Positions 1-56,431 of a stretch of DNA of 56,431 nucleotides are shown piece by piece. The notes under the pieces were generated by a model. It was not told the origin of the DNA. It did no database searches and worked only from the letters and a program-made list of their open reading frames with translations. The translations under genes were made by a program, and so were the position numbers. The stretch comes from a virus, in IMG/VR virus record IMGVR_UViG_3300045988_170861, positions 1-56,431 of that record; one strand, 5' to 3'. Within the stretch, counting starts at the first letter, position 1. Every line of letters starts with the position of its first letter.

Positions 1-99
1 AAAGTCCTTTTTTTGTACGTTCAAATTTTAATAATTTATAAAACATTTATATCCCTCCTTTAACTAAAGATTTTACAGCAATTTGTTGTAAAAAAAAAT
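1..99. repeat. 99-bp terminal identity with 56333..56431 (circular contig overlap); contains truncated N-terminus of cI-like gene on minus strand (1..46)
   Basis: Direct comparison: first 99 nt equal last 99 nt; rc of 1..46 encodes MFYKLLKFERTKKGL identical to start of ORF 56001..56378. Confidence 0.9.
74..90. promoter_or_regulatory. imperfect 17-bp palindrome TACAGCAATTTGTTGTA, candidate third operator near cI start
   Basis: 14/17 palindromic positions; lies ~30 bp upstream of cI-like gene start (junction coordinate). Confidence 0.35.
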
Positions 100-127
100 A
101 TTTTACTACAAAATTTATGCTTTTACA

Positions 128-156
128 TTGACAACTACATATTGTAGTGATATTAT
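128..156 (+). promoter_or_regulatory. sigma70-like promoter for cro-like gene: TTGACA-17-TATTAT, operator O1 ACTACATATTGTAGT (134..148) inside spacer
   Basis: Consensus -35/-10 hexamers with 17-bp spacer; perfect 15-bp palindrome between them. Confidence 0.6.
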
Positions 157-170
157 GAAAATATAATCAA

Positions 171-185
171 ACTACATTATGTAGT
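171..185. promoter_or_regulatory. operator O2 ACTACATTATGTAGT (perfect 15-bp palindrome)
   Basis: Second copy of ACTACA-N3-TGTAGT palindrome between -10 and RBS of cro-like gene. Confidence 0.6.
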
Positions 186-207
186 TATATAGTGAGGTGA
201 TTAATAT

Positions 208-414
208 ATGAAAAAGAACCTTCTAAAATTACTACGTGGGGAAAGAACTCAAAATGAAATGGCTAATATGTATGGAGTTAGTCAACAAACATGGTATTCT
301 TGGGAAATTGGTCGTACCGTACCAAATAATGAAACAATGTTAAAAATGGAGCAAGACTTTTCCATTCCTATGGAAGTCATTTTTTTTAACTCATTTAACT
401 ACAAAAACAAGTAA
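208..414 (+). CDS. Cro-like XRE-family HTH regulator (68 aa)
   Basis: HTH motif NEMANMYGVSQQTWYSWEIG; divergent from cI-like gene; RBS AGTGAGGTGA. Confidence 0.75.
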   Translation: MKKNLLKLLRGERTQNEMANMYGVSQQTWYSWEIGRTVPNNETMLKMEQDFSIPMEVIFFNSFNYKNK

Positions 415-435
415 AAAAGAATAAATAAACTTATA

Positions 436-552
436 CTTGCCGTGCAGTATAAGTCCGACAACAAAAATACTCCTCAATAACGTTGCATTAGAATTTCCGT
501 CCATAAATTTAAATTTCTCAAACTGCTGTTGTCGGACGTATAGTGCACGGCA
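436..552. repeat. long imperfect inverted repeat (about 26-bp arms CTTGCCGTGCAGTATAAGTCCGACAAC / GTTGTCGGACGTATAGTGCACGGCAG, ~52-bp spacer)
   Basis: Arms are reverse complements with 2 mismatches and 1 indel; sits between convergent genes 208..414(+) and 571..807(-). Confidence 0.6.
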
Positions 553-570
553 GAAAAAGTGAAAAAATAG

Positions 571-807
571 TCATTCTAAGATATTGCTTTCTTTTTCAAT
601 ACCTTCAAGAAATTGAGAAAGCGTAAGCCCAAAAACATTAGATATTTTAGCTAATGTAGAAATCTTAGGATTTTTACTTTCTCCTTGAACAATACTATTT
701 AAAGTAGATTGGGTAATACAAGCATTAAGAGCTAATTTATTAATAGAAATGTTCTTTTCTTGGCATAAAGCCTTTATTTTCGAAGCAACCCATTCATTAG
801 ATGTCAT
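571..807 (-). CDS. XRE-family HTH transcriptional regulator (78 aa)
   Basis: HTH motif LCQEKNISINKLALNACITQSTLNSIVQG. Confidence 0.7.
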   Translation of the reverse strand: MTSNEWVASKIKALCQEKNISINKLALNACITQSTLNSIVQGESKNPKISTLAKISNVFGLTLSQFLEGIEKESNILE

Positions 808-824
808 AATTATTTATTCCTTTC

Positions 825-931
825 AACGTATTTACGTTATAAGAATAACATTATTTTTTATAATCAATTAACGTAAAATCGTTGACTATTAAACGAAAAA
901 TCGTTACAATATTATTAACGATAAAACGTTA
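825..931. promoter_or_regulatory. operator cluster: four 14-bp AACG-N6-CGTT sites (825..838, 872..885, 892..905, 918..931) with promoter TTGACT(882..887)-17-TACAAT(905..910)
   Basis: Two perfect palindromes AACGTATTTACGTT and AACGAAAAATCGTT plus two half-site-conserved copies, in divergent intergenic region of second HTH pair. Confidence 0.55.
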
Positions 932-937
932 AAAGAG

Positions 938-1135
938 GTGATTAATTTGAAATTTGCAAAACATTTAAAGTTATTAAGAACAACAAATAAAATCAGTCAA
1001 AGAGAATTATCTGAATATATAGGCATACCACAAACAACATTAAGCGATTTAGAAAATGATAAATATGAACCATCATTATCTGTAGCTAAAAAAATTGCTA
1101 AATATTTTGGTAAAAAAATTGATGAATTAACTTAA
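938..1135 (+). CDS. XRE-family HTH regulator (65 aa, GTG start)
   Basis: HTH motif SQRELSEYIGIPQTTLSDLEN; RBS AAGAGGTG. Confidence 0.7.
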   Translation: MINLKFAKHLKLLRTTNKISQRELSEYIGIPQTTLSDLENDKYEPSLSVAKKIAKYFGKKIDELT

Positions 1136-1167
1136 TATGTTACAGGACAGCAGAAAGGAATATATGT

Positions 1168-1488
1168 ATGAACAACGTAATAAGCCTCATCGACCCACGA
1201 GAAGTATTGGAAAAAGCAAAAAAAGATATAGAGTTATTAACTCTTGTTTTGGAAAATACACTTGATGAAAACGCTCGTTTAAAAGAAATTATCACTGATA
1301 ATAAAAAAACTGAATTAATAACCGCTAAAGAAGCTAAAGAAATTTATGGATTATCTGAATACCAAATTAGAGAGCTTGGAAAACAAGGCATCATTGGTGA
1401 AGTTCCTTTTGGGGGCAGTAAAAAATTCATAGTCGATGACATCGAAGCATATATAAATAGCTTTAGGAAAACAGCAAAAGCTATTTAA
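1168..1488 (+). CDS. excisionase-type (HTH_17/MerR-like) DNA-binding protein
   Basis: C-terminal motif ITAKEAKEIYGLSEYQIRELGKQGII...KKFIVDDIEAYI typical of Xis-like HTH. Confidence 0.5.
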   Translation: MNNVISLIDPREVLEKAKKDIELLTLVLENTLDENARLKEIITDNKKTELITAKEAKEIYGLSEYQIRELGKQGIIGEVPFGGSKKFIVDDIEAYINSFRKTAKAI

Positions 1489-1518
1489 TATATTTTAACC
1501 TTGAAAGGTGGTGAGAAT

Positions 1519-1800
1519 ATGAATAAAAAAGAAAGTGTTTTGGACAATGAACTTTATACAGAAGTGATAATAAAAAAAATTGTTACTCCATATAAACGTA
1601 TTCGCGATAGATTAGGCATACCACCATCTATCGTTGCAGAAAAGTTGAATATAAGCTTGCCAAGTCTATATTCATACGAGAATAAAAATAGGCCCATACC
1701 AAAAGATGTGGTACGAGCCATGGATAAATTATACGGTTGTCAGGGAAGATTAATAGACTATTGGATAAATAATGACCCTTCTTCAACCTACACTATTTAA
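1519..1800 (+). CDS. HTH DNA-binding protein (ORF track start 1501; ATG 1519 has RBS AAGGTGGTGAG)
   Basis: HTH SIVAEKLNISLPSLYSYEN. Confidence 0.55.
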   Translation: MNKKESVLDNELYTEVIIKKIVTPYKRIRDRLGIPPSIVAEKLNISLPSLYSYENKNRPIPKDVVRAMDKLYGCQGRLIDYWINNDPSSTYTI

Positions 1801-1863
1801 CTATTAAATATTATACGGTAGACCGAAATAACATTCAATCATTTTAACACTTAACAATCAATT

Positions 1864-1887
1864 AAACCCCTCAAATCCGAGGGGTTT
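1864..1887 (+). terminator. stem-loop AAACCCCTC-N6-GAGGGGTTT
   Basis: 9-bp perfect GC-rich stem between regulatory HTH cluster and LysM gene; weak T-run. Confidence 0.5.
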
Positions 1888-1908
1888 AAACGAAAGGAGA
1901 AAAACCAA

Positions 1909-2223
1909 ATGAAAAAATTATATAAATACCGCAGATTAGCAGGTATTTTCTTATTAGCGGGTGCAGTAGCAATAGGAACGCATACACAAGCCAAAGACAT
2001 AAACAATCAACAAGATGAAATTTATTATGTTGTTCAACCTGGTGATACTCTTTGGAGTATAGCAAGTAAGCACTGCACCGATGAAGAAAATATACTGGAA
2101 TTCATTCACAGCATTAAAACTAAAAATAATATTATTTCAGCAAATTTAAACGTTGGGCAGAAAATAAAAATTGGCTCACGTCCCCACGAAAGCCAATTCT
2201 TAAACCAAAATAACGAAGACTAA
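1909..2223 (+). CDS. secreted LysM-domain protein
   Basis: N-terminal signal peptide, LysM motif YYVVQPGDTLWSIASKH...NLNVGQKIKIG. Confidence 0.7.
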   Translation: MKKLYKYRRLAGIFLLAGAVAIGTHTQAKDINNQQDEIYYVVQPGDTLWSIASKHCTDEENILEFIHSIKTKNNIISANLNVGQKIKIGSRPHESQFLNQNNED

Positions 2224-2265
2224 AATATATAACTTTTAACATCGTTATTATTTTAGCATAAAAAG

Positions 2266-2517
2266 GTGAAAACGACAATGAAAAACTTATATTATTTTAC
2301 TTTTGGTTGTGGCCAAGAGAACGAAGGCTTTGTTCAACCGATTTTAGCTAATAGTTGGGGAGAAGCTAGAGCCAAAATGGTTGAAATAAATGGCAATCAT
2401 TGGGCATTTCAATATACAGAAGCCCAATGGAATAAATGGAAAAAAGAAGTTATGGAAAAAAATATTCCAATCTCTATAGAAAAAGAATTACCAACAATAA
2501 CAACAGAAGGTGATTAA
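2266..2517 (+). CDS. hypothetical protein
   Basis: ORF with RBS AAAAGGTGAAA. Confidence 0.5.
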   Translation: MKTTMKNLYYFTFGCGQENEGFVQPILANSWGEARAKMVEINGNHWAFQYTEAQWNKWKKEVMEKNIPISIEKELPTITTEGD

Positions 2518-2692
2518 GATGTTCGATTATGACGAATTTGAAAATAAATGCTGCGAAGAATGTACTCATTCTTACATTTGTAGTGTTGGTGAATTAGCTT
2601 GTGATTATAACGACGAAACCGTCGTTAGTAATTATCAGGAAACTGAAAACTATATGTGTTGCGGTAGTTTTGGTTTTAGAAGGGAGATATAA
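2510..2692 (+). CDS. small Cys-rich hypothetical protein
   Basis: 8 Cys in 60 aa; overlapping start/stop coupling. Confidence 0.4.
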   Translation: MIKMFDYDEFENKCCEECTHSYICSVGELACDYNDETVVSNYQETENYMCCGSFGFRREI

Positions 2693-2694
2693 AT

Positions 2695-3642
2695 ATGCTC
2701 TACAAAAAAATTATGACGATCGAGCAAATGCAGGACGAAAAAGCATGGCTCGAAATGAGAATGAAAGGCATCGGCGGAAGTGAAGCTTCCGCTGTATGCG
2801 GGCTAAATAGATATAAAAGTCCTCATGCTCTTTGGCTTCAGAAAACAAATCAAGTAGAACATGAAGATTTATCAGACAACCAGTATATTTACTGGGGGCA
2901 TAAACTTGAACCAGTCATTGCTGATTGGTTTACTGAAACGACTGGTAAGAAAGTACAACGTGCTGGACTTATGCAGTCTATAGCGAACCCATTCATGCTG
3001 GCAAGTGTAGATAGACTTGTCGTAGGTGAAAATGCTGGCCTTGAAATAAAAACAGCGTCTGGTTACAAGTCTAAGGAATGGCAACTTGACGAAGTACCAG
3101 ACGAATATTATATCCAGTGCCAACATTACATGGCTGTTACTGGCTGTGATAAATGGTATATAGCTGTTTTAATCGGTGGTAATAACTGTATATGGAAAGA
3201 AATACCACGCAATGACGATGATATAAAAGAACTTATCGCCATTGAAAAAGATTTTTGGTACATGGTTATGAACAACATAGAGCCACCAATAGACGGCTCG
3301 CAGGCTTCTACAGAGGCATTAAATAAAAAGTTCATAGGTGGGCAAAAAGAACCTGTTGAGCTTCCCTCTACAGCAGAGGACAAAGCAAAAAAACTCCTTG
3401 AGCTTCAGGAGCAAGAAGGAAATATCAAGATTGATATTTCCTTACTTCAGAACGAAATCAAGGAAGAGATGGGCGACAATGAAGAAGCCTATCGAGGTAA
3501 CTATCAATTTTCTTGGAACACTGTTAAAGGCAGAACAAGCATTGATAGTAAAAAATTGAAACAAGAAAAACCAGATATATATATGGCATACCTTAAAACA
3601 GGTTCACCATCACGCCGTTTTTCTTGTAAATATGTTGATTAA
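2695..3642 (+). CDS. yqaJ: YqaJ-like viral recombinase-domain exonuclease (PD-(D/E)XK)
   Basis: N-terminal motif GIGGSEASAVCGLNRYKSPHALW characteristic of YqaJ/lambda-exo family; followed by RecT. Confidence 0.8.
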   Translation: MLYKKIMTIEQMQDEKAWLEMRMKGIGGSEASAVCGLNRYKSPHALWLQKTNQVEHEDLSDNQYIYWGHKLEPVIADWFTETTGKKVQRAGLMQSIANPFMLASVDRLVVGENAGLEIKTASGYKSKEWQLDEVPDEYYIQCQHYMAVTGCDKWYIAVLIGGNNCIWKEIPRNDDDIKELIAIEKDFWYMVMNNIEPPIDGSQASTEALNKKFIGGQKEPVELPSTAEDKAKKLLELQEQEGNIKIDISLLQNEIKEEMGDNEEAYRGNYQFSWNTVKGRTSIDSKKLKQEKPDIYMAYLKTGSPSRRFSCKYVD

Positions 3643-3659
3643 TAAGTGAGGATAAACAA

Positions 3660-3965
3660 ATGAAAGAAACATTTACTAAAGATGAAATGATAAACAGTTT
3701 AAAAAATGATTTACAAGCTCAAAATACATCAAATGATATATCTAATTTTATATTATTTGTTAGCGATGAAAAAGACAACATGTTAAAAATCGCTGGTGAA
3801 TGTGAAGATAATCAGATGATTGTTTTCTTAGCTAGTGGTATTAATGCTTTAGCTAAAACTTCTGGGCGATTAGTACCTGAAGTAGCACTTAATGTAATGT
3901 CTGCTGCTATATCACTTAGTTGTGAAGAAGAAAAAAATAACAAAAAAGAACAGGAAGGTGCTTAA
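3660..3965 (+). CDS. hypothetical protein
   Basis: ORF between yqaJ and recT. Confidence 0.45.
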   Translation: MKETFTKDEMINSLKNDLQAQNTSNDISNFILFVSDEKDNMLKIAGECEDNQMIVFLASGINALAKTSGRLVPEVALNVMSAAISLSCEEEKNNKKEQEGA

Positions 3966-3967
3966 TT

Positions 3968-4894
3968 ATGGCAACAACAAAAGGCGGATTACTCGCCAAA
4001 AACAAAACAGCAGTACAACAACAAGGAATGAATATTTCAGCTATGTTGAATAGCTACCTCGAAAGAGATGGCTTCAAACGTCGCTTCGATGAGCTTTTAG
4101 GAGCTAGAGCTCCTCAATTCGTATCAAGTATGGTTACTTTAATAAATGCTGATGATAAGCTAAAACAATGTTTTAACGACGCACCATTAACAATCATACA
4201 AGCTTGTTTAAAGGCAGCGACCTATGATTTACCAATCGATCCTAATCTTGGATATGCTTACATTGTACCATTTAATAATACAGTAAATGGTACAAAACGT
4301 ATGGAAGCGACTTTTATTATGGGCTATAAAGGTATGCATCAACTTGCATGCAGAAGCGGTGTATATCAAAAGATTAACGTCATGGACATTAGAGAAGGCG
4401 AACTCGTATCGTTTAACAGACTCACAGAGGATATCGAGTTTGATTGGATTCAGGACGAAGAAGAACGCAATTCAAGAAAAATTATCGGCTATGTTGGATA
4501 CTACAGATTAGTAAACGGTATGGAAAAAACCATTTTTATGAGTAAGCAAGAAGTAATCAATCACGAATTAAAATTCCGCAAAGGCCAGTACATGGGTAAA
4601 GGCTGGCGACAAGACTTTGATGCTATGGCACTTAAAACAGTTTACCGTAAATTGATTGGTAAATGGGGCGTTATGAGCATTGATTACAAAACAAAGCCAA
4701 CGCCTGGTATGGTTGCTCTGGCTGAAGCTGTAGCTACAGGCGATTTTGACGATGAAGAAAAATTAATTGCCGAAGCACCTAACAATGTAGATATGGAAAC
4801 AGGAGAAATCTTGTCTAACATGTCTAACAAAAACGAAGAAAAAGTAAACGTTGATGAACAACCAACACTAGCAGAAGCGGTTGATGATAAATGA
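3968..4894 (+). CDS. recT: RecT-family single-strand annealing protein
   Basis: Position after YqaJ exonuclease; RecT-like core; acidic C-terminal tail. Confidence 0.7.
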   Translation: MATTKGGLLAKNKTAVQQQGMNISAMLNSYLERDGFKRRFDELLGARAPQFVSSMVTLINADDKLKQCFNDAPLTIIQACLKAATYDLPIDPNLGYAYIVPFNNTVNGTKRMEATFIMGYKGMHQLACRSGVYQKINVMDIREGELVSFNRLTEDIEFDWIQDEEERNSRKIIGYVGYYRLVNGMEKTIFMSKQEVINHELKFRKGQYMGKGWRQDFDAMALKTVYRKLIGKWGVMSIDYKTKPTPGMVALAEAVATGDFDDEEKLIAEAPNNVDMETGEILSNMSNKNEEKVNVDEQPTLAEAVDDK

Positions 4895-5166
4895 AAACAT
4901 ATCTACAGTTAGCTATCTTGCTAACATGCAGAAAACAAAATATGACTTCTGTCATTGGTGCAGGGACCGTGGAAGATATCCACGGTTCTTTACCCAGTGA
5001 TTTTGAAGAATATAAAAGAGAAACCATAAGAAGGGCATTAAAAACTCTTTTAAGTAGGGGATATATAAATACTGGTTTAAAGATAGGTCATAAAAATAGT
5101 TATTACCTATCTAATAAGGGCTACAAAGAAACAGAAAAGGCAGGAGAAAAGAATGTTCAAGGATAG
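4891..5166 (+). CDS. winged-helix DNA-binding protein, candidate TubR-like partner of TubZ
   Basis: 91 aa, wHTH-like segment RETIRRALKTLLSRGYINTGLKIGHKNSYYL; immediately upstream of, and overlapping, the tubulin-like gene (ATGA coupling with recT). Confidence 0.4.
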   Translation: MKTYLQLAILLTCRKQNMTSVIGAGTVEDIHGSLPSDFEEYKRETIRRALKTLLSRGYINTGLKIGHKNSYYLSNKGYKETEKAGEKNVQG

Positions 5167-6175
5167 TATTTTAAATATTAGTTTTGGTCAAGGTGCTGGA
5201 AACATCGGACAATTGATGGAACAGCAAGGAATATTAAATCTTGCAATAAATACCAGCAAGCAAGACCTAGACACGCTAAACGTTAAACATAAATACTTAA
5301 TTAAAAACGGACAAGGCTGCGGAAAGGACCGCAGCAAATCAAAAAAATTAGTTATAAACGATTTTGAAAACATCTTATCAGTAATCAACAACATTTTAGA
5401 CAGTACCACTATAAAACATATATTCGTTGGTTTCACCATGGGCGGTGGCAGTGGTAGTGGCGGTGGTCCTATGCTTGCCAAATTAATTGCAAACGAATAT
5501 TCAAATATAAACGTTTGCGTATATACAGTAATACCATCTAAAAACGAGCCATTCAAGGCACAGTATAACGCCTGTGAATGCTACAAGGAGCTTACGACTA
5601 TGATAAGAAGTCTAGGCGGTGTATTTTTCTTAGATAATAACAAACACGAAAACAAATTCGTTATAAATAGATATTTTGTTGATGACCTTGTAGCATTTTT
5701 AAAAATACCTGATGAAGATAAATCTTTAAAGGGAAACATCGATGTTGAAGAAATGAATACAATATTGTCATGTAGTGGAATGATAAATATAGATGTAACA
5801 GATGAAAATAATAATAAAACAAAAGAAAATATTCTTACTGATATAGAACATAACGGTTTTGTAGAGTATATAGCGTTATCCAACGCTAAACAGAATCTAT
5901 TAAAAGATGTTCAGGCTTCTGTTGGTTATCCAATAGATGCATTCTACACATTCAACAATAGAAAAATAAATATAATCACACTTGCTGGACTTACTTTTCC
6001 AGTTACAGTAATGGAGGAAATGTTCAATACTGTAAATGAACGCTCAACCATGGTAAATAGAGAACAACATATAGATGATTTAAAACTAAACAATATATTC
6101 TCATCGTCTGGTAACAAAAAAGAAAGCAAAGAAAATAAACGCTCAAGAAAAGATATTTTCGCGGAATTTATTTAA
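5153..6175 (+). CDS. tubZ: tubulin/FtsZ-superfamily GTPase (TubZ/PhuZ-like)
   Basis: T1 loop GQGAGNIG and tubulin signature GGGSGSGGG (cf. GGGTGSG) in N-terminal domain. Confidence 0.8.
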   Translation: MFKDSILNISFGQGAGNIGQLMEQQGILNLAINTSKQDLDTLNVKHKYLIKNGQGCGKDRSKSKKLVINDFENILSVINNILDSTTIKHIFVGFTMGGGSGSGGGPMLAKLIANEYSNINVCVYTVIPSKNEPFKAQYNACECYKELTTMIRSLGGVFFLDNNKHENKFVINRYFVDDLVAFLKIPDEDKSLKGNIDVEEMNTILSCSGMINIDVTDENNNKTKENILTDIEHNGFVEYIALSNAKQNLLKDVQASVGYPIDAFYTFNNRKINIITLAGLTFPVTVMEEMFNTVNERSTMVNREQHIDDLKLNNIFSSSGNKKESKENKRSRKDIFAEFI

Positions 6176-6179
6176 TAGT

Positions 6180-6257
6180 AATGTAGTTTAAATGTAGTGT
6201 TGGTACTAGGTAAATGTAATATTAACGTAATCCTAGTACCAACTAAATGTAATGTAG
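6180..6257. repeat. five AATGTA(A/G) direct repeats plus perfect 12-bp inverted repeat GTTGGTACTAGG(6199..6210)/CCTAGTACCAAC(6232..6243)
   Basis: Seen directly; located between tubZ stop and rep gene start. Confidence 0.7.
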
Positions 6258-6288
6258 ACTGAATATTGAAAAAATAGGAGGTGCAAAC

Positions 6289-7275
6289 ATGAATAGATTA
6301 GAACTTATAGCCAACAATGTATTTGCAAGTAACTTCAATCACACGTTGCATGCATACATAGATATTGCAGGTGGTTTAGTAGAAGGTACATTACTTGGGC
6401 AAATTATGTATTGGTTTAGCCCTGATAAAAACGGCACCATACGTGCCCAAATAAAAAAAGACGGTGAATATTGGATTGCCAAAAAACGTTCCGATTGGTG
6501 GGACGAAATCCGTATAACAGATCGTCAATATGATAGAGCAATTAAAAGCTTGTTAGATAAAAATATTATCGTAATAGCTAAATATAAATTTTGTGGATTG
6601 CCAACACCTCATATTCGTCCTAACTATGAAAAAATAGGTGAGTTGCTTGACGAATATTTATGCAATATAAATTCCAAAATCGATACAAAAAAAAGTGCGC
6701 AAATAAGTGCGCAAAATACTACAGATGTGAAAACGGGAATTACACAAAGTGTAAAACGGGAATTACACAAAACGCAAAACGGGAATTACACAAAACGTAA
6801 TTCCCATATAACAGAGAATACTAACATAGAATACACAGAGAATAATAATAATATATGCGCAACTGAAACTTGCGCACAAGCACCTCAAACCATCGATGAA
6901 ATGTTTGATAAGTTTTGGAAAGCATACCCAAAACGTAAAGACAAGAAAAGAGCTTACAAGGTTTTCATGAAGATAAAGCCAGATGATAAGCTCTTAGAAA
7001 AAATGCTTTCTTGTATTGAGCGAGAAAAACAATCGCTAGATTGGCTAAAGGACAACGGTCAATACATTCCTTATCCTTCCTCGTGGCTAAATGGCGAACG
7101 ATGGAACGATGAGGATATAACGGATACGGTTACAATCATTGACAATAAGCCAAAAGCAGTACCAGTGGTAAAAAATGTTGCATTGGAAAGTCTAAGAAGT
7201 GCAGCAGAAAAAAGCACCAATACTCCAGCATTAGGAGATATTGGCGATATGTGGGGTGATGATGATGACTACTGA
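6289..7275 (+). CDS. replication initiator / phage replisome organizer (DnaD-like C-terminal domain)
   Basis: C-terminal motif FDKFWKAYPKRKDKKRAYKVFMKI typical of phage replisome organizer C-terminus; internal iterons. Confidence 0.65.
   Translation: MNRLELIANNVFASNFNHTLHAYIDIAGGLVEGTLLGQIMYWFSPDKNGTIRAQIKKDGEYWIAKKRSDWWDEIRITDRQYDRAIKSLLDKNIIVIAKYKFCGLPTPHIRPNYEKIGELLDEYLCNINSKIDTKKSAQISAQNTTDVKTGITQSVKRELHKTQNGNYTKRNSHITENTNIEYTENNNNICATETCAQAPQTIDEMFDKFWKAYPKRKDKKRAYKVFMKIKPDDKLLEKMLSCIEREKQSLDWLKDNGQYIPYPSSWLNGERWNDEDITDTVTIIDNKPKAVPVVKNVALESLRSAAEKSTNTPALGDIGDMWGDDDDY
6696..6805. repeat. origin-like iteron array inside rep gene: 2x GTGCGCAAA boxes (6696..6714) and 3x 19-bp AAAACGGGAATTACACAAA at 23-bp spacing (6730, 6753, 6776) plus inverted partial copy GTAATTCCC (6797..6805)
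   Basis: Direct repeats read from sequence; encode linker region of rep protein. Confidence 0.75.
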
Positions 7276-7852
7276 TGAAGCAAGCAAATTAATAGCCATA
7301 TTTACTTGCGTCATGCCAAATACACAGAAATTTGACTTAGAAAATGCTGCCCCAGTATGGTCATTAGTTTTGTCTGACATAACTTATGATGTCGGTAAAA
7401 TGGCAGTTATAAAGATTTTGCGTAAAAAACAAATATCAGTTTTACCTCTTCCAGGAGAGATACGCGAAGAGGCAAAAAACATTATGGCCAGCGTAAAAAA
7501 GAACGCACCACCAGATGTATATACTGCATGGGACGAAGTAAAGAGAAAATTAGGGAGCGTATCTCGAAACGGTATTGACTGGAGCCACCCAATTATCCGT
7601 CGTACCGTTCAGCTTATTGGTGCCTATGAAATAGCCACAGCGACCTATGATATATTTCCTAGGTTTGCTAAGGTTTATGAAAACCTCATAGCTAGAAAAG
7701 AAAATAACTACGAGAACAAAATATGCTATCAAATAGCACAGCAAAATTTAGACCTTTTCAACGGTATTGAAGCACCGATGACATTAACACAAAAAGCCAA
7801 TGAGAGAATGCTCAACGGTAAAGACGCAATTGAATTTGTAAAAGGAGCGTAA
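7241..7852 (+). CDS. hypothetical replication-module protein (possible helicase loader; alternative start 7259)
   Basis: Overlaps end of rep gene; no Walker motif. Confidence 0.4.
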   Translation: MAICGVMMMTTDEASKLIAIFTCVMPNTQKFDLENAAPVWSLVLSDITYDVGKMAVIKILRKKQISVLPLPGEIREEAKNIMASVKKNAPPDVYTAWDEVKRKLGSVSRNGIDWSHPIIRRTVQLIGAYEIATATYDIFPRFAKVYENLIARKENNYENKICYQIAQQNLDLFNGIEAPMTLTQKANERMLNGKDAIEFVKGA

Positions 7853-7857
7853 CAATT

Positions 7858-8256
7858 ATGGGCAAAATAGGAGAACCAGTAAAATGTGCAAATGATGGTT
7901 GCGATACTATATTTATTCGCAAAACATCAACAGAAAAATACTGTTGCGATGAATGCAAAAAAGAAGCCATAAATCGCAAGCGTCGTGAAAAAAGACATGG
8001 ACGAAGCAACTTCACACCAGGAGTAAGCCGTTGCGCTTATTGTGGCAAAGAGTTTTGGCAAAAAACAAAGAACAACATTTACTGCTGCGAAAAATGTTGT
8101 CGAAGAGCTTTGAAAAGAAAAGCCGCACAAGAAAAAGGCAAAGAAATAAAAACTAGAAAGCCTAAACAACAAATCCCAGAAAAACATATAATGCCAAAAG
8201 AATTGTTTGTTAGAAGATTAACAAATGATTTATTTTGGCACACAAATGAGGCATAA
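7858..8256 (+). CDS. basic zinc-ribbon protein with two CxxxGC...YCCxxC repeats
   Basis: Cys spacing CANDGC..YCCDEC and CAYCGK..YCCEKCC; Lys/Arg-rich. Confidence 0.5.
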   Translation: MGKIGEPVKCANDGCDTIFIRKTSTEKYCCDECKKEAINRKRREKRHGRSNFTPGVSRCAYCGKEFWQKTKNNIYCCEKCCRRALKRKAAQEKGKEIKTRKPKQQIPEKHIMPKELFVRRLTNDLFWHTNEA

Positions 8257-8258
8257 CG

Positions 8259-8736
8259 ATGACAGAAAAAGAAATGCAAATAATGCTGGGAAAGCATTTT
8301 GGTATAAAAAATATCTGCATACCAAATGTTTTGATGACTGGTGAATATAGACCAGAGATAGAAAAACTTGAGTCATTGAAAAAATCAAGCAAGATGTATG
8401 AAGCAGACTTAATATATATCACTAAATCTGGATATCTAACTGAAGTCGAAATAAAGGTCGATATAAACGACTTCAGGAGTGATTTTAACAAAAAAAGTAT
8501 ATCATTCTTCTCCGCTCGTAAGTGCTTTATATTATGCTTTCCCCGAAAAGCTATATAAAAAGCACAAAGATGAAATACAAGAGAGAGTAAAAGGAATTGC
8601 AGGAATAATAACAGTCTGTAACTATGAGTGCAAAGTTAAAACTAAAGCACCAAAAAGAAAAAATATTAAAGCTTTAACAGATACACAAATAAAAGACTTC
8701 ATGCGTATTGGCTGCATGAAGTGGTTTAAGGAGTAA
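8259..8736 (+). CDS. PD-(D/E)XK-nuclease-like protein, apparently split by a -1 frameshift in an A7 tract (8493..8499): ORFs 8259..8558 and 8479..8736
   Basis: Motif EADLIYITKSGYLTEVEIKV (D...E.K); two overlapping ORFs, second continues the protein in the -1 frame. Confidence 0.4.
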
Positions 8737-8741
8737 TAAAC

Positions 8742-8918
8742 ATGGATATGGATTTAAAAGATAAATTAGATTATATAGGAATTGTTAGTAATAGAATTTT
8801 AAATTATGTGAATAACGATCCAGAGGTAGCAGATTTTATGTTAAAAAACAAAATAGTAACTACAGATAAAGAAACTGGTTTATCTGTGGTTATAGCACTA
8901 AATAAAAACATGGAGTAA
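8742..8918 (+). CDS. small hypothetical protein (58 aa, below ORF-track cutoff)
   Basis: ATG with RBS AAGGAGTAA; fills otherwise empty 190-bp gap. Confidence 0.4.
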   Translation: MDMDLKDKLDYIGIVSNRILNYVNNDPEVADFMLKNKIVTTDKETGLSVVIALNKNME

Positions 8919-8923
8919 TAAAT

Positions 8924-9253
8924 ATGATAATAACAAGTAAAGATGATGATTTAACTATTATACCTTATAGCAACATACAAAAAATTGAATGTAAATATGC
9001 TGATGGTTTTGGGTATATAGACGTTGTATTTCCCAATGGTGAAACACTTACTGTATTGGAATATGAAAACAGCGACGAAAATATTTCAAAGTTTGTATAT
9101 CTTTATTGCAAAACTTTATTGATAGGAGCTGTGGGAACTGATGCAATTTTTAATACTGATGGTGCAATAAAAGAAGCATTAAGATCCTATCACACACATG
9201 ATGAAAACTATGAAGAAATAATTAACAGCAAATTATATAAAGGTGATGAATAA
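8924..9253 (+). CDS. hypothetical protein
   Basis: ORF, tight spacing in operon. Confidence 0.5.
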   Translation: MIITSKDDDLTIIPYSNIQKIECKYADGFGYIDVVFPNGETLTVLEYENSDENISKFVYLYCKTLLIGAVGTDAIFNTDGAIKEALRSYHTHDENYEEIINSKLYKGDE

Positions 9254-9255
9254 TT

Positions 9256-9507
9256 TTGGACGATTTACAAACTATGATTGTAAGTTTAGTAACAGCATTA
9301 GAAAATGACGATGTTACTTATATAAAAAATGCTGACACGTTTTGGAATAGGCTACTTGAAATATATAATAAACTCCCAAAAGAAAACATTGATGTTTGCA
9401 GGGATATAGATTGCATCGTATTTTGTCTAGGATTTAATACCGACAAAAAAGAAATAATAGAAAAACTAAAAGAAATTTATCGCAATGTATATGGTAAAAA
9501 CATTTAG
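9256..9507 (+). CDS. hypothetical protein
   Basis: ORF. Confidence 0.5.
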   Translation: MDDLQTMIVSLVTALENDDVTYIKNADTFWNRLLEIYNKLPKENIDVCRDIDCIVFCLGFNTDKKEIIEKLKEIYRNVYGKNI

Positions 9508-9524
9508 AAACAAGAGGTATACCG

Positions 9525-9905
9525 ATGAATAAAAAAGATATTTTGGACGAAATGATAAAAATTTTAAATACAATGCCAAATGATAAAATAGATGGCTTTG
9601 TTTTAGCTATTTCAGGTCATGAAGGCTATAACGCATTTACACAGATATCAGCTAGTATAGATGATTTAAAAATTAATACTAATGCATTTATATTAACAAA
9701 GTTTGTTCATGTTTTATTAGATAATATGAACAAATTTAACGAAGATGAAATTTTTAAACTAATGGAAAGTGCAAAGATACCGCCTGAAATATTAGTATTA
9801 TACAAAAAAATGACAGAGCGTACATCAGGATATAAAAATAACCAACAGCCTAATTGCTTCTTGATTGGTAAAAGAGAAATTAAACTTAGGAGATTAAAGC
9901 AATGA
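9525..9905 (+). CDS. hypothetical protein
   Basis: ORF with RBS GAGGTATACC. Confidence 0.5.
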   Translation: MNKKDILDEMIKILNTMPNDKIDGFVLAISGHEGYNAFTQISASIDDLKINTNAFILTKFVHVLLDNMNKFNEDEIFKLMESAKIPPEILVLYKKMTERTSGYKNNQQPNCFLIGKREIKLRRLKQ

Positions 9906-10168
9906 AAGTTCATGATATGTATTACCAAATAGATAACCTAATAAACAAAATAAATTTAAACGAGATTAAGCAGGAAGAAATAAAAAATGAATTAATACAC
10001 ATAAATAAAAACTTGAAAAGTGCTGTATTTCCAGAAAAAAAAGTATATATCGTTACTGATGAAGGATTTATTCAGGGCGTTTATTCCAAAAAAGAAGCAG
10101 CACAGAAAAGAGTTTTAGAAGGATTCGGCGGTCAGGCTGTCGAGTATTGGGTTGATGATGTTCTATGA
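9902..10168 (+). CDS. hypothetical protein
   Basis: ORF, ATGA coupling. Confidence 0.5.
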   Translation: MKVHDMYYQIDNLINKINLNEIKQEEIKNELIHINKNLKSAVFPEKKVYIVTDEGFIQGVYSKKEAAQKRVLEGFGGQAVEYWVDDVL

Positions 10169-10608
10169 AAGGCTGGGAAGATGTAACCGAGGAAGATATT
10201 TTAAAACTTAGCTACAGAAAAAATATAAAGCCCGTAGGCGATAGAAAAACAGTCGCAGGTAAAACTACAAGCAAGAATAAATATAACGCCGTTAAAACGG
10301 AAATAAACGGCATTAAATTTGATAGCAAAGCAGAAGCTCAATATTATTCAGAGCTTCTGCTCTTAAAAAAAGCTGGAGTTGTTAAATCTTTTGTCATGCA
10401 AAAAGACTTCACGCTCCAGGAGACATTTACAAGAGAAAACGGCGAGAGAATAAAAGCTACTCGCTATAGAGCTGACTTCGTGGTCAAGTATACAGACGGT
10501 CATGAAGAAGTAGTTGATGTAAAAGGAATGAAAACCAGAGTATACATCAACAAGAAAAAGCAGCTACTTGAAAAATATCCAAATATCATTTTCAAGGAAA
10601 TTGAATAA
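10165..10608 (+). CDS. DUF1064-family protein (predicted PD-(D/E)XK-like nuclease/resolvase)
   Basis: Pattern GIKFDSKAEAQYYSELLLLKKAG...RYRADFVV...EVVDVKG matches DUF1064 consensus. Confidence 0.55.
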   Translation: MKGWEDVTEEDILKLSYRKNIKPVGDRKTVAGKTTSKNKYNAVKTEINGIKFDSKAEAQYYSELLLLKKAGVVKSFVMQKDFTLQETFTRENGERIKATRYRADFVVKYTDGHEEVVDVKGMKTRVYINKKKQLLEKYPNIIFKEIE

Positions 10609-10622
10609 GGAGAGTATATTAA

Positions 10623-11564
10623 TTGAAAATATTATTAATTGATATTGATAGCCACAATTTCCCTAATTTATCGCTGATGAAGCTTTCATCATATTTAAAA
10701 AAGAATAATCATGATGTTAGTTTCAAAAAACTAACAAAAGCTGATAAGAAATATATTTTATATGGACAAGCACCTTTCTTTGAAAATGAATACGATGTAA
10801 TCTATGCTGCATGCGTATTTGAAGAAAATAGGGAAATAGCTAATATGCTTATTAATTTTGGCGTAATCGTCGGCGGTACAGGAATAACATTAAATCCTAG
10901 ATGCAACTTACCAGATAAAATTGAAAATATGTGTCCAGATTATGAACTATATGGAGATGAGTTTTCAGATATCGCTTACGGATTTCTTACTCGTGGCTGT
11001 ATTAGAAATTGCCCATTTTGTATAGTGTGCAAAAAGGAAGGTAATAAATCAGTAAAAGTAGCAAATTTAAATGATTTTTGGCAGGGTCAAAAAATAATAA
11101 AACTGCTTGACCCAAACTTACTAGCATGTGATGAACATATGGATTTATTAGAACAACTTATAAATTCAAAAGCTTATGTTGATTTTACTCAAGGTTTAGA
11201 TGCTAGGTTAATAAACCAAAATAATATTAATCTTTTAAAACAAGTAAAAGTAAAAGCTTTTCATTTTGCGTGGGATAATCCACGAGATGAAGAAATAAAA
11301 GAAAAGTTTTTGTTTATAAAAGAAAATTTAAAATTAAGTTATCGTTATTTAATGGTATATGTTTTGACAAATTATTGGAGTTCTTTTGATGAAGATTTAA
11401 AAAGAATTTATTGGCTTAGAGATAATGGGTTTGACCCTTATGTAATGATATATAACAAAGCCAATGCTCCACAAAATATAAAGCATATGCAAAGATGGGT
11501 TAACAATAAATGGATATTTAAAAGTACCAATAATTTTGAAGATTACAATCCGAAATTAAGATAA
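10623..11564 (+). CDS. radical SAM domain protein with N-terminal B12-binding-like region (TTG start)
   Basis: CxxxCxxC motif RGCIRNCPFC; N-terminus MKILLIDIDS...L.L..LSSYL resembles cobalamin-binding domain of class B radical SAM enzymes. Confidence 0.55.
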   Translation: MKILLIDIDSHNFPNLSLMKLSSYLKKNNHDVSFKKLTKADKKYILYGQAPFFENEYDVIYAACVFEENREIANMLINFGVIVGGTGITLNPRCNLPDKIENMCPDYELYGDEFSDIAYGFLTRGCIRNCPFCIVCKKEGNKSVKVANLNDFWQGQKIIKLLDPNLLACDEHMDLLEQLINSKAYVDFTQGLDARLINQNNINLLKQVKVKAFHFAWDNPRDEEIKEKFLFIKENLKLSYRYLMVYVLTNYWSSFDEDLKRIYWLRDNGFDPYVMIYNKANAPQNIKHMQRWVNNKWIFKSTNNFEDYNPKLR

Positions 11565-11577
11565 GGAGATTTAAATT

Positions 11578-11796
11578 ATGCCTGATATGATAGAAAGAAC
11601 AAAACAAAGACGTAAAGAAATACGAAAAAAACGTATCATTCAATCAATACAATTGTTTTTATATTTTATTTTTTGCTTATTCATTATGTTTATTAAAATA
11701 GTTGTTTTTGTTGGATTAATTTTTGCTGCCATATATTTTTGTATGTGGATTGTTGGTTATGATTTAATGGCTATTTTATCTAAACTATTACTGTAG
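11578..11796 (+). CDS. small membrane protein (2 TM)
   Basis: Basic N-terminus then two hydrophobic helices. Confidence 0.45.
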   Translation: MPDMIERTKQRRKEIRKKRIIQSIQLFLYFIFCLFIMFIKIVVFVGLIFAAIYFCMWIVGYDLMAILSKLLL

Positions 11797-11812
11797 ATAA
11801 AGGAGTATTGCT

Positions 11813-12628
11813 ATGAATAATATTAAACCAATATTGCGTTGGCCTGGTGCTAAATGGAGAATAGCAAAATGGATAGCGAGTTATTTTCCAATGCACGGCA
11901 CATATTTAGAACCGTTCTTTGGGAGCGGTGCCGTTTTCTTTACTAAAGCTCCATCAGGAACAGAAACCATAAACGACATCGATAATAACCTTATAAATTT
12001 ATTCAAGGTATGCAGAGATTATCCAATAGAATTAGCAAAAAAAATAGAAATGACACCTTATTCGAAAGCAGAGTATACATTCTGCAGAAGAAATTATGCA
12101 GATAAAAAATATACTGAAATCGAACGAGCTAGAATGTATTTAGTTGCTATCTGGCAAGGGTTCGGCGGTAAAACATATCAAGAAACAAGCTGGACCCATG
12201 ATAGAACAAATAGCGTATTCCGTCCAAAATATTGGGCGGAATTGCCAGATAGAATACTAAGTATAGTTAGCCGTCTTAAAATGGCTCAAATTGAAAATCG
12301 CGATGCATTAGAATTAATCCATATGTATAACAAAAAGAATTGTCTTATATATATGGATCCACCCTACTTGAAAGAAACAAGGTCTAATATGCATTATGAA
12401 CATGAAATGGCAAAAGAAAATGAACATAAGCAGTTATTAGAATTAATCTTAAAACATAAAGGACCTGTAGTCATGAGTAGCTACAGTAATAAACTTTACG
12501 ATGAAATTCTTGTTTTAGAACATGGTTGGGATAAACATTCTATACGAGTTCAAACAAATGCTGGACATAGTAGCATAGAGTGTATATACCTAAATTCAGT
12601 ATGCAACAGGGAGATAAATTTATTTTGA
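11813..12628 (+). CDS. dam: DNA N6-adenine methyltransferase (Dam-like, D12 class)
   Basis: Motif I EPFFGSGAV and motif IV DPPY. Confidence 0.85.
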   Translation: MNNIKPILRWPGAKWRIAKWIASYFPMHGTYLEPFFGSGAVFFTKAPSGTETINDIDNNLINLFKVCRDYPIELAKKIEMTPYSKAEYTFCRRNYADKKYTEIERARMYLVAIWQGFGGKTYQETSWTHDRTNSVFRPKYWAELPDRILSIVSRLKMAQIENRDALELIHMYNKKNCLIYMDPPYLKETRSNMHYEHEMAKENEHKQLLELILKHKGPVVMSSYSNKLYDEILVLEHGWDKHSIRVQTNAGHSSIECIYLNSVCNREINLF

Positions 12629-12927
12629 GCAATGAAATAGTAGTACACAAAATTATTAGGAATAAAATATATAGCACCAATGCAGAAGATGTTGTTTTAT
12701 GTTTAAAATTTGTATCAAATGTAGCACTGCTCCAGATAATACCTGGAGTATTTACCTATAATTACAAAATAAATAAAAGCAATGAAATATATATAATGCT
12801 AAGAGAAAATGGAATAACTATGGAAGTAAGCGATATAAACTATGGTAATCAAAAATTAATAACATTTTATAAAAATGGTGAAAAAATATTAGAATCAGAA
12901 CATACTTTTCACTATATCACTATATAG
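12625..12927 (+). CDS. hypothetical protein (TTG start overlapping dam stop; ORF track lists 12580)
   Basis: RBS AGGGAGA 10 nt upstream of TTG. Confidence 0.4.
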   Translation: MSNEIVVHKIIRNKIYSTNAEDVVLCLKFVSNVALLQIIPGVFTYNYKINKSNEIYIMLRENGITMEVSDINYGNQKLITFYKNGEKILESEHTFHYITI

Positions 12928-12943
12928 ATTAGGAGAATTAATA

Positions 12944-13366
12944 ATGATAGAACCTTATATAGATTATGATGCTAGAAATAAAGCTGAAAAAGCTAATGAA
13001 CGTTTAAAAAAATTAATAAATACAATAGTAAAAAATAATAATGATTTATTGTCAATAATTGATGAAACACCTGAAGAAAAATTACTACCAAGTAAATTCA
13101 CCTTATCTACAAGAACAGAAAAAATAAATGATATAACAAAAAAATATGAAGAATTTCTAAAAGCGGATAATAAATTTCCTGTTTTTAATTTAATAAATGG
13201 ATTTAGCGTTTTATTTTATAAGGATTTAGATAAATTAAAATTTAATGCTGGTGAAAAATGCTGTGATTTAATAGTAAGTTGCTTAAATTATTTGCAATGT
13301 AACTTTAGTAAAGATGAGCGAAATAATTTATTTAAGTTTGTTAATAATAAAAACAAGGAGCAATGA
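12944..13366 (+). CDS. hypothetical protein
   Basis: ORF. Confidence 0.5.
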   Translation: MIEPYIDYDARNKAEKANERLKKLINTIVKNNNDLLSIIDETPEEKLLPSKFTLSTRTEKINDITKKYEEFLKADNKFPVFNLINGFSVLFYKDLDKLKFNAGEKCCDLIVSCLNYLQCNFSKDERNNLFKFVNNKNKEQ

Positions 13367-13806
13367 TAATGAAAAACGAACATTTGATTGAAAGATTTAT
13401 GGAAGAAAATGGAATACAAATTGATGAAATAATAACAATTTCTGGTGATAATGAACTACAAGGTAAGTATATGTTTCAACGTGATAAATGGGGAAGATTA
13501 CATTTGTATAAAGATAATCAAATGTGTAACTTATCGGTTATAGCACAGTTTGTTTTTGGTTGTAAGATAAACATACAAAAAGAACCATTTGAACCAGAAG
13601 AAGGACAAACATACTATTATATTGCTTATAAAAATGGATATCAAAGAATTTTAATGGATCTATATTACAAAAGAGATTATATGTCTAGAATTAATTTTCT
13701 TATTGGTAATTGCTTCAGAACCAAACTTGAAGCACAAGCTAACGAAGATAAGATTTTAAAAATATTAGAAAATGAAAAACCATTAATTAATTTGAATGAG
13801 GTATAA
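13363..13806 (+). CDS. hypothetical protein, paralog A
   Basis: Shares N- and C-terminal blocks with next gene (ends GNCFRTKLEAQANEDKILKILENEKPLINLNEV). Confidence 0.55.
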   Translation: MIMKNEHLIERFMEENGIQIDEIITISGDNELQGKYMFQRDKWGRLHLYKDNQMCNLSVIAQFVFGCKINIQKEPFEPEEGQTYYYIAYKNGYQRILMDLYYKRDYMSRINFLIGNCFRTKLEAQANEDKILKILENEKPLINLNEV

Positions 13807-13809
13807 AAA

Positions 13810-14250
13810 ATGAAAAATGAAGATTTATTGAATAAATTTATGGTCGAAAATAATTTAAATTATGATGAGCCTTTTTTTGTTAGTATAGATAACAAAACGA
13901 AAAGATATAAAATAGTTAAATCTACAAATAACCACGTACCAGAAGTATATGTTTTTTCGTCATTATTAAATAGGTGGACATTAGCAGTGGAAGAAGCATT
14001 AACAAATATTTTATTTAATAATAACTTTAAAATCATATCGGCATGGAAGCCAAAACTAAATGAAGAATATTATTATTTTAATGGCAAAAATATTTATTGT
14101 TCTAGATGGGATAATTATTTTACTGATATAGCTTCATTTCTAACAGGAAATTGTTTTAAATCGGTAGAAGAAGCTGAAGCTAACAAAGAAAAAATAATGA
14201 AAATATTTAACCAAAATCAACCACTGATTTATTTAGATGAGGTAGTGTAA
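13810..14250 (+). CDS. hypothetical protein, paralog B
   Basis: Ends GNCFKSVEEAEANKEKIMKIFNQNQPLIYLDEVV; tandem duplicate of previous gene. Confidence 0.55.
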   Translation: MKNEDLLNKFMVENNLNYDEPFFVSIDNKTKRYKIVKSTNNHVPEVYVFSSLLNRWTLAVEEALTNILFNNNFKIISAWKPKLNEEYYYFNGKNIYCSRWDNYFTDIASFLTGNCFKSVEEAEANKEKIMKIFNQNQPLIYLDEVV

Positions 14251-14717
14251 TGAAATTTAAAACAAATAAAGAATACAGAGAAAAACAAGAACGTTCTACA
14301 GATGAAATTGCTAGATCTCTTCTTATGAAATCATTTCTTATTGACTCTACTACCGACAATAACACGCATAATTTTTTATTCAATAAACCATACAAGCTAG
14401 AAAGATATAGTAAAATGTCTTATGCTGGCATGGCAATATATGATATTTTACACATGGTAGAAAAGCAAAAAGAACAATGGGGCGATGAAAAACATTTATC
14501 GCCTCATCAATGGCTAGGACTTATAGCAGAAGAGATAGGCGAAATGACAGAGGCTGTCAATGAAACTTATTTACCAAACAGAACCAAAGAACATTTAGGC
14601 GGTATTGAACATATTCAAGAAGAAGCTATTCAGGCTATGGCTTTAATGGTTAGATTTCTTGAAAGTATAAACGAGGAACAAACAGATGCTGAATTTAAAG
14701 AAGAAGAAAAGGAGTGA
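14250..14717 (+). CDS. MazG-like nucleotide pyrophosphohydrolase
   Basis: EEIGEMTEAV acidic metal-binding helix pattern. Confidence 0.5.
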   Translation: MKFKTNKEYREKQERSTDEIARSLLMKSFLIDSTTDNNTHNFLFNKPYKLERYSKMSYAGMAIYDILHMVEKQKEQWGDEKHLSPHQWLGLIAEEIGEMTEAVNETYLPNRTKEHLGGIEHIQEEAIQAMALMVRFLESINEEQTDAEFKEEEKE

Positions 14718-14720
14718 TAA

Positions 14721-14895
14721 AGTGAAGTTAGTATATAAACCTTTTAGTAATGAAAATAAAATTAATATAGCGGTTGCTTCTAAGCAATCGCTATTAGCCT
14801 TAATAAAAATAATGAAAGAAAATAATTCATTTGATACTAGAAAAGGTAAATTGTTTTTAATAGATAGTAACCATGAGGAAGAAGTGATTATATGA
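14721..14895 (+). CDS. small hypothetical protein (GTG start after RBS AAGGAG; ORF track lists 14686)
   Basis: ORF overlapping MazG end. Confidence 0.35.
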
Positions 14896-15293
14896 ATAAA
14901 GTTATTTTAGCTGGAAGATTGACTAAAGACCCAGAAGTACGTTATACACAAACAGGAAAAGCAGTGGCGAGCTTCACTTTAGCTGTTAATCGTAGGTTTA
15001 CAAAAGAAAAAGATAAACAGCAAGCCGATTTTATTCCAATTGTTATATGGGATAAACTAGCTGAAGTATGTGGAAATTACCTGGTAAAAGGTACTCAAGT
15101 TTTAATTGAAGGTCGTATTCAAATACGAAACTACGATGCTAAAGATGGAAGTAAGCGTTATGTAACTGAAGTCATAGCTCAATCAGTTGAATTTATGGGG
15201 TCTAAATCTATAACTAATACTGGTGGTGCAGTTCCAGAAGCTGCTAAAAGTTTTGGAAGTGAAGTACCAGCAGATGAAGAAATTCCATTTTAA
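14892..15293 (+). CDS. ssb: single-stranded DNA-binding protein
   Basis: OB-fold SSB N-terminus MNKVILAGRLTKDPEVRYTQTGKAVASFTLAVNRRF and acidic tail DEEIPF. Confidence 0.9.
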   Translation: MNKVILAGRLTKDPEVRYTQTGKAVASFTLAVNRRFTKEKDKQQADFIPIVIWDKLAEVCGNYLVKGTQVLIEGRIQIRNYDAKDGSKRYVTEVIAQSVEFMGSKSITNTGGAVPEAAKSFGSEVPADEEIPF

Positions 15294-15339
15294 AAAATAA
15301 CTTCTTTAGTCAGGCAGGACTTAAAGGAGGAATGTATAT

Positions 15340-15828
15340 ATGTCATCATTATTGTTCGATAAAAGTATTATTTTCAAAAAAATTGAAAGTAATTTTAAAA
15401 TGTATTCTCAAATAAAAAAAGAATACGAATGTGTTTTAAATGAACGTAGGTTTGATTATAAAACTGGTGGAAGTAATGGCAAAGCTTTAATAAATGATAA
15501 AACAGCCAATGAAGCCATAAGAGAAATAGAGCCACCTTATATATCAAAAATTTATATAGATGTTTACGATAACAAAGGAAATGTTTTTATTAAAAAAATT
15601 AAAGACCCGCTAAAGTGGATCCAGCTTTATGAATGGGTGAAAGAAAACACCTTAAAAAATAAAATACAAAGTATTGTTTTTAATGGTAGATATATAAAAG
15701 GTGAAAACCATACCGTTACCACAGTAGAAAATAACATTTCAACTCAATTATATTTTGATGCTAGAAGCGAAATATTACATACCGCTTTAGCAGGAGCTTG
15801 TCAAATGGGCATTATAAAAGTTATGTAA
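15340..15828 (+). CDS. hypothetical protein
   Basis: ORF, last gene of plus-strand early arm. Confidence 0.5.
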   Translation: MSSLLFDKSIIFKKIESNFKMYSQIKKEYECVLNERRFDYKTGGSNGKALINDKTANEAIREIEPPYISKIYIDVYDNKGNVFIKKIKDPLKWIQLYEWVKENTLKNKIQSIVFNGRYIKGENHTVTTVENNISTQLYFDARSEILHTALAGACQMGIIKVM

Positions 15829-15839
15829 ATAAAAATAAA

Positions 15840-15865
15840 GGCTAGGAATATTAATTCCTAGCCTT
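15840..15865. terminator. bidirectional terminator hairpin AGGCTAGGAA-N6-TTCCTAGCCT (copy 1)
   Basis: 10-bp perfect stem flanked by A-run and T-run between convergent genes. Confidence 0.7.
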
Positions 15866-15868
15866 TTA

Positions 15869-16477
15869 TTAATGTAAATATTTCAACATTTGTACAAGAT
15901 ATTTACCTTTAAAATCAACTTCTTCATCAGCATCTAATGGTCTTTTATCAAATGCCACAAATCCATTTCTACTGTAAAATTCCTTTAATTTCTCATTATC
16001 TTCACATTCAAGATAAACTATTTTTCCACCAACAACAGCCTGTACTTTTTCTACTTCTTTACAAGCAAGTTCTAATAATTCATCACCTGTAATCAATGAG
16101 GGAAATCTTGTATTTTTCCCTAATTGAGCTATTAATGGAGCGGTTATAACATATATTTTAAAGTTTGGTTCATAAGTGCCAAATTTAGCAATCCTTTTTC
16201 GCATTGTATTACTAATAGCTTTTGACCTTGATTTTACTGAAAAATTTTTATTAGCAATAGTAAAATAGCCAGCAATTTCATATTTATTTTTATATGAAGC
16301 AAGAACTAATTGTGTTTTTGATAATCCTTTTTTAGAAAATTCTATTGCCTTACAATGCAAAAAATTGTCAACATCTGAATTTAAATTATTTTCAAATGTT
16401 GACAATATATTTTTTGTTTCATCTTCGGTTTTCTTTTTTAAAACATCATCTAATTTTACTAATAAATAACCTTCCAT
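15869..16477 (-). CDS. GNAT-family acetyltransferase, candidate TacT/AtaT-like toxin
   Basis: F.C....F......L..SY.......AGYFT segment and C-terminal GNAT motif B ECEDNEKLKEFYSRNGF; downstream of small partner gene. Confidence 0.5.
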   Translation of the reverse strand: MEGYLLVKLDDVLKKKTEDETKNILSTFENNLNSDVDNFLHCKAIEFSKKGLSKTQLVLASYKNKYEIAGYFTIANKNFSVKSRSKAISNTMRKRIAKFGTYEPNFKIYVITAPLIAQLGKNTRFPSLITGDELLELACKEVEKVQAVVGGKIVYLECEDNEKLKEFYSRNGFVAFDKRPLDADEEVDFKGKYLVQMLKYLH

Positions 16478-16493
16478 TCAACAACCCCTATTA

Positions 16494-16658
16494 TTAAAAA
16501 ATTCTATCAATGTCATCTTCTGTTGCAGTTCTATAACTCCTAGAAAATACAACTTCTTTTCTTGTTTTTCCTTTTGCATTTTCTAGTGCATTAATTAATG
16601 AACGACAACTTTTTTTATCTTTAATAACAATATTTTTTAAAATGCTCTTTGTTGCCAT
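16494..16658 (-). CDS. small protein (54 aa), candidate RHH/DUF1778-like antitoxin (ORF track extends to 16739 but that start lies inside the promoter)
   Basis: RBS GGGGGA 7 nt before ATG at 16658; precedes GNAT gene. Confidence 0.4.
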   Translation of the reverse strand: MATKSILKNIVIKDKKSCRSLINALENAKGKTRKEVVFSRSYRTATEDDIDRIF

Positions 16659-16663
16659 AATAA

Positions 16664-16779
16664 AGTCCCCCAAAAATACCACGCAAAAACCGTGCAAAAA
16701 ACATGCAAAATAACCTTTATATTTAAAGTATAATATCAAAAATATGTATTAGTCAATGAATTTTTACATTTTTATGTAA
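16664..16779 (-). promoter_or_regulatory. promoter TTGACT(16751..16756)-17-TATTAT for TA cassette, leader with three ~11-bp direct repeats (16664..16708) and palindrome TTACAT-N4-ATGTAA (16764..16779)
   Basis: Read from sequence on minus strand. Confidence 0.45.
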
Positions 16780-16807
16780 ATTATTTAATTAACTATATTT
16801 ATATAAA

Positions 16808-16833
16808 AGGCTAGGAACGTTAATTCCTAGCCT
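16808..16833. terminator. terminator hairpin AGGCTAGGAA-N6-TTCCTAGCCT (copy 2) at 3' end of giant gene
   Basis: Identical stem to 15840..15865, loop differs (CGTTAA vs TATTAA). Confidence 0.7.
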
Positions 16834-16839
16834 TTTATT

Positions 16840-19800
16840 TTACCAACTTAGAGCTTCTGCTCCTTGATAGTATTCTGGAGTATCTTTTTCTTTTAATCGT
16901 TCTCTTCTATCTTTTTTACGGTCTTTTCTAGCTTTTACTACTGTACTTCTTTTCACTCCTAACTCTTTTAATTTTTTTGCATATGGTGCAAGGTTTTCTT
17001 TTCGCTCTTCTGCATCAAGGTAATCATCAATAGCATTTTGTTTTTCTTTTGATGTCTTATTCATATTGTAATATTTAAGCGATCCTAATTCGGTATCTAT
17101 AGCTTCATTTGTAGATTTAAAGCCCATACCACGAATAATTCTACTCATAGCATCATCATATTTTGTTGTAATTCGTCCTCTTCCGTCCTTGCTTTCACCA
17201 ATAGCAGCGGTATATATATTATACATACCTGGTGATATAGAACGTAACATTCCTAAATTATCACCTTTTGTAGCATTTAAATAAAATTGAGCAATAGTAC
17301 CGCCAGTAGCACCTCCGAATTTTTCCATAGCTTTAATTACAGGGTTTGCATCTTTGTTATAATCTTCTCCTAATCCTGGTATTATATCATTCATACCAAC
17401 ACGAGAACTAATATCTATACCAACGTTACTCAAACCACCATACAATAATGTTCTTATAGCTACTCTTTCTGGCAAACTTGCGTCTTTACTAGCTTCTAAT
17501 AAAAATTGTCTTACTGCTTGTTTTGGACTTACTCCAAATACAGGTTCAGAAATCAAGCCAACAAGAGCCCATAATAAATCTTCTGCTGGTAAACCAAATG
17601 CACCCGCAAAGAAAATCCAACCACCCCAGAATGTAGCCTTTTGTTGCCATGTTGCGTCTTTTTTACCATTAAACGGAATAAAATCACGCATTAATTCAAA
17701 TTGTTTTATAGGATATTTCATAAACTGAAATAACACCTGGCTTATAATGCTTCCACGTCTGAATACGTTTGGAGCATCATTTACGCCATAATCAAAGTTA
17801 GCCTTACGGTTTATATCACGAGCATATTTAACAGCATCATCATGATTTTTATTTAATACATTTCTTGCTTTTCTATATGCTGCAAGAATAGTTGCACAAC
17901 GTGCTAATCTTTCTGAAGCTTTAAATAAAATCATTGAGCGGTCGCCCCATTTACCAAAGCTTGTTTTACTATAACCAGCACCACTATCAAGCCCTAATTC
18001 ATGAAGTACGCCCGTATCTTCCATGGCTTTTCTTTCATCAGGTTTTAATTTTGCTATTCTCTTTTCTGTTTGACTTTCTTTCAAAGCAGCGATATCTTTT
18101 GCAGCCTTCATTACTTCACTAGCAGCTTTTATAGGATTTTTATCTGTTAGTAATGCTGTCGTATTTAAAAGTTGTGTTAAATTAAGCATAGCCGATGACA
18201 CATTCCATACACCGAGTTTTAAAATAGATATTTTATTTGTTATATTACCAGCAACAGATAATGCAGCTCTTTCACCATAACGCGATGTAAATAAATATCT
18301 CCACAGTCTGCGATTATTGAGCCATGTACTTATAGAATTTTCTAATGCTGATGGATTACCGTTTACATCATTGATATAGTCTTTGATATATCTAGCTGTA
18401 CCATTAAGATATTTATTATCCGTACCAATTCTTCCATATATACGTTCAAAATAAGAAATGGCCTTAGGTTTAAATTCTGTTTCTAATGCTTCATATCTAC
18501 AAGCACTATTGAAGTAATGTCTTAACACCCAATTTAAATCTTTATCTTCATATCCTTTAGCACCTGTTCTATGCTGGATATTTCCAAAGAAACGATGTTT
18601 ACTAGAGCGTCTTACCTTGTTTTTATTATCACCTTTTTTATTCAAAAGTTGTTCGACATCATCAATACTCATATCAAATTCATTTGCAATACGTTCATTT
18701 ATTTTTTTATAAGCACCATCGCCAACCATTTCAGCATAATATTCTTCATCAATTCCGACCTCATTAAAATCAAATCGTTTAGGGTGAATTATTAACTTAG
18801 CATTTTCATTGTCTTTTAAATACTGTTCTGCTTTTTTATAGGCTTCTTTTACATTTCTTCCACTATCCACAGTTGTAGTAGTTCCATCATCATTTTGAAC
18901 TACTACATAGAAATCATGGAAAAAGTGTGGTACATATCCTTCTAATTTATTTACTTTTGGAATAGCTTCACGATATTTAACAGTGTATAGCTTGTTATTA
19001 TCAAGGTTTATTTTTTCGCCTTTTGGTGTACTGTAATCATCGCCGTAAATATGAGTGCTTCCATCTTTTTCCGTTACTCCTTCTTTTTCTTCTAAAATCT
19101 GGATAGCCTCATCTTTTCTAAGTGCTTCTAATTGGGCTTTGTTACAAACATCTTGTCTTATATGACTAGGGCGAATTTCATACGTTACCAAAACATCGTC
19201 CTTATCTTTTTCATTTTGAACCTCATCTAAGATATTGACGAATTTATTTTGTTTTAATCCTTCAAGTTTACTTTTAGAAATAATTTCTGATTTTGTTTGT
19301 ATTTGCGTTCTAGCTCTATTTATTAACTCATAGCACTCATTTAAAAGACCTCTAATAGCAATATATGCTTTAGCTGTACCTTTTTTTACTCCTGTTTCTT
19401 CTACGATTTTATCTGCACGTTTTTCAAAATCAGTTATGCCTTTTCCATACTCTTCGCTTAATGCATCACCTTTAAACATCAAATCATTTAATTCCTCTAT
19501 ATCCTTATCTTTGTTTTCAAGATAATCAAACGCTTCATTTAACTTTTTATTATAATAATGACGATTTTTAAGTTGTTTACGCATAGCATTATCAGCATAA
19601 TTAAATACGGGTTTAAATGCTACATACTTTTCGGCTAATCTTTCTGGTGATGATAATATAGATTCAAAACCACCAATATTACCAAGCTCATCAACTTTTT
19701 TATCATGTGCACTTTTACTGTATATCTTTATACGCTCATCTTTTTTATTTTTAGTAAATCTATTTTTAATATTTTTAAAAGCACCTTTAAAAATACCTGT

Positions 19801-22800
19801 AGCACTATCAACACTTTTATCATTGTCAGCAGAAAATTGAGAGTTATATTCGTCATCGTCAAATAAAACGCTCATATAATCCTCACCATATTGACGAATT
19901 AAAGACTCCTCTTCTTCTTTACCTATAGAATAAAAATCTCTATTATCATTAATTTTTATCTCGCCATTTTTTCCACGTTCAAATAGTTTATTTCCCTGAT
20001 TATCAACGATAGATGAAGATAGTTTCATAAAATTTTTAAACATAGATTTCTTCTGTGTATTAGTCAATCCAGCTTTAGGATTGTTTAAGAAATCAGTAAA
20101 TCTATTCATTAAATCACGAATAAATGAAATTAATCTTTTGGCCAAAGATTTATTTTCTTTGCCTAAATTTCTTAAATATTTAACACGTTTAACTACATCA
20201 TAAAAACCATCAGCCATCATTTCTTCAATAATTTTATCTTCAGATAATTTATCACCACGCCAAACAGTTTTACGATAATCCTCAATCTGTTTTGGTGTAA
20301 CTCTTTTCTTCATATCATTTAACATATCATTAAACAAACTAGGATTATTTCTGGCTATCCAATGGAATGTTTCATGCCAAAATACTTTAGGGTGGGACCA
20401 GTTACCATTTACATTAAGATATGTTGTACCGTGAGAGTGCCAACCTCTAAATCCTTTTGGACCTGTAAACCAATATATTGGAGTTCCCATTCTATCGCCG
20501 ATTGCAGATATTTCTTTTTCATAATCGCCAATTTTAACATTATCGAAATCAGCTTTTTCTCTAATATCTACATACTCATCTAATTTTTTATACATATCTT
20601 CAGCAAAAGAATAATTACTAGATTGTTCTTTATCTGTTATTCCTCTAACCGCATTAACAAATTTCTGTCTATCTTCTGATGACGAAAATAAAAAACCTTT
20701 AGCAAATCTACTATATCCACCGCCAGATTGTTTTGCTAATGATTTCAACTGCTGAAAATTCATTTGCTCTTTTACTTTTACACGATATTTTAATTCGCCA
20801 TTTCTAGTATCAGTATGAGTATCTAAAGTAAATTTGTCATCATCAACATTCTCAATACTACCAGAGCTACTATCAGATGAATTTCCTTTTTTTGCTTCTA
20901 TTTCTTTTTTCTTTTCTATCATAGATGTGATTATATCCGCAAATTCGTCAATAGTTTTGTCAGGATTAATTTCATAAGGTGATGTATTTTTTTTAGCAGC
21001 TAATTTATCATTTTTAAAAATATTTATGAAGCCATTGTATTTACCTTTATTATCGACATCATCTTTAGCTAGTGATTTTATTATTGGTTCAATATATTTT
21101 TTTACATTTTGTTTTAAATTTTGAGCACTACTATTTGATACTTCAGGTATCATTAAAAGCCTATTGCGCATTCTTAAAACAATTTTTCTCATATTACCAG
21201 TTGTAGTTTGTAGGTTTGAATCATACCCAAAATAATAATTGTAGATATCTTTTATATTATCTATTTTTTCTTTAGTATCTTTGTTAATGTGTATAGTATC
21301 TACATATTTAACTGGTTTTTCATTAGAGAAATCAAAGTCATCAACATTTATTGATTGTTCAGGCGATGATTTTTCTTTAGTGCTTTTTGTAGTTTTTATA
21401 CCTTCTTTTGTAAGGCTACCAACTATAATATGTTCATTCAAGAAATCAGCGTCATCTTTTTTAGGTGCATTTTCTTCTTTAACTACGTTATCGTCTTCGC
21501 TTTCAACTACGTTATCTGTCATATCCTCATCATAATTGTTATCAACATTATTATCTACACCTATATTTAATTTGCTGTTGATATCAGCTTGTTTAGCTAA
21601 TAATTCATTTAGTTTATCCTCATCAGCAAATTTCTTATTCATTTCTTTTGTTAGTTCTTTTTGTCTTTCGACAGATTGTTTTATTATATCGTTATTAGTT
21701 TCAACTATTTTTTGTGGCATATTATTTACTGTAGCTTCAATACTTCTAATAGAATTTTTAGCTTCATATGACCAATTATTTACCAATGTTAAAATTACTT
21801 CTCCACTCGTTTTTGTAGTATGTCCATAAAGAGTTGTAGAAGTAGGAACAAATCTAGCTTTTAAATCAAATCCAGCTATTTCACCTATTTTTGTATTATT
21901 TTTATTTTGTTCTTTCAATATTGGTTCTGTAATTTTATCTAATGCCAATTGTGCTTTTTTACGGTCAGTAAACAGCCTATTACCAATTTTAATTGAAAAG
22001 TTTTTACCGCTTATATCTTTATGTTGTTTAACATCAAGAGTAGCTTTTTCACTTGCTTTTGTAGCATTTTCAATTTTTCCTGGAAGCTTTTCTAATTCTC
22101 TTTTTATTCTTGATTGCTTCTTATCAAAAGAATTTTTTAAGCTAGTATATTTTCCAACCTCAGCATCAATAAGAACTTTTTCTGCCATTAATGGATTACC
22201 AGAAGCTAACGATTCAGCTTCGGCAAAACTCATTGCTAATACGTCGTTATCCTCAATAATACGTTGTGTAATATCAGCACTCAACGCTTCTGATATGAAA
22301 TGCTGCTTATTCTTTATTTTTTCCCACATATTAGCATCAAAGCTATCTTTTGTTACATACGTATATATCCCGACTTCTTTATTTTCATTTCCTTGTCGTA
22401 AAATACGTCCTTCTCGTTGCTCTATATCACGAGGTCGCCATGGGCAATCTAAATGATGTAATGCAACAAGTTTTTTTTGACAGTTAGTTCCTGCCCCCAT
22501 TTTTTCTGTTGAACCAATCAGCACACGCACTTTACCATTATTTACATTATCAAATAACTCTTGTTTTTTAGCCCTTGTTTTTGCGTCATGAATAAAAGCT
22601 ATTTCATTTTCTTTTATTCCTTTTTCTATTAGTTGTCGTTTTATTTCATGATATACATTAAATTTGCCATTAGATATATCGTTTTCATTATCTGTATCTA
22701 CATCAACATTATCATTATTTTTATCGCTAACTCCTGCTGGTGTAGATAAATCGCAAAATATAAGTTGTGCTCCTTTTGTACTATTACTATCTTTGTATTC

Positions 22801-25800
22801 TTTATAAACATTATCTACAAGTGAAGATATTTTTGTACCTGCTTGTGAAACTGGTACTTCTGGGTTTATTAATCTTACATCAAGACTAGCTTTTCGCAAT
22901 TCTCCTGTAAGTTTTAACATATTATCTTCTGTTGGGTCTACTTTTCTTTGGCGTATCATTTCTGCTCTATTTTTTACATCGTTAGTAATAAAATCTTTTA
23001 ATGCAGATGAAGCTTCTACCGAAACTACAATTCTTTTTCCAGTTTTCATTTTTGGTACTTTTAAATGTAAATCTTCTGGGCGTTTTACATCAGCAAATTT
23101 CCTAAACATTTTAACCATTTCTGGCTTATTAACAAATGCTGAAGCTTTATTTACAGCTCTATAACCATTTCCATCTGGATTTCTTTCTACAGTTTGAGTA
23201 ATATCTACAAATTGATTAGCCCAATTATCAAAATACAATAAATTATTTTTACGTAAATTATCCTCATCAAGATAACGCATCATTGTATACATTTCAGCAA
23301 GTGTATTTGATATCGGTGTACCAGTTGCAAAAACAACACCACGTCCGCCATTAGTTTTAGTTATATATTTTGTTTTTAAATACATATCCATAGAACGTTG
23401 ACTTCCTGTATTTGATAAACCTGCTACACGTTGCATTTTTGTTGTAAAAGATAAATTTTTAAATAAATCTGCTTCATCAACAAATATCTGGTCTATGCCT
23501 AATTCTTCAAAAGGTATAACCATGTCTTTTTTTTCTTCAGCAATATCTCGTTTTAATTTTGTTTTAAGATTAATTATTGATTTTTCAAGGTTACGAGTTA
23601 CCATGCTATCTAACAAACTTTTATCGCCTTGAGAATTTATTTCTCTTATAGCTTGCTCTAGTGAATTTTCTTGTTCTCTATAGAATTCATTATATGCTTC
23701 TGGCGACATTGGAATTCGCTTAAACATATCATGCGAAATAATTATTCCGTCCCAATCTTCTGTAGCTATTTGTGTTAAAATTCTTTGGCGTTGTGCAATT
23801 TTTTCTGATTTTCTTGAACTGTCCTTATCTTTTTTTGTTACTTCTGGTAAGTTTTCAGATGATACTATTAACAATTGAACATTAGGATAAATTTGTCTAA
23901 ATTCATTTGCGAACTGTTGTATCATATGTCCAGGAATAACAAATAATGGTTTTTTACAAATTCCTAAACGACGCATTTCCATTGCTGCTGTTTGCATAGT
24001 CCATGTTTTACCAGCACCAACACTATGAGCAAGTAAAGTATTTGAATTTTGCATTATACGCCATACAGCATCTTTTTGATGTTTTCTTAACGGTGGTGCT
24101 ATTAATGAATATCCTGGTAATATTAAATGTGAACCATCATATTCACGCAACTTCCAATTATTAAAGTTTGTATTGTAATAATCAAGTAATCTTTTTGTTC
24201 GCTTTTCGTCTGACCATATCCAATCATTAAATGCCTTTTTAATATTATCAATCATATTATTTGCAGCTGTTGTAGCATCATCATCAACGACTGATTTATT
24301 CTCACTAATAGTCTTTTTTATGACTGGTCGCTTTTGATTTAATGCTGCTTCTAGCAATTTATCAAAAGACCAACGGTTACTAATACCCCATGTTTCAGTA
24401 AACGAAACATTATTTTTAACCCAAGTATCAGCTTTAACTGCCCACTCACCATTAGCTGGCAAATAAATTACATCAATATAATCACTATTTACACCAACAG
24501 TTTCTGCTGCAAATTGTTTTATATCACTTGCTGGTATCCATGAAGCACCAAGATTAACTGTTATTTCTTCTGGAACAAGGTCAACTGGTTGAACTTTTTT
24601 GAGTGCCTCAATATTTTCTTTATAGCTACTATCTGTTTTCGCTACTTCTTCAGCTTGAGCTAATTTTTCACGTACATTGCCAGACAAATATTCATCTTGT
24701 GTTTCATATAATCCTGTCATCGGATTTTTATAAATAACGCCTTTGAGATTTTCAACTATTTCTTTTGGCTCTTTTCCAACTAAATTAGCCATATAATCAA
24801 TATCTACTTTTCCTTGTTCGCGTAAACTTATAGCTAGTGCGTCAGATGGGCTGTCAGCTTTTGTTGGTTTTTTTACTAATCCAACTGTTCGCATATTAAA
24901 AATATCTGATTTTCCAACAGTAACTTTTTTAGTCTTTTTATCTTCTGAATATCGTTCTATTGCCGATACCATTCCGTATTCTGGGTCAGTTGCAAGATAA
25001 CGAGAATTGTTTTTATTATTCAAATATCCGTTGTTTTCAACAAATGTATCATACAAAGTATTAAGTTCTGTTCTTATCTTTGAAATAGCTGTATCACTTA
25101 TTTTGTTATCAACTTGAGCTGACAATAATTGTTTTAATTTGTTTTTAACATTAACAAAATCTTTAACAAGTTTTTGCTTTGCTTTTGGAACTTCTTCTAA
25201 TTTACCATTTATATTTTGATATACTTTACCACTTTTACCAATAGTATAAGAATTATCTCTAAGCTTATTCGGTGCAAGATATTCCATTGTAGCCTGTTTA
25301 CTATCTTTTACAGGATTTAACAATGGCTCGTAAACATCTTCAGCTATTTTTTTTGTTATTTTTGATAACTTTTTAGGTAAATCAATATCCTTACCACTTA
25401 CATTTAAAGCATCGTTTCCATAACGACCAGAAATTGATGTAATTTTTCCAGCTACCATTTCAGGATTTTTTATATAATATTGGTTCATTTGAAACATACG
25501 TTCATCAACATCAATAAGGTCTGTTTCAATCCAATCTTTAGCATTAATATCTGCTTTTAATGGGTCAATGCGTTTCTTTAATATTATTATGTCAGAAATA
25601 ACATTTGTACCTGTATTATTTTTAAATGCTGTATCAGGTAACCTAATAGCACCTATTAAATCAGCTTTATCTTTTAAATATATACGTAAACGCTTTGAAT
25701 CATGACTATTATCCATAGTTCCTTTAGTAGTTATAAAAACAATCAATCCACCTGGTCTAACTTTATCCAAAGCTTTAGCAAAAAAGTAATTATGAATATC

Positions 25801-28800
25801 AAATTTATATTTATTGAATTTAGCATCGTGTACTCTAAATTGACCAAATGGAACATTACCAATAGCTAAATCAAAGAAGTTATCAGGAGAACTAAGTTTT
25901 TCAAATCCAGTGATATTAATATTAGCTTTTTGATAAAGTTGTGTAGCAATCTGACCACTTATTTTATCCAATTCTACGCCTGTTAAATATGAATTTCCCA
26001 TTATTTTTTCAGGCATAAGACCAAAGAAATTACCTACTCCCATTGATGGTTCAAGTATTTTACCGCCTTTAAATCCTAATCTATCAACAATTTTCCAAAT
26101 AGATTTTACTACATTAGGTGCTGTGTAATATGCAGAAAGCATAGACTCTTTAGCTGCTCTATATTCATCATCGGTTAATAATTCTTTTAATTCATTATTT
26201 GTTTTTTCATCAGAAAATACCGATGTCATTCCGCCCCAGCCACTATATTTTGCTAATGTTTTTTGTTCTGCAGACGTTGCTTTTCTACTTTCTATTTCTA
26301 ATTGTTTTAAAAGTTTTATTGCTTTTATATTATTTTTATATCGTTTTTCTTTACCACCTTCACCGACATTATCTTTATCTGACATTCTATAGTTAATAAG
26401 TGCAGGCTCATTACTTATTTCTTTTACCGTTTCTGTTGTTAAAGGTTCTATCTTTCGTTCATCATTTCCCAAGCCAGCATTTCCGCTTCCATTCTGCGTC
26501 TGGTCAACTCCAGATAATCGTCCGTTGGTGTCTGGTCGTTCATCAACATTTGTGTCAAGTCCTCGTGTTGATTGTCCCTCTCCTCGATTATTTTCTGTAC
26601 TTGTTGACGAAGATTTCCTTTCTTCTTCATTGCTTCCAGTTCCTTCGGATTGTTTACTTCCATTTGTAATATTTCCTCGTCTATTCTGTTCTTCATCGAG
26701 AACGCCATTATCTTTCACCTCATCAGTTTTATTTATTAAATTATTGTCTTTAGCATAATTATATATATTATCTATAACACGAACAATTGAATCAATAGTT
26801 CTACTTTCAACTGCTGAATATCTACCAACGCGAGGATTATTTTCCCATATATCACGGCGATTATCTTGTTCTTCTTTTGTTGTAGCTTTATTTATCCACT
26901 GTTCAACAGCTTCTGCTTCTTTTTCTTTTGCTATTTTATTTAAAGCTGAATACTTGTTACCAGCATATTTTAATGAGTTATCTATTTCATCTAATGTTAC
27001 ATCAAATTTTCTGTTAGAACCAAATAACAGTCTTTGACTTAATTCAGGAGAATCTACACTATCAAAATCTTTTTCTGTATAATTACTTTTTTTAGCATCT
27101 TTTGAAGTTAATGTTATTACATTTCCTCTTAAAAAACCATTATACATACCGATTTTATCATTAAATTTATAGATAATAGGATTTTTTTTGTTGCTTTTTT
27201 GTTCTTTAGTTTTTTCTTCTTTTTCTACATTTTCTTCTTGCGGTTTATTTTCTTCTTTAGTTTTTTCTTCTGTTACGTTAGTTTCCTTTACATCAACCTC
27301 TTTTTCTTTTGTAACTTTATCATTGCTTTGTTTTTCTTTATCTTTTGCTACTGCTTCTTCAATTGCTTGTTTTCTTGCTATTGCTGATTCAGCTAATATG
27401 TCATCAATTCCTAATCCTTTACCTTCTGGAGTAAATACTTTTTCCATCAAGTCTTTATATTTTTTTCTTATCTTAATTAACTTATTTTTAAGTTCTTCTT
27501 TTATATCATGGTCGTTTATAGCTTCTAAATCTTTAAATAATTGTTTTGTATATTCATCACCTTTTTTTACTTCTTCCACTGTAGGGTCTTTGAAGTTTTC
27601 TGGTATTTTTTCTATCTGTTCAGTAGAAGCTTCTTTTTCGCTTGATTTTTTTTGCTCTTTAACTTCTTCTTTATTATTTTTATTTAGTTTGTCTTTTAAG
27701 AAGTTGAAATAATCATGTTCTCCTTTAGTTATTTTTTCTTTTTTATCATCTTTAACTAAATAATAATTACTTCCATCTTTTTGAACATTATAACTGTCAT
27801 CGCTTATAGATTTTTCTATTCTTTCTTGACGAGAAATTTCACTATTAGGAAGTATTTTCTTTAATGTATTTGTAGCTTGTGATTTTTTTAATGATGTATC
27901 TAATGTATTGATATATTGATTAAAATATGGCTCTAAATCAATATTTTGATTTTGTTCAACGTTATTAGAAGGTTCTTCATTTACTATTTGTTCTCGTTGT
28001 TTTGGTGTCTTATATGAACCATAAACTTGCGGTGGTAATGTGAAATTTTTTGCAAACTCAACACCGCTTTTAATTAATTTATTTCTTCTAGCTTCTATTC
28101 TTGTTTGATTAGCGAGCTGAATTGGATTAAGAATTTTATTTTGTAGAATGTTGTTAGCTGTTGATGTTGATTCAACTTTTTGTACATTGTCATTAACAAC
28201 ATTATTTTGCTGTTGTTGTACTTGTTGATTATTAGCTATTTCATTAGCATAATTTTTCATCAAATATTGTTTTGCTTTTTGCTCATCTAAGAATTGATTA
28301 TCTTCATTATTATTTTTAAATAATGATTGTAATTTAGCTATTTCTTCTGGATTTCTACTTGTTTTAACTCGTTGTCTTGCAAACTCACGTAACCTATCAA
28401 GGTTAGGAGTTTCCATTTGAATTTTATTATTATTTGTAGATTTATTTTCGTTTGATGATGGTTTAACTGTATTAGTTGTTTTAATTGATTTAGTTAATGG
28501 TTCATTATTTTGTTTTTGTCTACTATTAACATAATCATAAATATTATCTTCTATACCTGGATAACGTTGTATTAATGCTCTTAAATTATCATCAGTAGCT
28601 TTAAATAGTTTATTTCCTCTTCCATCTATTATTGTTTTATCCTTAAAAAATTCTGTCGTTTCACCATCAGCATTATTAAGCATATCATTAGCAAAATCTA
28701 AAATAGAATTATCAAATTGTACGCTTGCTTCTGCTATATTTGTTTTACCTTTTGTTCCTAATCCACCTTTATATCCTTCTAAATGTAAATGATATCCACT

Positions 28801-30723
28801 GCCTACGTCATGAAATAATACATCTTCGAAAGCTCCTGTGTCCTCAAAACGTTTCCTTACAGCTTGTGCTTGTTCGTCTGTAATTCCGTTTGGTAAAACA
28901 ATATCTACTGCATCACCTTTTGTATGATATGAACCTTCAACGCCTCCAACTTCTCTATTATGTTCAGGTGTTCTATATGCTGATGAAATTGCTGAACCTT
29001 CTGCCATACCCATATCATCAAGAATACCACCAATATATGGTAATGCACTTTTAAATGCAGGAGTAAGTCCTTCTATTTGATTTTCTATTCCTGGTTGAAC
29101 AGATAAATTATACGTATGCATATTATATCTTGATAGTCCATCATCTTGTATTTCACCAGCAATACTTTCAATATTCGCTCCATACTCATTCGGGTCAGAA
29201 GAAAAATATCCATTATCATATAATACACGTGCAAAATCTTGTCCATTTTTTACATTGGATAAATCATAATGGCTTAATGTTTGTTTTGCATACTCATGAG
29301 CAAAATCTTCTATTGAATCAAAACTTTGTAACTCATTTGCTGTAGTATCCGTTCTTTTTAAGCCAGCAAAATTATTAGTTCTGTTAGCATTTCCAGCAGT
29401 AAATCTTCCACTTTCTAATGCCCATTGTGAATAAATATATTTTGTTAAATCTGGTCGTCCTATATCATCAGCAGCGATTTTTGCAGCTTCCCATGCTTTT
29501 TCATTTTCTACGCCTTTTGGTACACCTTGGTCTGTTACATATCTTGTATAAGAAGCAGCTCCGCTCATTGGTGCTCCTGTAAGTGCTCCTATAAGTAGAG
29601 AGTCAAGCTGGTCTTGACTAGCGTTCCAAGGCAACAATCCCCAATCTTTATCTGTTTGTGCATTTGAAATACCTTGCTGTACATACTCTTCTAAACCTTG
29701 TTGAGCCGATGTAGCTAATGTAGAAGGAACAGAACGATATGTCCCTTTAATTAATCTTTTAGGAATGCTTTCTCCTTCTACCGCAAGAGGCTTAAATATC
29801 TTTCCGCCAAGTAATCCATATTCAAGACCATTCGATATTGCCAATGATGGCAAATTCAATCCAGCAGTTTTCCAACCGCGTAAAAACGGATTGTCTAATC
29901 CTTCTTCTTTTGCTTGTCTTACTACATTACCACCTTCAGATAAACTTTCAGGTACAGATGTTATAGAACCTCTTATCATTGTTTCTAAAGCATCGTCGCT
30001 TAATCCACGTAAAAAAGGTAATTTTTTTAATGTCTGTGCTGCTGATGTTACTTTTGTAGCTGGTGCTAAGAATGAAGATGGATATAATGCAGCCATTGAG
30101 CCGACCATATTACCAACATCATAAGTCAAGCCAGATGGATTAGTTAAGTAATCTAGCGATAAAATATTATCTGCTCCACTATACTCTCTATCTCTTTTAT
30201 TTAATTTAGAAATAGCATTTAATTCATTTCCTGTTTTTTCTGCTCCGAATATATCAGCAATCCCACCAGCTACAGAACTTGCTCCACTAACAGCACCTTT
30301 ACCAAAATTATAATTATATTCAGCAGCAGTTGGTGCATATGTTTGTTGCATTGCGTGTTCAACTTCATTTGCACCAGCCAATCCACTAAATAATAAACTG
30401 ATAGGCGACTGATTAATTCCTAAATGTTTCAATTCTCCAAACGGCATTGCTCGTTCTAAACCTGCTACAGTATCTTTAAGTTTTTGTGGAATATATTCAT
30501 TATAAGTATCAGATATATTGTTTGCTACCCAATCATAATTATTAGAAATTCCATTTGCTACATATTCAGCATTATTAGAAATACCGCTGGCTATATCACC
30601 AGCGGTATCAAATATTTTATCTAATGTAGACTCATTTTCTTCTTGTCGTCTTTTTTCTTCTTCTGCGTTATATGTTCCAACAGGGCCTGTTGCTTTTATA
30701 AAGTTCTGTAAAAATTTAGACAT
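16840..30723 (-). CDS. giant polyvalent virion/ejection protein (4627 aa): glucosaminidase + M15 peptidase + N6A-MTase + SNF2 helicase + HExxH zincin + hydrophobic C-terminus
   Basis: Motifs YSQWALESGRF...NNFAGLK; SAYRTPEHNRE...H.H; ILEPSMGVGNFFG and NVPFG; AHSVGAGKT, FVDEAD, TGTPISN, QREGRILRQG; FWHETFHW. Confidence 0.85.
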   Translation of the reverse strand: MSKFLQNFIKATGPVGTYNAEEEKRRQEENESTLDKIFDTAGDIASGISNNAEYVANGISNNYDWVANNISDTYNEYIPQKLKDTVAGLERAMPFGELKHLGINQSPISLLFSGLAGANEVEHAMQQTYAPTAAEYNYNFGKGAVSGASSVAGGIADIFGAEKTGNELNAISKLNKRDREYSGADNILSLDYLTNPSGLTYDVGNMVGSMAALYPSSFLAPATKVTSAAQTLKKLPFLRGLSDDALETMIRGSITSVPESLSEGGNVVRQAKEEGLDNPFLRGWKTAGLNLPSLAISNGLEYGLLGGKIFKPLAVEGESIPKRLIKGTYRSVPSTLATSAQQGLEEYVQQGISNAQTDKDWGLLPWNASQDQLDSLLIGALTGAPMSGAASYTRYVTDQGVPKGVENEKAWEAAKIAADDIGRPDLTKYIYSQWALESGRFTAGNANRTNNFAGLKRTDTTANELQSFDSIEDFAHEYAKQTLSHYDLSNVKNGQDFARVLYDNGYFSSDPNEYGANIESIAGEIQDDGLSRYNMHTYNLSVQPGIENQIEGLTPAFKSALPYIGGILDDMGMAEGSAISSAYRTPEHNREVGGVEGSYHTKGDAVDIVLPNGITDEQAQAVRKRFEDTGAFEDVLFHDVGSGYHLHLEGYKGGLGTKGKTNIAEASVQFDNSILDFANDMLNNADGETTEFFKDKTIIDGRGNKLFKATDDNLRALIQRYPGIEDNIYDYVNSRQKQNNEPLTKSIKTTNTVKPSSNENKSTNNNKIQMETPNLDRLREFARQRVKTSRNPEEIAKLQSLFKNNNEDNQFLDEQKAKQYLMKNYANEIANNQQVQQQQNNVVNDNVQKVESTSTANNILQNKILNPIQLANQTRIEARRNKLIKSGVEFAKNFTLPPQVYGSYKTPKQREQIVNEEPSNNVEQNQNIDLEPYFNQYINTLDTSLKKSQATNTLKKILPNSEISRQERIEKSISDDSYNVQKDGSNYYLVKDDKKEKITKGEHDYFNFLKDKLNKNNKEEVKEQKKSSEKEASTEQIEKIPENFKDPTVEEVKKGDEYTKQLFKDLEAINDHDIKEELKNKLIKIRKKYKDLMEKVFTPEGKGLGIDDILAESAIARKQAIEEAVAKDKEKQSNDKVTKEKEVDVKETNVTEEKTKEENKPQEENVEKEEKTKEQKSNKKNPIIYKFNDKIGMYNGFLRGNVITLTSKDAKKSNYTEKDFDSVDSPELSQRLLFGSNRKFDVTLDEIDNSLKYAGNKYSALNKIAKEKEAEAVEQWINKATTKEEQDNRRDIWENNPRVGRYSAVESRTIDSIVRVIDNIYNYAKDNNLINKTDEVKDNGVLDEEQNRRGNITNGSKQSEGTGSNEEERKSSSTSTENNRGEGQSTRGLDTNVDERPDTNGRLSGVDQTQNGSGNAGLGNDERKIEPLTTETVKEISNEPALINYRMSDKDNVGEGGKEKRYKNNIKAIKLLKQLEIESRKATSAEQKTLAKYSGWGGMTSVFSDEKTNNELKELLTDDEYRAAKESMLSAYYTAPNVVKSIWKIVDRLGFKGGKILEPSMGVGNFFGLMPEKIMGNSYLTGVELDKISGQIATQLYQKANINITGFEKLSSPDNFFDLAIGNVPFGQFRVHDAKFNKYKFDIHNYFFAKALDKVRPGGLIVFITTKGTMDNSHDSKRLRIYLKDKADLIGAIRLPDTAFKNNTGTNVISDIIILKKRIDPLKADINAKDWIETDLIDVDERMFQMNQYYIKNPEMVAGKITSISGRYGNDALNVSGKDIDLPKKLSKITKKIAEDVYEPLLNPVKDSKQATMEYLAPNKLRDNSYTIGKSGKVYQNINGKLEEVPKAKQKLVKDFVNVKNKLKQLLSAQVDNKISDTAISKIRTELNTLYDTFVENNGYLNNKNNSRYLATDPEYGMVSAIERYSEDKKTKKVTVGKSDIFNMRTVGLVKKPTKADSPSDALAISLREQGKVDIDYMANLVGKEPKEIVENLKGVIYKNPMTGLYETQDEYLSGNVREKLAQAEEVAKTDSSYKENIEALKKVQPVDLVPEEITVNLGASWIPASDIKQFAAETVGVNSDYIDVIYLPANGEWAVKADTWVKNNVSFTETWGISNRWSFDKLLEAALNQKRPVIKKTISENKSVVDDDATTAANNMIDNIKKAFNDWIWSDEKRTKRLLDYYNTNFNNWKLREYDGSHLILPGYSLIAPPLRKHQKDAVWRIMQNSNTLLAHSVGAGKTWTMQTAAMEMRRLGICKKPLFVIPGHMIQQFANEFRQIYPNVQLLIVSSENLPEVTKKDKDSSRKSEKIAQRQRILTQIATEDWDGIIISHDMFKRIPMSPEAYNEFYREQENSLEQAIREINSQGDKSLLDSMVTRNLEKSIINLKTKLKRDIAEEKKDMVIPFEELGIDQIFVDEADLFKNLSFTTKMQRVAGLSNTGSQRSMDMYLKTKYITKTNGGRGVVFATGTPISNTLAEMYTMMRYLDEDNLRKNNLLYFDNWANQFVDITQTVERNPDGNGYRAVNKASAFVNKPEMVKMFRKFADVKRPEDLHLKVPKMKTGKRIVVSVEASSALKDFITNDVKNRAEMIRQRKVDPTEDNMLKLTGELRKASLDVRLINPEVPVSQAGTKISSLVDNVYKEYKDSNSTKGAQLIFCDLSTPAGVSDKNNDNVDVDTDNENDISNGKFNVYHEIKRQLIEKGIKENEIAFIHDAKTRAKKQELFDNVNNGKVRVLIGSTEKMGAGTNCQKKLVALHHLDCPWRPRDIEQREGRILRQGNENKEVGIYTYVTKDSFDANMWEKIKNKQHFISEALSADITQRIIEDNDVLAMSFAEAESLASGNPLMAEKVLIDAEVGKYTSLKNSFDKKQSRIKRELEKLPGKIENATKASEKATLDVKQHKDISGKNFSIKIGNRLFTDRKKAQLALDKITEPILKEQNKNNTKIGEIAGFDLKARFVPTSTTLYGHTTKTSGEVILTLVNNWSYEAKNSIRSIEATVNNMPQKIVETNNDIIKQSVERQKELTKEMNKKFADEDKLNELLAKQADINSKLNIGVDNNVDNNYDEDMTDNVVESEDDNVVKEENAPKKDDADFLNEHIIVGSLTKEGIKTTKSTKEKSSPEQSINVDDFDFSNEKPVKYVDTIHINKDTKEKIDNIKDIYNYYFGYDSNLQTTTGNMRKIVLRMRNRLLMIPEVSNSSAQNLKQNVKKYIEPIIKSLAKDDVDNKGKYNGFINIFKNDKLAAKKNTSPYEINPDKTIDEFADIITSMIEKKKEIEAKKGNSSDSSSGSIENVDDDKFTLDTHTDTRNGELKYRVKVKEQMNFQQLKSLAKQSGGGYSRFAKGFLFSSSEDRQKFVNAVRGITDKEQSSNYSFAEDMYKKLDEYVDIREKADFDNVKIGDYEKEISAIGDRMGTPIYWFTGPKGFRGWHSHGTTYLNVNGNWSHPKVFWHETFHWIARNNPSLFNDMLNDMKKRVTPKQIEDYRKTVWRGDKLSEDKIIEEMMADGFYDVVKRVKYLRNLGKENKSLAKRLISFIRDLMNRFTDFLNNPKAGLTNTQKKSMFKNFMKLSSSIVDNQGNKLFERGKNGEIKINDNRDFYSIGKEEEESLIRQYGEDYMSVLFDDDEYNSQFSADNDKSVDSATGIFKGAFKNIKNRFTKNKKDERIKIYSKSAHDKKVDELGNIGGFESILSSPERLAEKYVAFKPVFNYADNAMRKQLKNRHYYNKKLNEAFDYLENKDKDIEELNDLMFKGDALSEEYGKGITDFEKRADKIVEETGVKKGTAKAYIAIRGLLNECYELINRARTQIQTKSEIISKSKLEGLKQNKFVNILDEVQNEKDKDDVLVTYEIRPSHIRQDVCNKAQLEALRKDEAIQILEEKEGVTEKDGSTHIYGDDYSTPKGEKINLDNNKLYTVKYREAIPKVNKLEGYVPHFFHDFYVVVQNDDGTTTTVDSGRNVKEAYKKAEQYLKDNENAKLIIHPKRFDFNEVGIDEEYYAEMVGDGAYKKINERIANEFDMSIDDVEQLLNKKGDNKNKVRRSSKHRFFGNIQHRTGAKGYEDKDLNWVLRHYFNSACRYEALETEFKPKAISYFERIYGRIGTDNKYLNGTARYIKDYINDVNGNPSALENSISTWLNNRRLWRYLFTSRYGERAALSVAGNITNKISILKLGVWNVSSAMLNLTQLLNTTALLTDKNPIKAASEVMKAAKDIAALKESQTEKRIAKLKPDERKAMEDTGVLHELGLDSGAGYSKTSFGKWGDRSMILFKASERLARCATILAAYRKARNVLNKNHDDAVKYARDINRKANFDYGVNDAPNVFRRGSIISQVLFQFMKYPIKQFELMRDFIPFNGKKDATWQQKATFWGGWIFFAGAFGLPAEDLLWALVGLISEPVFGVSPKQAVRQFLLEASKDASLPERVAIRTLLYGGLSNVGIDISSRVGMNDIIPGLGEDYNKDANPVIKAMEKFGGATGGTIAQFYLNATKGDNLGMLRSISPGMYNIYTAAIGESKDGRGRITTKYDDAMSRIIRGMGFKSTNEAIDTELGSLKYYNMNKTSKEKQNAIDDYLDAEERKENLAPYAKKLKELGVKRSTVVKARKDRKKDRRERLKEKDTPEYYQGAEALSW

Positions 30724-30741
30724 AATATAATCTCCTTATTT

Positions 30742-32775
30742 TTAATATCCAGGAATTAATTCTTTTTTATATTTATCTGGTATTCCACTGAAATATTTTT
30801 CAGCCATATCGGTATATCCAGCTTCAAGTTCTCTCCGTCCTTCAAGTGCTAATATCATTGAATTGGCATACGTGCTATCTTCTTCGTCCATTTCTGGTAA
30901 GTATTTTGCTACCTCATTTTTAAAGTTATCAATGTCTTCAGCATCTAATGATTGTTTAGCTTTCGCATATCCTTCTGCTAACGGTCTTGACCAATCTGGT
31001 ACTTTATCAGATGACGAGTTATTATCACTATTAGGCATTTTACCAGTTAAAACATAAAGTAAGCCCTGTCCTTGGTCCCATACCCCAGCACTTACTAATT
31101 GTTGAGCAGCATCTTGACGGGCATTAGCTTTATTTTGTTCACTTTGATTTCTTATACTCATTTCCAATCTTGTTACATAATCTTTTACTTTAAGTTGTAA
31201 TCCCGTATTAAAAGCATTTACATCTTTTTGAGCTGCTGTTTCTCTAGCAAGCATATCAACAGATTGTTTATATTTTCTATCTATATTCGCTTGTGTAAAT
31301 TGTTGTGCTAAATTTGCCTTATCTATATCGCGTGCAAATCCCCATTGTTCTTTTGGTGAAGCAAATTGACTAGCATATAATTGAGCCATTTCAGGATTGT
31401 TTGCTAATGTTGCTTGTGATAATAAAGCAATACCCATACTATTTAAAGAACCATCTGGATTAACTCCTGTTGTATTCATGACATTTTGAAGATTATTCAT
31501 ATATTTTGCTTCATACTGCATAGCCATATCAGAAGCAAATTGACGTGCATAATCTTCTGGTATTCTTTTCTTTATAGCTTCTTGATATGCTCGTTGATAA
31601 AAATTATTAGGATTTACAGTAATATCAGGCTGTTTTAATAGTTCTTGTGGCGTTAAATTATTTATTTGTTCAGTTTCTTCCTGTTGTTTTTTAGCATTTT
31701 GTTGAGCTTGTTCACCTTGTATCATTCGTGCTAAATTTTCTAAGCTTACATCAGAGCCTGCTTCTGGAATTGATATTCCATTTTCGGCTGCTAATTGTCT
31801 AATAGCTTCTGCTCTCATATTCGCATTTTGCATATCTTGCGTATTATTATTTTGTTGAGCATTTGCATAGTCTTGTTTAGATTGTAAAACACCATTTAAT
31901 AATTGCATTTTTATATCATCATAAGTAGGATTATCAAAGTTTTTAACTTTATTTAAGCGGTTTTGTACTTCTTCAACTGTATTTTCTCCCCCTGCTACAT
32001 CTAATTTTATGCCGTATAAATAAGCAAGTTGTCTTGCTCCATTTGCCTGTTGTTGTGCTTGTTGCATTCCTTGGGTATCTCCATTTTGTTGTGCACTAGC
32101 ATATTTATTTTTAGCGTCAATTATTTGTTGATATAGCATTTGTTCAATAGATTGTCCATTATAAGAATTAGCCTCACCACCAGTTTTTAGTGATGAGGCC
32201 TGATAAAAAGAAGGTATACCAAATACATTTGAAATTGCATTGTTAACTACATTTTGACCTAAGTCAGACATTATATTATTACCACTTAACGAGCCATTAT
32301 CTTTTTGTGCTTCTTGCATTACCGCTTGATTGGTTAAGTTATTATTATTTTCATTTATTTGAGCTTGTGTTTGTGGCTGTTCTTGTTGTTGCCCTAATCT
32401 GCTTAAATCCATATTTTGATTGTTTGCTTGTGCAGCACTGTATATATCATATCCACTAATTGGAGTATTCAATAATTCTTCTTTTGTTTGTGGTACAAAT
32501 AATTCACCATTGGGCGAATATGCCTTAATTGCTGTATCAGTTAAACTATTACCTGTTGTATTTAAATTATCTGTAGCTAATGATTGATTATTATTTCCAG
32601 TTCCTGACATTTTATCTTGTAAATAATTTTGTATTTGTGGTTTTAAAAAATACTTTGAAATTAATGAGCCTGCTAAATATGCTGGATCTGCATTTTGCAT
32701 ACTCATCATCGATGCTATTTGATTTAATCTTTGTTGATACCAGTCTTGACCAGTTGAATTGTAATTTCCAGCCAT
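30742..32775 (-). CDS. Q/N-rich protein with internal tandem repeat, putative internal virion/ejection protein
   Basis: 677 aa, repeats KYASAQQNGDTQGMQQA... / QDYANAQQNNNTQDMQNA... Confidence 0.5.
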   Translation of the reverse strand: MAGNYNSTGQDWYQQRLNQIASMMSMQNADPAYLAGSLISKYFLKPQIQNYLQDKMSGTGNNNQSLATDNLNTTGNSLTDTAIKAYSPNGELFVPQTKEELLNTPISGYDIYSAAQANNQNMDLSRLGQQQEQPQTQAQINENNNNLTNQAVMQEAQKDNGSLSGNNIMSDLGQNVVNNAISNVFGIPSFYQASSLKTGGEANSYNGQSIEQMLYQQIIDAKNKYASAQQNGDTQGMQQAQQQANGARQLAYLYGIKLDVAGGENTVEEVQNRLNKVKNFDNPTYDDIKMQLLNGVLQSKQDYANAQQNNNTQDMQNANMRAEAIRQLAAENGISIPEAGSDVSLENLARMIQGEQAQQNAKKQQEETEQINNLTPQELLKQPDITVNPNNFYQRAYQEAIKKRIPEDYARQFASDMAMQYEAKYMNNLQNVMNTTGVNPDGSLNSMGIALLSQATLANNPEMAQLYASQFASPKEQWGFARDIDKANLAQQFTQANIDRKYKQSVDMLARETAAQKDVNAFNTGLQLKVKDYVTRLEMSIRNQSEQNKANARQDAAQQLVSAGVWDQGQGLLYVLTGKMPNSDNNSSSDKVPDWSRPLAEGYAKAKQSLDAEDIDNFKNEVAKYLPEMDEEDSTYANSMILALEGRRELEAGYTDMAEKYFSGIPDKYKKELIPGY

Positions 32776-32792
32776 TATTAAAAACTCCCTTC

Positions 32793-33512
32793 TTAAAATA
32801 ATCCGCCAAACAATCCACCAAGTAATCCGCCACCGCTAGTGGTTTGAGTAGTTGTAGTCGTTCCTTTACCTGCTAATGCATTAAGCGTTGAATTGCCTGA
32901 ACTTGCAAGCCCTGTTGAAGCATTCCACAAATTAAGTGCTGGCTGTTGAGCCGCTTCTTGTGCTCCTGCTGCTGTTGTTATTCCTGCCGATGCATTATTG
33001 ATATTTCCATTATTTATTCCATTTAATAAGTTCATGTAACTTTGTTGTTGTTGTGAAATAGTATTATTCACACTATCAGATAAATCTTTCATTCCTGTAG
33101 TTGTTACAGAACTATTCAATACACCATTATTAGCAAGTCCATTTAATAAATTACCCATACTATTTTGCGCTATGGTTGATACATTATTAGTTATATTGTC
33201 TAGTGCTGCTTGCGGTAATTGTCCATTAGCCAAAGCTTGATTATTTTGGTTTGCTTGATTTATTTGACTTTGTGCTTGATTATTAGCTGTGTTAAAATCA
33301 TATCGAACAGCACCTATTGAATTTTGCAGAATATTTTTAGCAGTATCATTGAGCCAAACTGCATTAGGTGCATATTGATTAGCTAAGTCAGCTTGAACTT
33401 TTTGCAGCTGTAGCTCATATTCTGTTGGTTGATACGATTGGTTGTTTACCGTTGTATTTCCTTTGAATAACTGCAAATCTATATAATAAATTTTAGGTTT
33501 GTATGCATGCAT
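32793..33512 (-). CDS. Q/N-rich protein with Gly-zipper C-terminus GGGLLGGLFGGLF; N-terminal Prp-type motif YIDLQLFKG; putative ejection protein
   Basis: Composition and motifs read from translation. Confidence 0.5.
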   Translation of the reverse strand: MHAYKPKIYYIDLQLFKGNTTVNNQSYQPTEYELQLQKVQADLANQYAPNAVWLNDTAKNILQNSIGAVRYDFNTANNQAQSQINQANQNNQALANGQLPQAALDNITNNVSTIAQNSMGNLLNGLANNGVLNSSVTTTGMKDLSDSVNNTISQQQQSYMNLLNGINNGNINNASAGITTAAGAQEAAQQPALNLWNASTGLASSGNSTLNALAGKGTTTTTQTTSGGGLLGGLFGGLF

Positions 33513-33533
33513 AACCTCACCTACTTTCTATAT

Positions 33534-34013
33534 CTAAATATCCCATGTTACATAATAAGAAATCCTTGTTATATCATCATGCATATGTACAGGTGATACA
33601 CGAGCCTTCTTACCTTCTTTGTTTTCTGCATAATAGATAAAAGAGCCGTCATTGAGCGGCTCTTTTTTAGTTATCTTATATCCCCAAAAACGAATATAAG
33701 CTTTTATATTTTCTCGTATGCATATTGTACCTAGTTTTTTTATCCCTAGCATTTGAGCAAATACTGTGGCAAAATCTCGCCAAAATTTGCCATCACCAGC
33801 CATTTGATAAATCATTAGCATACTATTATCTTGAGTAGTGCTAAATTCACAAAAGCCACGAGAAGGCAAATAAAAAAGCTTAAACCCTTCTTTTGGTTTA
33901 AACTTATCTTTTGTTTTTTGCTCATATTTTTTTATATATTCATCTAATATATTCATAAAATTCTCCATTAAATATAAAAGACAAGCAAATTGCTTGTCCT
34001 TTATATTATACAC
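33534..34013 (-). CDS. hypothetical protein
   Basis: ORF. Confidence 0.45.
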   Translation of the reverse strand: MYNIKDKQFACLLYLMENFMNILDEYIKKYEQKTKDKFKPKEGFKLFYLPSRGFCEFSTTQDNSMLMIYQMAGDGKFWRDFATVFAQMLGIKKLGTICIRENIKAYIRFWGYKITKKEPLNDGSFIYYAENKEGKKARVSPVHMHDDITRISYYVTWDI

Positions 34014-34392
34014 TTACTTTTTTAATTAATGCTTCTTGTAATGTTTTTGAAAAATTAATGTTTAATTCTTCGGCTTTGGCATTTAACCATGCAGGAATAG
34101 TACAATTTTTCTTTACAGTTTTTGTTCCAAATTTTTGACGATATATATCTATATCAACATCTACATATGATACAACGGCATTTTCAGGCAAAGTAAATTT
34201 GTTAGTATTAGGTCTAGCAAATATTTTACCCTCTTCTTTATGGTCTAAAATATATAAACTTATTACATCACGAGCCATTTCAATAGCTTCTACAAAAGTA
34301 TTTCCTTGAGTGTTAATTTCTAAATCAGGAACAGTTACAAAATAGCCACCATTATCTTTTTCAAAAATTACAGGATATGCTAATTTATTCAT
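34006..34392 (-). CDS. hicB: HicB-family antitoxin with C-terminal RHH
   Basis: YPVIFEKDNGGYFVTVPDL...GNTFVEAIEMARDVISLYI (UPF0150/HicB fold) plus RHH tail; RBS AGGGAGG. Confidence 0.8.
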   Translation of the reverse strand: MNKLAYPVIFEKDNGGYFVTVPDLEINTQGNTFVEAIEMARDVISLYILDHKEEGKIFARPNTNKFTLPENAVVSYVDVDIDIYRQKFGTKTVKKNCTIPAWLNAKAEELNINFSKTLQEALIKKVSV

Positions 34393-34425
34393 AAAAACAG
34401 CCTCCCTTTATTATAAAATGAGGAC

Positions 34426-34599
34426 TTATTTAAGTCCCCACTTTTTGATTATTCCTCTAGCTAATCGTTCATTTATATCAGGATGACGAGGAATATATTC
34501 TGTATTTACACCATTAGTATAAATATCATGATTTGCCCCGTTCCTTTTAAAATACCAACCATTAGCTTGAAGAATTTTAAGAAGTTCGCGTCTTTTCAT
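34426..34599 (-). CDS. hicA: HicA mRNA interferase toxin (57 aa; ORF track start 34647 is upstream of RBS AAGGAGGA)
   Basis: MKRRELLKILQANGWYFKRNGANHDIY...IPRHPDINERLARGIIKKWGL matches HicA (YcfA) motif. Confidence 0.8.
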   Translation of the reverse strand: MKRRELLKILQANGWYFKRNGANHDIYTNGVNTEYIPRHPDINERLARGIIKKWGLK

Positions 34600-34649
34600 T
34601 AGCTTCCTCCTTAAAAATATTATACGCCCAAATGCGTATAATATCAAGA

Positions 34650-35090
34650 TTAAAACTTAAATTTATAGCCTACCATTATATTTTTTTCATCAATGGCTAT
34701 CCATTTATTTTCAATATCGGCTGTTACAGCTATACCATTTTTGCTTATTCCTAATCCAATTGCATAATCATTATTGTTATTGTTTTCGTATTGCGTCAAT
34801 AATTGATTGGCATTCGCTAAGGATTGATTCAAAGTTTGAACTTGCGTCTGTAGCTGTTCCGATTGCGTTTTCAAGTTTTTCACTTGTGTCTGCGATATCT
34901 GAAGCTGTGTTTGCAATGTCTTGTTTTGCTCCTTCAGCTCGGTCAAGTTCGTTTCTAATTGCGTCAGTTGGCTTTCCGTTATCGTATAAGTCTTTTCTGT
35001 CGCTCCACAGACTGCACACATACAAGACCACAATAATAATACCGCCAATAATAATATATTTATATTTTTTAATCTTACTAAGCACATCAT
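34650..35090 (-). CDS. membrane-anchored coiled-coil protein (alternative overlapping frame 34777..35094 also encodes TM + helical protein)
   Basis: N-terminal hydrophobic segment, Q/T/L heptad region, non-repetitive C-terminal tail ...MVGYKFKF. Confidence 0.4.
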   Translation of the reverse strand: MMCLVRLKNINILLLAVLLLWSCMCAVCGATEKTYTITESQLTQLETNLTELKEQNKTLQTQLQISQTQVKNLKTQSEQLQTQVQTLNQSLANANQLLTQYENNNNNDYAIGLGISKNGIAVTADIENKWIAIDEKNIMVGYKFKF

Positions 35091-35335
35091 TCAAGTGTGT
35101 TCACTTCCATTTCTTCAATACAAGGATTTAATGCTCTAAGCCCTGTAAAATAAAGTACATCGCCCTGCATAAAGCAAAATTCAGGTACATTATCCAATAA
35201 TACCTGGTTAGGATTTTTAGATGTTTCAAAAATATCTTTAATCTTTGCTTTTGTAATACCTTCAATTGGTTCTTTACTTACAAGTTTAATAGTTTTAATC
35301 ATGATAAACACTCCTTCATTTTGTAACTTCCGCAT
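35087..35335 (-). CDS. hypothetical protein
   Basis: ORF. Confidence 0.45.
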   Translation of the reverse strand: MRKLQNEGVFIMIKTIKLVSKEPIEGITKAKIKDIFETSKNPNQVLLDNVPEFCFMQGDVLYFTGLRALNPCIEEMEVNTLE

Positions 35336-35930
35336 TATTTAATAATTGAATTATCTCATTGATTTTATTTTTTAATACATCTAGCGTGAGCGTATCTCCG
35401 CTTTCTGTAATTTGATTTATTTGAGGTTGTTGTATTATACCTACATGGTTTGTAGTTAAGAGTAAATTTGTTACCTCTTTAGACAAATTACTCAATATAA
35501 TAGTGTTTTCAGCTATCTTTTCCGAAATTATAGCATTATTAACCAGCTTTTCTGTAGTTATTGATAAATCTTTTATCATGCTTGTTTCAATTTTGTCATC
35601 AGCTAATAGCTTATCAACTACTTCTTTTGCAAGCTTAATTAAGGTAACAGCACCATCAACAATTTTTTCTGTACTTACAGAATTATCGTTTGGAATATTT
35701 CCTTCAGCTACTTTTAGCTTAGTTATCTCCCACCATGCTTTTAAATACTGCTCTTTCCGCCAAAAAGGTTTAGAAAATGGCTGATAATCTTTACCAGCCA
35801 TTGCCATTACGATTGAATATAAATATTGTTCTTCTAAATCTGTTGTCGGTTTTGGTAAATTATCTATTATATCCTGGTAATCATTCATAGTAGACACTGC
35901 AATCAAGCCCCATATTTCCAATTCGTTCAC
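35316..35930 (-). CDS. hypothetical protein
   Basis: ORF. Confidence 0.45.
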   Translation of the reverse strand: MNELEIWGLIAVSTMNDYQDIIDNLPKPTTDLEEQYLYSIVMAMAGKDYQPFSKPFWRKEQYLKAWWEITKLKVAEGNIPNDNSVSTEKIVDGAVTLIKLAKEVVDKLLADDKIETSMIKDLSITTEKLVNNAIISEKIAENTIILSNLSKEVTNLLLTTNHVGIIQQPQINQITESGDTLTLDVLKNKINEIIQLLNNAEVTK

Positions 35931-36468
35931 AATCGGTGTATTGCCACATTCGACATATACGATTAGGATTTTCTATAGCAAAGCTATTTTGATGATAATA
36001 TTGAGCTGACCAAATAGGTACATAATCAGGCAATGCTTTTAAGTCTATAATATTTGTGAGCCAATTATAAGAACTATATAAGCCTACATAGTTATACCCT
36101 TTTTCTAACAATGTACTGATAAAATTAGCAATAGGATAAACTACATTTAAATATCCTTCTAACATATCTTTATCTTCAGCATCATACCAAATACCGAGTT
36201 CAGGATTTTTCCCATTAAGATATGTCTTAATCTGTTTATCAACCCAATTAGCTTCTGCTACAGCTTCATTAATAGATGAAGCGTGTCCATAATAATAAAC
36301 GCCATAGCGTAATCCATACGCTACAGCGTTATTTACATGTTCTATAAACTTTTTATCAAGTTTATAATGTTCTCCTATTTTTAGAATAACTCCTTCAATC
36401 CCAGCATCTTTTACTGCTTGCCAATCGATCCATTCTTGCCAAGCCGAAACGTCAATTACTTTCATCAT
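35881..36468 (-). CDS. GH25 muramidase endolysin (catalytic domain only)
   Basis: N-terminal VIDVSAWQEWIDWQAVKDAGIEGVILKIGEH GH25 signature. Confidence 0.8.
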   Translation of the reverse strand: MMKVIDVSAWQEWIDWQAVKDAGIEGVILKIGEHYKLDKKFIEHVNNAVAYGLRYGVYYYGHASSINEAVAEANWVDKQIKTYLNGKNPELGIWYDAEDKDMLEGYLNVVYPIANFISTLLEKGYNYVGLYSSYNWLTNIIDLKALPDYVPIWSAQYYHQNSFAIENPNRICRMWQYTDCERIGNMGLDCSVYYE

Positions 36469-36721
36469 TAATCACCGCCAAATCAATATTTTCAATTTCT
36501 GCACGTTCTTCTAATACTTTTAATTTAGCTCTCATATAGATTAATTGTTCATATAAAAGCTCATAACTGCATTTAGGCTTAAATGGTAATGTTCCTGCTT
36601 TATAAGCTTTTAACATTTTTGCTAAACCTTCTGCTCTTTTTTTATCTTGATGATATTCAGCTTGAAATCTTTCTTTAAAATCAGCACTTAACATTAATTT
36701 AACAGTATCTTTTAATTCCAT
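36452..36721 (-). CDS. hypothetical protein
   Basis: ORF. Confidence 0.45.
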   Translation of the reverse strand: MELKDTVKLMLSADFKERFQAEYHQDKKRAEGLAKMLKAYKAGTLPFKPKCSYELLYEQLIYMRAKLKVLEERAEIENIDLAVINDESN

Positions 36722-36723
36722 AA

Positions 36724-36825
36724 TTATTTATCACTCCCAAAAATATATCCTACTGCAAAACCAAATAAAAAGAATCCACCGCAAATGCAATTAAATATTA
36801 ATTGCTTCATCGCTAATACGTCCAT
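36724..36825 (-). CDS. tiny hydrophobic ORF (33 aa, one TM) not in ORF track
   Basis: ATG with RBS AGGTGATAA; MDVLAMKQLIFNCICGGFFLFGFAVGYIFGSDK. Confidence 0.3.
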   Translation of the reverse strand: MDVLAMKQLIFNCICGGFFLFGFAVGYIFGSDK

Positions 36826-36827
36826 AA

Positions 36828-36944
36828 TTATTTATCACCTTTAAATCCACATTTAGCACATAACCATAAAAAGCCTAAAAAATCTTTCCATGCCTTACAT
36901 GGTTCAGCCTTAATTAATTTTACACTAACATAATTTCTAATCAT
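36828..36944 (-). CDS. tiny Cys-containing ORF (38 aa) not in ORF track
   Basis: ATG after AGAAGGA; stop overlaps RBS of next tiny ORF. Confidence 0.25.
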   Translation of the reverse strand: MIRNYVSVKLIKAEPCKAWKDFLGFLWLCAKCGFKGDK

Positions 36945-36963
36945 TATTAATCCTTCTTTCTTT

Positions 36964-37437
36964 TTATTTTCTAATTTTTTCTTTTTGTATGGCATACTGT
37001 GCTAAGTTATTCTTTAATTTAGTTGGAACTGGTACACCACAGTTTGTAGCATTTTCTAATATACTTAGGCCCTCGTTGGCAATATAAAACAAAATCGCAA
37101 TATCTCGCGTGATAGTTCCTTGATTGAAAACAATATCTGCCGTATGTGCCACCATAATAATAATGACGATGACAGCCTTTTTTGCTAATCCTCGCCAACC
37201 TTTTCTGCTATCAAGTTTTTTGTTTGGATTTATCCAGGCTGATAAAAGACCTGTTATATAATCTAACACCATTAATAATAGAATAGCTTCCCACAAGTTT
37301 GACCAGCTACCAAATAAATGACTACATATCGTCCCCACAGTAGCGAAACACGCTCCCCATTCAATCTCTAATCGGACTGGTATAATCGTCTTGCAAAACG
37401 AAACCATATCCGCCAAAAATTCCTGCATTTTAATCAC
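36964..37437 (-). CDS. phage holin (holin_4_1-like)
   Basis: Multiple TM segments and FYIANEGLSILEN motif. Confidence 0.75.
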   Translation of the reverse strand: MIKMQEFLADMVSFCKTIIPVRLEIEWGACFATVGTICSHLFGSWSNLWEAILLLMVLDYITGLLSAWINPNKKLDSRKGWRGLAKKAVIVIIIMVAHTADIVFNQGTITRDIAILFYIANEGLSILENATNCGVPVPTKLKNNLAQYAIQKEKIRK

Positions 37438-37441
37438 CTTC

Positions 37442-39580
37442 TTAAATTAAAAAATATGATTTACCAAAAATATTTAATAAATCTTCACTCAAGCAATATC
37501 CGAAATTTATACTGCCTTGTAAATCAGGGTGTACATTATCTGTTGTAGAAACTAGATATTTACTACAATCTATAATAATTATATTAATTTCTTCGTATGC
37601 TTCCGTTAAAATCTCTTTATTTTTACCATTAAGTGGAATTAAGCCAACTATAATTCTACCAGGATATTTATTTTTTATTCTATTTACGCAGTTTTTTACA
37701 ATTAGTTTATAACTTTCTAAATCAGTTACATTATCATTTGTGCCTAATTCAATAAGGATAAAATCTACTTTTTCATCAATGTGTTTATTACTACTATTAA
37801 GGCAATCTATATAAGAACCATTAGCATTATAAGCTGTTTCTTCTCCTTCGGTACCTTTTACAGGCAACCAATCCGAATTACTTTTACTTATATATCCAAT
37901 TCCACCTCTACCAATACTTACAAACCCACATTTTAAAAACTTACTCGTTTGACTTAAAAAATTTAAATGATGTGAATTTTTGTTATCTCCGTTAACATTC
38001 CAGCCTTCACTTATGCTATCACCAAAGCATAACCCTATTCTACATTCAGGTTTTACAGCTATAGCTTCACCATCAGCGTCAACGGTAATATCTTTTAAAT
38101 ATACTCCATTATTGCTTGCAAACATTGCTGTGTGCATAGATGTTATAACTACTTCTATATAGTGTTCTATATTTTTATCCAAATCAGAAATTGTAAAAGA
38201 TGTGCTATCTTCTATAACTACATAATCATTATTATCCACTTTATAAGCAAAGCGGAGCATATAATTAGTTGTATCAGAAAAATCAAAAGCTACTGTAGAT
38301 GTATTCTTAACTCTAGTAAAAATTTTAGCTCCAGCTAATGTTGTATACATTCCATTATCTGTTTTTATCCATCTTCCTAAAAAATAGCATTTATTACCAA
38401 TATCGCCAAAATCTCTTGCGTTTTTCCCTTCCGCTAATTTAGGCATATTATTTTTTAAATCTAAAAAATATCTATCATCTATTTTAATATTTTTATCAAT
38501 GTATATTCTTTGGTTTTTATTGTTATCGTTTTCTTTCAATAGATATAAAAAACCATTTTCAAGTGCAGTTATCGCACCACTTGTTCTTATATATAACGTA
38601 TCTTCTGTGGTGGTAAACGTGAATATAGTTCCGCTATGTTCTACAGCTTGTAAAAATTCTTTATTTTTATTATATAAATTTACGTTATACGCAAATATTT
38701 TATATGTTGTATTTGGCTCTACTAATATATAATCGGTTACAAAGTCATCATCACTGCCGTCAATTATACTTCCGTCATTTTTTAAATATTTGTTACTTGT
38801 ATAAGAAGATGATTTTAATAGATTTCCGTATCGGTTTATAAAATCAGTTTTATTATAACCAACAACTTTGTCATTTAAATTAGTGTTGTCAATTTTAACT
38901 AGAATTTCATCATTTAGAGAATGTCCTTTTATATCTTTAAATTTGTCCGAGTCTTTTAGTCCTTCAAATACAAACAAAGAATTGTTTTCGATTGCCTCTA
39001 TACCACCGCTTGTTCTTATATAAGTGGTATCCTCTGTTGTAGTAAACGTAAATACTAAACTTCCATCAGGAGATGTAATTGTTTTTATTTTGTTTTTATT
39101 TCTATTATATAAAACACAATTAAGACTAAAAACTTTGTATATTGTGCTTGGTTTTACTTCTATATAATCCGTAATAAAAGTTGTTTCGTTTTCAACAATG
39201 TTTCCAGTATCATCAAAATTTTTACCCTCAATTATTGAAGTTGTTTTTAGTAAATTACCTACAGCATTAAAAAAAGTCATTAAATTAGGACTCAAACTAT
39301 TTATTTCTATTTGTGTTGCTTGATATACACCACCACTTACCCATGTGCTACCATTCCAATAATTCCAATTTCCATCGTTTAGTGTTAAATAAATTCTAGT
39401 TTTATCCACATCTTCTGCACTTTGTAATGCTGCTAAATTATCACAAACTCCAGCAGGTGAGCCACTAGCGACTTTTTCAAGTTCTACTTTATCTGCTTTT
39501 AAACCAATATCGTTTCTAGCTTGTTTATCAGCAAGCTCATAATCAGTACCGCCAACATTTAAATAAGAAACTGTTTCCAT
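37442..39580 (-). CDS. tailspike/receptor-binding protein with tandem ~150-aa repeat and C-terminal SGNH/GDSL hydrolase domain
   Basis: Duplicated block ...TDYI(E/L)V(K/E)P(S/N)T(I/T)YK(V/I)F...FTFTTTEDT(T/L)YIRTSG...; GDSL motif LCFGDSISEGW. Confidence 0.65.
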   Translation of the reverse strand: METVSYLNVGGTDYELADKQARNDIGLKADKVELEKVASGSPAGVCDNLAALQSAEDVDKTRIYLTLNDGNWNYWNGSTWVSGGVYQATQIEINSLSPNLMTFFNAVGNLLKTTSIIEGKNFDDTGNIVENETTFITDYIEVKPSTIYKVFSLNCVLYNRNKNKIKTITSPDGSLVFTFTTTEDTTYIRTSGGIEAIENNSLFVFEGLKDSDKFKDIKGHSLNDEILVKIDNTNLNDKVVGYNKTDFINRYGNLLKSSSYTSNKYLKNDGSIIDGSDDDFVTDYILVEPNTTYKIFAYNVNLYNKNKEFLQAVEHSGTIFTFTTTEDTLYIRTSGAITALENGFLYLLKENDNNKNQRIYIDKNIKIDDRYFLDLKNNMPKLAEGKNARDFGDIGNKCYFLGRWIKTDNGMYTTLAGAKIFTRVKNTSTVAFDFSDTTNYMLRFAYKVDNNDYVVIEDSTSFTISDLDKNIEHYIEVVITSMHTAMFASNNGVYLKDITVDADGEAIAVKPECRIGLCFGDSISEGWNVNGDNKNSHHLNFLSQTSKFLKCGFVSIGRGGIGYISKSNSDWLPVKGTEGEETAYNANGSYIDCLNSSNKHIDEKVDFILIELGTNDNVTDLESYKLIVKNCVNRIKNKYPGRIIVGLIPLNGKNKEILTEAYEEINIIIIDCSKYLVSTTDNVHPDLQGSINFGYCLSEDLLNIFGKSYFLI

Positions 39581-40276
39581 TTATATCACCTTTTTTAAAT
39601 TTATTGTAATTTTATTTGATTTAAAATTTCCACTATAAACCATATCTTCAATATATAGAACATCATCAATAACAAAATTGGATACAGGAAATACTAGATG
39701 ACCTTTTACACATCTAAATCTTATTAATGCTTTTGACGCATTTATTAATTCTACTATTCCCATTCGTTCTGCTATTTCATTTACTTGTTCGGCAAAAACA
39801 CTTGCATTTTGTGCATAATTTTTTGCATTTTGTTCTGATTTTTCAACAGAATCTTTTATTTTAGTAATATTGTCTTGTATATTATTTGCAATATTTTCAA
39901 ACTCTCTACTTATATATTCTAGGTTTTCAACTTGGTCATTAAATTTATTTTCAATATTATCAACAGCACCAAAATATGGTTTTGTTATATTTCCAATTAA
40001 AACCCATTTACTATTTACATAAAAGTATAAATTACCATTTTCAATTTTAGCTTCATATTCAAATGGATTATTTTCATCTATTACTTGCCATGTAGCTAAT
40101 TTGTAAAGTAAATCATATATATTTAAGATTTCACCAATATATTTACCACCAAATAATCTAAAATCATCACCACGATGTTCTAAAATTAAAGGATATATTG
40201 GACTTAATTTTCCATTTCTAATTAATGGCAATGCTTCTGGCAATCCATATTTTCTTTCAATTATTTCATGTTCCAT
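39581..40276 (-). CDS. tail fiber/needle-like protein sharing N-terminal domain with next gene
   Basis: N-terminus LP.ALPLIRNG.L.PIYPL....RGD aligns with 40290..41522 product. Confidence 0.45.
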   Translation of the reverse strand: MEHEIIERKYGLPEALPLIRNGKLSPIYPLILEHRGDDFRLFGGKYIGEILNIYDLLYKLATWQVIDENNPFEYEAKIENGNLYFYVNSKWVLIGNITKPYFGAVDNIENKFNDQVENLEYISREFENIANNIQDNITKIKDSVEKSEQNAKNYAQNASVFAEQVNEIAERMGIVELINASKALIRFRCVKGHLVFPVSNFVIDDVLYIEDMVYSGNFKSNKITINLKKVI

Positions 40277-40289
40277 ATTCTTCCTTCCT

Positions 40290-41522
40290 TTATTTATTTA
40301 ATCCAACAGCAATATATTTTATTTTTGACTTTTTTTCATAATTTGAATAACTAATAATAAAATTATTATTTGTTTTTTCTGTAACATCTCCAAAAGATGG
40401 GAAAACAAATAAAATATTATTTTTAAATGCAGATGAAAAAGAAATTGTAGCTTGTGTATTATCATTTTCTCCTATATTTACTGTTGCAAATTTAATACAT
40501 ATGCCATTTGCAAATTCAATATTTATATCATCATTATTTGTAGTACTATCTAATATTCCGCCCCATAAATTAAAAAGATTATTTACAAATTTTGTATTTG
40601 CTATTTTAAGGCTGATATCTCCTGCTTCTGGTGTAGGTACTGTCGGCGATTCTTCAAAATTATCTATAATAAATTTGTTTTTATCTTTGTTTCCTTTTTC
40701 TAACGTTATAACGCCATCTTTAAAAGTAATATTGCTTATATATGTTTCATCAATCTTATTATTGTTATTATCATTTATTGCTTTAGTTGATATATCTGCT
40801 GTTCCCTTTAAATGACCATCTATTATTCCACTTATTGTTAAATCACCATTTACATTTACGTTCCCATTTACAGTACCACCAGTTAATGCTAAATATTTAT
40901 CTTGTTCTAAAATTCTTATAGCATATAAACCTTCTTTTAATTTTACAATCTCATAATCATCATCAACTACAGATTGAGCCATTTCTTTTACTACATAGAA
41001 TGCTGCCTTACCATCATTAAACGTTTCAGCTCCTTGTATATACAAACTCATTCCTGCTTGTATATCAGTTTCCTTTTTCATATCGTTGATAGTTTCATAT
41101 GTTCTAAGCGATATTTTTTGTGTAGCTTTTCTAGCATTTACCATAAATTGTTCTGCATCTTTAGCTGCATTTATAGCTTGTTTTGAACTATCTAATATTT
41201 CTTGAATATGTTCAGATACTGTTTCATTGTTTCCTAAATCTGGATTTAAAATATCAAATAAAAATATCCAACTATCATTTTGTTTGTTTCGTATATAAAA
41301 TTTATCATCTTCTATTTTTATAGAATAAGGAATATTGCCTACATTTTGAGATTGATTACTTATCAAGTTTGTTAATATTTTATATACATTTTCAAATTCC
41401 TTTGTATATTTACGTGCAAATTGTTCTGTATTATCGCCACGATATACAAAATTTAAAGGATAAATTATTTTCAATTCTCCATTTTGTATAGTTGGCAATG
41501 GTGATGGTAAATCATGTTGCAT
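40290..41522 (-). CDS. tail fiber-like structural protein
   Basis: Paralogous N-terminal domain; beta-rich C-terminus. Confidence 0.45.
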   Translation of the reverse strand: MQHDLPSPLPTIQNGELKIIYPLNFVYRGDNTEQFARKYTKEFENVYKILTNLISNQSQNVGNIPYSIKIEDDKFYIRNKQNDSWIFLFDILNPDLGNNETVSEHIQEILDSSKQAINAAKDAEQFMVNARKATQKISLRTYETINDMKKETDIQAGMSLYIQGAETFNDGKAAFYVVKEMAQSVVDDDYEIVKLKEGLYAIRILEQDKYLALTGGTVNGNVNVNGDLTISGIIDGHLKGTADISTKAINDNNNNKIDETYISNITFKDGVITLEKGNKDKNKFIIDNFEESPTVPTPEAGDISLKIANTKFVNNLFNLWGGILDSTTNNDDINIEFANGICIKFATVNIGENDNTQATISFSSAFKNNILFVFPSFGDVTEKTNNNFIISYSNYEKKSKIKYIAVGLNK

Positions 41523-41525
41523 TTA

Positions 41526-43043
41526 TTACACCTCCACAAAATCAATATATATATAATTAAGAATAAAACTTTCTCCCATACCACTACCACTTAATCTTAT
41601 ATTAGGTGCTCTATAAACTACTCGTGTTGTTCTTCTAATGGTTTCCATTAATGATATTTCAGTTTCATTATCATATACAGAATCATAACCATCTTTTATT
41701 TTTTCTGTAGATGGTACATAAATGTTTTTATTATTTCTATATCCTATTGGCTCATCATTATCAAAAATATCACGTCTATTACCATATATATAACTACTAG
41801 GAACAAAAGACGGTAATGGTATATAAATCTTACCTACATCAAAATGAGAGTTTGATGTATATTCATAATTCATTGGCGTAACACAAATAGTTATTCTTTT
41901 TACTAAATATTCATAGTTGGCTAAACGTGTTTTCATTCTTACCTTAAATATTAAAGGCTCATCATTATCATAAAATTTACCTGCATTTAACTTGCATATA
42001 GCATTTTCTTTTATCACATATACGTCATTATTTATAGATAATACATCAACCGCCACATCATTAAATTGTCTTTGAAAAAAAGCATTAGTATTGCAATCTA
42101 ACACGAGCACATAGCCATTTTCACCAATACACCATACCTGATTTAATGGTGGCACATAGCGAAGCTTTGTATTACTAGGTAGGTTTGCAATCTTACTGGC
42201 AACTTTAGAGCCTATATTTGTAGGTTTCATATCGCCATATTCTTGCGTTGTTTGAATGTTTTGTAATGATATATCGCTCATAATCAGAACACTATTAACC
42301 ATATTGCAATAACTAGCAGTACCTTTACAGAATATATTTCTTCCTAATTCACTAATTCGCCAATCTGGATATTCATTTTCTAAGCGGAAAACCATTCCAT
42401 TTGATTTTATGAATAAAATATCTTTACTCATATTGACCATGCCCATGATATGACCGCCAACTTTATATCCAATTTGAGCAAATAGACTTGCCGATGGGTC
42501 GTTTGAGTCTTGAGTCCAGTTGGTTTCATCACCAACTCCAGAAAATAATACCTGGTCTGTATCATCAAAAATGAGTACACGACCAGAACGAATATACACG
42601 CCGTTACAATGTTCTGGACTTGTTTCTATTGTTTCTACATCTTCAAGTCCCTTAGCATATTGAAGTTTACCGCCACTAGCAATCAAAAGACCATCTTCCC
42701 ACATAGCAGTTATTACTTCGCCTGTTCCCGTTAAAGTTCCAACTTCTTTTACTTCAGAAAAATTTTTTGTGGCCAGAATTTTATTATCTTCTGTAAATAA
42801 AATAAGTGCAGAATTTAAAATATCAAACGCTGCACTTTTAAATGTATATTCAGTTGTAGTATATAAAGTATCGGTGCCCTGCACTGTGCGAAGTAATTTA
42901 GAATTACTGTCTATTTCCATATTTATTACTTCAGCAAGTTCATTGTCTGCTATTAGATTTTCTGTACAGGATACATTAAGACCGCCAGTAAAGTCTTGCA
43001 ACATCACAGATTGTTGATTAGCATGTTTTGTAGATAATCTCAT
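41526..43043 (-). CDS. structural protein, putative tail hub (P22 gp10-like position)
   Basis: 505 aa, position after adaptor gene. Confidence 0.35.
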   Translation of the reverse strand: MRLSTKHANQQSVMLQDFTGGLNVSCTENLIADNELAEVINMEIDSNSKLLRTVQGTDTLYTTTEYTFKSAAFDILNSALILFTEDNKILATKNFSEVKEVGTLTGTGEVITAMWEDGLLIASGGKLQYAKGLEDVETIETSPEHCNGVYIRSGRVLIFDDTDQVLFSGVGDETNWTQDSNDPSASLFAQIGYKVGGHIMGMVNMSKDILFIKSNGMVFRLENEYPDWRISELGRNIFCKGTASYCNMVNSVLIMSDISLQNIQTTQEYGDMKPTNIGSKVASKIANLPSNTKLRYVPPLNQVWCIGENGYVLVLDCNTNAFFQRQFNDVAVDVLSINNDVYVIKENAICKLNAGKFYDNDEPLIFKVRMKTRLANYEYLVKRITICVTPMNYEYTSNSHFDVGKIYIPLPSFVPSSYIYGNRRDIFDNDEPIGYRNNKNIYVPSTEKIKDGYDSVYDNETEISLMETIRRTTRVVYRAPNIRLSGSGMGESFILNYIYIDFVEV

Positions 43044-43693
43044 TATAAATACCCCTTAATGCAATCATCATCGTTATCATTATCCCAATAACTTTTAATT
43101 TGATGTTGTGTATCTGGATAAGCATATAACATATCTTCAACTTGACTTGTTATCATTTGAGTTGTTGTCATCTCTTGTGTTGTATCAAATTCATTCGTCA
43201 TTGCTAATCTTACATTTGCATACTCAATTATTAATTTATGAAAATCATTTGGGAATGGTAATTCAGTATCATTTTCTAATGATACTTCTTCAAATTCTGG
43301 TACATATTGAATATCATAATTTACTTCTTTGTTTGGAATAGGATAAATATTTATTCCTAAAAATCCAACCATATAATATTGTTTAACATAATCGGACGTA
43401 AGACTAAAATCACTTATACACATTCTATTTGTAGGCAATAATCGTTTTCCATCTATTCTAACGTCTAAAATTCCAGCAATTTTATTTTTAGTAACAATTG
43501 ATTTTTCATATGCATTTATTTTTCCCTGTTCTTCTACAGATAATAAATTAGGGCGTATATTTTTAATAATACGCCCAACAAAATCAATTCCATCGTTTAT
43601 TGCCTGCAAAACAACAATATCATCATATCCAGTTTCTTGTTCATCATGAGCAAGAAATCTTATTTTTTGTATTGCCTTTCTTACAGTAGTCAT
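43043..43693 (-). CDS. putative head-tail adaptor protein
   Basis: Position directly downstream of capsid gene. Confidence 0.35.
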   Translation of the reverse strand: MTTVRKAIQKIRFLAHDEQETGYDDIVVLQAINDGIDFVGRIIKNIRPNLLSVEEQGKINAYEKSIVTKNKIAGILDVRIDGKRLLPTNRMCISDFSLTSDYVKQYYMVGFLGINIYPIPNKEVNYDIQYVPEFEEVSLENDTELPFPNDFHKLIIEYANVRLAMTNEFDTTQEMTTTQMITSQVEDMLYAYPDTQHQIKSYWDNDNDDDCIKGYL

Positions 43694-43707
43694 TTAAAAC
43701 ACCGCCA

Positions 43708-44787
43708 TTATGCAGCAGCATTATCATCAGCAGAAGATGTAAGAATGTTGATAGTAGCAAAATCAGTTTCTCCAACAGTAGGTAATGTGTATTTACATCT
43801 AGCAACACCAAGAATTTGAGAAAGTGCAACACCCCATTTATTATTGTAGTCGAAAGTATCTTCGTCCCAATGAGGTTTCGCAGCACGAGCGATAACACCT
43901 GCTTGTGGTCCTAACAATAAAGCGTGTCCTACCATAGCACTTCCTTCGCCTGTTTTTGTACGAGGACAAGTTTCTGATTCATGAACAACCACTTTATCCC
44001 AAATACCTAATGCACCACTGAAAATAGGATTTTTAAGTCCACGAATATTAGCATCTTTTTGTGCATTAAACCATTTTTCATCTTTTTTGAGGTCGCGTGC
44101 CTGGTATGGGTCAATTACCATTACATAATAATTTCCACCTTCGACATTTACAGTACGAATGATTGGATCTGCCATTTGTGCCATGCGTTTTGCCATACCA
44201 ATAACATCTGTATTAAATACATCAGTTGTCGTAATTGCACTTTCAGATGTTTTTTGGCCAGCATAAATAACACGGTTAGCTGTTGGACTATCAGTTAATA
44301 CTTTGAATATTTCTTTATCTAACCATTCAGCAACCTGTGTTTCGAGGGCAGCTTTAGCATCTTCACGCATTTTTAATGTGCTTTTTTGTTCTTCCATTCT
44401 ACCAGAAGATTTTACAGCCCAACGTTTTTGGTCAATTGTAACTCCAAATGCTTTATAGGTTAAATCTTGTTCGTGTCCTTCTAATTCATTATCGCCTGTG
44501 ATTGGATCGCCATTAAGTTTTAAAAGCAAATTAAACCATGCTTTATCACCTTTGGTTTTTGCAAGATTATCATCAATTTGAATAATAGAATTAGCATCAG
44601 TACCAGTGAATTTACCAAAGAAAATATTCTTCATAGCAGCTTTAATTGTTTTTTCTGCCCAATACTGTTTTACCAATTCACTTGGTACAGTAATTCCGAA
44701 TAGCTGAATATTTACTTTGATACAATGCGGTTTTTTCTTAGTATGAGCTACTACCGCCAAAAGCTGTTTTGTGTTTGTTGTTTCCAT
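43708..44787 (-). CDS. major capsid protein (start METTNTK with RBS AAAGGTG; ORF track extends to 44880)
   Basis: Position after scaffold; size 359 aa; N-terminal Prp-type motif KVNIQLFG. Confidence 0.65.
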   Translation of the reverse strand: METTNTKQLLAVVAHTKKKPHCIKVNIQLFGITVPSELVKQYWAEKTIKAAMKNIFFGKFTGTDANSIIQIDDNLAKTKGDKAWFNLLLKLNGDPITGDNELEGHEQDLTYKAFGVTIDQKRWAVKSSGRMEEQKSTLKMREDAKAALETQVAEWLDKEIFKVLTDSPTANRVIYAGQKTSESAITTTDVFNTDVIGMAKRMAQMADPIIRTVNVEGGNYYVMVIDPYQARDLKKDEKWFNAQKDANIRGLKNPIFSGALGIWDKVVVHESETCPRTKTGEGSAMVGHALLLGPQAGVIARAAKPHWDEDTFDYNNKWGVALSQILGVARCKYTLPTVGETDFATINILTSSADDNAAA

Positions 44788-44818
44788 AAAAAAACACACC
44801 TTTCTTAAAAATATATAT

Positions 44819-46027
44819 TTATAAAAGCATACCTTTTTCAATTTGTTGTTGAATATTAGGTGGTATTTCATCAATAGCACCTCTATTTAAGGCATCTTTT
44901 ATTTTATCAATTGTCCAAATATTGCCCTTGTTGGAGCCACTACCTTGAAGTTGACTAACTCTAGGCATTTTATTTTTTTTATTAATTTGTTCCTTTACTT
45001 TAGTAGTATTATCCTTAGTAGAGATATTATTATTACTATTAAAATCTGTTACACTTTTATTCCAAAAAGAACGAAGAACCATCATATCACTTGCATTACC
45101 TACACCAGCATTTACTTTTGCATAAGCTTCTCGAATAGCTGTTTGTTCATAAGGAGAATATTTTTTAAGTCCTTTACCAGTAGCGTAATTCATTATATTT
45201 TTATAGTTTTCAGTTCCTTTAATTTCATTTACAAATTTCTGCGTTTCATCAGCGATGGCCCTAGACATGGTTTGCTGATATTGCATTCTGTTTTGCAATT
45301 CGATGTATTTATTATTAACATCTTGCATAACCATATTTCTTGCCATAGATTTTGCCTGTTCATAACGCATTTTATTTGTATCGTCATCATCGGCATATTC
45401 AAGTGCGTCAATTTCATCTTTATTTAATCCAGAAATTTTAATTGCCCTTTCTTGAATTAAATTATTTATTGTTTGGGCAAGTTCAGGTGTTATTTTAAAT
45501 CCCTGCATATTAGCATTTTGATTAACTGAAATACCTTGATTAAACTGCATATTATGTTGAGCAGTATTATTAATTACATTATTATTTTGTTGTTGATTCT
45601 GATTATTTTTTAACGCATCTAATTCAGCCTTAGCTTTCTCATACAGAGCCTTAAAATCTTCTTGTAATTCTGTTTTATCATCGGAATTATCTTCTTTATT
45701 ATCAGGATTATTTTCTTCTGCAGAATTATTATCAGCGGTAGTTTCGATATTATTTTCTTGTGGTTCAGCTTCATCATCATTTTGTTGATGTTCAAGTTCA
45801 TTATTGACATCATCAGAATAATTTACTTCACCATTTATACGTTTTGCATATTCTTCAAGCTCACCATCTTCAATACCGAAAATATCATTATATGCAGATA
45901 AATCTTCATCATTATTTTGAGTGCTATCACTTACGTTGTTATTTGTATTATCATCATCGCTAAAAAGCTTAATATCAACATATAAATATTTAACCAATTC
46001 AATCACTCCTCGTTTTGAGATAAACAA
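44819..46027 (-). CDS. scaffolding protein
   Basis: Acidic, helical, N/Q-rich; N-terminal motif YVDIKLFS; between portal and capsid. Confidence 0.5.
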   Translation of the reverse strand: MFISKRGVIELVKYLYVDIKLFSDDDNTNNNVSDSTQNNDEDLSAYNDIFGIEDGELEEYAKRINGEVNYSDDVNNELEHQQNDDEAEPQENNIETTADNNSAEENNPDNKEDNSDDKTELQEDFKALYEKAKAELDALKNNQNQQQNNNVINNTAQHNMQFNQGISVNQNANMQGFKITPELAQTINNLIQERAIKISGLNKDEIDALEYADDDDTNKMRYEQAKSMARNMVMQDVNNKYIELQNRMQYQQTMSRAIADETQKFVNEIKGTENYKNIMNYATGKGLKKYSPYEQTAIREAYAKVNAGVGNASDMMVLRSFWNKSVTDFNSNNNISTKDNTTKVKEQINKKNKMPRVSQLQGSGSNKGNIWTIDKIKDALNRGAIDEIPPNIQQQIEKGMLL

Positions 46028-46359
46028 TTACTAATTACACTTTTGATATCATCTTTAACATCAACAGCATTTACCTCGTGATAAATACGTAAAGATACAT
46101 CTAATAATTCACTAGAATTAGGCAGTTGCTGCCTTTTAATTTTTTCCAATGTAAAACATGCAGTGTCAATTAACTTCTGTCTTAAATCATCTATTGTTAA
46201 GGCAGGAGCAATCTTACACTGCATGTCCTTTTTTTCCTCGATATTTTTTTCTTCAACATTTTTAGATTTTGTTTTCTTTTTCTGTTCTACTACTTTAGGA
46301 ATAACCACATCTCCACTAAAGTCAACTTCTACTTTCTTTTCTGGATTTCTTCTAGTCAT
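46003..46359 (-). CDS. hypothetical head-module protein
   Basis: ORF. Confidence 0.4.
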   Translation of the reverse strand: MTRRNPEKKVEVDFSGDVVIPKVVEQKKKTKSKNVEEKNIEEKKDMQCKIAPALTIDDLRQKLIDTACFTLEKIKRQQLPNSSELLDVSLRIYHEVNAVDVKDDIKSVISNCLSQNEE

Positions 46360-46372
46360 ATTTTTTTACTCC

Positions 46373-48544
46373 TTAATTTGTATTATTTCCGCCAATAGCT
46401 CTTTGTGCTGCTATCCTGCGTTGTAAATTGTTTAATTGTTCTTGCGTCATTTGTTGCGGATTTCCAGCGTTTGCTTGTTGCTGTACTAACGATTGTGCCT
46501 GTTGTGCTTCTTCTTGTACTGCTACTTTTGGAGCCATTGTTTTTACATAAAGTTCCATCATATATTGTGCAAGTTGTGGGTCGACTAAATTTTCTTTAGC
46601 AAGCATAGCAAGTTGTACAGGGAGTGGAACATCTTTAATATTAATAGATTTATTAGTCCTATTGTTTTGGGCTTGTACAAGCTGTAACTGCTGTTGCATT
46701 TGTGCCTGTTGTGCCTGTTGCTGTGCCTGCTGTCGCTGTTGATATCTTTGCTTGATTTCTTCTTTTCCTGGAACATCAGATAAATCAATCAACATATCAA
46801 AGACCATATCACCAGGAATACCAAGTTTAGATATGGCGTCGCAAAGTGCCCAGAATTTAGCTTCTCTAACAGTAGAACTAGCATTTATATCTGCAATTAC
46901 AACATCAAATTCTCCTTGACTTAGGTCATTTAGAGTTTGCGTTATGACACCTCTTAACGGGTCATTTATCTGTTGTTTTTGGTTTACGGTCATGAAGTTG
47001 TATGAGCCATTAGGACCTTCAATTCTATATACTTTTTCTTCTGTGTAATACTGTGGAATAATTCCTTTATGTCCACGCTTACCCCAAAGCCTATAAACAA
47101 TACCCTTCTTCATACTGCGCAATGCATCGAATAATGGTATTAAATTAGTAATAGCCTGCTTTTGTTGTAGCTCAATACTTCTACCACTAGCAGAAGAATT
47201 TATATCTGTACCAAGCATTGCTTCATTTATGCCTGTAACTTCCTTCATGTCATTTGCTGAGTCTTGAATAGCTTGAACAAGAGATAGCGGAGGATTAGGC
47301 GGTAAAATTTCTCTCATTTTGTTTAGGTTTTTTACCTCTAATAAAGCTCCAGCTTTAGAAGCATTATGAGAAAAATTATGTTTTTGATTAGAATCCATAG
47401 CTTCTTTTTCATAAATCCAGCCACTATGACTAGATTTAGAAACAATATCTATAAATTCACTTCTACGTTTATTGAGCTCTCGTTGCGGGTCTTTAGCTGC
47501 CGTAACAATACCTTGTGGCATTTTATTTTCATCATTGCGATAAACAACAAAAGGAACAAAAGGAAACTCACCGTGTTCGTATGGACTTTCCATATCTTCC
47601 AATTTTACATCATCAAAGAATGCGCATACGCGGACCTGTGTTTTAAATCCTGTAGTTTTTCCTATTACATTTTGCTGTAAATACATCATTTCTTCCAAAG
47701 ACATTTGCTGCTCATCATCATTTGTCAATTCAAGTGTCGTACCGTTTGATAAATAATATATATTCCTCATTACTCTAACTTTATACCAACATTCGCATAG
47801 ACGAATTTTCTTTTTATCTCGTTGGTAATAAAGTCTAGTGTTATATTCCTCCTGTTCGTTTTTGTCGTACTCATCAATTTTAGCCAATATTATATCCTTA
47901 TATTCTGGATATACTTCGCACAACTTATCCTTATCTATCCATTTTGCGCGTATGATATATTTACTATCTTCAAATTCGCGCTTTCTGGATTCAGGGTCTA
48001 TATAAATATCAAATGGACTTACATCTTTTACAAATGCTTCACCTTCACCGTCTATTTCCTCATCATATTCGTAACCAACTTCTACCCAGCCAAGACCAGA
48101 TATACAACCTTTTTCAAATGTAGCACTTTCGCAAATTTCATAATTGCTTCGGTCCATAACATATTTTGTCATGGCTTTTCGTACTTCACAAAGTTGTGCA
48201 TCATCATTAGTGCGTGGAAGAAAATCTATATCATTGCGATTGTTGCGCTGGTAACCACTAAGCATATTTATCATCGGACGTATTTTATTTATGGTTACAA
48301 CTGGTCTACCCATTTTTTTTAGTTTTTCAACATCGCCCTCGCTCCACTGTTTACCTTCAACAAAGTCAAAACACTCATGAGCTTCTTTTCGCCAATCGTT
48401 CATGTATTCAACACTTTCACGAAACCATTGAGTAAACTTCATGATGTCATAATCATTGCTATCTATAGAAGGTATTTTATTTTCTGCTTTCACACTATCT
48501 AAAGGGTCTGTTACCGTCCTAGCGTCTGGCATTATAGCCATCAA
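46373..48544 (-). CDS. portal protein (723 aa, long Q-rich C-terminal helix as in P22 gp1)
   Basis: Portal-family N-terminal region; position after terminase/Prp. Confidence 0.75.
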   Translation of the reverse strand: MMAIMPDARTVTDPLDSVKAENKIPSIDSNDYDIMKFTQWFRESVEYMNDWRKEAHECFDFVEGKQWSEGDVEKLKKMGRPVVTINKIRPMINMLSGYQRNNRNDIDFLPRTNDDAQLCEVRKAMTKYVMDRSNYEICESATFEKGCISGLGWVEVGYEYDEEIDGEGEAFVKDVSPFDIYIDPESRKREFEDSKYIIRAKWIDKDKLCEVYPEYKDIILAKIDEYDKNEQEEYNTRLYYQRDKKKIRLCECWYKVRVMRNIYYLSNGTTLELTNDDEQQMSLEEMMYLQQNVIGKTTGFKTQVRVCAFFDDVKLEDMESPYEHGEFPFVPFVVYRNDENKMPQGIVTAAKDPQRELNKRRSEFIDIVSKSSHSGWIYEKEAMDSNQKHNFSHNASKAGALLEVKNLNKMREILPPNPPLSLVQAIQDSANDMKEVTGINEAMLGTDINSSASGRSIELQQKQAITNLIPLFDALRSMKKGIVYRLWGKRGHKGIIPQYYTEEKVYRIEGPNGSYNFMTVNQKQQINDPLRGVITQTLNDLSQGEFDVVIADINASSTVREAKFWALCDAISKLGIPGDMVFDMLIDLSDVPGKEEIKQRYQQRQQAQQQAQQAQMQQQLQLVQAQNNRTNKSINIKDVPLPVQLAMLAKENLVDPQLAQYMMELYVKTMAPKVAVQEEAQQAQSLVQQQANAGNPQQMTQEQLNNLQRRIAAQRAIGGNNTN

Positions 48545-48547
48545 TCA

Positions 48548-48871
48548 TCACCCCGCTTCATTGTTTGTTTTAAAGCATTGGGGATATTGTTCACTTAAGT
48601 TTTTTAGATGTAAATATGCTGCGTCAATTAAAGCCCTAGTCTGTGGGATATCTTTTACAGTAAAAACAAAATGACCAGGACGGCAATATTTAACGTCAAT
48701 ATCATCTTCGCTTTTTACTTGGCTTATACAACCATTAACCGCCATAAAACAAGCGCTACTGACAGAAGCACAAACAATATCTGGCTTTCCTGGTAATGCA
48801 AAATTTGCATGACCTCTAACCATTAAACCCAATCTTCCCTTTTGTTTTTTTATAAGTTTATATTCAATCAA
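48548..48871 (-). CDS. prp: Prp-like cysteine protease (DUF464, ribosomal-processing protease family)
   Basis: GHANFALPGKPDIVCASVSSA...GHFVF aligns with Prp catalytic His/Cys motifs. Confidence 0.8.
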   Translation of the reverse strand: MIEYKLIKKQKGRLGLMVRGHANFALPGKPDIVCASVSSACFMAVNGCISQVKSEDDIDVKYCRPGHFVFTVKDIPQTRALIDAAYLHLKNLSEQYPQCFKTNNEAG

Positions 48872-48892
48872 ATTAACAACTCCTTAAAAAAA

Positions 48893-50305
48893 TTATGCTG
48901 ACCAACCTGTGGTATCTGTAGGTAATCCACCATTATATTTACTTTCTTTTCGTGGTGGTAACGGTCTTTCGCTGGCGTATGGATTTTCTAAACAGAAATA
49001 AATTGTTGCGTCTGCTGAATGGTCCTCACCTTTTGTATCATATTTTTCAGGATCGTGTTCATCAAACGTTAGCATTGGTATCGTTCTAATAGCATGAACA
49101 CAATTACTAAAAAAATAAATTGCTGGCTTTTGATTTCCATTTTTATCAAATGTACCTTCTAGTCTACGACGAAATTCTTCTGCACCATGTTCTCTACCTT
49201 TTTTACATGGTGAAAAACGTTCCCTATTGGCATTGTACAAAACATCATTTATCTGGTCTGCAATAGAAACAGACGTGTCATCTTTTCCAGCAACTCCAAT
49301 TTTGGCCCAACATGCACTATCTAAAACAGCCTTATAAATTTCTTCATCTATTGGTTCAAGTTCAATTATTTTTTTAGCAACTTCTACTGTCGTTTCTCCT
49401 GTTCCGACATTAGGTTTACCGCCATATCCATATAATTCACGATATACGTAAGCATTACCGTCATAGTCAATGGCAATCCAATAGCAAGCGTAAGGTCTAC
49501 TACTTCCCCAATCCATAACACGCCACTTAGTCCAATTGGTTGGTATCTTAAACGGCTTAATAACATGCAGGCTATCTCGCCACTGTTTAAAGAATTGTCC
49601 GCCATCTATTCCCCAATCACCTAATCCAGCAACTTTGTACCTATCTGGGTCATCTCGCTTCATGCGTTCAAACATTCGCTTATCTGCTTCATCTAAAAAT
49701 TCATTGCACAAGTAATTTGTTGTTATCGCTAGAATGTCGGGGTCATCAACAATATCAAAAAACCTGCGCTTAACAAAATGAGCAGAACTCCACGGATTCA
49801 TAGATATTGTTATCTGTTTAAAATATCCAGGAGGAACAGCACCACGAATACTCTCGTCTACACGATTGAATGCTTCTTCGTCATTTATTTCGCTGCACTC
49901 TTCTAGCCAAACCCAACACAGAACGCCAATATCTACTGTTACAGACGTTAGTTTATATGGGTCATCTAAACCACGCAGAATTATTTTTTGTCCTGTTGGT
50001 ATGTAGATTATTTCCATCGGATTAACTTTTGTTTTCCATAAACTATCTACTCCCAAGCGATGAATTGCCCATTTAAGCTGCTGGAAGCATGAGTTATACA
50101 AAGTATTACCTGTTTTGCGAACAACTAAAGTATTAGCCAAAGGATATTTCATCATACGCGTTATTATGTTCAAGGCAATAGTTGCAGACTTTTTAGAAGC
50201 ACGAGAACCTTTAACAACACGATAACGACCCTCAAATCGCCAAAAAGCTGTGTATCCGCCGCCAACAATCTTTTTTAAAGATAATTTACGAATACTACTA
50301 CTCAT
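48893..50305 (-). CDS. terL: terminase large subunit
   Basis: Walker A-like VKGSRASKKS, Walker B VWLEE, C-terminal RNaseH-like nuclease VMDWGSS. Confidence 0.85.
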   Translation of the reverse strand: MSSSIRKLSLKKIVGGGYTAFWRFEGRYRVVKGSRASKKSATIALNIITRMMKYPLANTLVVRKTGNTLYNSCFQQLKWAIHRLGVDSLWKTKVNPMEIIYIPTGQKIILRGLDDPYKLTSVTVDIGVLCWVWLEECSEINDEEAFNRVDESIRGAVPPGYFKQITISMNPWSSAHFVKRRFFDIVDDPDILAITTNYLCNEFLDEADKRMFERMKRDDPDRYKVAGLGDWGIDGGQFFKQWRDSLHVIKPFKIPTNWTKWRVMDWGSSRPYACYWIAIDYDGNAYVYRELYGYGGKPNVGTGETTVEVAKKIIELEPIDEEIYKAVLDSACWAKIGVAGKDDTSVSIADQINDVLYNANRERFSPCKKGREHGAEEFRRRLEGTFDKNGNQKPAIYFFSNCVHAIRTIPMLTFDEHDPEKYDTKGEDHSADATIYFCLENPYASERPLPPRKESKYNGGLPTDTTGWSA

Positions 50306-50750
50306 CTAAATCATCTACTAAATCATCGACAAATTGAACAATCATTTGCTGCTGTCCACCATCAACTTCAATTTTGTTGCTGAATAATTGATATCTTTTA
50401 GCTAACTGGTCCGCAGCTTTTAATCTGTCTTGCAAACTCGGATCCAATCCAAATGCGTCTTTTTCTTTACCACGCATTACACGTGTATAAAATCTTAATA
50501 CCTCATCTTTGTCTGCAATCAGTGCATCGTGTTTAGCTTCCGTTATTGCATCTACATATTTTTTTATCTTAGGATTTTTGAGCATTCTAGTTGCTTCTTT
50601 AAATGCTGTTTCTTTTGTACACTTATAACCAGCCTGCTCATATGCCTCTCGTTTGTTGGCAAGCTGAACAAATAATTCACAGAACGTTCGCTGTTTTTCT
50701 GTTAGTTTTAAATCCTTAGCAAGTTGTGTTAAGTTTTCATTTTCCATCAC
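50298..50750 (-). CDS. terS: terminase small subunit
   Basis: N-terminal LT.KQR.FCELFV...AYEQAGY pattern of Terminase_2 family; position upstream of terL. Confidence 0.65.
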   Translation of the reverse strand: MMENENLTQLAKDLKLTEKQRTFCELFVQLANKREAYEQAGYKCTKETAFKEATRMLKNPKIKKYVDAITEAKHDALIADKDEVLRFYTRVMRGKEKDAFGLDPSLQDRLKAADQLAKRYQLFSNKIEVDGGQQQMIVQFVDDLVDDLDE

Positions 50751-51019
50751 CCATCACCTCGCTGCTTGTTAGGCTGAAGCTTGCGCATTAGTTCCTTTCT
50801 GTCTAATTTAAAAAGCTCTACAAGTTGCCGTAAAAATACTGGCTCACTCGCAGAGCTTAAAATATCTTTTTTATTTTTTGTGCATCTTAGTTTTAAGATG
50901 TAAAACTTTCTTTCTTTTTCTGGAGAGAAAATTTCTTGCCTAGATAAGAGCAAAATTAATCCTGTTTTCTGCTCCATAGCTTTTATAACTTTTTTTATGC
51001 TTTTTAGGTATTTTCCCAT
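50747..51019 (-). CDS. hypothetical protein (possible late regulator)
   Basis: ORF. Confidence 0.4.
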   Translation of the reverse strand: MGKYLKSIKKVIKAMEQKTGLILLLSRQEIFSPEKERKFYILKLRCTKNKKDILSSASEPVFLRQLVELFKLDRKELMRKLQPNKQRGDG

Positions 51020-51073
51020 AAAAACACCTCAAATACTTAAATTTTCTCGTTTTCTTGAAAATTTTGAGCTTCT

Positions 51074-51154
51074 TAGAGCCGTTTTAAGCGTTTTTCTTTT
51101 AGTTGTTAATATGATTATACCTGCAAAAATAAGACACTCTTAAAACAGCTCTAA
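51074..51154. repeat. 16-bp inverted repeat TTAGAGCCGTTTTAAG / CTTAAAACAGCTCTAA (1 mismatch) with ~49-bp spacer
   Basis: Read from sequence; spans 3' end of 51151..51687 gene and the gap upstream of the late genes. Confidence 0.5.
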
Positions 51155-51687
51155 TTTTTAGAATTAAATTTAGAAATAACCCAATTCGGCAAAATTCTAT
51201 CCAAATCACGTTTAAACATGATGTATAAATTATAATTAAGCCAGCAACCACAGAAAAATACCGTTGGACACATAAAATATTTTTTATAGCACATAAAAGG
51301 AAACTTAAAATTTTTCTCAACCGTTTTTTCCATCGCGTGCAACTTAATCATTTTATTTATAAATCTTACACATGAACGTTCGGAAATTTCCAGAAGCTTT
51401 GCAATGTGTTTAATTTGCATTGGTTTAATATTATTGCCACTGCGATATACTAACAAATTTGTATTAGCTTGTAAGTGTTTAGAAAGCTTAAACATTTTTC
51501 CAATATCTGCGTCAGTTAGTTCTTCATGCATATTGCTGGGAAAAATGCTGATACGATTTTTTTGTGATGTAAAATAATATCCCTTTTCTGCATCAAATTT
51601 ATTTTTAACATAAAACTCCTTTTGCTTTACGACTTCACCAGTGGCAGTATCTATTAGACTTTGCTTAACAACAACATCTTTACCCAT
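51151..51687 (-). CDS. HTH DNA-binding protein, RepL-like (Firmicute plasmid replication protein family) or late regulator
   Basis: N-terminal ...TGEVV...FYVK pattern and C-terminal HTH IKHIAKLLEISERSCVRFINKMIKL resembling RepL. Confidence 0.4.
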   Translation of the reverse strand: MGKDVVVKQSLIDTATGEVVKQKEFYVKNKFDAEKGYYFTSQKNRISIFPSNMHEELTDADIGKMFKLSKHLQANTNLLVYRSGNNIKPMQIKHIAKLLEISERSCVRFINKMIKLHAMEKTVEKNFKFPFMCYKKYFMCPTVFFCGCWLNYNLYIMFKRDLDRILPNWVISKFNSKN

Positions 51688-51715
51688 TAAAAATACTCCT
51701 TTCTTTTATTTGTTT

Positions 51716-51841
51716 TGCGCAAATGCGCAATCTTAAATTAAGTGCGCAATTTCTATGCAGATAAAAAACGTGCGCAAATAAAATACGCAAATGCGCAATC
51801 TAATTAGTTATTTTAGGGGGAAACGTTTTTTTAATGCGCAA
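51716..51841. repeat. array of 6 TGCGCAA boxes plus 1 TACGCAA variant (51716, 51725, 51744, 51771, 51784v, 51792, 51835)
   Basis: Palindromic core TGCGCA repeated; same box occurs twice inside rep gene at 6696..6714. Confidence 0.75.
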
Positions 51842-52028
51842 TTGTACAAATACAACCAACTTTTTTTAACTGCATAAAATAACCATTTTAGCTATTAAAA
51901 ATACACAATTTTAGTGTCAATAAAAAAACCGCCATAAACTCTTATAATTTAAGAGGAAATGACGGCTTTTTATGATTAAAAATGATAATGCATCTATATA
52001 TAATATATAGTAAAAATGAGCAAAACAA

Positions 52029-52059
52029 AAAGCGTATACCAGATGATGATATACGCTTT
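52029..52059 (-). terminator. hairpin AAAGCGTATA-N11-TATACGCTTT followed by U-run on minus strand
   Basis: 10-bp perfect stem; minus-strand downstream sequence TTTTGTTTTGCTCATTTTT. Confidence 0.35.
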
Positions 52060-52162
52060 AAATACGAAGGAATATTTTTATATATTATACACCAAAAAAC
52101 ACACCAGTGATTACACTAATAAAAAAATTGTGCTATCATATAAATAAAAAAGGAGAATTAAT

Positions 52163-52684
52163 ATGAACAATATATTAAAACTTGTACAAGAACACTATAC
52201 TTCTAATAATATCGTTTTTGAAAATCCTTTACATCTTGAAGTAGATGATATTCAAATAGATAATAGTTCCAAAGATGATTTATTTGAAAAAGATTTAGAT
52301 GAAGCACTTTTATTATTTTTTAATAAAAATAACAATTTATTTTATAAAAAATTCAGCACTAATCCCGATGAAGCTTCAGAAAATGTTGAAATTAGTAAAA
52401 TCATAAATGATTATCTTTGTCAAATGTTAGATATTGTAACTTATAGCTTATACTTAAAAATGAAAAACATATCTCCAAATGAATTTAACAATTTTATAAA
52501 TAAGTTTAAAACAAATAGTACATTTATTTCAAACCTATTAGAATACGGTGTAAAAATCACATATGATGAAAAAAGATTAATTTTAAGCATCGAATATTAC
52601 AATACAATTTCTGTAATTACCTACATTAATGAAAAACTATCGTGGTATTCTCTAAAAGAACTTCCTAATTTAAAACTCATATAA
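52163..52684 (+). CDS. hypothetical protein, lone plus-strand cargo gene next to attP
   Basis: Own promoter with extended -10 TGCTATCAT; RBS AAAGGAGAA. Confidence 0.5.
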   Translation: MNNILKLVQEHYTSNNIVFENPLHLEVDDIQIDNSSKDDLFEKDLDEALLLFFNKNNNLFYKKFSTNPDEASENVEISKIINDYLCQMLDIVTYSLYLKMKNISPNEFNNFINKFKTNSTFISNLLEYGVKITYDEKRLILSIEYYNTISVITYINEKLSWYSLKELPNLKLI

Positions 52685-52709
52685 AAATGAATTTAATTAT
52701 ATTTATTTT

Positions 52710-52933
52710 GTTACCATTTTGTTACCATTTTACTTACAACCACTCAAAAAAATTAATATCGTTTAAAAAAATAATATTATAAAATACTCGTTTTTTAACA
52801 TATTTTACCATACAAAAAATATAAAAAGCCATTCATGAGTTTATCGGTAAATCCTGCTTTTTCTAAAACATCTTTATTTATAAGCATTTAAAGCATATAT
52901 AAAATAAATTTGTTACCATTTTGTTACCGATTT
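52710..52933. repeat. attP-like region: tandem GTTACCATTTT x2 at 52710..52731 and again at 52912..52933 (direct), flanking ~180-bp AT-rich segment abutting integrase stop
   Basis: Direct repeats read from sequence. Confidence 0.6.
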
Positions 52934-54143
52934 ATTTTTGCATATATCGCTCAAAAATTGCAGCCGCATCATTCTTTAACTTATCTGTTATGTGAAGATA
53001 AATTTTTCTAGTAGTTTCATCACTATCATGTCCAAGTCTTTCTTGTATTACTTCTAAAGGAACACCAGCTTCTGCTAACAAAGATACATGAGTATGACGG
53101 AATAGATGTGCATGTAAATGCTTTTTAAAGATATGGATATTATCTATATTTCTAAAAACCGCATTTAATGCAGGCGGTATAACAGGTTGTTCCCAATCTC
53201 GTGCTCGTGAGTATTTAGTAAAAACATAATCTTCTTTATCTCTTTTAGATTGCGTCCTATATTTTAACCGCTGCTCCAATTGTTTTATTTTCCATGCTTT
53301 TAAAATTGATATCAATGTATCACCAATTATTATTTTTCTGATACTAGATTTATTTTTTGGTGTATCTTGTCTTTTGTAATTATTATAGCTTTCTGCGAAC
53401 ATAGAAGATTTAATATATATTGTTTTATTATTAAAATCTACATCTTCCCACAGTAAAGCACAAGCTTCTGCTACTCTAACCCCTGTATATGCTAATGTTG
53501 CACAAATAGCATATACATACATTGTTTTAAAAGATTTTCGCGGTAAGCATGAATAATTAGACAAATATTCTAAAACATTTTTTAATTCATCTTTTGTCAA
53601 ATAAAGCTCATCAATGTTTTTAGGCGGTAATATTTTATCTTTAGGTAAAATAGCCTTAAGTGCTGGATTATTTATAATAATGTTATATCTGTTAGCATAA
53701 ATAAAAACCTTTCTAGCTACTTGATGAAAATTTTCTACAGTAGAATCTTTTTTATCTTTGGCATAAGTATTTATCAAATTCTGATAATCATAAGCTGTAA
53801 TATCTTTCATTTTTTTGTAGCCAAAAAAATTTTTTAAAAATGTTATAACATATTTATATCGCCTTTGTGTTGGCAGTTTTAAATTATGTCTATAATCACT
53901 ATACCATTCATCTATAAAATCAATAAAACTTATCTGTGATTCAATAACATTTTCTCCAAGTAAAAGTTTATTTATAACTGGTTGTGCAGCTGCTCTAGCT
54001 TCTTTGGCTGTTTTAAAGCCACTTTTAGTAATACATTTTCTTTTCCCTGTTACTGGATCGCGACCTGCTTCTATTCTATATGTGTAGGTAATTCCTTTTT
54101 TTCCTTGCCTTTTGTAAACTAATATTTTTCCTTGTGTAGCCAA
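52932..54143 (-). CDS. int: tyrosine integrase with Tn916-like arm-binding N-terminal domain
   Basis: N-terminus KILVYKRQGKKGITYTYRIEAGRDPVTGKRK; catalytic R (TGVRVAE), HxxR (LHAHLFRHT), Y (RKIYLH). Confidence 0.9.
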   Translation of the reverse strand: MATQGKILVYKRQGKKGITYTYRIEAGRDPVTGKRKCITKSGFKTAKEARAAAQPVINKLLLGENVIESQISFIDFIDEWYSDYRHNLKLPTQRRYKYVITFLKNFFGYKKMKDITAYDYQNLINTYAKDKKDSTVENFHQVARKVFIYANRYNIIINNPALKAILPKDKILPPKNIDELYLTKDELKNVLEYLSNYSCLPRKSFKTMYVYAICATLAYTGVRVAEACALLWEDVDFNNKTIYIKSSMFAESYNNYKRQDTPKNKSSIRKIIIGDTLISILKAWKIKQLEQRLKYRTQSKRDKEDYVFTKYSRARDWEQPVIPPALNAVFRNIDNIHIFKKHLHAHLFRHTHVSLLAEAGVPLEVIQERLGHDSDETTRKIYLHITDKLKNDAAAIFERYMQK

Positions 54144-54324
54144 AAATACATCACCCTTTCTATGTCGGGGCGAATATGATATAATCTTAATTGTTTTTAC
54201 TGGTTATAAACATATCCTGCCTGACATGAATAGCACCGCAAGTACGGTGCTATTTTTATTTTGATAATAATATATTGTATTTCTCCCTCATGTACGTTAT
54301 AATGTACATAAGGGAGATGATTAT

Positions 54325-54573
54325 ATGACTATAACAAATGTTACTAATTTTAGACAAAATATATTTGAAATGCTTGAAAACACAATAAAGTACAATGACT
54401 TACTAAATATTACTACTAAATTTGGTAATGCTGTTGTACTCAGTGAGGAAGATTATCATGGTTTAATAGAAACACTTGCTATTTTATCTAATCCTGAAAT
54501 GAAAGATAAAATCATAGAAGGGAAAAATACTCCACTTGAAGATTGTGTATCTGAAAGTGAGGTTGAATGGTAA
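54325..54573 (+). CDS. Phd/YefM-family antitoxin
   Basis: NFRQNIFEML...AVVLSEEDYHGLIETLAILSNPE matches YefM fold. Confidence 0.8.
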   Translation: MTITNVTNFRQNIFEMLENTIKYNDLLNITTKFGNAVVLSEEDYHGLIETLAILSNPEMKDKIIEGKNTPLEDCVSESEVEW

Positions 54574-54840
54574 TTATATAAAATTGTTTATACTAAGACT
54601 GCTATAAAAGATATTCCAAAATTAAAATCGGCTCATCTTGATAAAAAGGCTAAATTATTAATTGATTTAATTGCACAAAATCCTTATAAAACTCCACCCA
54701 GTTATGAAAAATTAATTGGCATATTAGACGGAGTATACTCTAGAAGAATAAACATTCAACACAGGTTAGTTTATCAAGTTTATGAAGAAGAAAAAATTAT
54801 AAAAGTAATTAGTTTATGGTCGCATTATGAACGAGTTTAA
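54574..54840 (+). CDS. YoeB/Txe-family toxin homolog with no ATG/GTG/TTG start, in frame directly after the Phd TAA stop
   Basis: Translation ...KIVYTKTAIKDIPKL...GVYSRRINIQHRLVYQVYEEEKIIKVISLWSHY matches YoeB/Txe; no Met codon anywhere in frame. Confidence 0.6.
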   Translation, partial: LYKIVYTKTAIKDIPKLKSAHLDKKAKLLIDLIAQNPYKTPPSYEKLIGILDGVYSRRINIQHRLVYQVYEEEKIIKVISLWSHYERV

Positions 54841-54983
54841 AACTTATGGTATAATATAGATATAACATTCCATGGCACAAATGGGAATGTTAGAACATGC
54901 ACATATTCAATCCTGTTACAATTAAATATGCGTTACGTTTTTTTGTTTCATTCAATACCACACAGGAACCGTATCAAAGAAAA

Positions 54984-55010
54984 GTCTAGCCAAAAGGTTA
55001 GGCTTTTTTT
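54984..55010 (+). terminator. rho-independent terminator (AGCC-loop-GGCT + T7)
   Basis: Short GC stem followed by TTTTTTT. Confidence 0.5.
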
Positions 55011-55011
55011 A

Positions 55012-55422
55012 TTACCATATACTATCACCATTTAATTTATTTTCTACCTCATTTAATCTATCATCTAAATCACCTAAATCAGTAGTGCCAAAAGAATATC
55101 CTTCAATATCTTGTATATCGTCTTGAGCTTCGCTGACATTATCTTCTGCTTCAGATACTCTCATTTCAGCATCAGATAATCTGCTTTCTAAATCTTGAAC
55201 ATAAGCTTCGTTATCAGCTTTTGTGCTTTCCAAATCCTCAATACGATACTCTAATGAATTAACATCGCTCTTTACCTTTTTTACATTTTTAGTCAAACCA
55301 GCTGTAGTATCTTGTAAGACTTTTATTTCTTGTTGCTGGTTATAAACAACACCAATTAAAATAACAATTAAAATAATAAATATTATATTTAATTTTTTAG
55401 TATTCATAAAATCCCTTCTCAA
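55012..55422 (-). CDS. membrane-anchored coiled-coil protein
   Basis: N-terminal TM IIFIILIVILIGVV then acidic heptad repeats. Confidence 0.5.
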   Translation of the reverse strand: MRRDFMNTKKLNIIFIILIVILIGVVYNQQQEIKVLQDTTAGLTKNVKKVKSDVNSLEYRIEDLESTKADNEAYVQDLESRLSDAEMRVSEAEDNVSEAQDDIQDIEGYSFGTTDLGDLDDRLNEVENKLNGDSIW

Positions 55423-55434
55423 TAAAAAGCTTTA

Positions 55435-55947
55435 TTAAATATCTTTTTTGACAAACTCTGTCATATGAGTAGAAAAATAATGATATGTAATATCTTTACT
55501 CCATTGGTCAAGATATAAAAACTCCTCCATGTTTATTATATTTCTATGGCTCAACGCTTTATATCTATTAATCAAATATTTTGCATTAGTTTCTTTATCA
55601 TTGGGTAATGCTAAAAACGAATTCACCGATGAAACTAGACGCCATATTAAGACAATGATACATAGTATCCCTAATATTGTATTATCAAAATAAAACATTG
55701 CTATTCCATCAAATAATGTTAGTAATGTCCCAATACTTATTGTTGTACTAGTATAATGTTTTCCATATGGTGCTAAATAATAATTAATATTAGCCGTATA
55801 GTAAAATCTAATATCATCATCTCCAGCAAAAGAAGCATCTAATATTTCAGAAGCTTTATTCATTAAAGCTCGTTTTGTTTGAATTGCTCCGATAAAATGA
55901 ATAGTCGTAAAAATTAACACAATAGCACCTAAAATAATACTAAACAT
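55435..55947 (-). CDS. integral membrane protein (3-4 TM), lysogeny-side accessory gene
   Basis: Hydrophobic segments; located between repressor and attP. Confidence 0.5.
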   Translation of the reverse strand: MFSIILGAIVLIFTTIHFIGAIQTKRALMNKASEILDASFAGDDDIRFYYTANINYYLAPYGKHYTSTTISIGTLLTLFDGIAMFYFDNTILGILCIIVLIWRLVSSVNSFLALPNDKETNAKYLINRYKALSHRNIINMEEFLYLDQWSKDITYHYFSTHMTEFVKKDI

Positions 55948-56000
55948 AAATATACCTTCTTTATTAATTTATTTTCTTTTCCATAAACTTTCTGGAATAA

Positions 56001-56378
56001 TTATGATATTTCCCTCATATCTAACTTACTTTTTTCAGCTTCTAACATATCATCGTATGCAATCTCTATTCGCATTGCTATTTTTCTTTTCACCTCATTT
56101 GGTAAATGAGAATATTTATTAAATATTTCAATATCATCAGAAGAAAAACATTCTAATTCTTCTGTATTTTTTTTATTGAAACTATTTGACATTCCTAATA
56201 AATAATCTGTAGATACATTAAAAAAATTAGCAATCTTTACCAATGTTTCTAAATCTGGAGAAGTTCTTCCCGTTTCCCAACTGCCTATTGTTTGTTGAGA
56301 TATTCCTAATATTTTTGCTAGTGCCATTTGAGAAAGTCCTTTTTTTGTACGTTCAAATTTTAATAATTTATAAAACAT
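56001..56378 (-). CDS. cI-like XRE-family repressor (125 aa)
   Basis: HTH LSQMALAKILGISQQTIGSWETG; divergent from cro-like gene across operator region at the circular junction. Confidence 0.8.
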   Translation of the reverse strand: MFYKLLKFERTKKGLSQMALAKILGISQQTIGSWETGRTSPDLETLVKIANFFNVSTDYLLGMSNSFNKKNTEELECFSSDDIEIFNKYSHLPNEVKRKIAMRIEIAYDDMLEAEKSKLDMREIS

Positions 56379-56431
56379 TTATATCCCTCCTTTAACTAAA
56401 GATTTTACAGCAATTTGTTGTAAAAAAAAAT

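What the first reader, a model, noticed from the sequence alone, without database searches (positions are those of the whole stretch)
54325..54840. YoeB/Txe-type toxin lacking any start codon, in frame immediately after the Phd antitoxin stop
The 86 codons following the Phd TAA stop (same frame) encode a clear YoeB/Txe homolog (...SRRINIQHRLVYQVY...), but the frame contains no ATG, GTG or TTG at all. Expression would need stop-codon readthrough (giving a Phd-YoeB fusion), reinitiation at a non-canonical codon (ATT at 54583), or the toxin is silenced by start-codon loss while the antitoxin is retained, possibly as an anti-TA/anti-addiction device.
Basis: seen in the sequence. Interest (0 to 1): 0.6.

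Follow-up and report, generated by a model that had tools for sequence, protein, structure and literature searches.

The report
Toxin gene silenced by start-codon mutation
A temperate Megamonas phage carries an ordinary YefM/Phd–YoeB toxin–antitoxin cassette in which a single G→A change has turned the toxin's TTG start codon into TTA, so the toxin is almost certainly no longer made while the antitoxin stays intact.

Summary
A Phd/YefM antitoxin gene (54325-54573) is followed directly, in the same frame, by 88 sense codons (54574-54837, not 86) of a YoeB/Txe toxin. That frame has no ATG, GTG or TTG.

The cause is simple. All 28 related loci I fetched read TTG at 54574-54576, where the window reads TTA. 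They are Megamonas prophages, one free-phage contig and a chromosomal Megamonas copy. Eleven fetched loci (seven distinct contigs) match the window over the whole 516-nt operon except for G→A at 54576. A relative only 66% identical keeps the same TAA|TTG junction.

So this is a very recent, private start-codon loss, or less likely a base-call error. It is not readthrough and not a recoding device. Everything else is intact: catalytic residues, the Shine-Dalgarno sequence, and the paired TGTAC boxes 12 bp apart around a TATAAT.

The 584-bp cassette is dispensable. Eight of ten contigs with an identical integrase lack it.

The "antitoxin-only anti-TA" idea stays possible, because Megamonas chromosomes encode the identical antitoxin and a 98%-identical toxin. 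No relative shares the TTA allele, so that idea has no support yet. This is an ordinary, decaying member of a known family and of low interest.

The parts
54267..54274 (+). Left copy of the 8-nt direct repeat ATAATATA, marking the left edge of the 584-bp TA cassette
   Evidence: Relatives without the TA and with an identical integrase read straight across ...TATTTT|TATGGTATAATATATAT.... Homology to the window breaks at 54275 and resumes at 54844.
54282..54317 (+). 18+18-nt palindrome, the putative YefM operator. It holds TGTACG (54291-54296) and TGTACA (54303-54308) 12 bp apart, a perfect TATAAT (54298-54303) between them, and in its right arm the Phd Shine-Dalgarno sequence GGGAG (54312-54316).
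   Evidence: as RNA, -20.4 kcal/mol, z -4.9. The paired TGTACA boxes with 12-bp centre-to-centre spacing match the published yefM-yoeB operator (PMC1802561). Relatives have three variants, each perfectly complementary, with changes on both arms. The window is the only one with a C/A mismatch, at 54289/54310.
54325..54573 (+). Phd/YefM antitoxin gene, intact (ATG start, 82 aa, TAA stop)
   Evidence: PF02604 at 36 bits. The exact protein is indexed in 129 blocks of the public collection, in both prophage and chromosomal Megamonas loci.
54559..54562 (+). Shine-Dalgarno sequence (GAGG, within GTGAGGT) for the toxin, 11 nt upstream of codon 1, inside the Phd coding region
   Evidence: Read from the sequence. 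Identical in relatives.
54574..54576 (+). Former start codon of the toxin: TTA here, TTG in every relative. The mutation is G→A at 54576.
   Evidence: In one search, 25 of 25 aligned relatives have G at 54576, which is one of only 2 private substitutions in 2614 compared positions.
54574..54840 (+). YoeB/Txe toxin reading frame (88 codons plus TAA), otherwise intact, with no usable start codon
   Evidence: PF06769 at 39.5 bits. Identical to P0001 apart from residue 1. Catalytic-residue equivalents E45, R64, H84 and Y85 are present.
54851..54858 (+). Right copy of the direct repeat ATAATATA, at the right edge of the cassette

Best explanation
This is a standard two-gene YefM/Phd-YoeB/Txe type II toxin-antitoxin cassette. 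It sits as an accessory insert between the integrase and the repressor of a temperate Megamonas phage. In relatives the operon has a TATAAT flanked by paired TGTAC boxes (the autoregulatory operator). There the toxin is translated from a TTG that abuts the antitoxin's TAA stop, helped by a GAGG Shine-Dalgarno sequence 11 nt upstream; this is translational coupling. In this window one G→A transition at 54576 changed that TTG to TTA. TTA is not an initiation codon and there is no other start in the frame. The toxin is therefore effectively untranslated and has become a very young pseudogene, while the antitoxin is still made. What is shown: the mutation, its uniqueness to this window, the intactness of everything else, and the dispensability of the cassette. 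What is inferred: loss of toxin protein, continued antitoxin expression, and that the loss is neutral or mildly favoured rather than a designed function.
For: TTG is present at this codon in all 28 related loci and TTA only in the window. Eleven fetched loci (seven distinct contigs) are identical to the window across all 516 nt of the operon except at 54576. A viral contig only 66% identical at protein level (L029) has the same ...GAGGTTGAATGGTAA|TTG junction, and all the other full-length distant viral relatives have a canonical start within 2 codons of this position (one tblastn match began only at query residue 9, so its start was not located). The toxin protein equals P0001 except M1→L. 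Family membership and catalytic residues are intact. Only 2 window-private substitutions occur in 2614 compared positions, which argues for a clean assembly and a recent event. A 13.9-kb uninterrupted ORF elsewhere in the window argues against a generally error-prone sequence. Eight of ten contigs with a 100%-identical integrase lack the cassette entirely, so losing the toxin costs the phage little. Codons that are not near-cognate to AUG initiate at only about 0.01-1% of AUG in E. coli (bioRxiv 10.1101/063800). Degraded TA pairs and orphan antitoxins are common in bacterial populations (PMC7192599).
Against: No reads are available, so a consensus base error or a minority variant at 54576 cannot be excluded. 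No expression data exist. Termination-reinitiation directly after TAA with an intact Shine-Dalgarno sequence might allow trace initiation at TTA. One of only two private substitutions landing on the toxin start codon is somewhat unlikely for neutral drift (roughly 0.2% for the codon itself, a few percent for any toxin-killing site). That hints at selection rather than pure decay.
Confidence: 0.72

Rival explanations
1. This is a sequencing, assembly or consensus artefact, or a minority variant. The real phage has TTG and a normal TA module.
For: The allele is unique among 28 relatives, and the rest of the operon is identical to several of them. A single-base substitution is the smallest possible discrepancy.
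Against: The window aligns to its closest relatives without gaps and has only 2 private substitutions in 2.6 kb. It also carries an intact 4627-codon ORF, so the assembly is of high quality. The change is an ordinary GC→AT transition outside any homopolymer.
Confidence: 0.12
2. This is an adaptive antitoxin-only allele. The phage has shed its toxin but keeps Phd to neutralise the nearly identical chromosomal YoeB of its Megamonas host. This would act as anti-addiction or anti-defence, as known for orphan antitoxins in other phages.
For: Chromosomal Megamonas loci (L020, L022, L023) encode exactly the same Phd protein. Their toxin differs by only 2 residues, so cross-neutralisation is very plausible. 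The start-codon hit is one of only 2 private substitutions. Phage orphan antitoxins used as counter-defence are documented (PMC11825919).
Against: None of the 28 relatives share the allele, so there is no evidence that it persists or spreads. Phages with the intact pair would supply the same antitoxin. Most close relatives simply lack the cassette. YoeB-based phage defence in Megamonas has not been shown.
Confidence: 0.1
3. The toxin is still made at a low level by non-canonical initiation. Candidates are TTA through termination-reinitiation, ATT at 54583, or a +1 shift from the ATG at 54567. The result would be an attenuated TA module.
For: The Shine-Dalgarno sequence and the stop-start abutment are intact. 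Many non-canonical codons give measurable initiation in E. coli. Some relatives (L031, L046, P0007) do start the toxin at the ATG of ATGGTAA/ATGGTAG.
Against: TTA differs from AUG at two positions and is not a table-11 start. ATT lies 20 nt from the Shine-Dalgarno sequence. The ATG at 54567 is in a different frame from the toxin and gives only MVII-stop. No frameshift signal is evident, and relatives with TTG carry the same mini-ORF.
Confidence: 0.05
4. Programmed readthrough of the Phd TAA produces a Phd-YoeB fusion protein.
For: The two reading frames are in phase and separated by one stop codon.
Against: The same in-phase TAA junction occurs in all relatives that have a normal TTG start, so it is not specific to this allele. 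From general knowledge, TAA followed by T is an efficient terminator context. No readthrough-stimulating element was seen. The window's long ORFs read normally under table 11.
Confidence: 0.01

Closest known systems
Escherichia coli YefM-YoeB (PDB 2A6Q and others)
   Same: Same Pfam families, with antitoxin first and toxin second. E46 and R65 align to E45 and R64, and there is a C-terminal His-Tyr pair. The operator has two TGTAC(A) boxes 12 bp centre-to-centre overlapping the promoter (PMC1802561).
   Different: Only 36% identity over 56 residues. One box here is TGTACG, and the boxes are embedded in a longer 18+18 palindrome that also contains the antitoxin's Shine-Dalgarno sequence. The toxin start codon is destroyed in this window.
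Staphylococcus aureus YefM-YoeB (PDB 7V5Y, 7V5Z, 7V6W)
   Same: The closest solved structure by sequence (E 1.6e-13, residues 4-86 aligned), including the SRRIN-QHR-VY and WSHY motifs.
   Different: Chromosomal in a different phylum, and it has a functional start codon.
Txe/YoeB family toxins of Megamonas and other gut Firmicutes (P0001, P0004; NCBI name 'Txe/YoeB family addiction module toxin')
   Same: P0001 is identical to the window's product apart from residue 1. It has the same operon, the same operator and the same phage position between int and repressor.
   Different: They have TTG at codon 1 and the window has TTA.
Orphan antitoxins, anti-addiction modules and phage antitoxin-like counter-defences
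   Same: An antitoxin gene is left without an expressible toxin, on a phage whose host genus carries the cognate toxin (PMC7192599, PMC11825919).
   Different: Here the toxin gene is still present and otherwise perfect. The state is private to one sequence, and no counter-defence activity has been shown.

Membership tests
YefM/Phd-YoeB/Txe type II toxin-antitoxin module | Toxin matches the YoeB_toxin profile above the curated threshold | tested here: met
   PF06769 at 39.5 bits against a cutoff of 27, E 5.7e-10.
YefM/Phd-YoeB/Txe type II toxin-antitoxin module | YoeB catalytic residues present (E. coli Glu46, Arg65, His83, Tyr84; the residue list is from my knowledge of Kamada & Hanaoka 2005) | tested here: met
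   E45 and R64 align to E46 and R65. The C-terminal WSHY aligns to the WSHY of S. aureus YoeB.
YefM/Phd-YoeB/Txe type II toxin-antitoxin module | Phd/YefM antitoxin gene immediately upstream in the same operon | tested here: met
   PF02604 at 36 bits against a cutoff of 29.8. Its stop codon abuts toxin codon 1.
YefM/Phd-YoeB/Txe type II toxin-antitoxin module | Paired TGTACA operator boxes, 12 bp centre-to-centre, within 80 bp of the antitoxin start (common in the family but not universal) | tested here: met
   TGTACG at 54291-54296 and TGTACA at 54303-54308, 17-34 nt upstream of the ATG. The criterion, which allows one mismatch, is from PMC1802561.
YefM/Phd-YoeB/Txe type II toxin-antitoxin module | Toxin gene is translatable (has an initiation codon with a ribosome-binding site) | tested here: not met
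   There is no ATG, GTG or TTG in the frame, and codon 1 is TTA. This feature is met in all 28 relatives, which have TTG.
YefM/Phd-YoeB/Txe type II toxin-antitoxin module | Toxin arrests growth and the antitoxin neutralises it | not testable with these tools
   Needs cloning with a restored TTG or ATG and co-expression of Phd.
Orphan antitoxin used as an anti-addiction or anti-defence device | A cognate toxin is present in the host that the antitoxin could neutralise | tested here: inconclusive
   Megamonas chromosomal loci encode the identical Phd and a toxin differing by 2 residues. The actual host strain of this phage is unknown.
Orphan antitoxin used as an anti-addiction or anti-defence device | The antitoxin-only state is maintained in a lineage, that is, recurrent or conserved | tested here: not met
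   None of the 28 relatives carry TTA. Relatives either have the full pair or lack the cassette.
Programmed stop-codon readthrough or recoding | The stop codon with no downstream start is conserved among relatives | tested here: not met
   Relatives have a conventional TTG, GTG or ATG start at or next to this position.

The most novel reading that the evidence does not exclude
The TTA allele is a selected, antitoxin-only version of the cassette. The phage keeps Phd, possibly derepressed by the accompanying mismatch in the operator palindrome, to disarm the near-identical chromosomal YefM-YoeB of Megamonas during infection or superinfection. It would have shed a toxin that could harm its own lytic growth.
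Probability: 0.1. Interest if true: 0.45.

Novelty: already known. Interest (0 to 1): 0.14.

Why it matters
It matters little beyond annotation. The locus should be annotated as a YoeB/Txe pseudogene (start-codon loss) next to an intact Phd/YefM gene, not as a recoding event. It is a tidy natural example of the first step of TA decay: the toxin is silenced first and the antitoxin is kept. It also shows that this 584-bp cassette moves among Megamonas phages and the chromosome. Only if the antitoxin-only state proved beneficial would it add a type II example to the growing list of phage antitoxin counter-defences.

Tried and rejected
- **Phage collection:** a BLAST of the locus against the GenBank phage collection gave no match.
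- **IMG/VR pattern scans:** exact-pattern scans for both the TTA and the TTG junction gave no match. The species-representative genome set and the JGI metagenomes each gave one hit, both TTG.
- **Same allele elsewhere:** I looked for it through contigs encoding the identical Phd and the identical integrase. None lacked the toxin call while keeping Phd.
- **ATG at 54567:** I considered it as the true start, since some relatives use ATGGTAA/ATGGTAG. I rejected it because here it is in a different frame from the toxin and gives MVII-stop.
- **ATT at 54583:** rejected, because it lies 20 nt from the Shine-Dalgarno sequence.
- **Alternative genetic code or stop recoding:** rejected, because the stop is TAA and the window's long ORFs read normally under table 11.
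- **Promoter scan:** the consensus scan did not call a + strand promoter, because the -35 (TTGTAT) matches only 3 of 6. The promoter assignment therefore rests on the perfect TATAAT between the operator boxes and on analogy with yefM-yoeB.
- **Not run:** structure prediction and the large profile searches, because sequence evidence was already decisive.

Full report
**Observation**

- An 82-codon ORF (ATG 54325 to TAA 54571-54573) matches PhdYeFM_antitox: 36 bits against a cutoff of 29.8.
- The next 88 codons in the same frame (54574-54837, TAA at 54838-54840) match YoeB_toxin: 39.5 bits against a cutoff of 27, E 5.7e-10. They also match ParE_toxin.
- A codon-by-codon check found no ATG, GTG or TTG in the frame. 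There are only ATT and ATA codons, the first being ATT at 54583.
- The ATG embedded in ...GAATGGTAA... (54567) is in a different frame from the toxin and encodes only MVII-stop.

**What relatives show**

A protein search returned thousands of Txe/YoeB-family proteins. The top hit, P0001 (88 aa, seen on 47 contigs including a 2.68-Mb one), is identical to the window's translation except that residue 1 is M instead of L.

I fetched the DNA of contigs encoding four proteins:
- P0001 and P0004;
- the window's exact Phd protein;
- the window's exact integrase.

I also ran one exact-pattern scan each of the species-representative genomes and the JGI metagenomes.
- Every one of the 28 loci that carry the module reads ...GTGAGGTTGAATGGTAA|TTGTATAAAATT..., where the window reads ...TAA|TTATATAAAATT... 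(L069 and L075 have the 88-aa gene called).
- Eleven fetched loci are identical to the window over all 516 nt of the operon apart from G→A at 54576. They represent seven distinct contigs, because several contigs were fetched twice.
- At 54576, 25 of 25 aligned relatives have G. This is one of only two window-private substitutions across 2614 positions covered by at least five relatives. The other is 55041 C→T, which gives D128N in a neighbouring gene.
- A viral contig whose toxin is only 66% identical (L029) keeps the same GAGGTTGAATGGTAA|TTG junction.
- All the other full-length distant viral relatives have a canonical ATG, GTG or TTG within two codons of this position. One match (L056) began only at query residue 9, so its start was not located. 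The starts come in three junction styles: abutting TAA|TTG, GTG overlapping TGGTGA, and ATG overlapping ATGGTAG.

The "missing" start is therefore a single-base loss of a conserved TTG initiation codon. It is not an unusual expression mechanism shared by the family.

**Anatomy of the module**

- *Operator and promoter.* Upstream of Phd lies an 18+18-nt palindrome (54282-54317). It contains TGTACG (54291-54296) and TGTACA (54303-54308) exactly 12 bp apart, with a perfect TATAAT (54298-54303) in the 6-bp spacer. This matches the paired TGTACA operator with 12-bp centre-to-centre spacing described for E. coli yefM-yoeB and many homologues (PMC1802561).
- *Ribosome-binding sites.* The right arm of the palindrome carries the Phd Shine-Dalgarno sequence (GGGAG, 54312-54316, 8 nt before the ATG). 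The toxin's Shine-Dalgarno sequence (GAGG, 54559-54562) sits 11 nt before codon 1, inside Phd. With the stop and start codons abutting, this indicates translational coupling in the intact relatives (inference).
- *Toxin residues.* The toxin retains the equivalents of E. coli YoeB Glu46 and Arg65 (E45, R64). It also retains the C-terminal His-Tyr pair (H84, Y85), which aligns to S. aureus YoeB, the closest solved structure at E 1.6e-13.
- Apart from codon 1, nothing in the toxin gene is damaged.

**Context**

- *The window is a phage.* It is a 56-kb temperate phage genome encoding a large terminase, a portal protein, a major head protein, an integrase and a CI-like repressor.
- *It is in free or circular form.* Homology to integrated prophages stops at 52837-52840, just past the integrase. 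The window and contigs L072 and L075 continue from there into phage genes instead of the host PRK gene.
- *Host.* The host genus is Megamonas, from the title of the MAG contig L015.
- *The cassette is an accessory insert.* Eight of ten contigs with a 100%-identical integrase lack it. The empty site reads straight across a short AT-rich sequence. In the window, 584 bp are bracketed by the direct repeat ATAATATA (54267-54274 and 54851-54858).
- *It is shared widely.* The same cassette, identical in the coding part, occurs in phages with different integrases and insertion sites (NFACT, PRK, hsdR). At about 94.5% nucleotide identity it also occurs at a chromosomal Megamonas locus between an acetyltransferase gene and a XerC-like integrase gene.
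- *The chromosomal copy is near-identical in protein.* In some genomes it encodes the very same Phd protein and a toxin differing at two residues.

**Mechanism**

The best-supported reading has four steps.
1. Relatives carry a working, autoregulated, translationally coupled YefM-YoeB pair.
2. In this phage a GC→AT transition destroyed the only initiation codon.
3. The toxin is then not translated. TTA is not a recognised start, and non-near-cognate codons give about 0.01-1% of AUG in E. coli.
4. The antitoxin is still produced.

The mutation itself is shown. The loss of toxin protein and the continued antitoxin expression are inferred. Because the cassette is dispensable in this phage family, losing the toxin is expected to be neutral or favourable. 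Degraded TA pairs and orphan antitoxins are common (PMC7192599).

**Rivals**

- *Base-call error or minority variant.* This cannot be excluded without reads. The assembly looks clean, however: alignments to the nearest relatives have no gaps, there are two private substitutions in 2.6 kb, and a 4627-codon ORF is intact.
- *Residual non-canonical initiation.* This is unlikely. ATT lies 20 nt from the Shine-Dalgarno sequence, and the ATG at 54567 is out of frame with the toxin.
- *Readthrough fusion.* This is very unlikely, because the in-phase TAA junction is the normal state in relatives that have a proper start.
- *Adaptive antitoxin-only device.* It is made plausible by the identical chromosomal Phd and near-identical chromosomal toxin, and by phage precedents (PMC11825919). 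One of only two private substitutions hitting the start codon is mildly suggestive. But no relative shares the allele, and phages with the intact pair would supply the same antitoxin.

**Verdict**

The phenomenon is an ordinary, very recent pseudogenisation of the toxin in a well-known TA family. Novelty: already known. Interest: low.

Noticed in passing
window 54282-54317 (pairs 54289/54310 and 54287/54312): The palindrome around the TA promoter occurs in relatives as three variants, each perfectly self-complementary: TCTCCCTCATGTAC/GTACATGAGGGAGA, TCTCCCTTATGTAC/GTACATAAGGGAGA and TCTCCTTTATGTAC/GTACATAAAGGAGA. These are changes on both arms, although the Phd protein is the same. One locus (L005) has a G opposite T. 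The window alone combines the left arm of variant 1 with the right arm of variant 2, giving a C/A mismatch. The right arm contains the Phd Shine-Dalgarno sequence, so an RNA hairpin that sequesters it (-20.4 kcal/mol, z -4.9) is an alternative or an addition to a DNA operator.
   Followed up: partly
window 54267-54274 and 54851-54858; loci L066-L068, L070-L074: The TA cassette is a 584-bp presence/absence polymorphism flanked by the 8-nt direct repeat ATAATATA. Eight of ten contigs with an identical integrase have the empty site. The same cassette also sits at a chromosomal Megamonas locus next to a XerC-like integrase gene. How it moves is unknown.
   Followed up: partly
window 16840-30723 (- strand): A single giant ORF of 4627 codons. 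Pfam finds glucosaminidase and M15 peptidase domains near the N-terminus and ResIII/Helicase_C domains in the middle. It resembles the polyvalent proteins of phages and conjugative elements. Most of its length has no Pfam match.
   Followed up: partly
window 52837-52932 and the window ends: The window is a circularly permuted, free-form temperate phage genome with an attP-type junction downstream of the integrase. Integrated relatives abut the 3' end of a PRK-family kinase gene at the equivalent point.
   Followed up: partly
window 54567-54581: A five-codon mini-ORF, ATG GTA ATT ATA TAA, overlaps the Phd stop and the toxin start, out of frame with the toxin. Relatives with TTG have the same mini-ORF (ATG GTA ATT GTA TAA). 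In other relatives (P0007, L031, L046) this ATG is the toxin's real start, because 2 extra bases or a different frame bring it into phase.
   Followed up: partly
window 54228-54255 (+ strand): A strong terminator-like hairpin (11-bp stem followed by a T-run) lies between the integrase start and the TA cassette. It is conserved in relatives with and without the cassette.
   Followed up: no
window 55041: This is the only other window-private substitution in the 2.6 kb compared: C→T on the + strand. It gives D128N near the C-terminus of the 136-aa coiled-coil ORF at 55012-55422 (- strand), which has weak PHROG matches to an Rz-like spanin.
   Followed up: no
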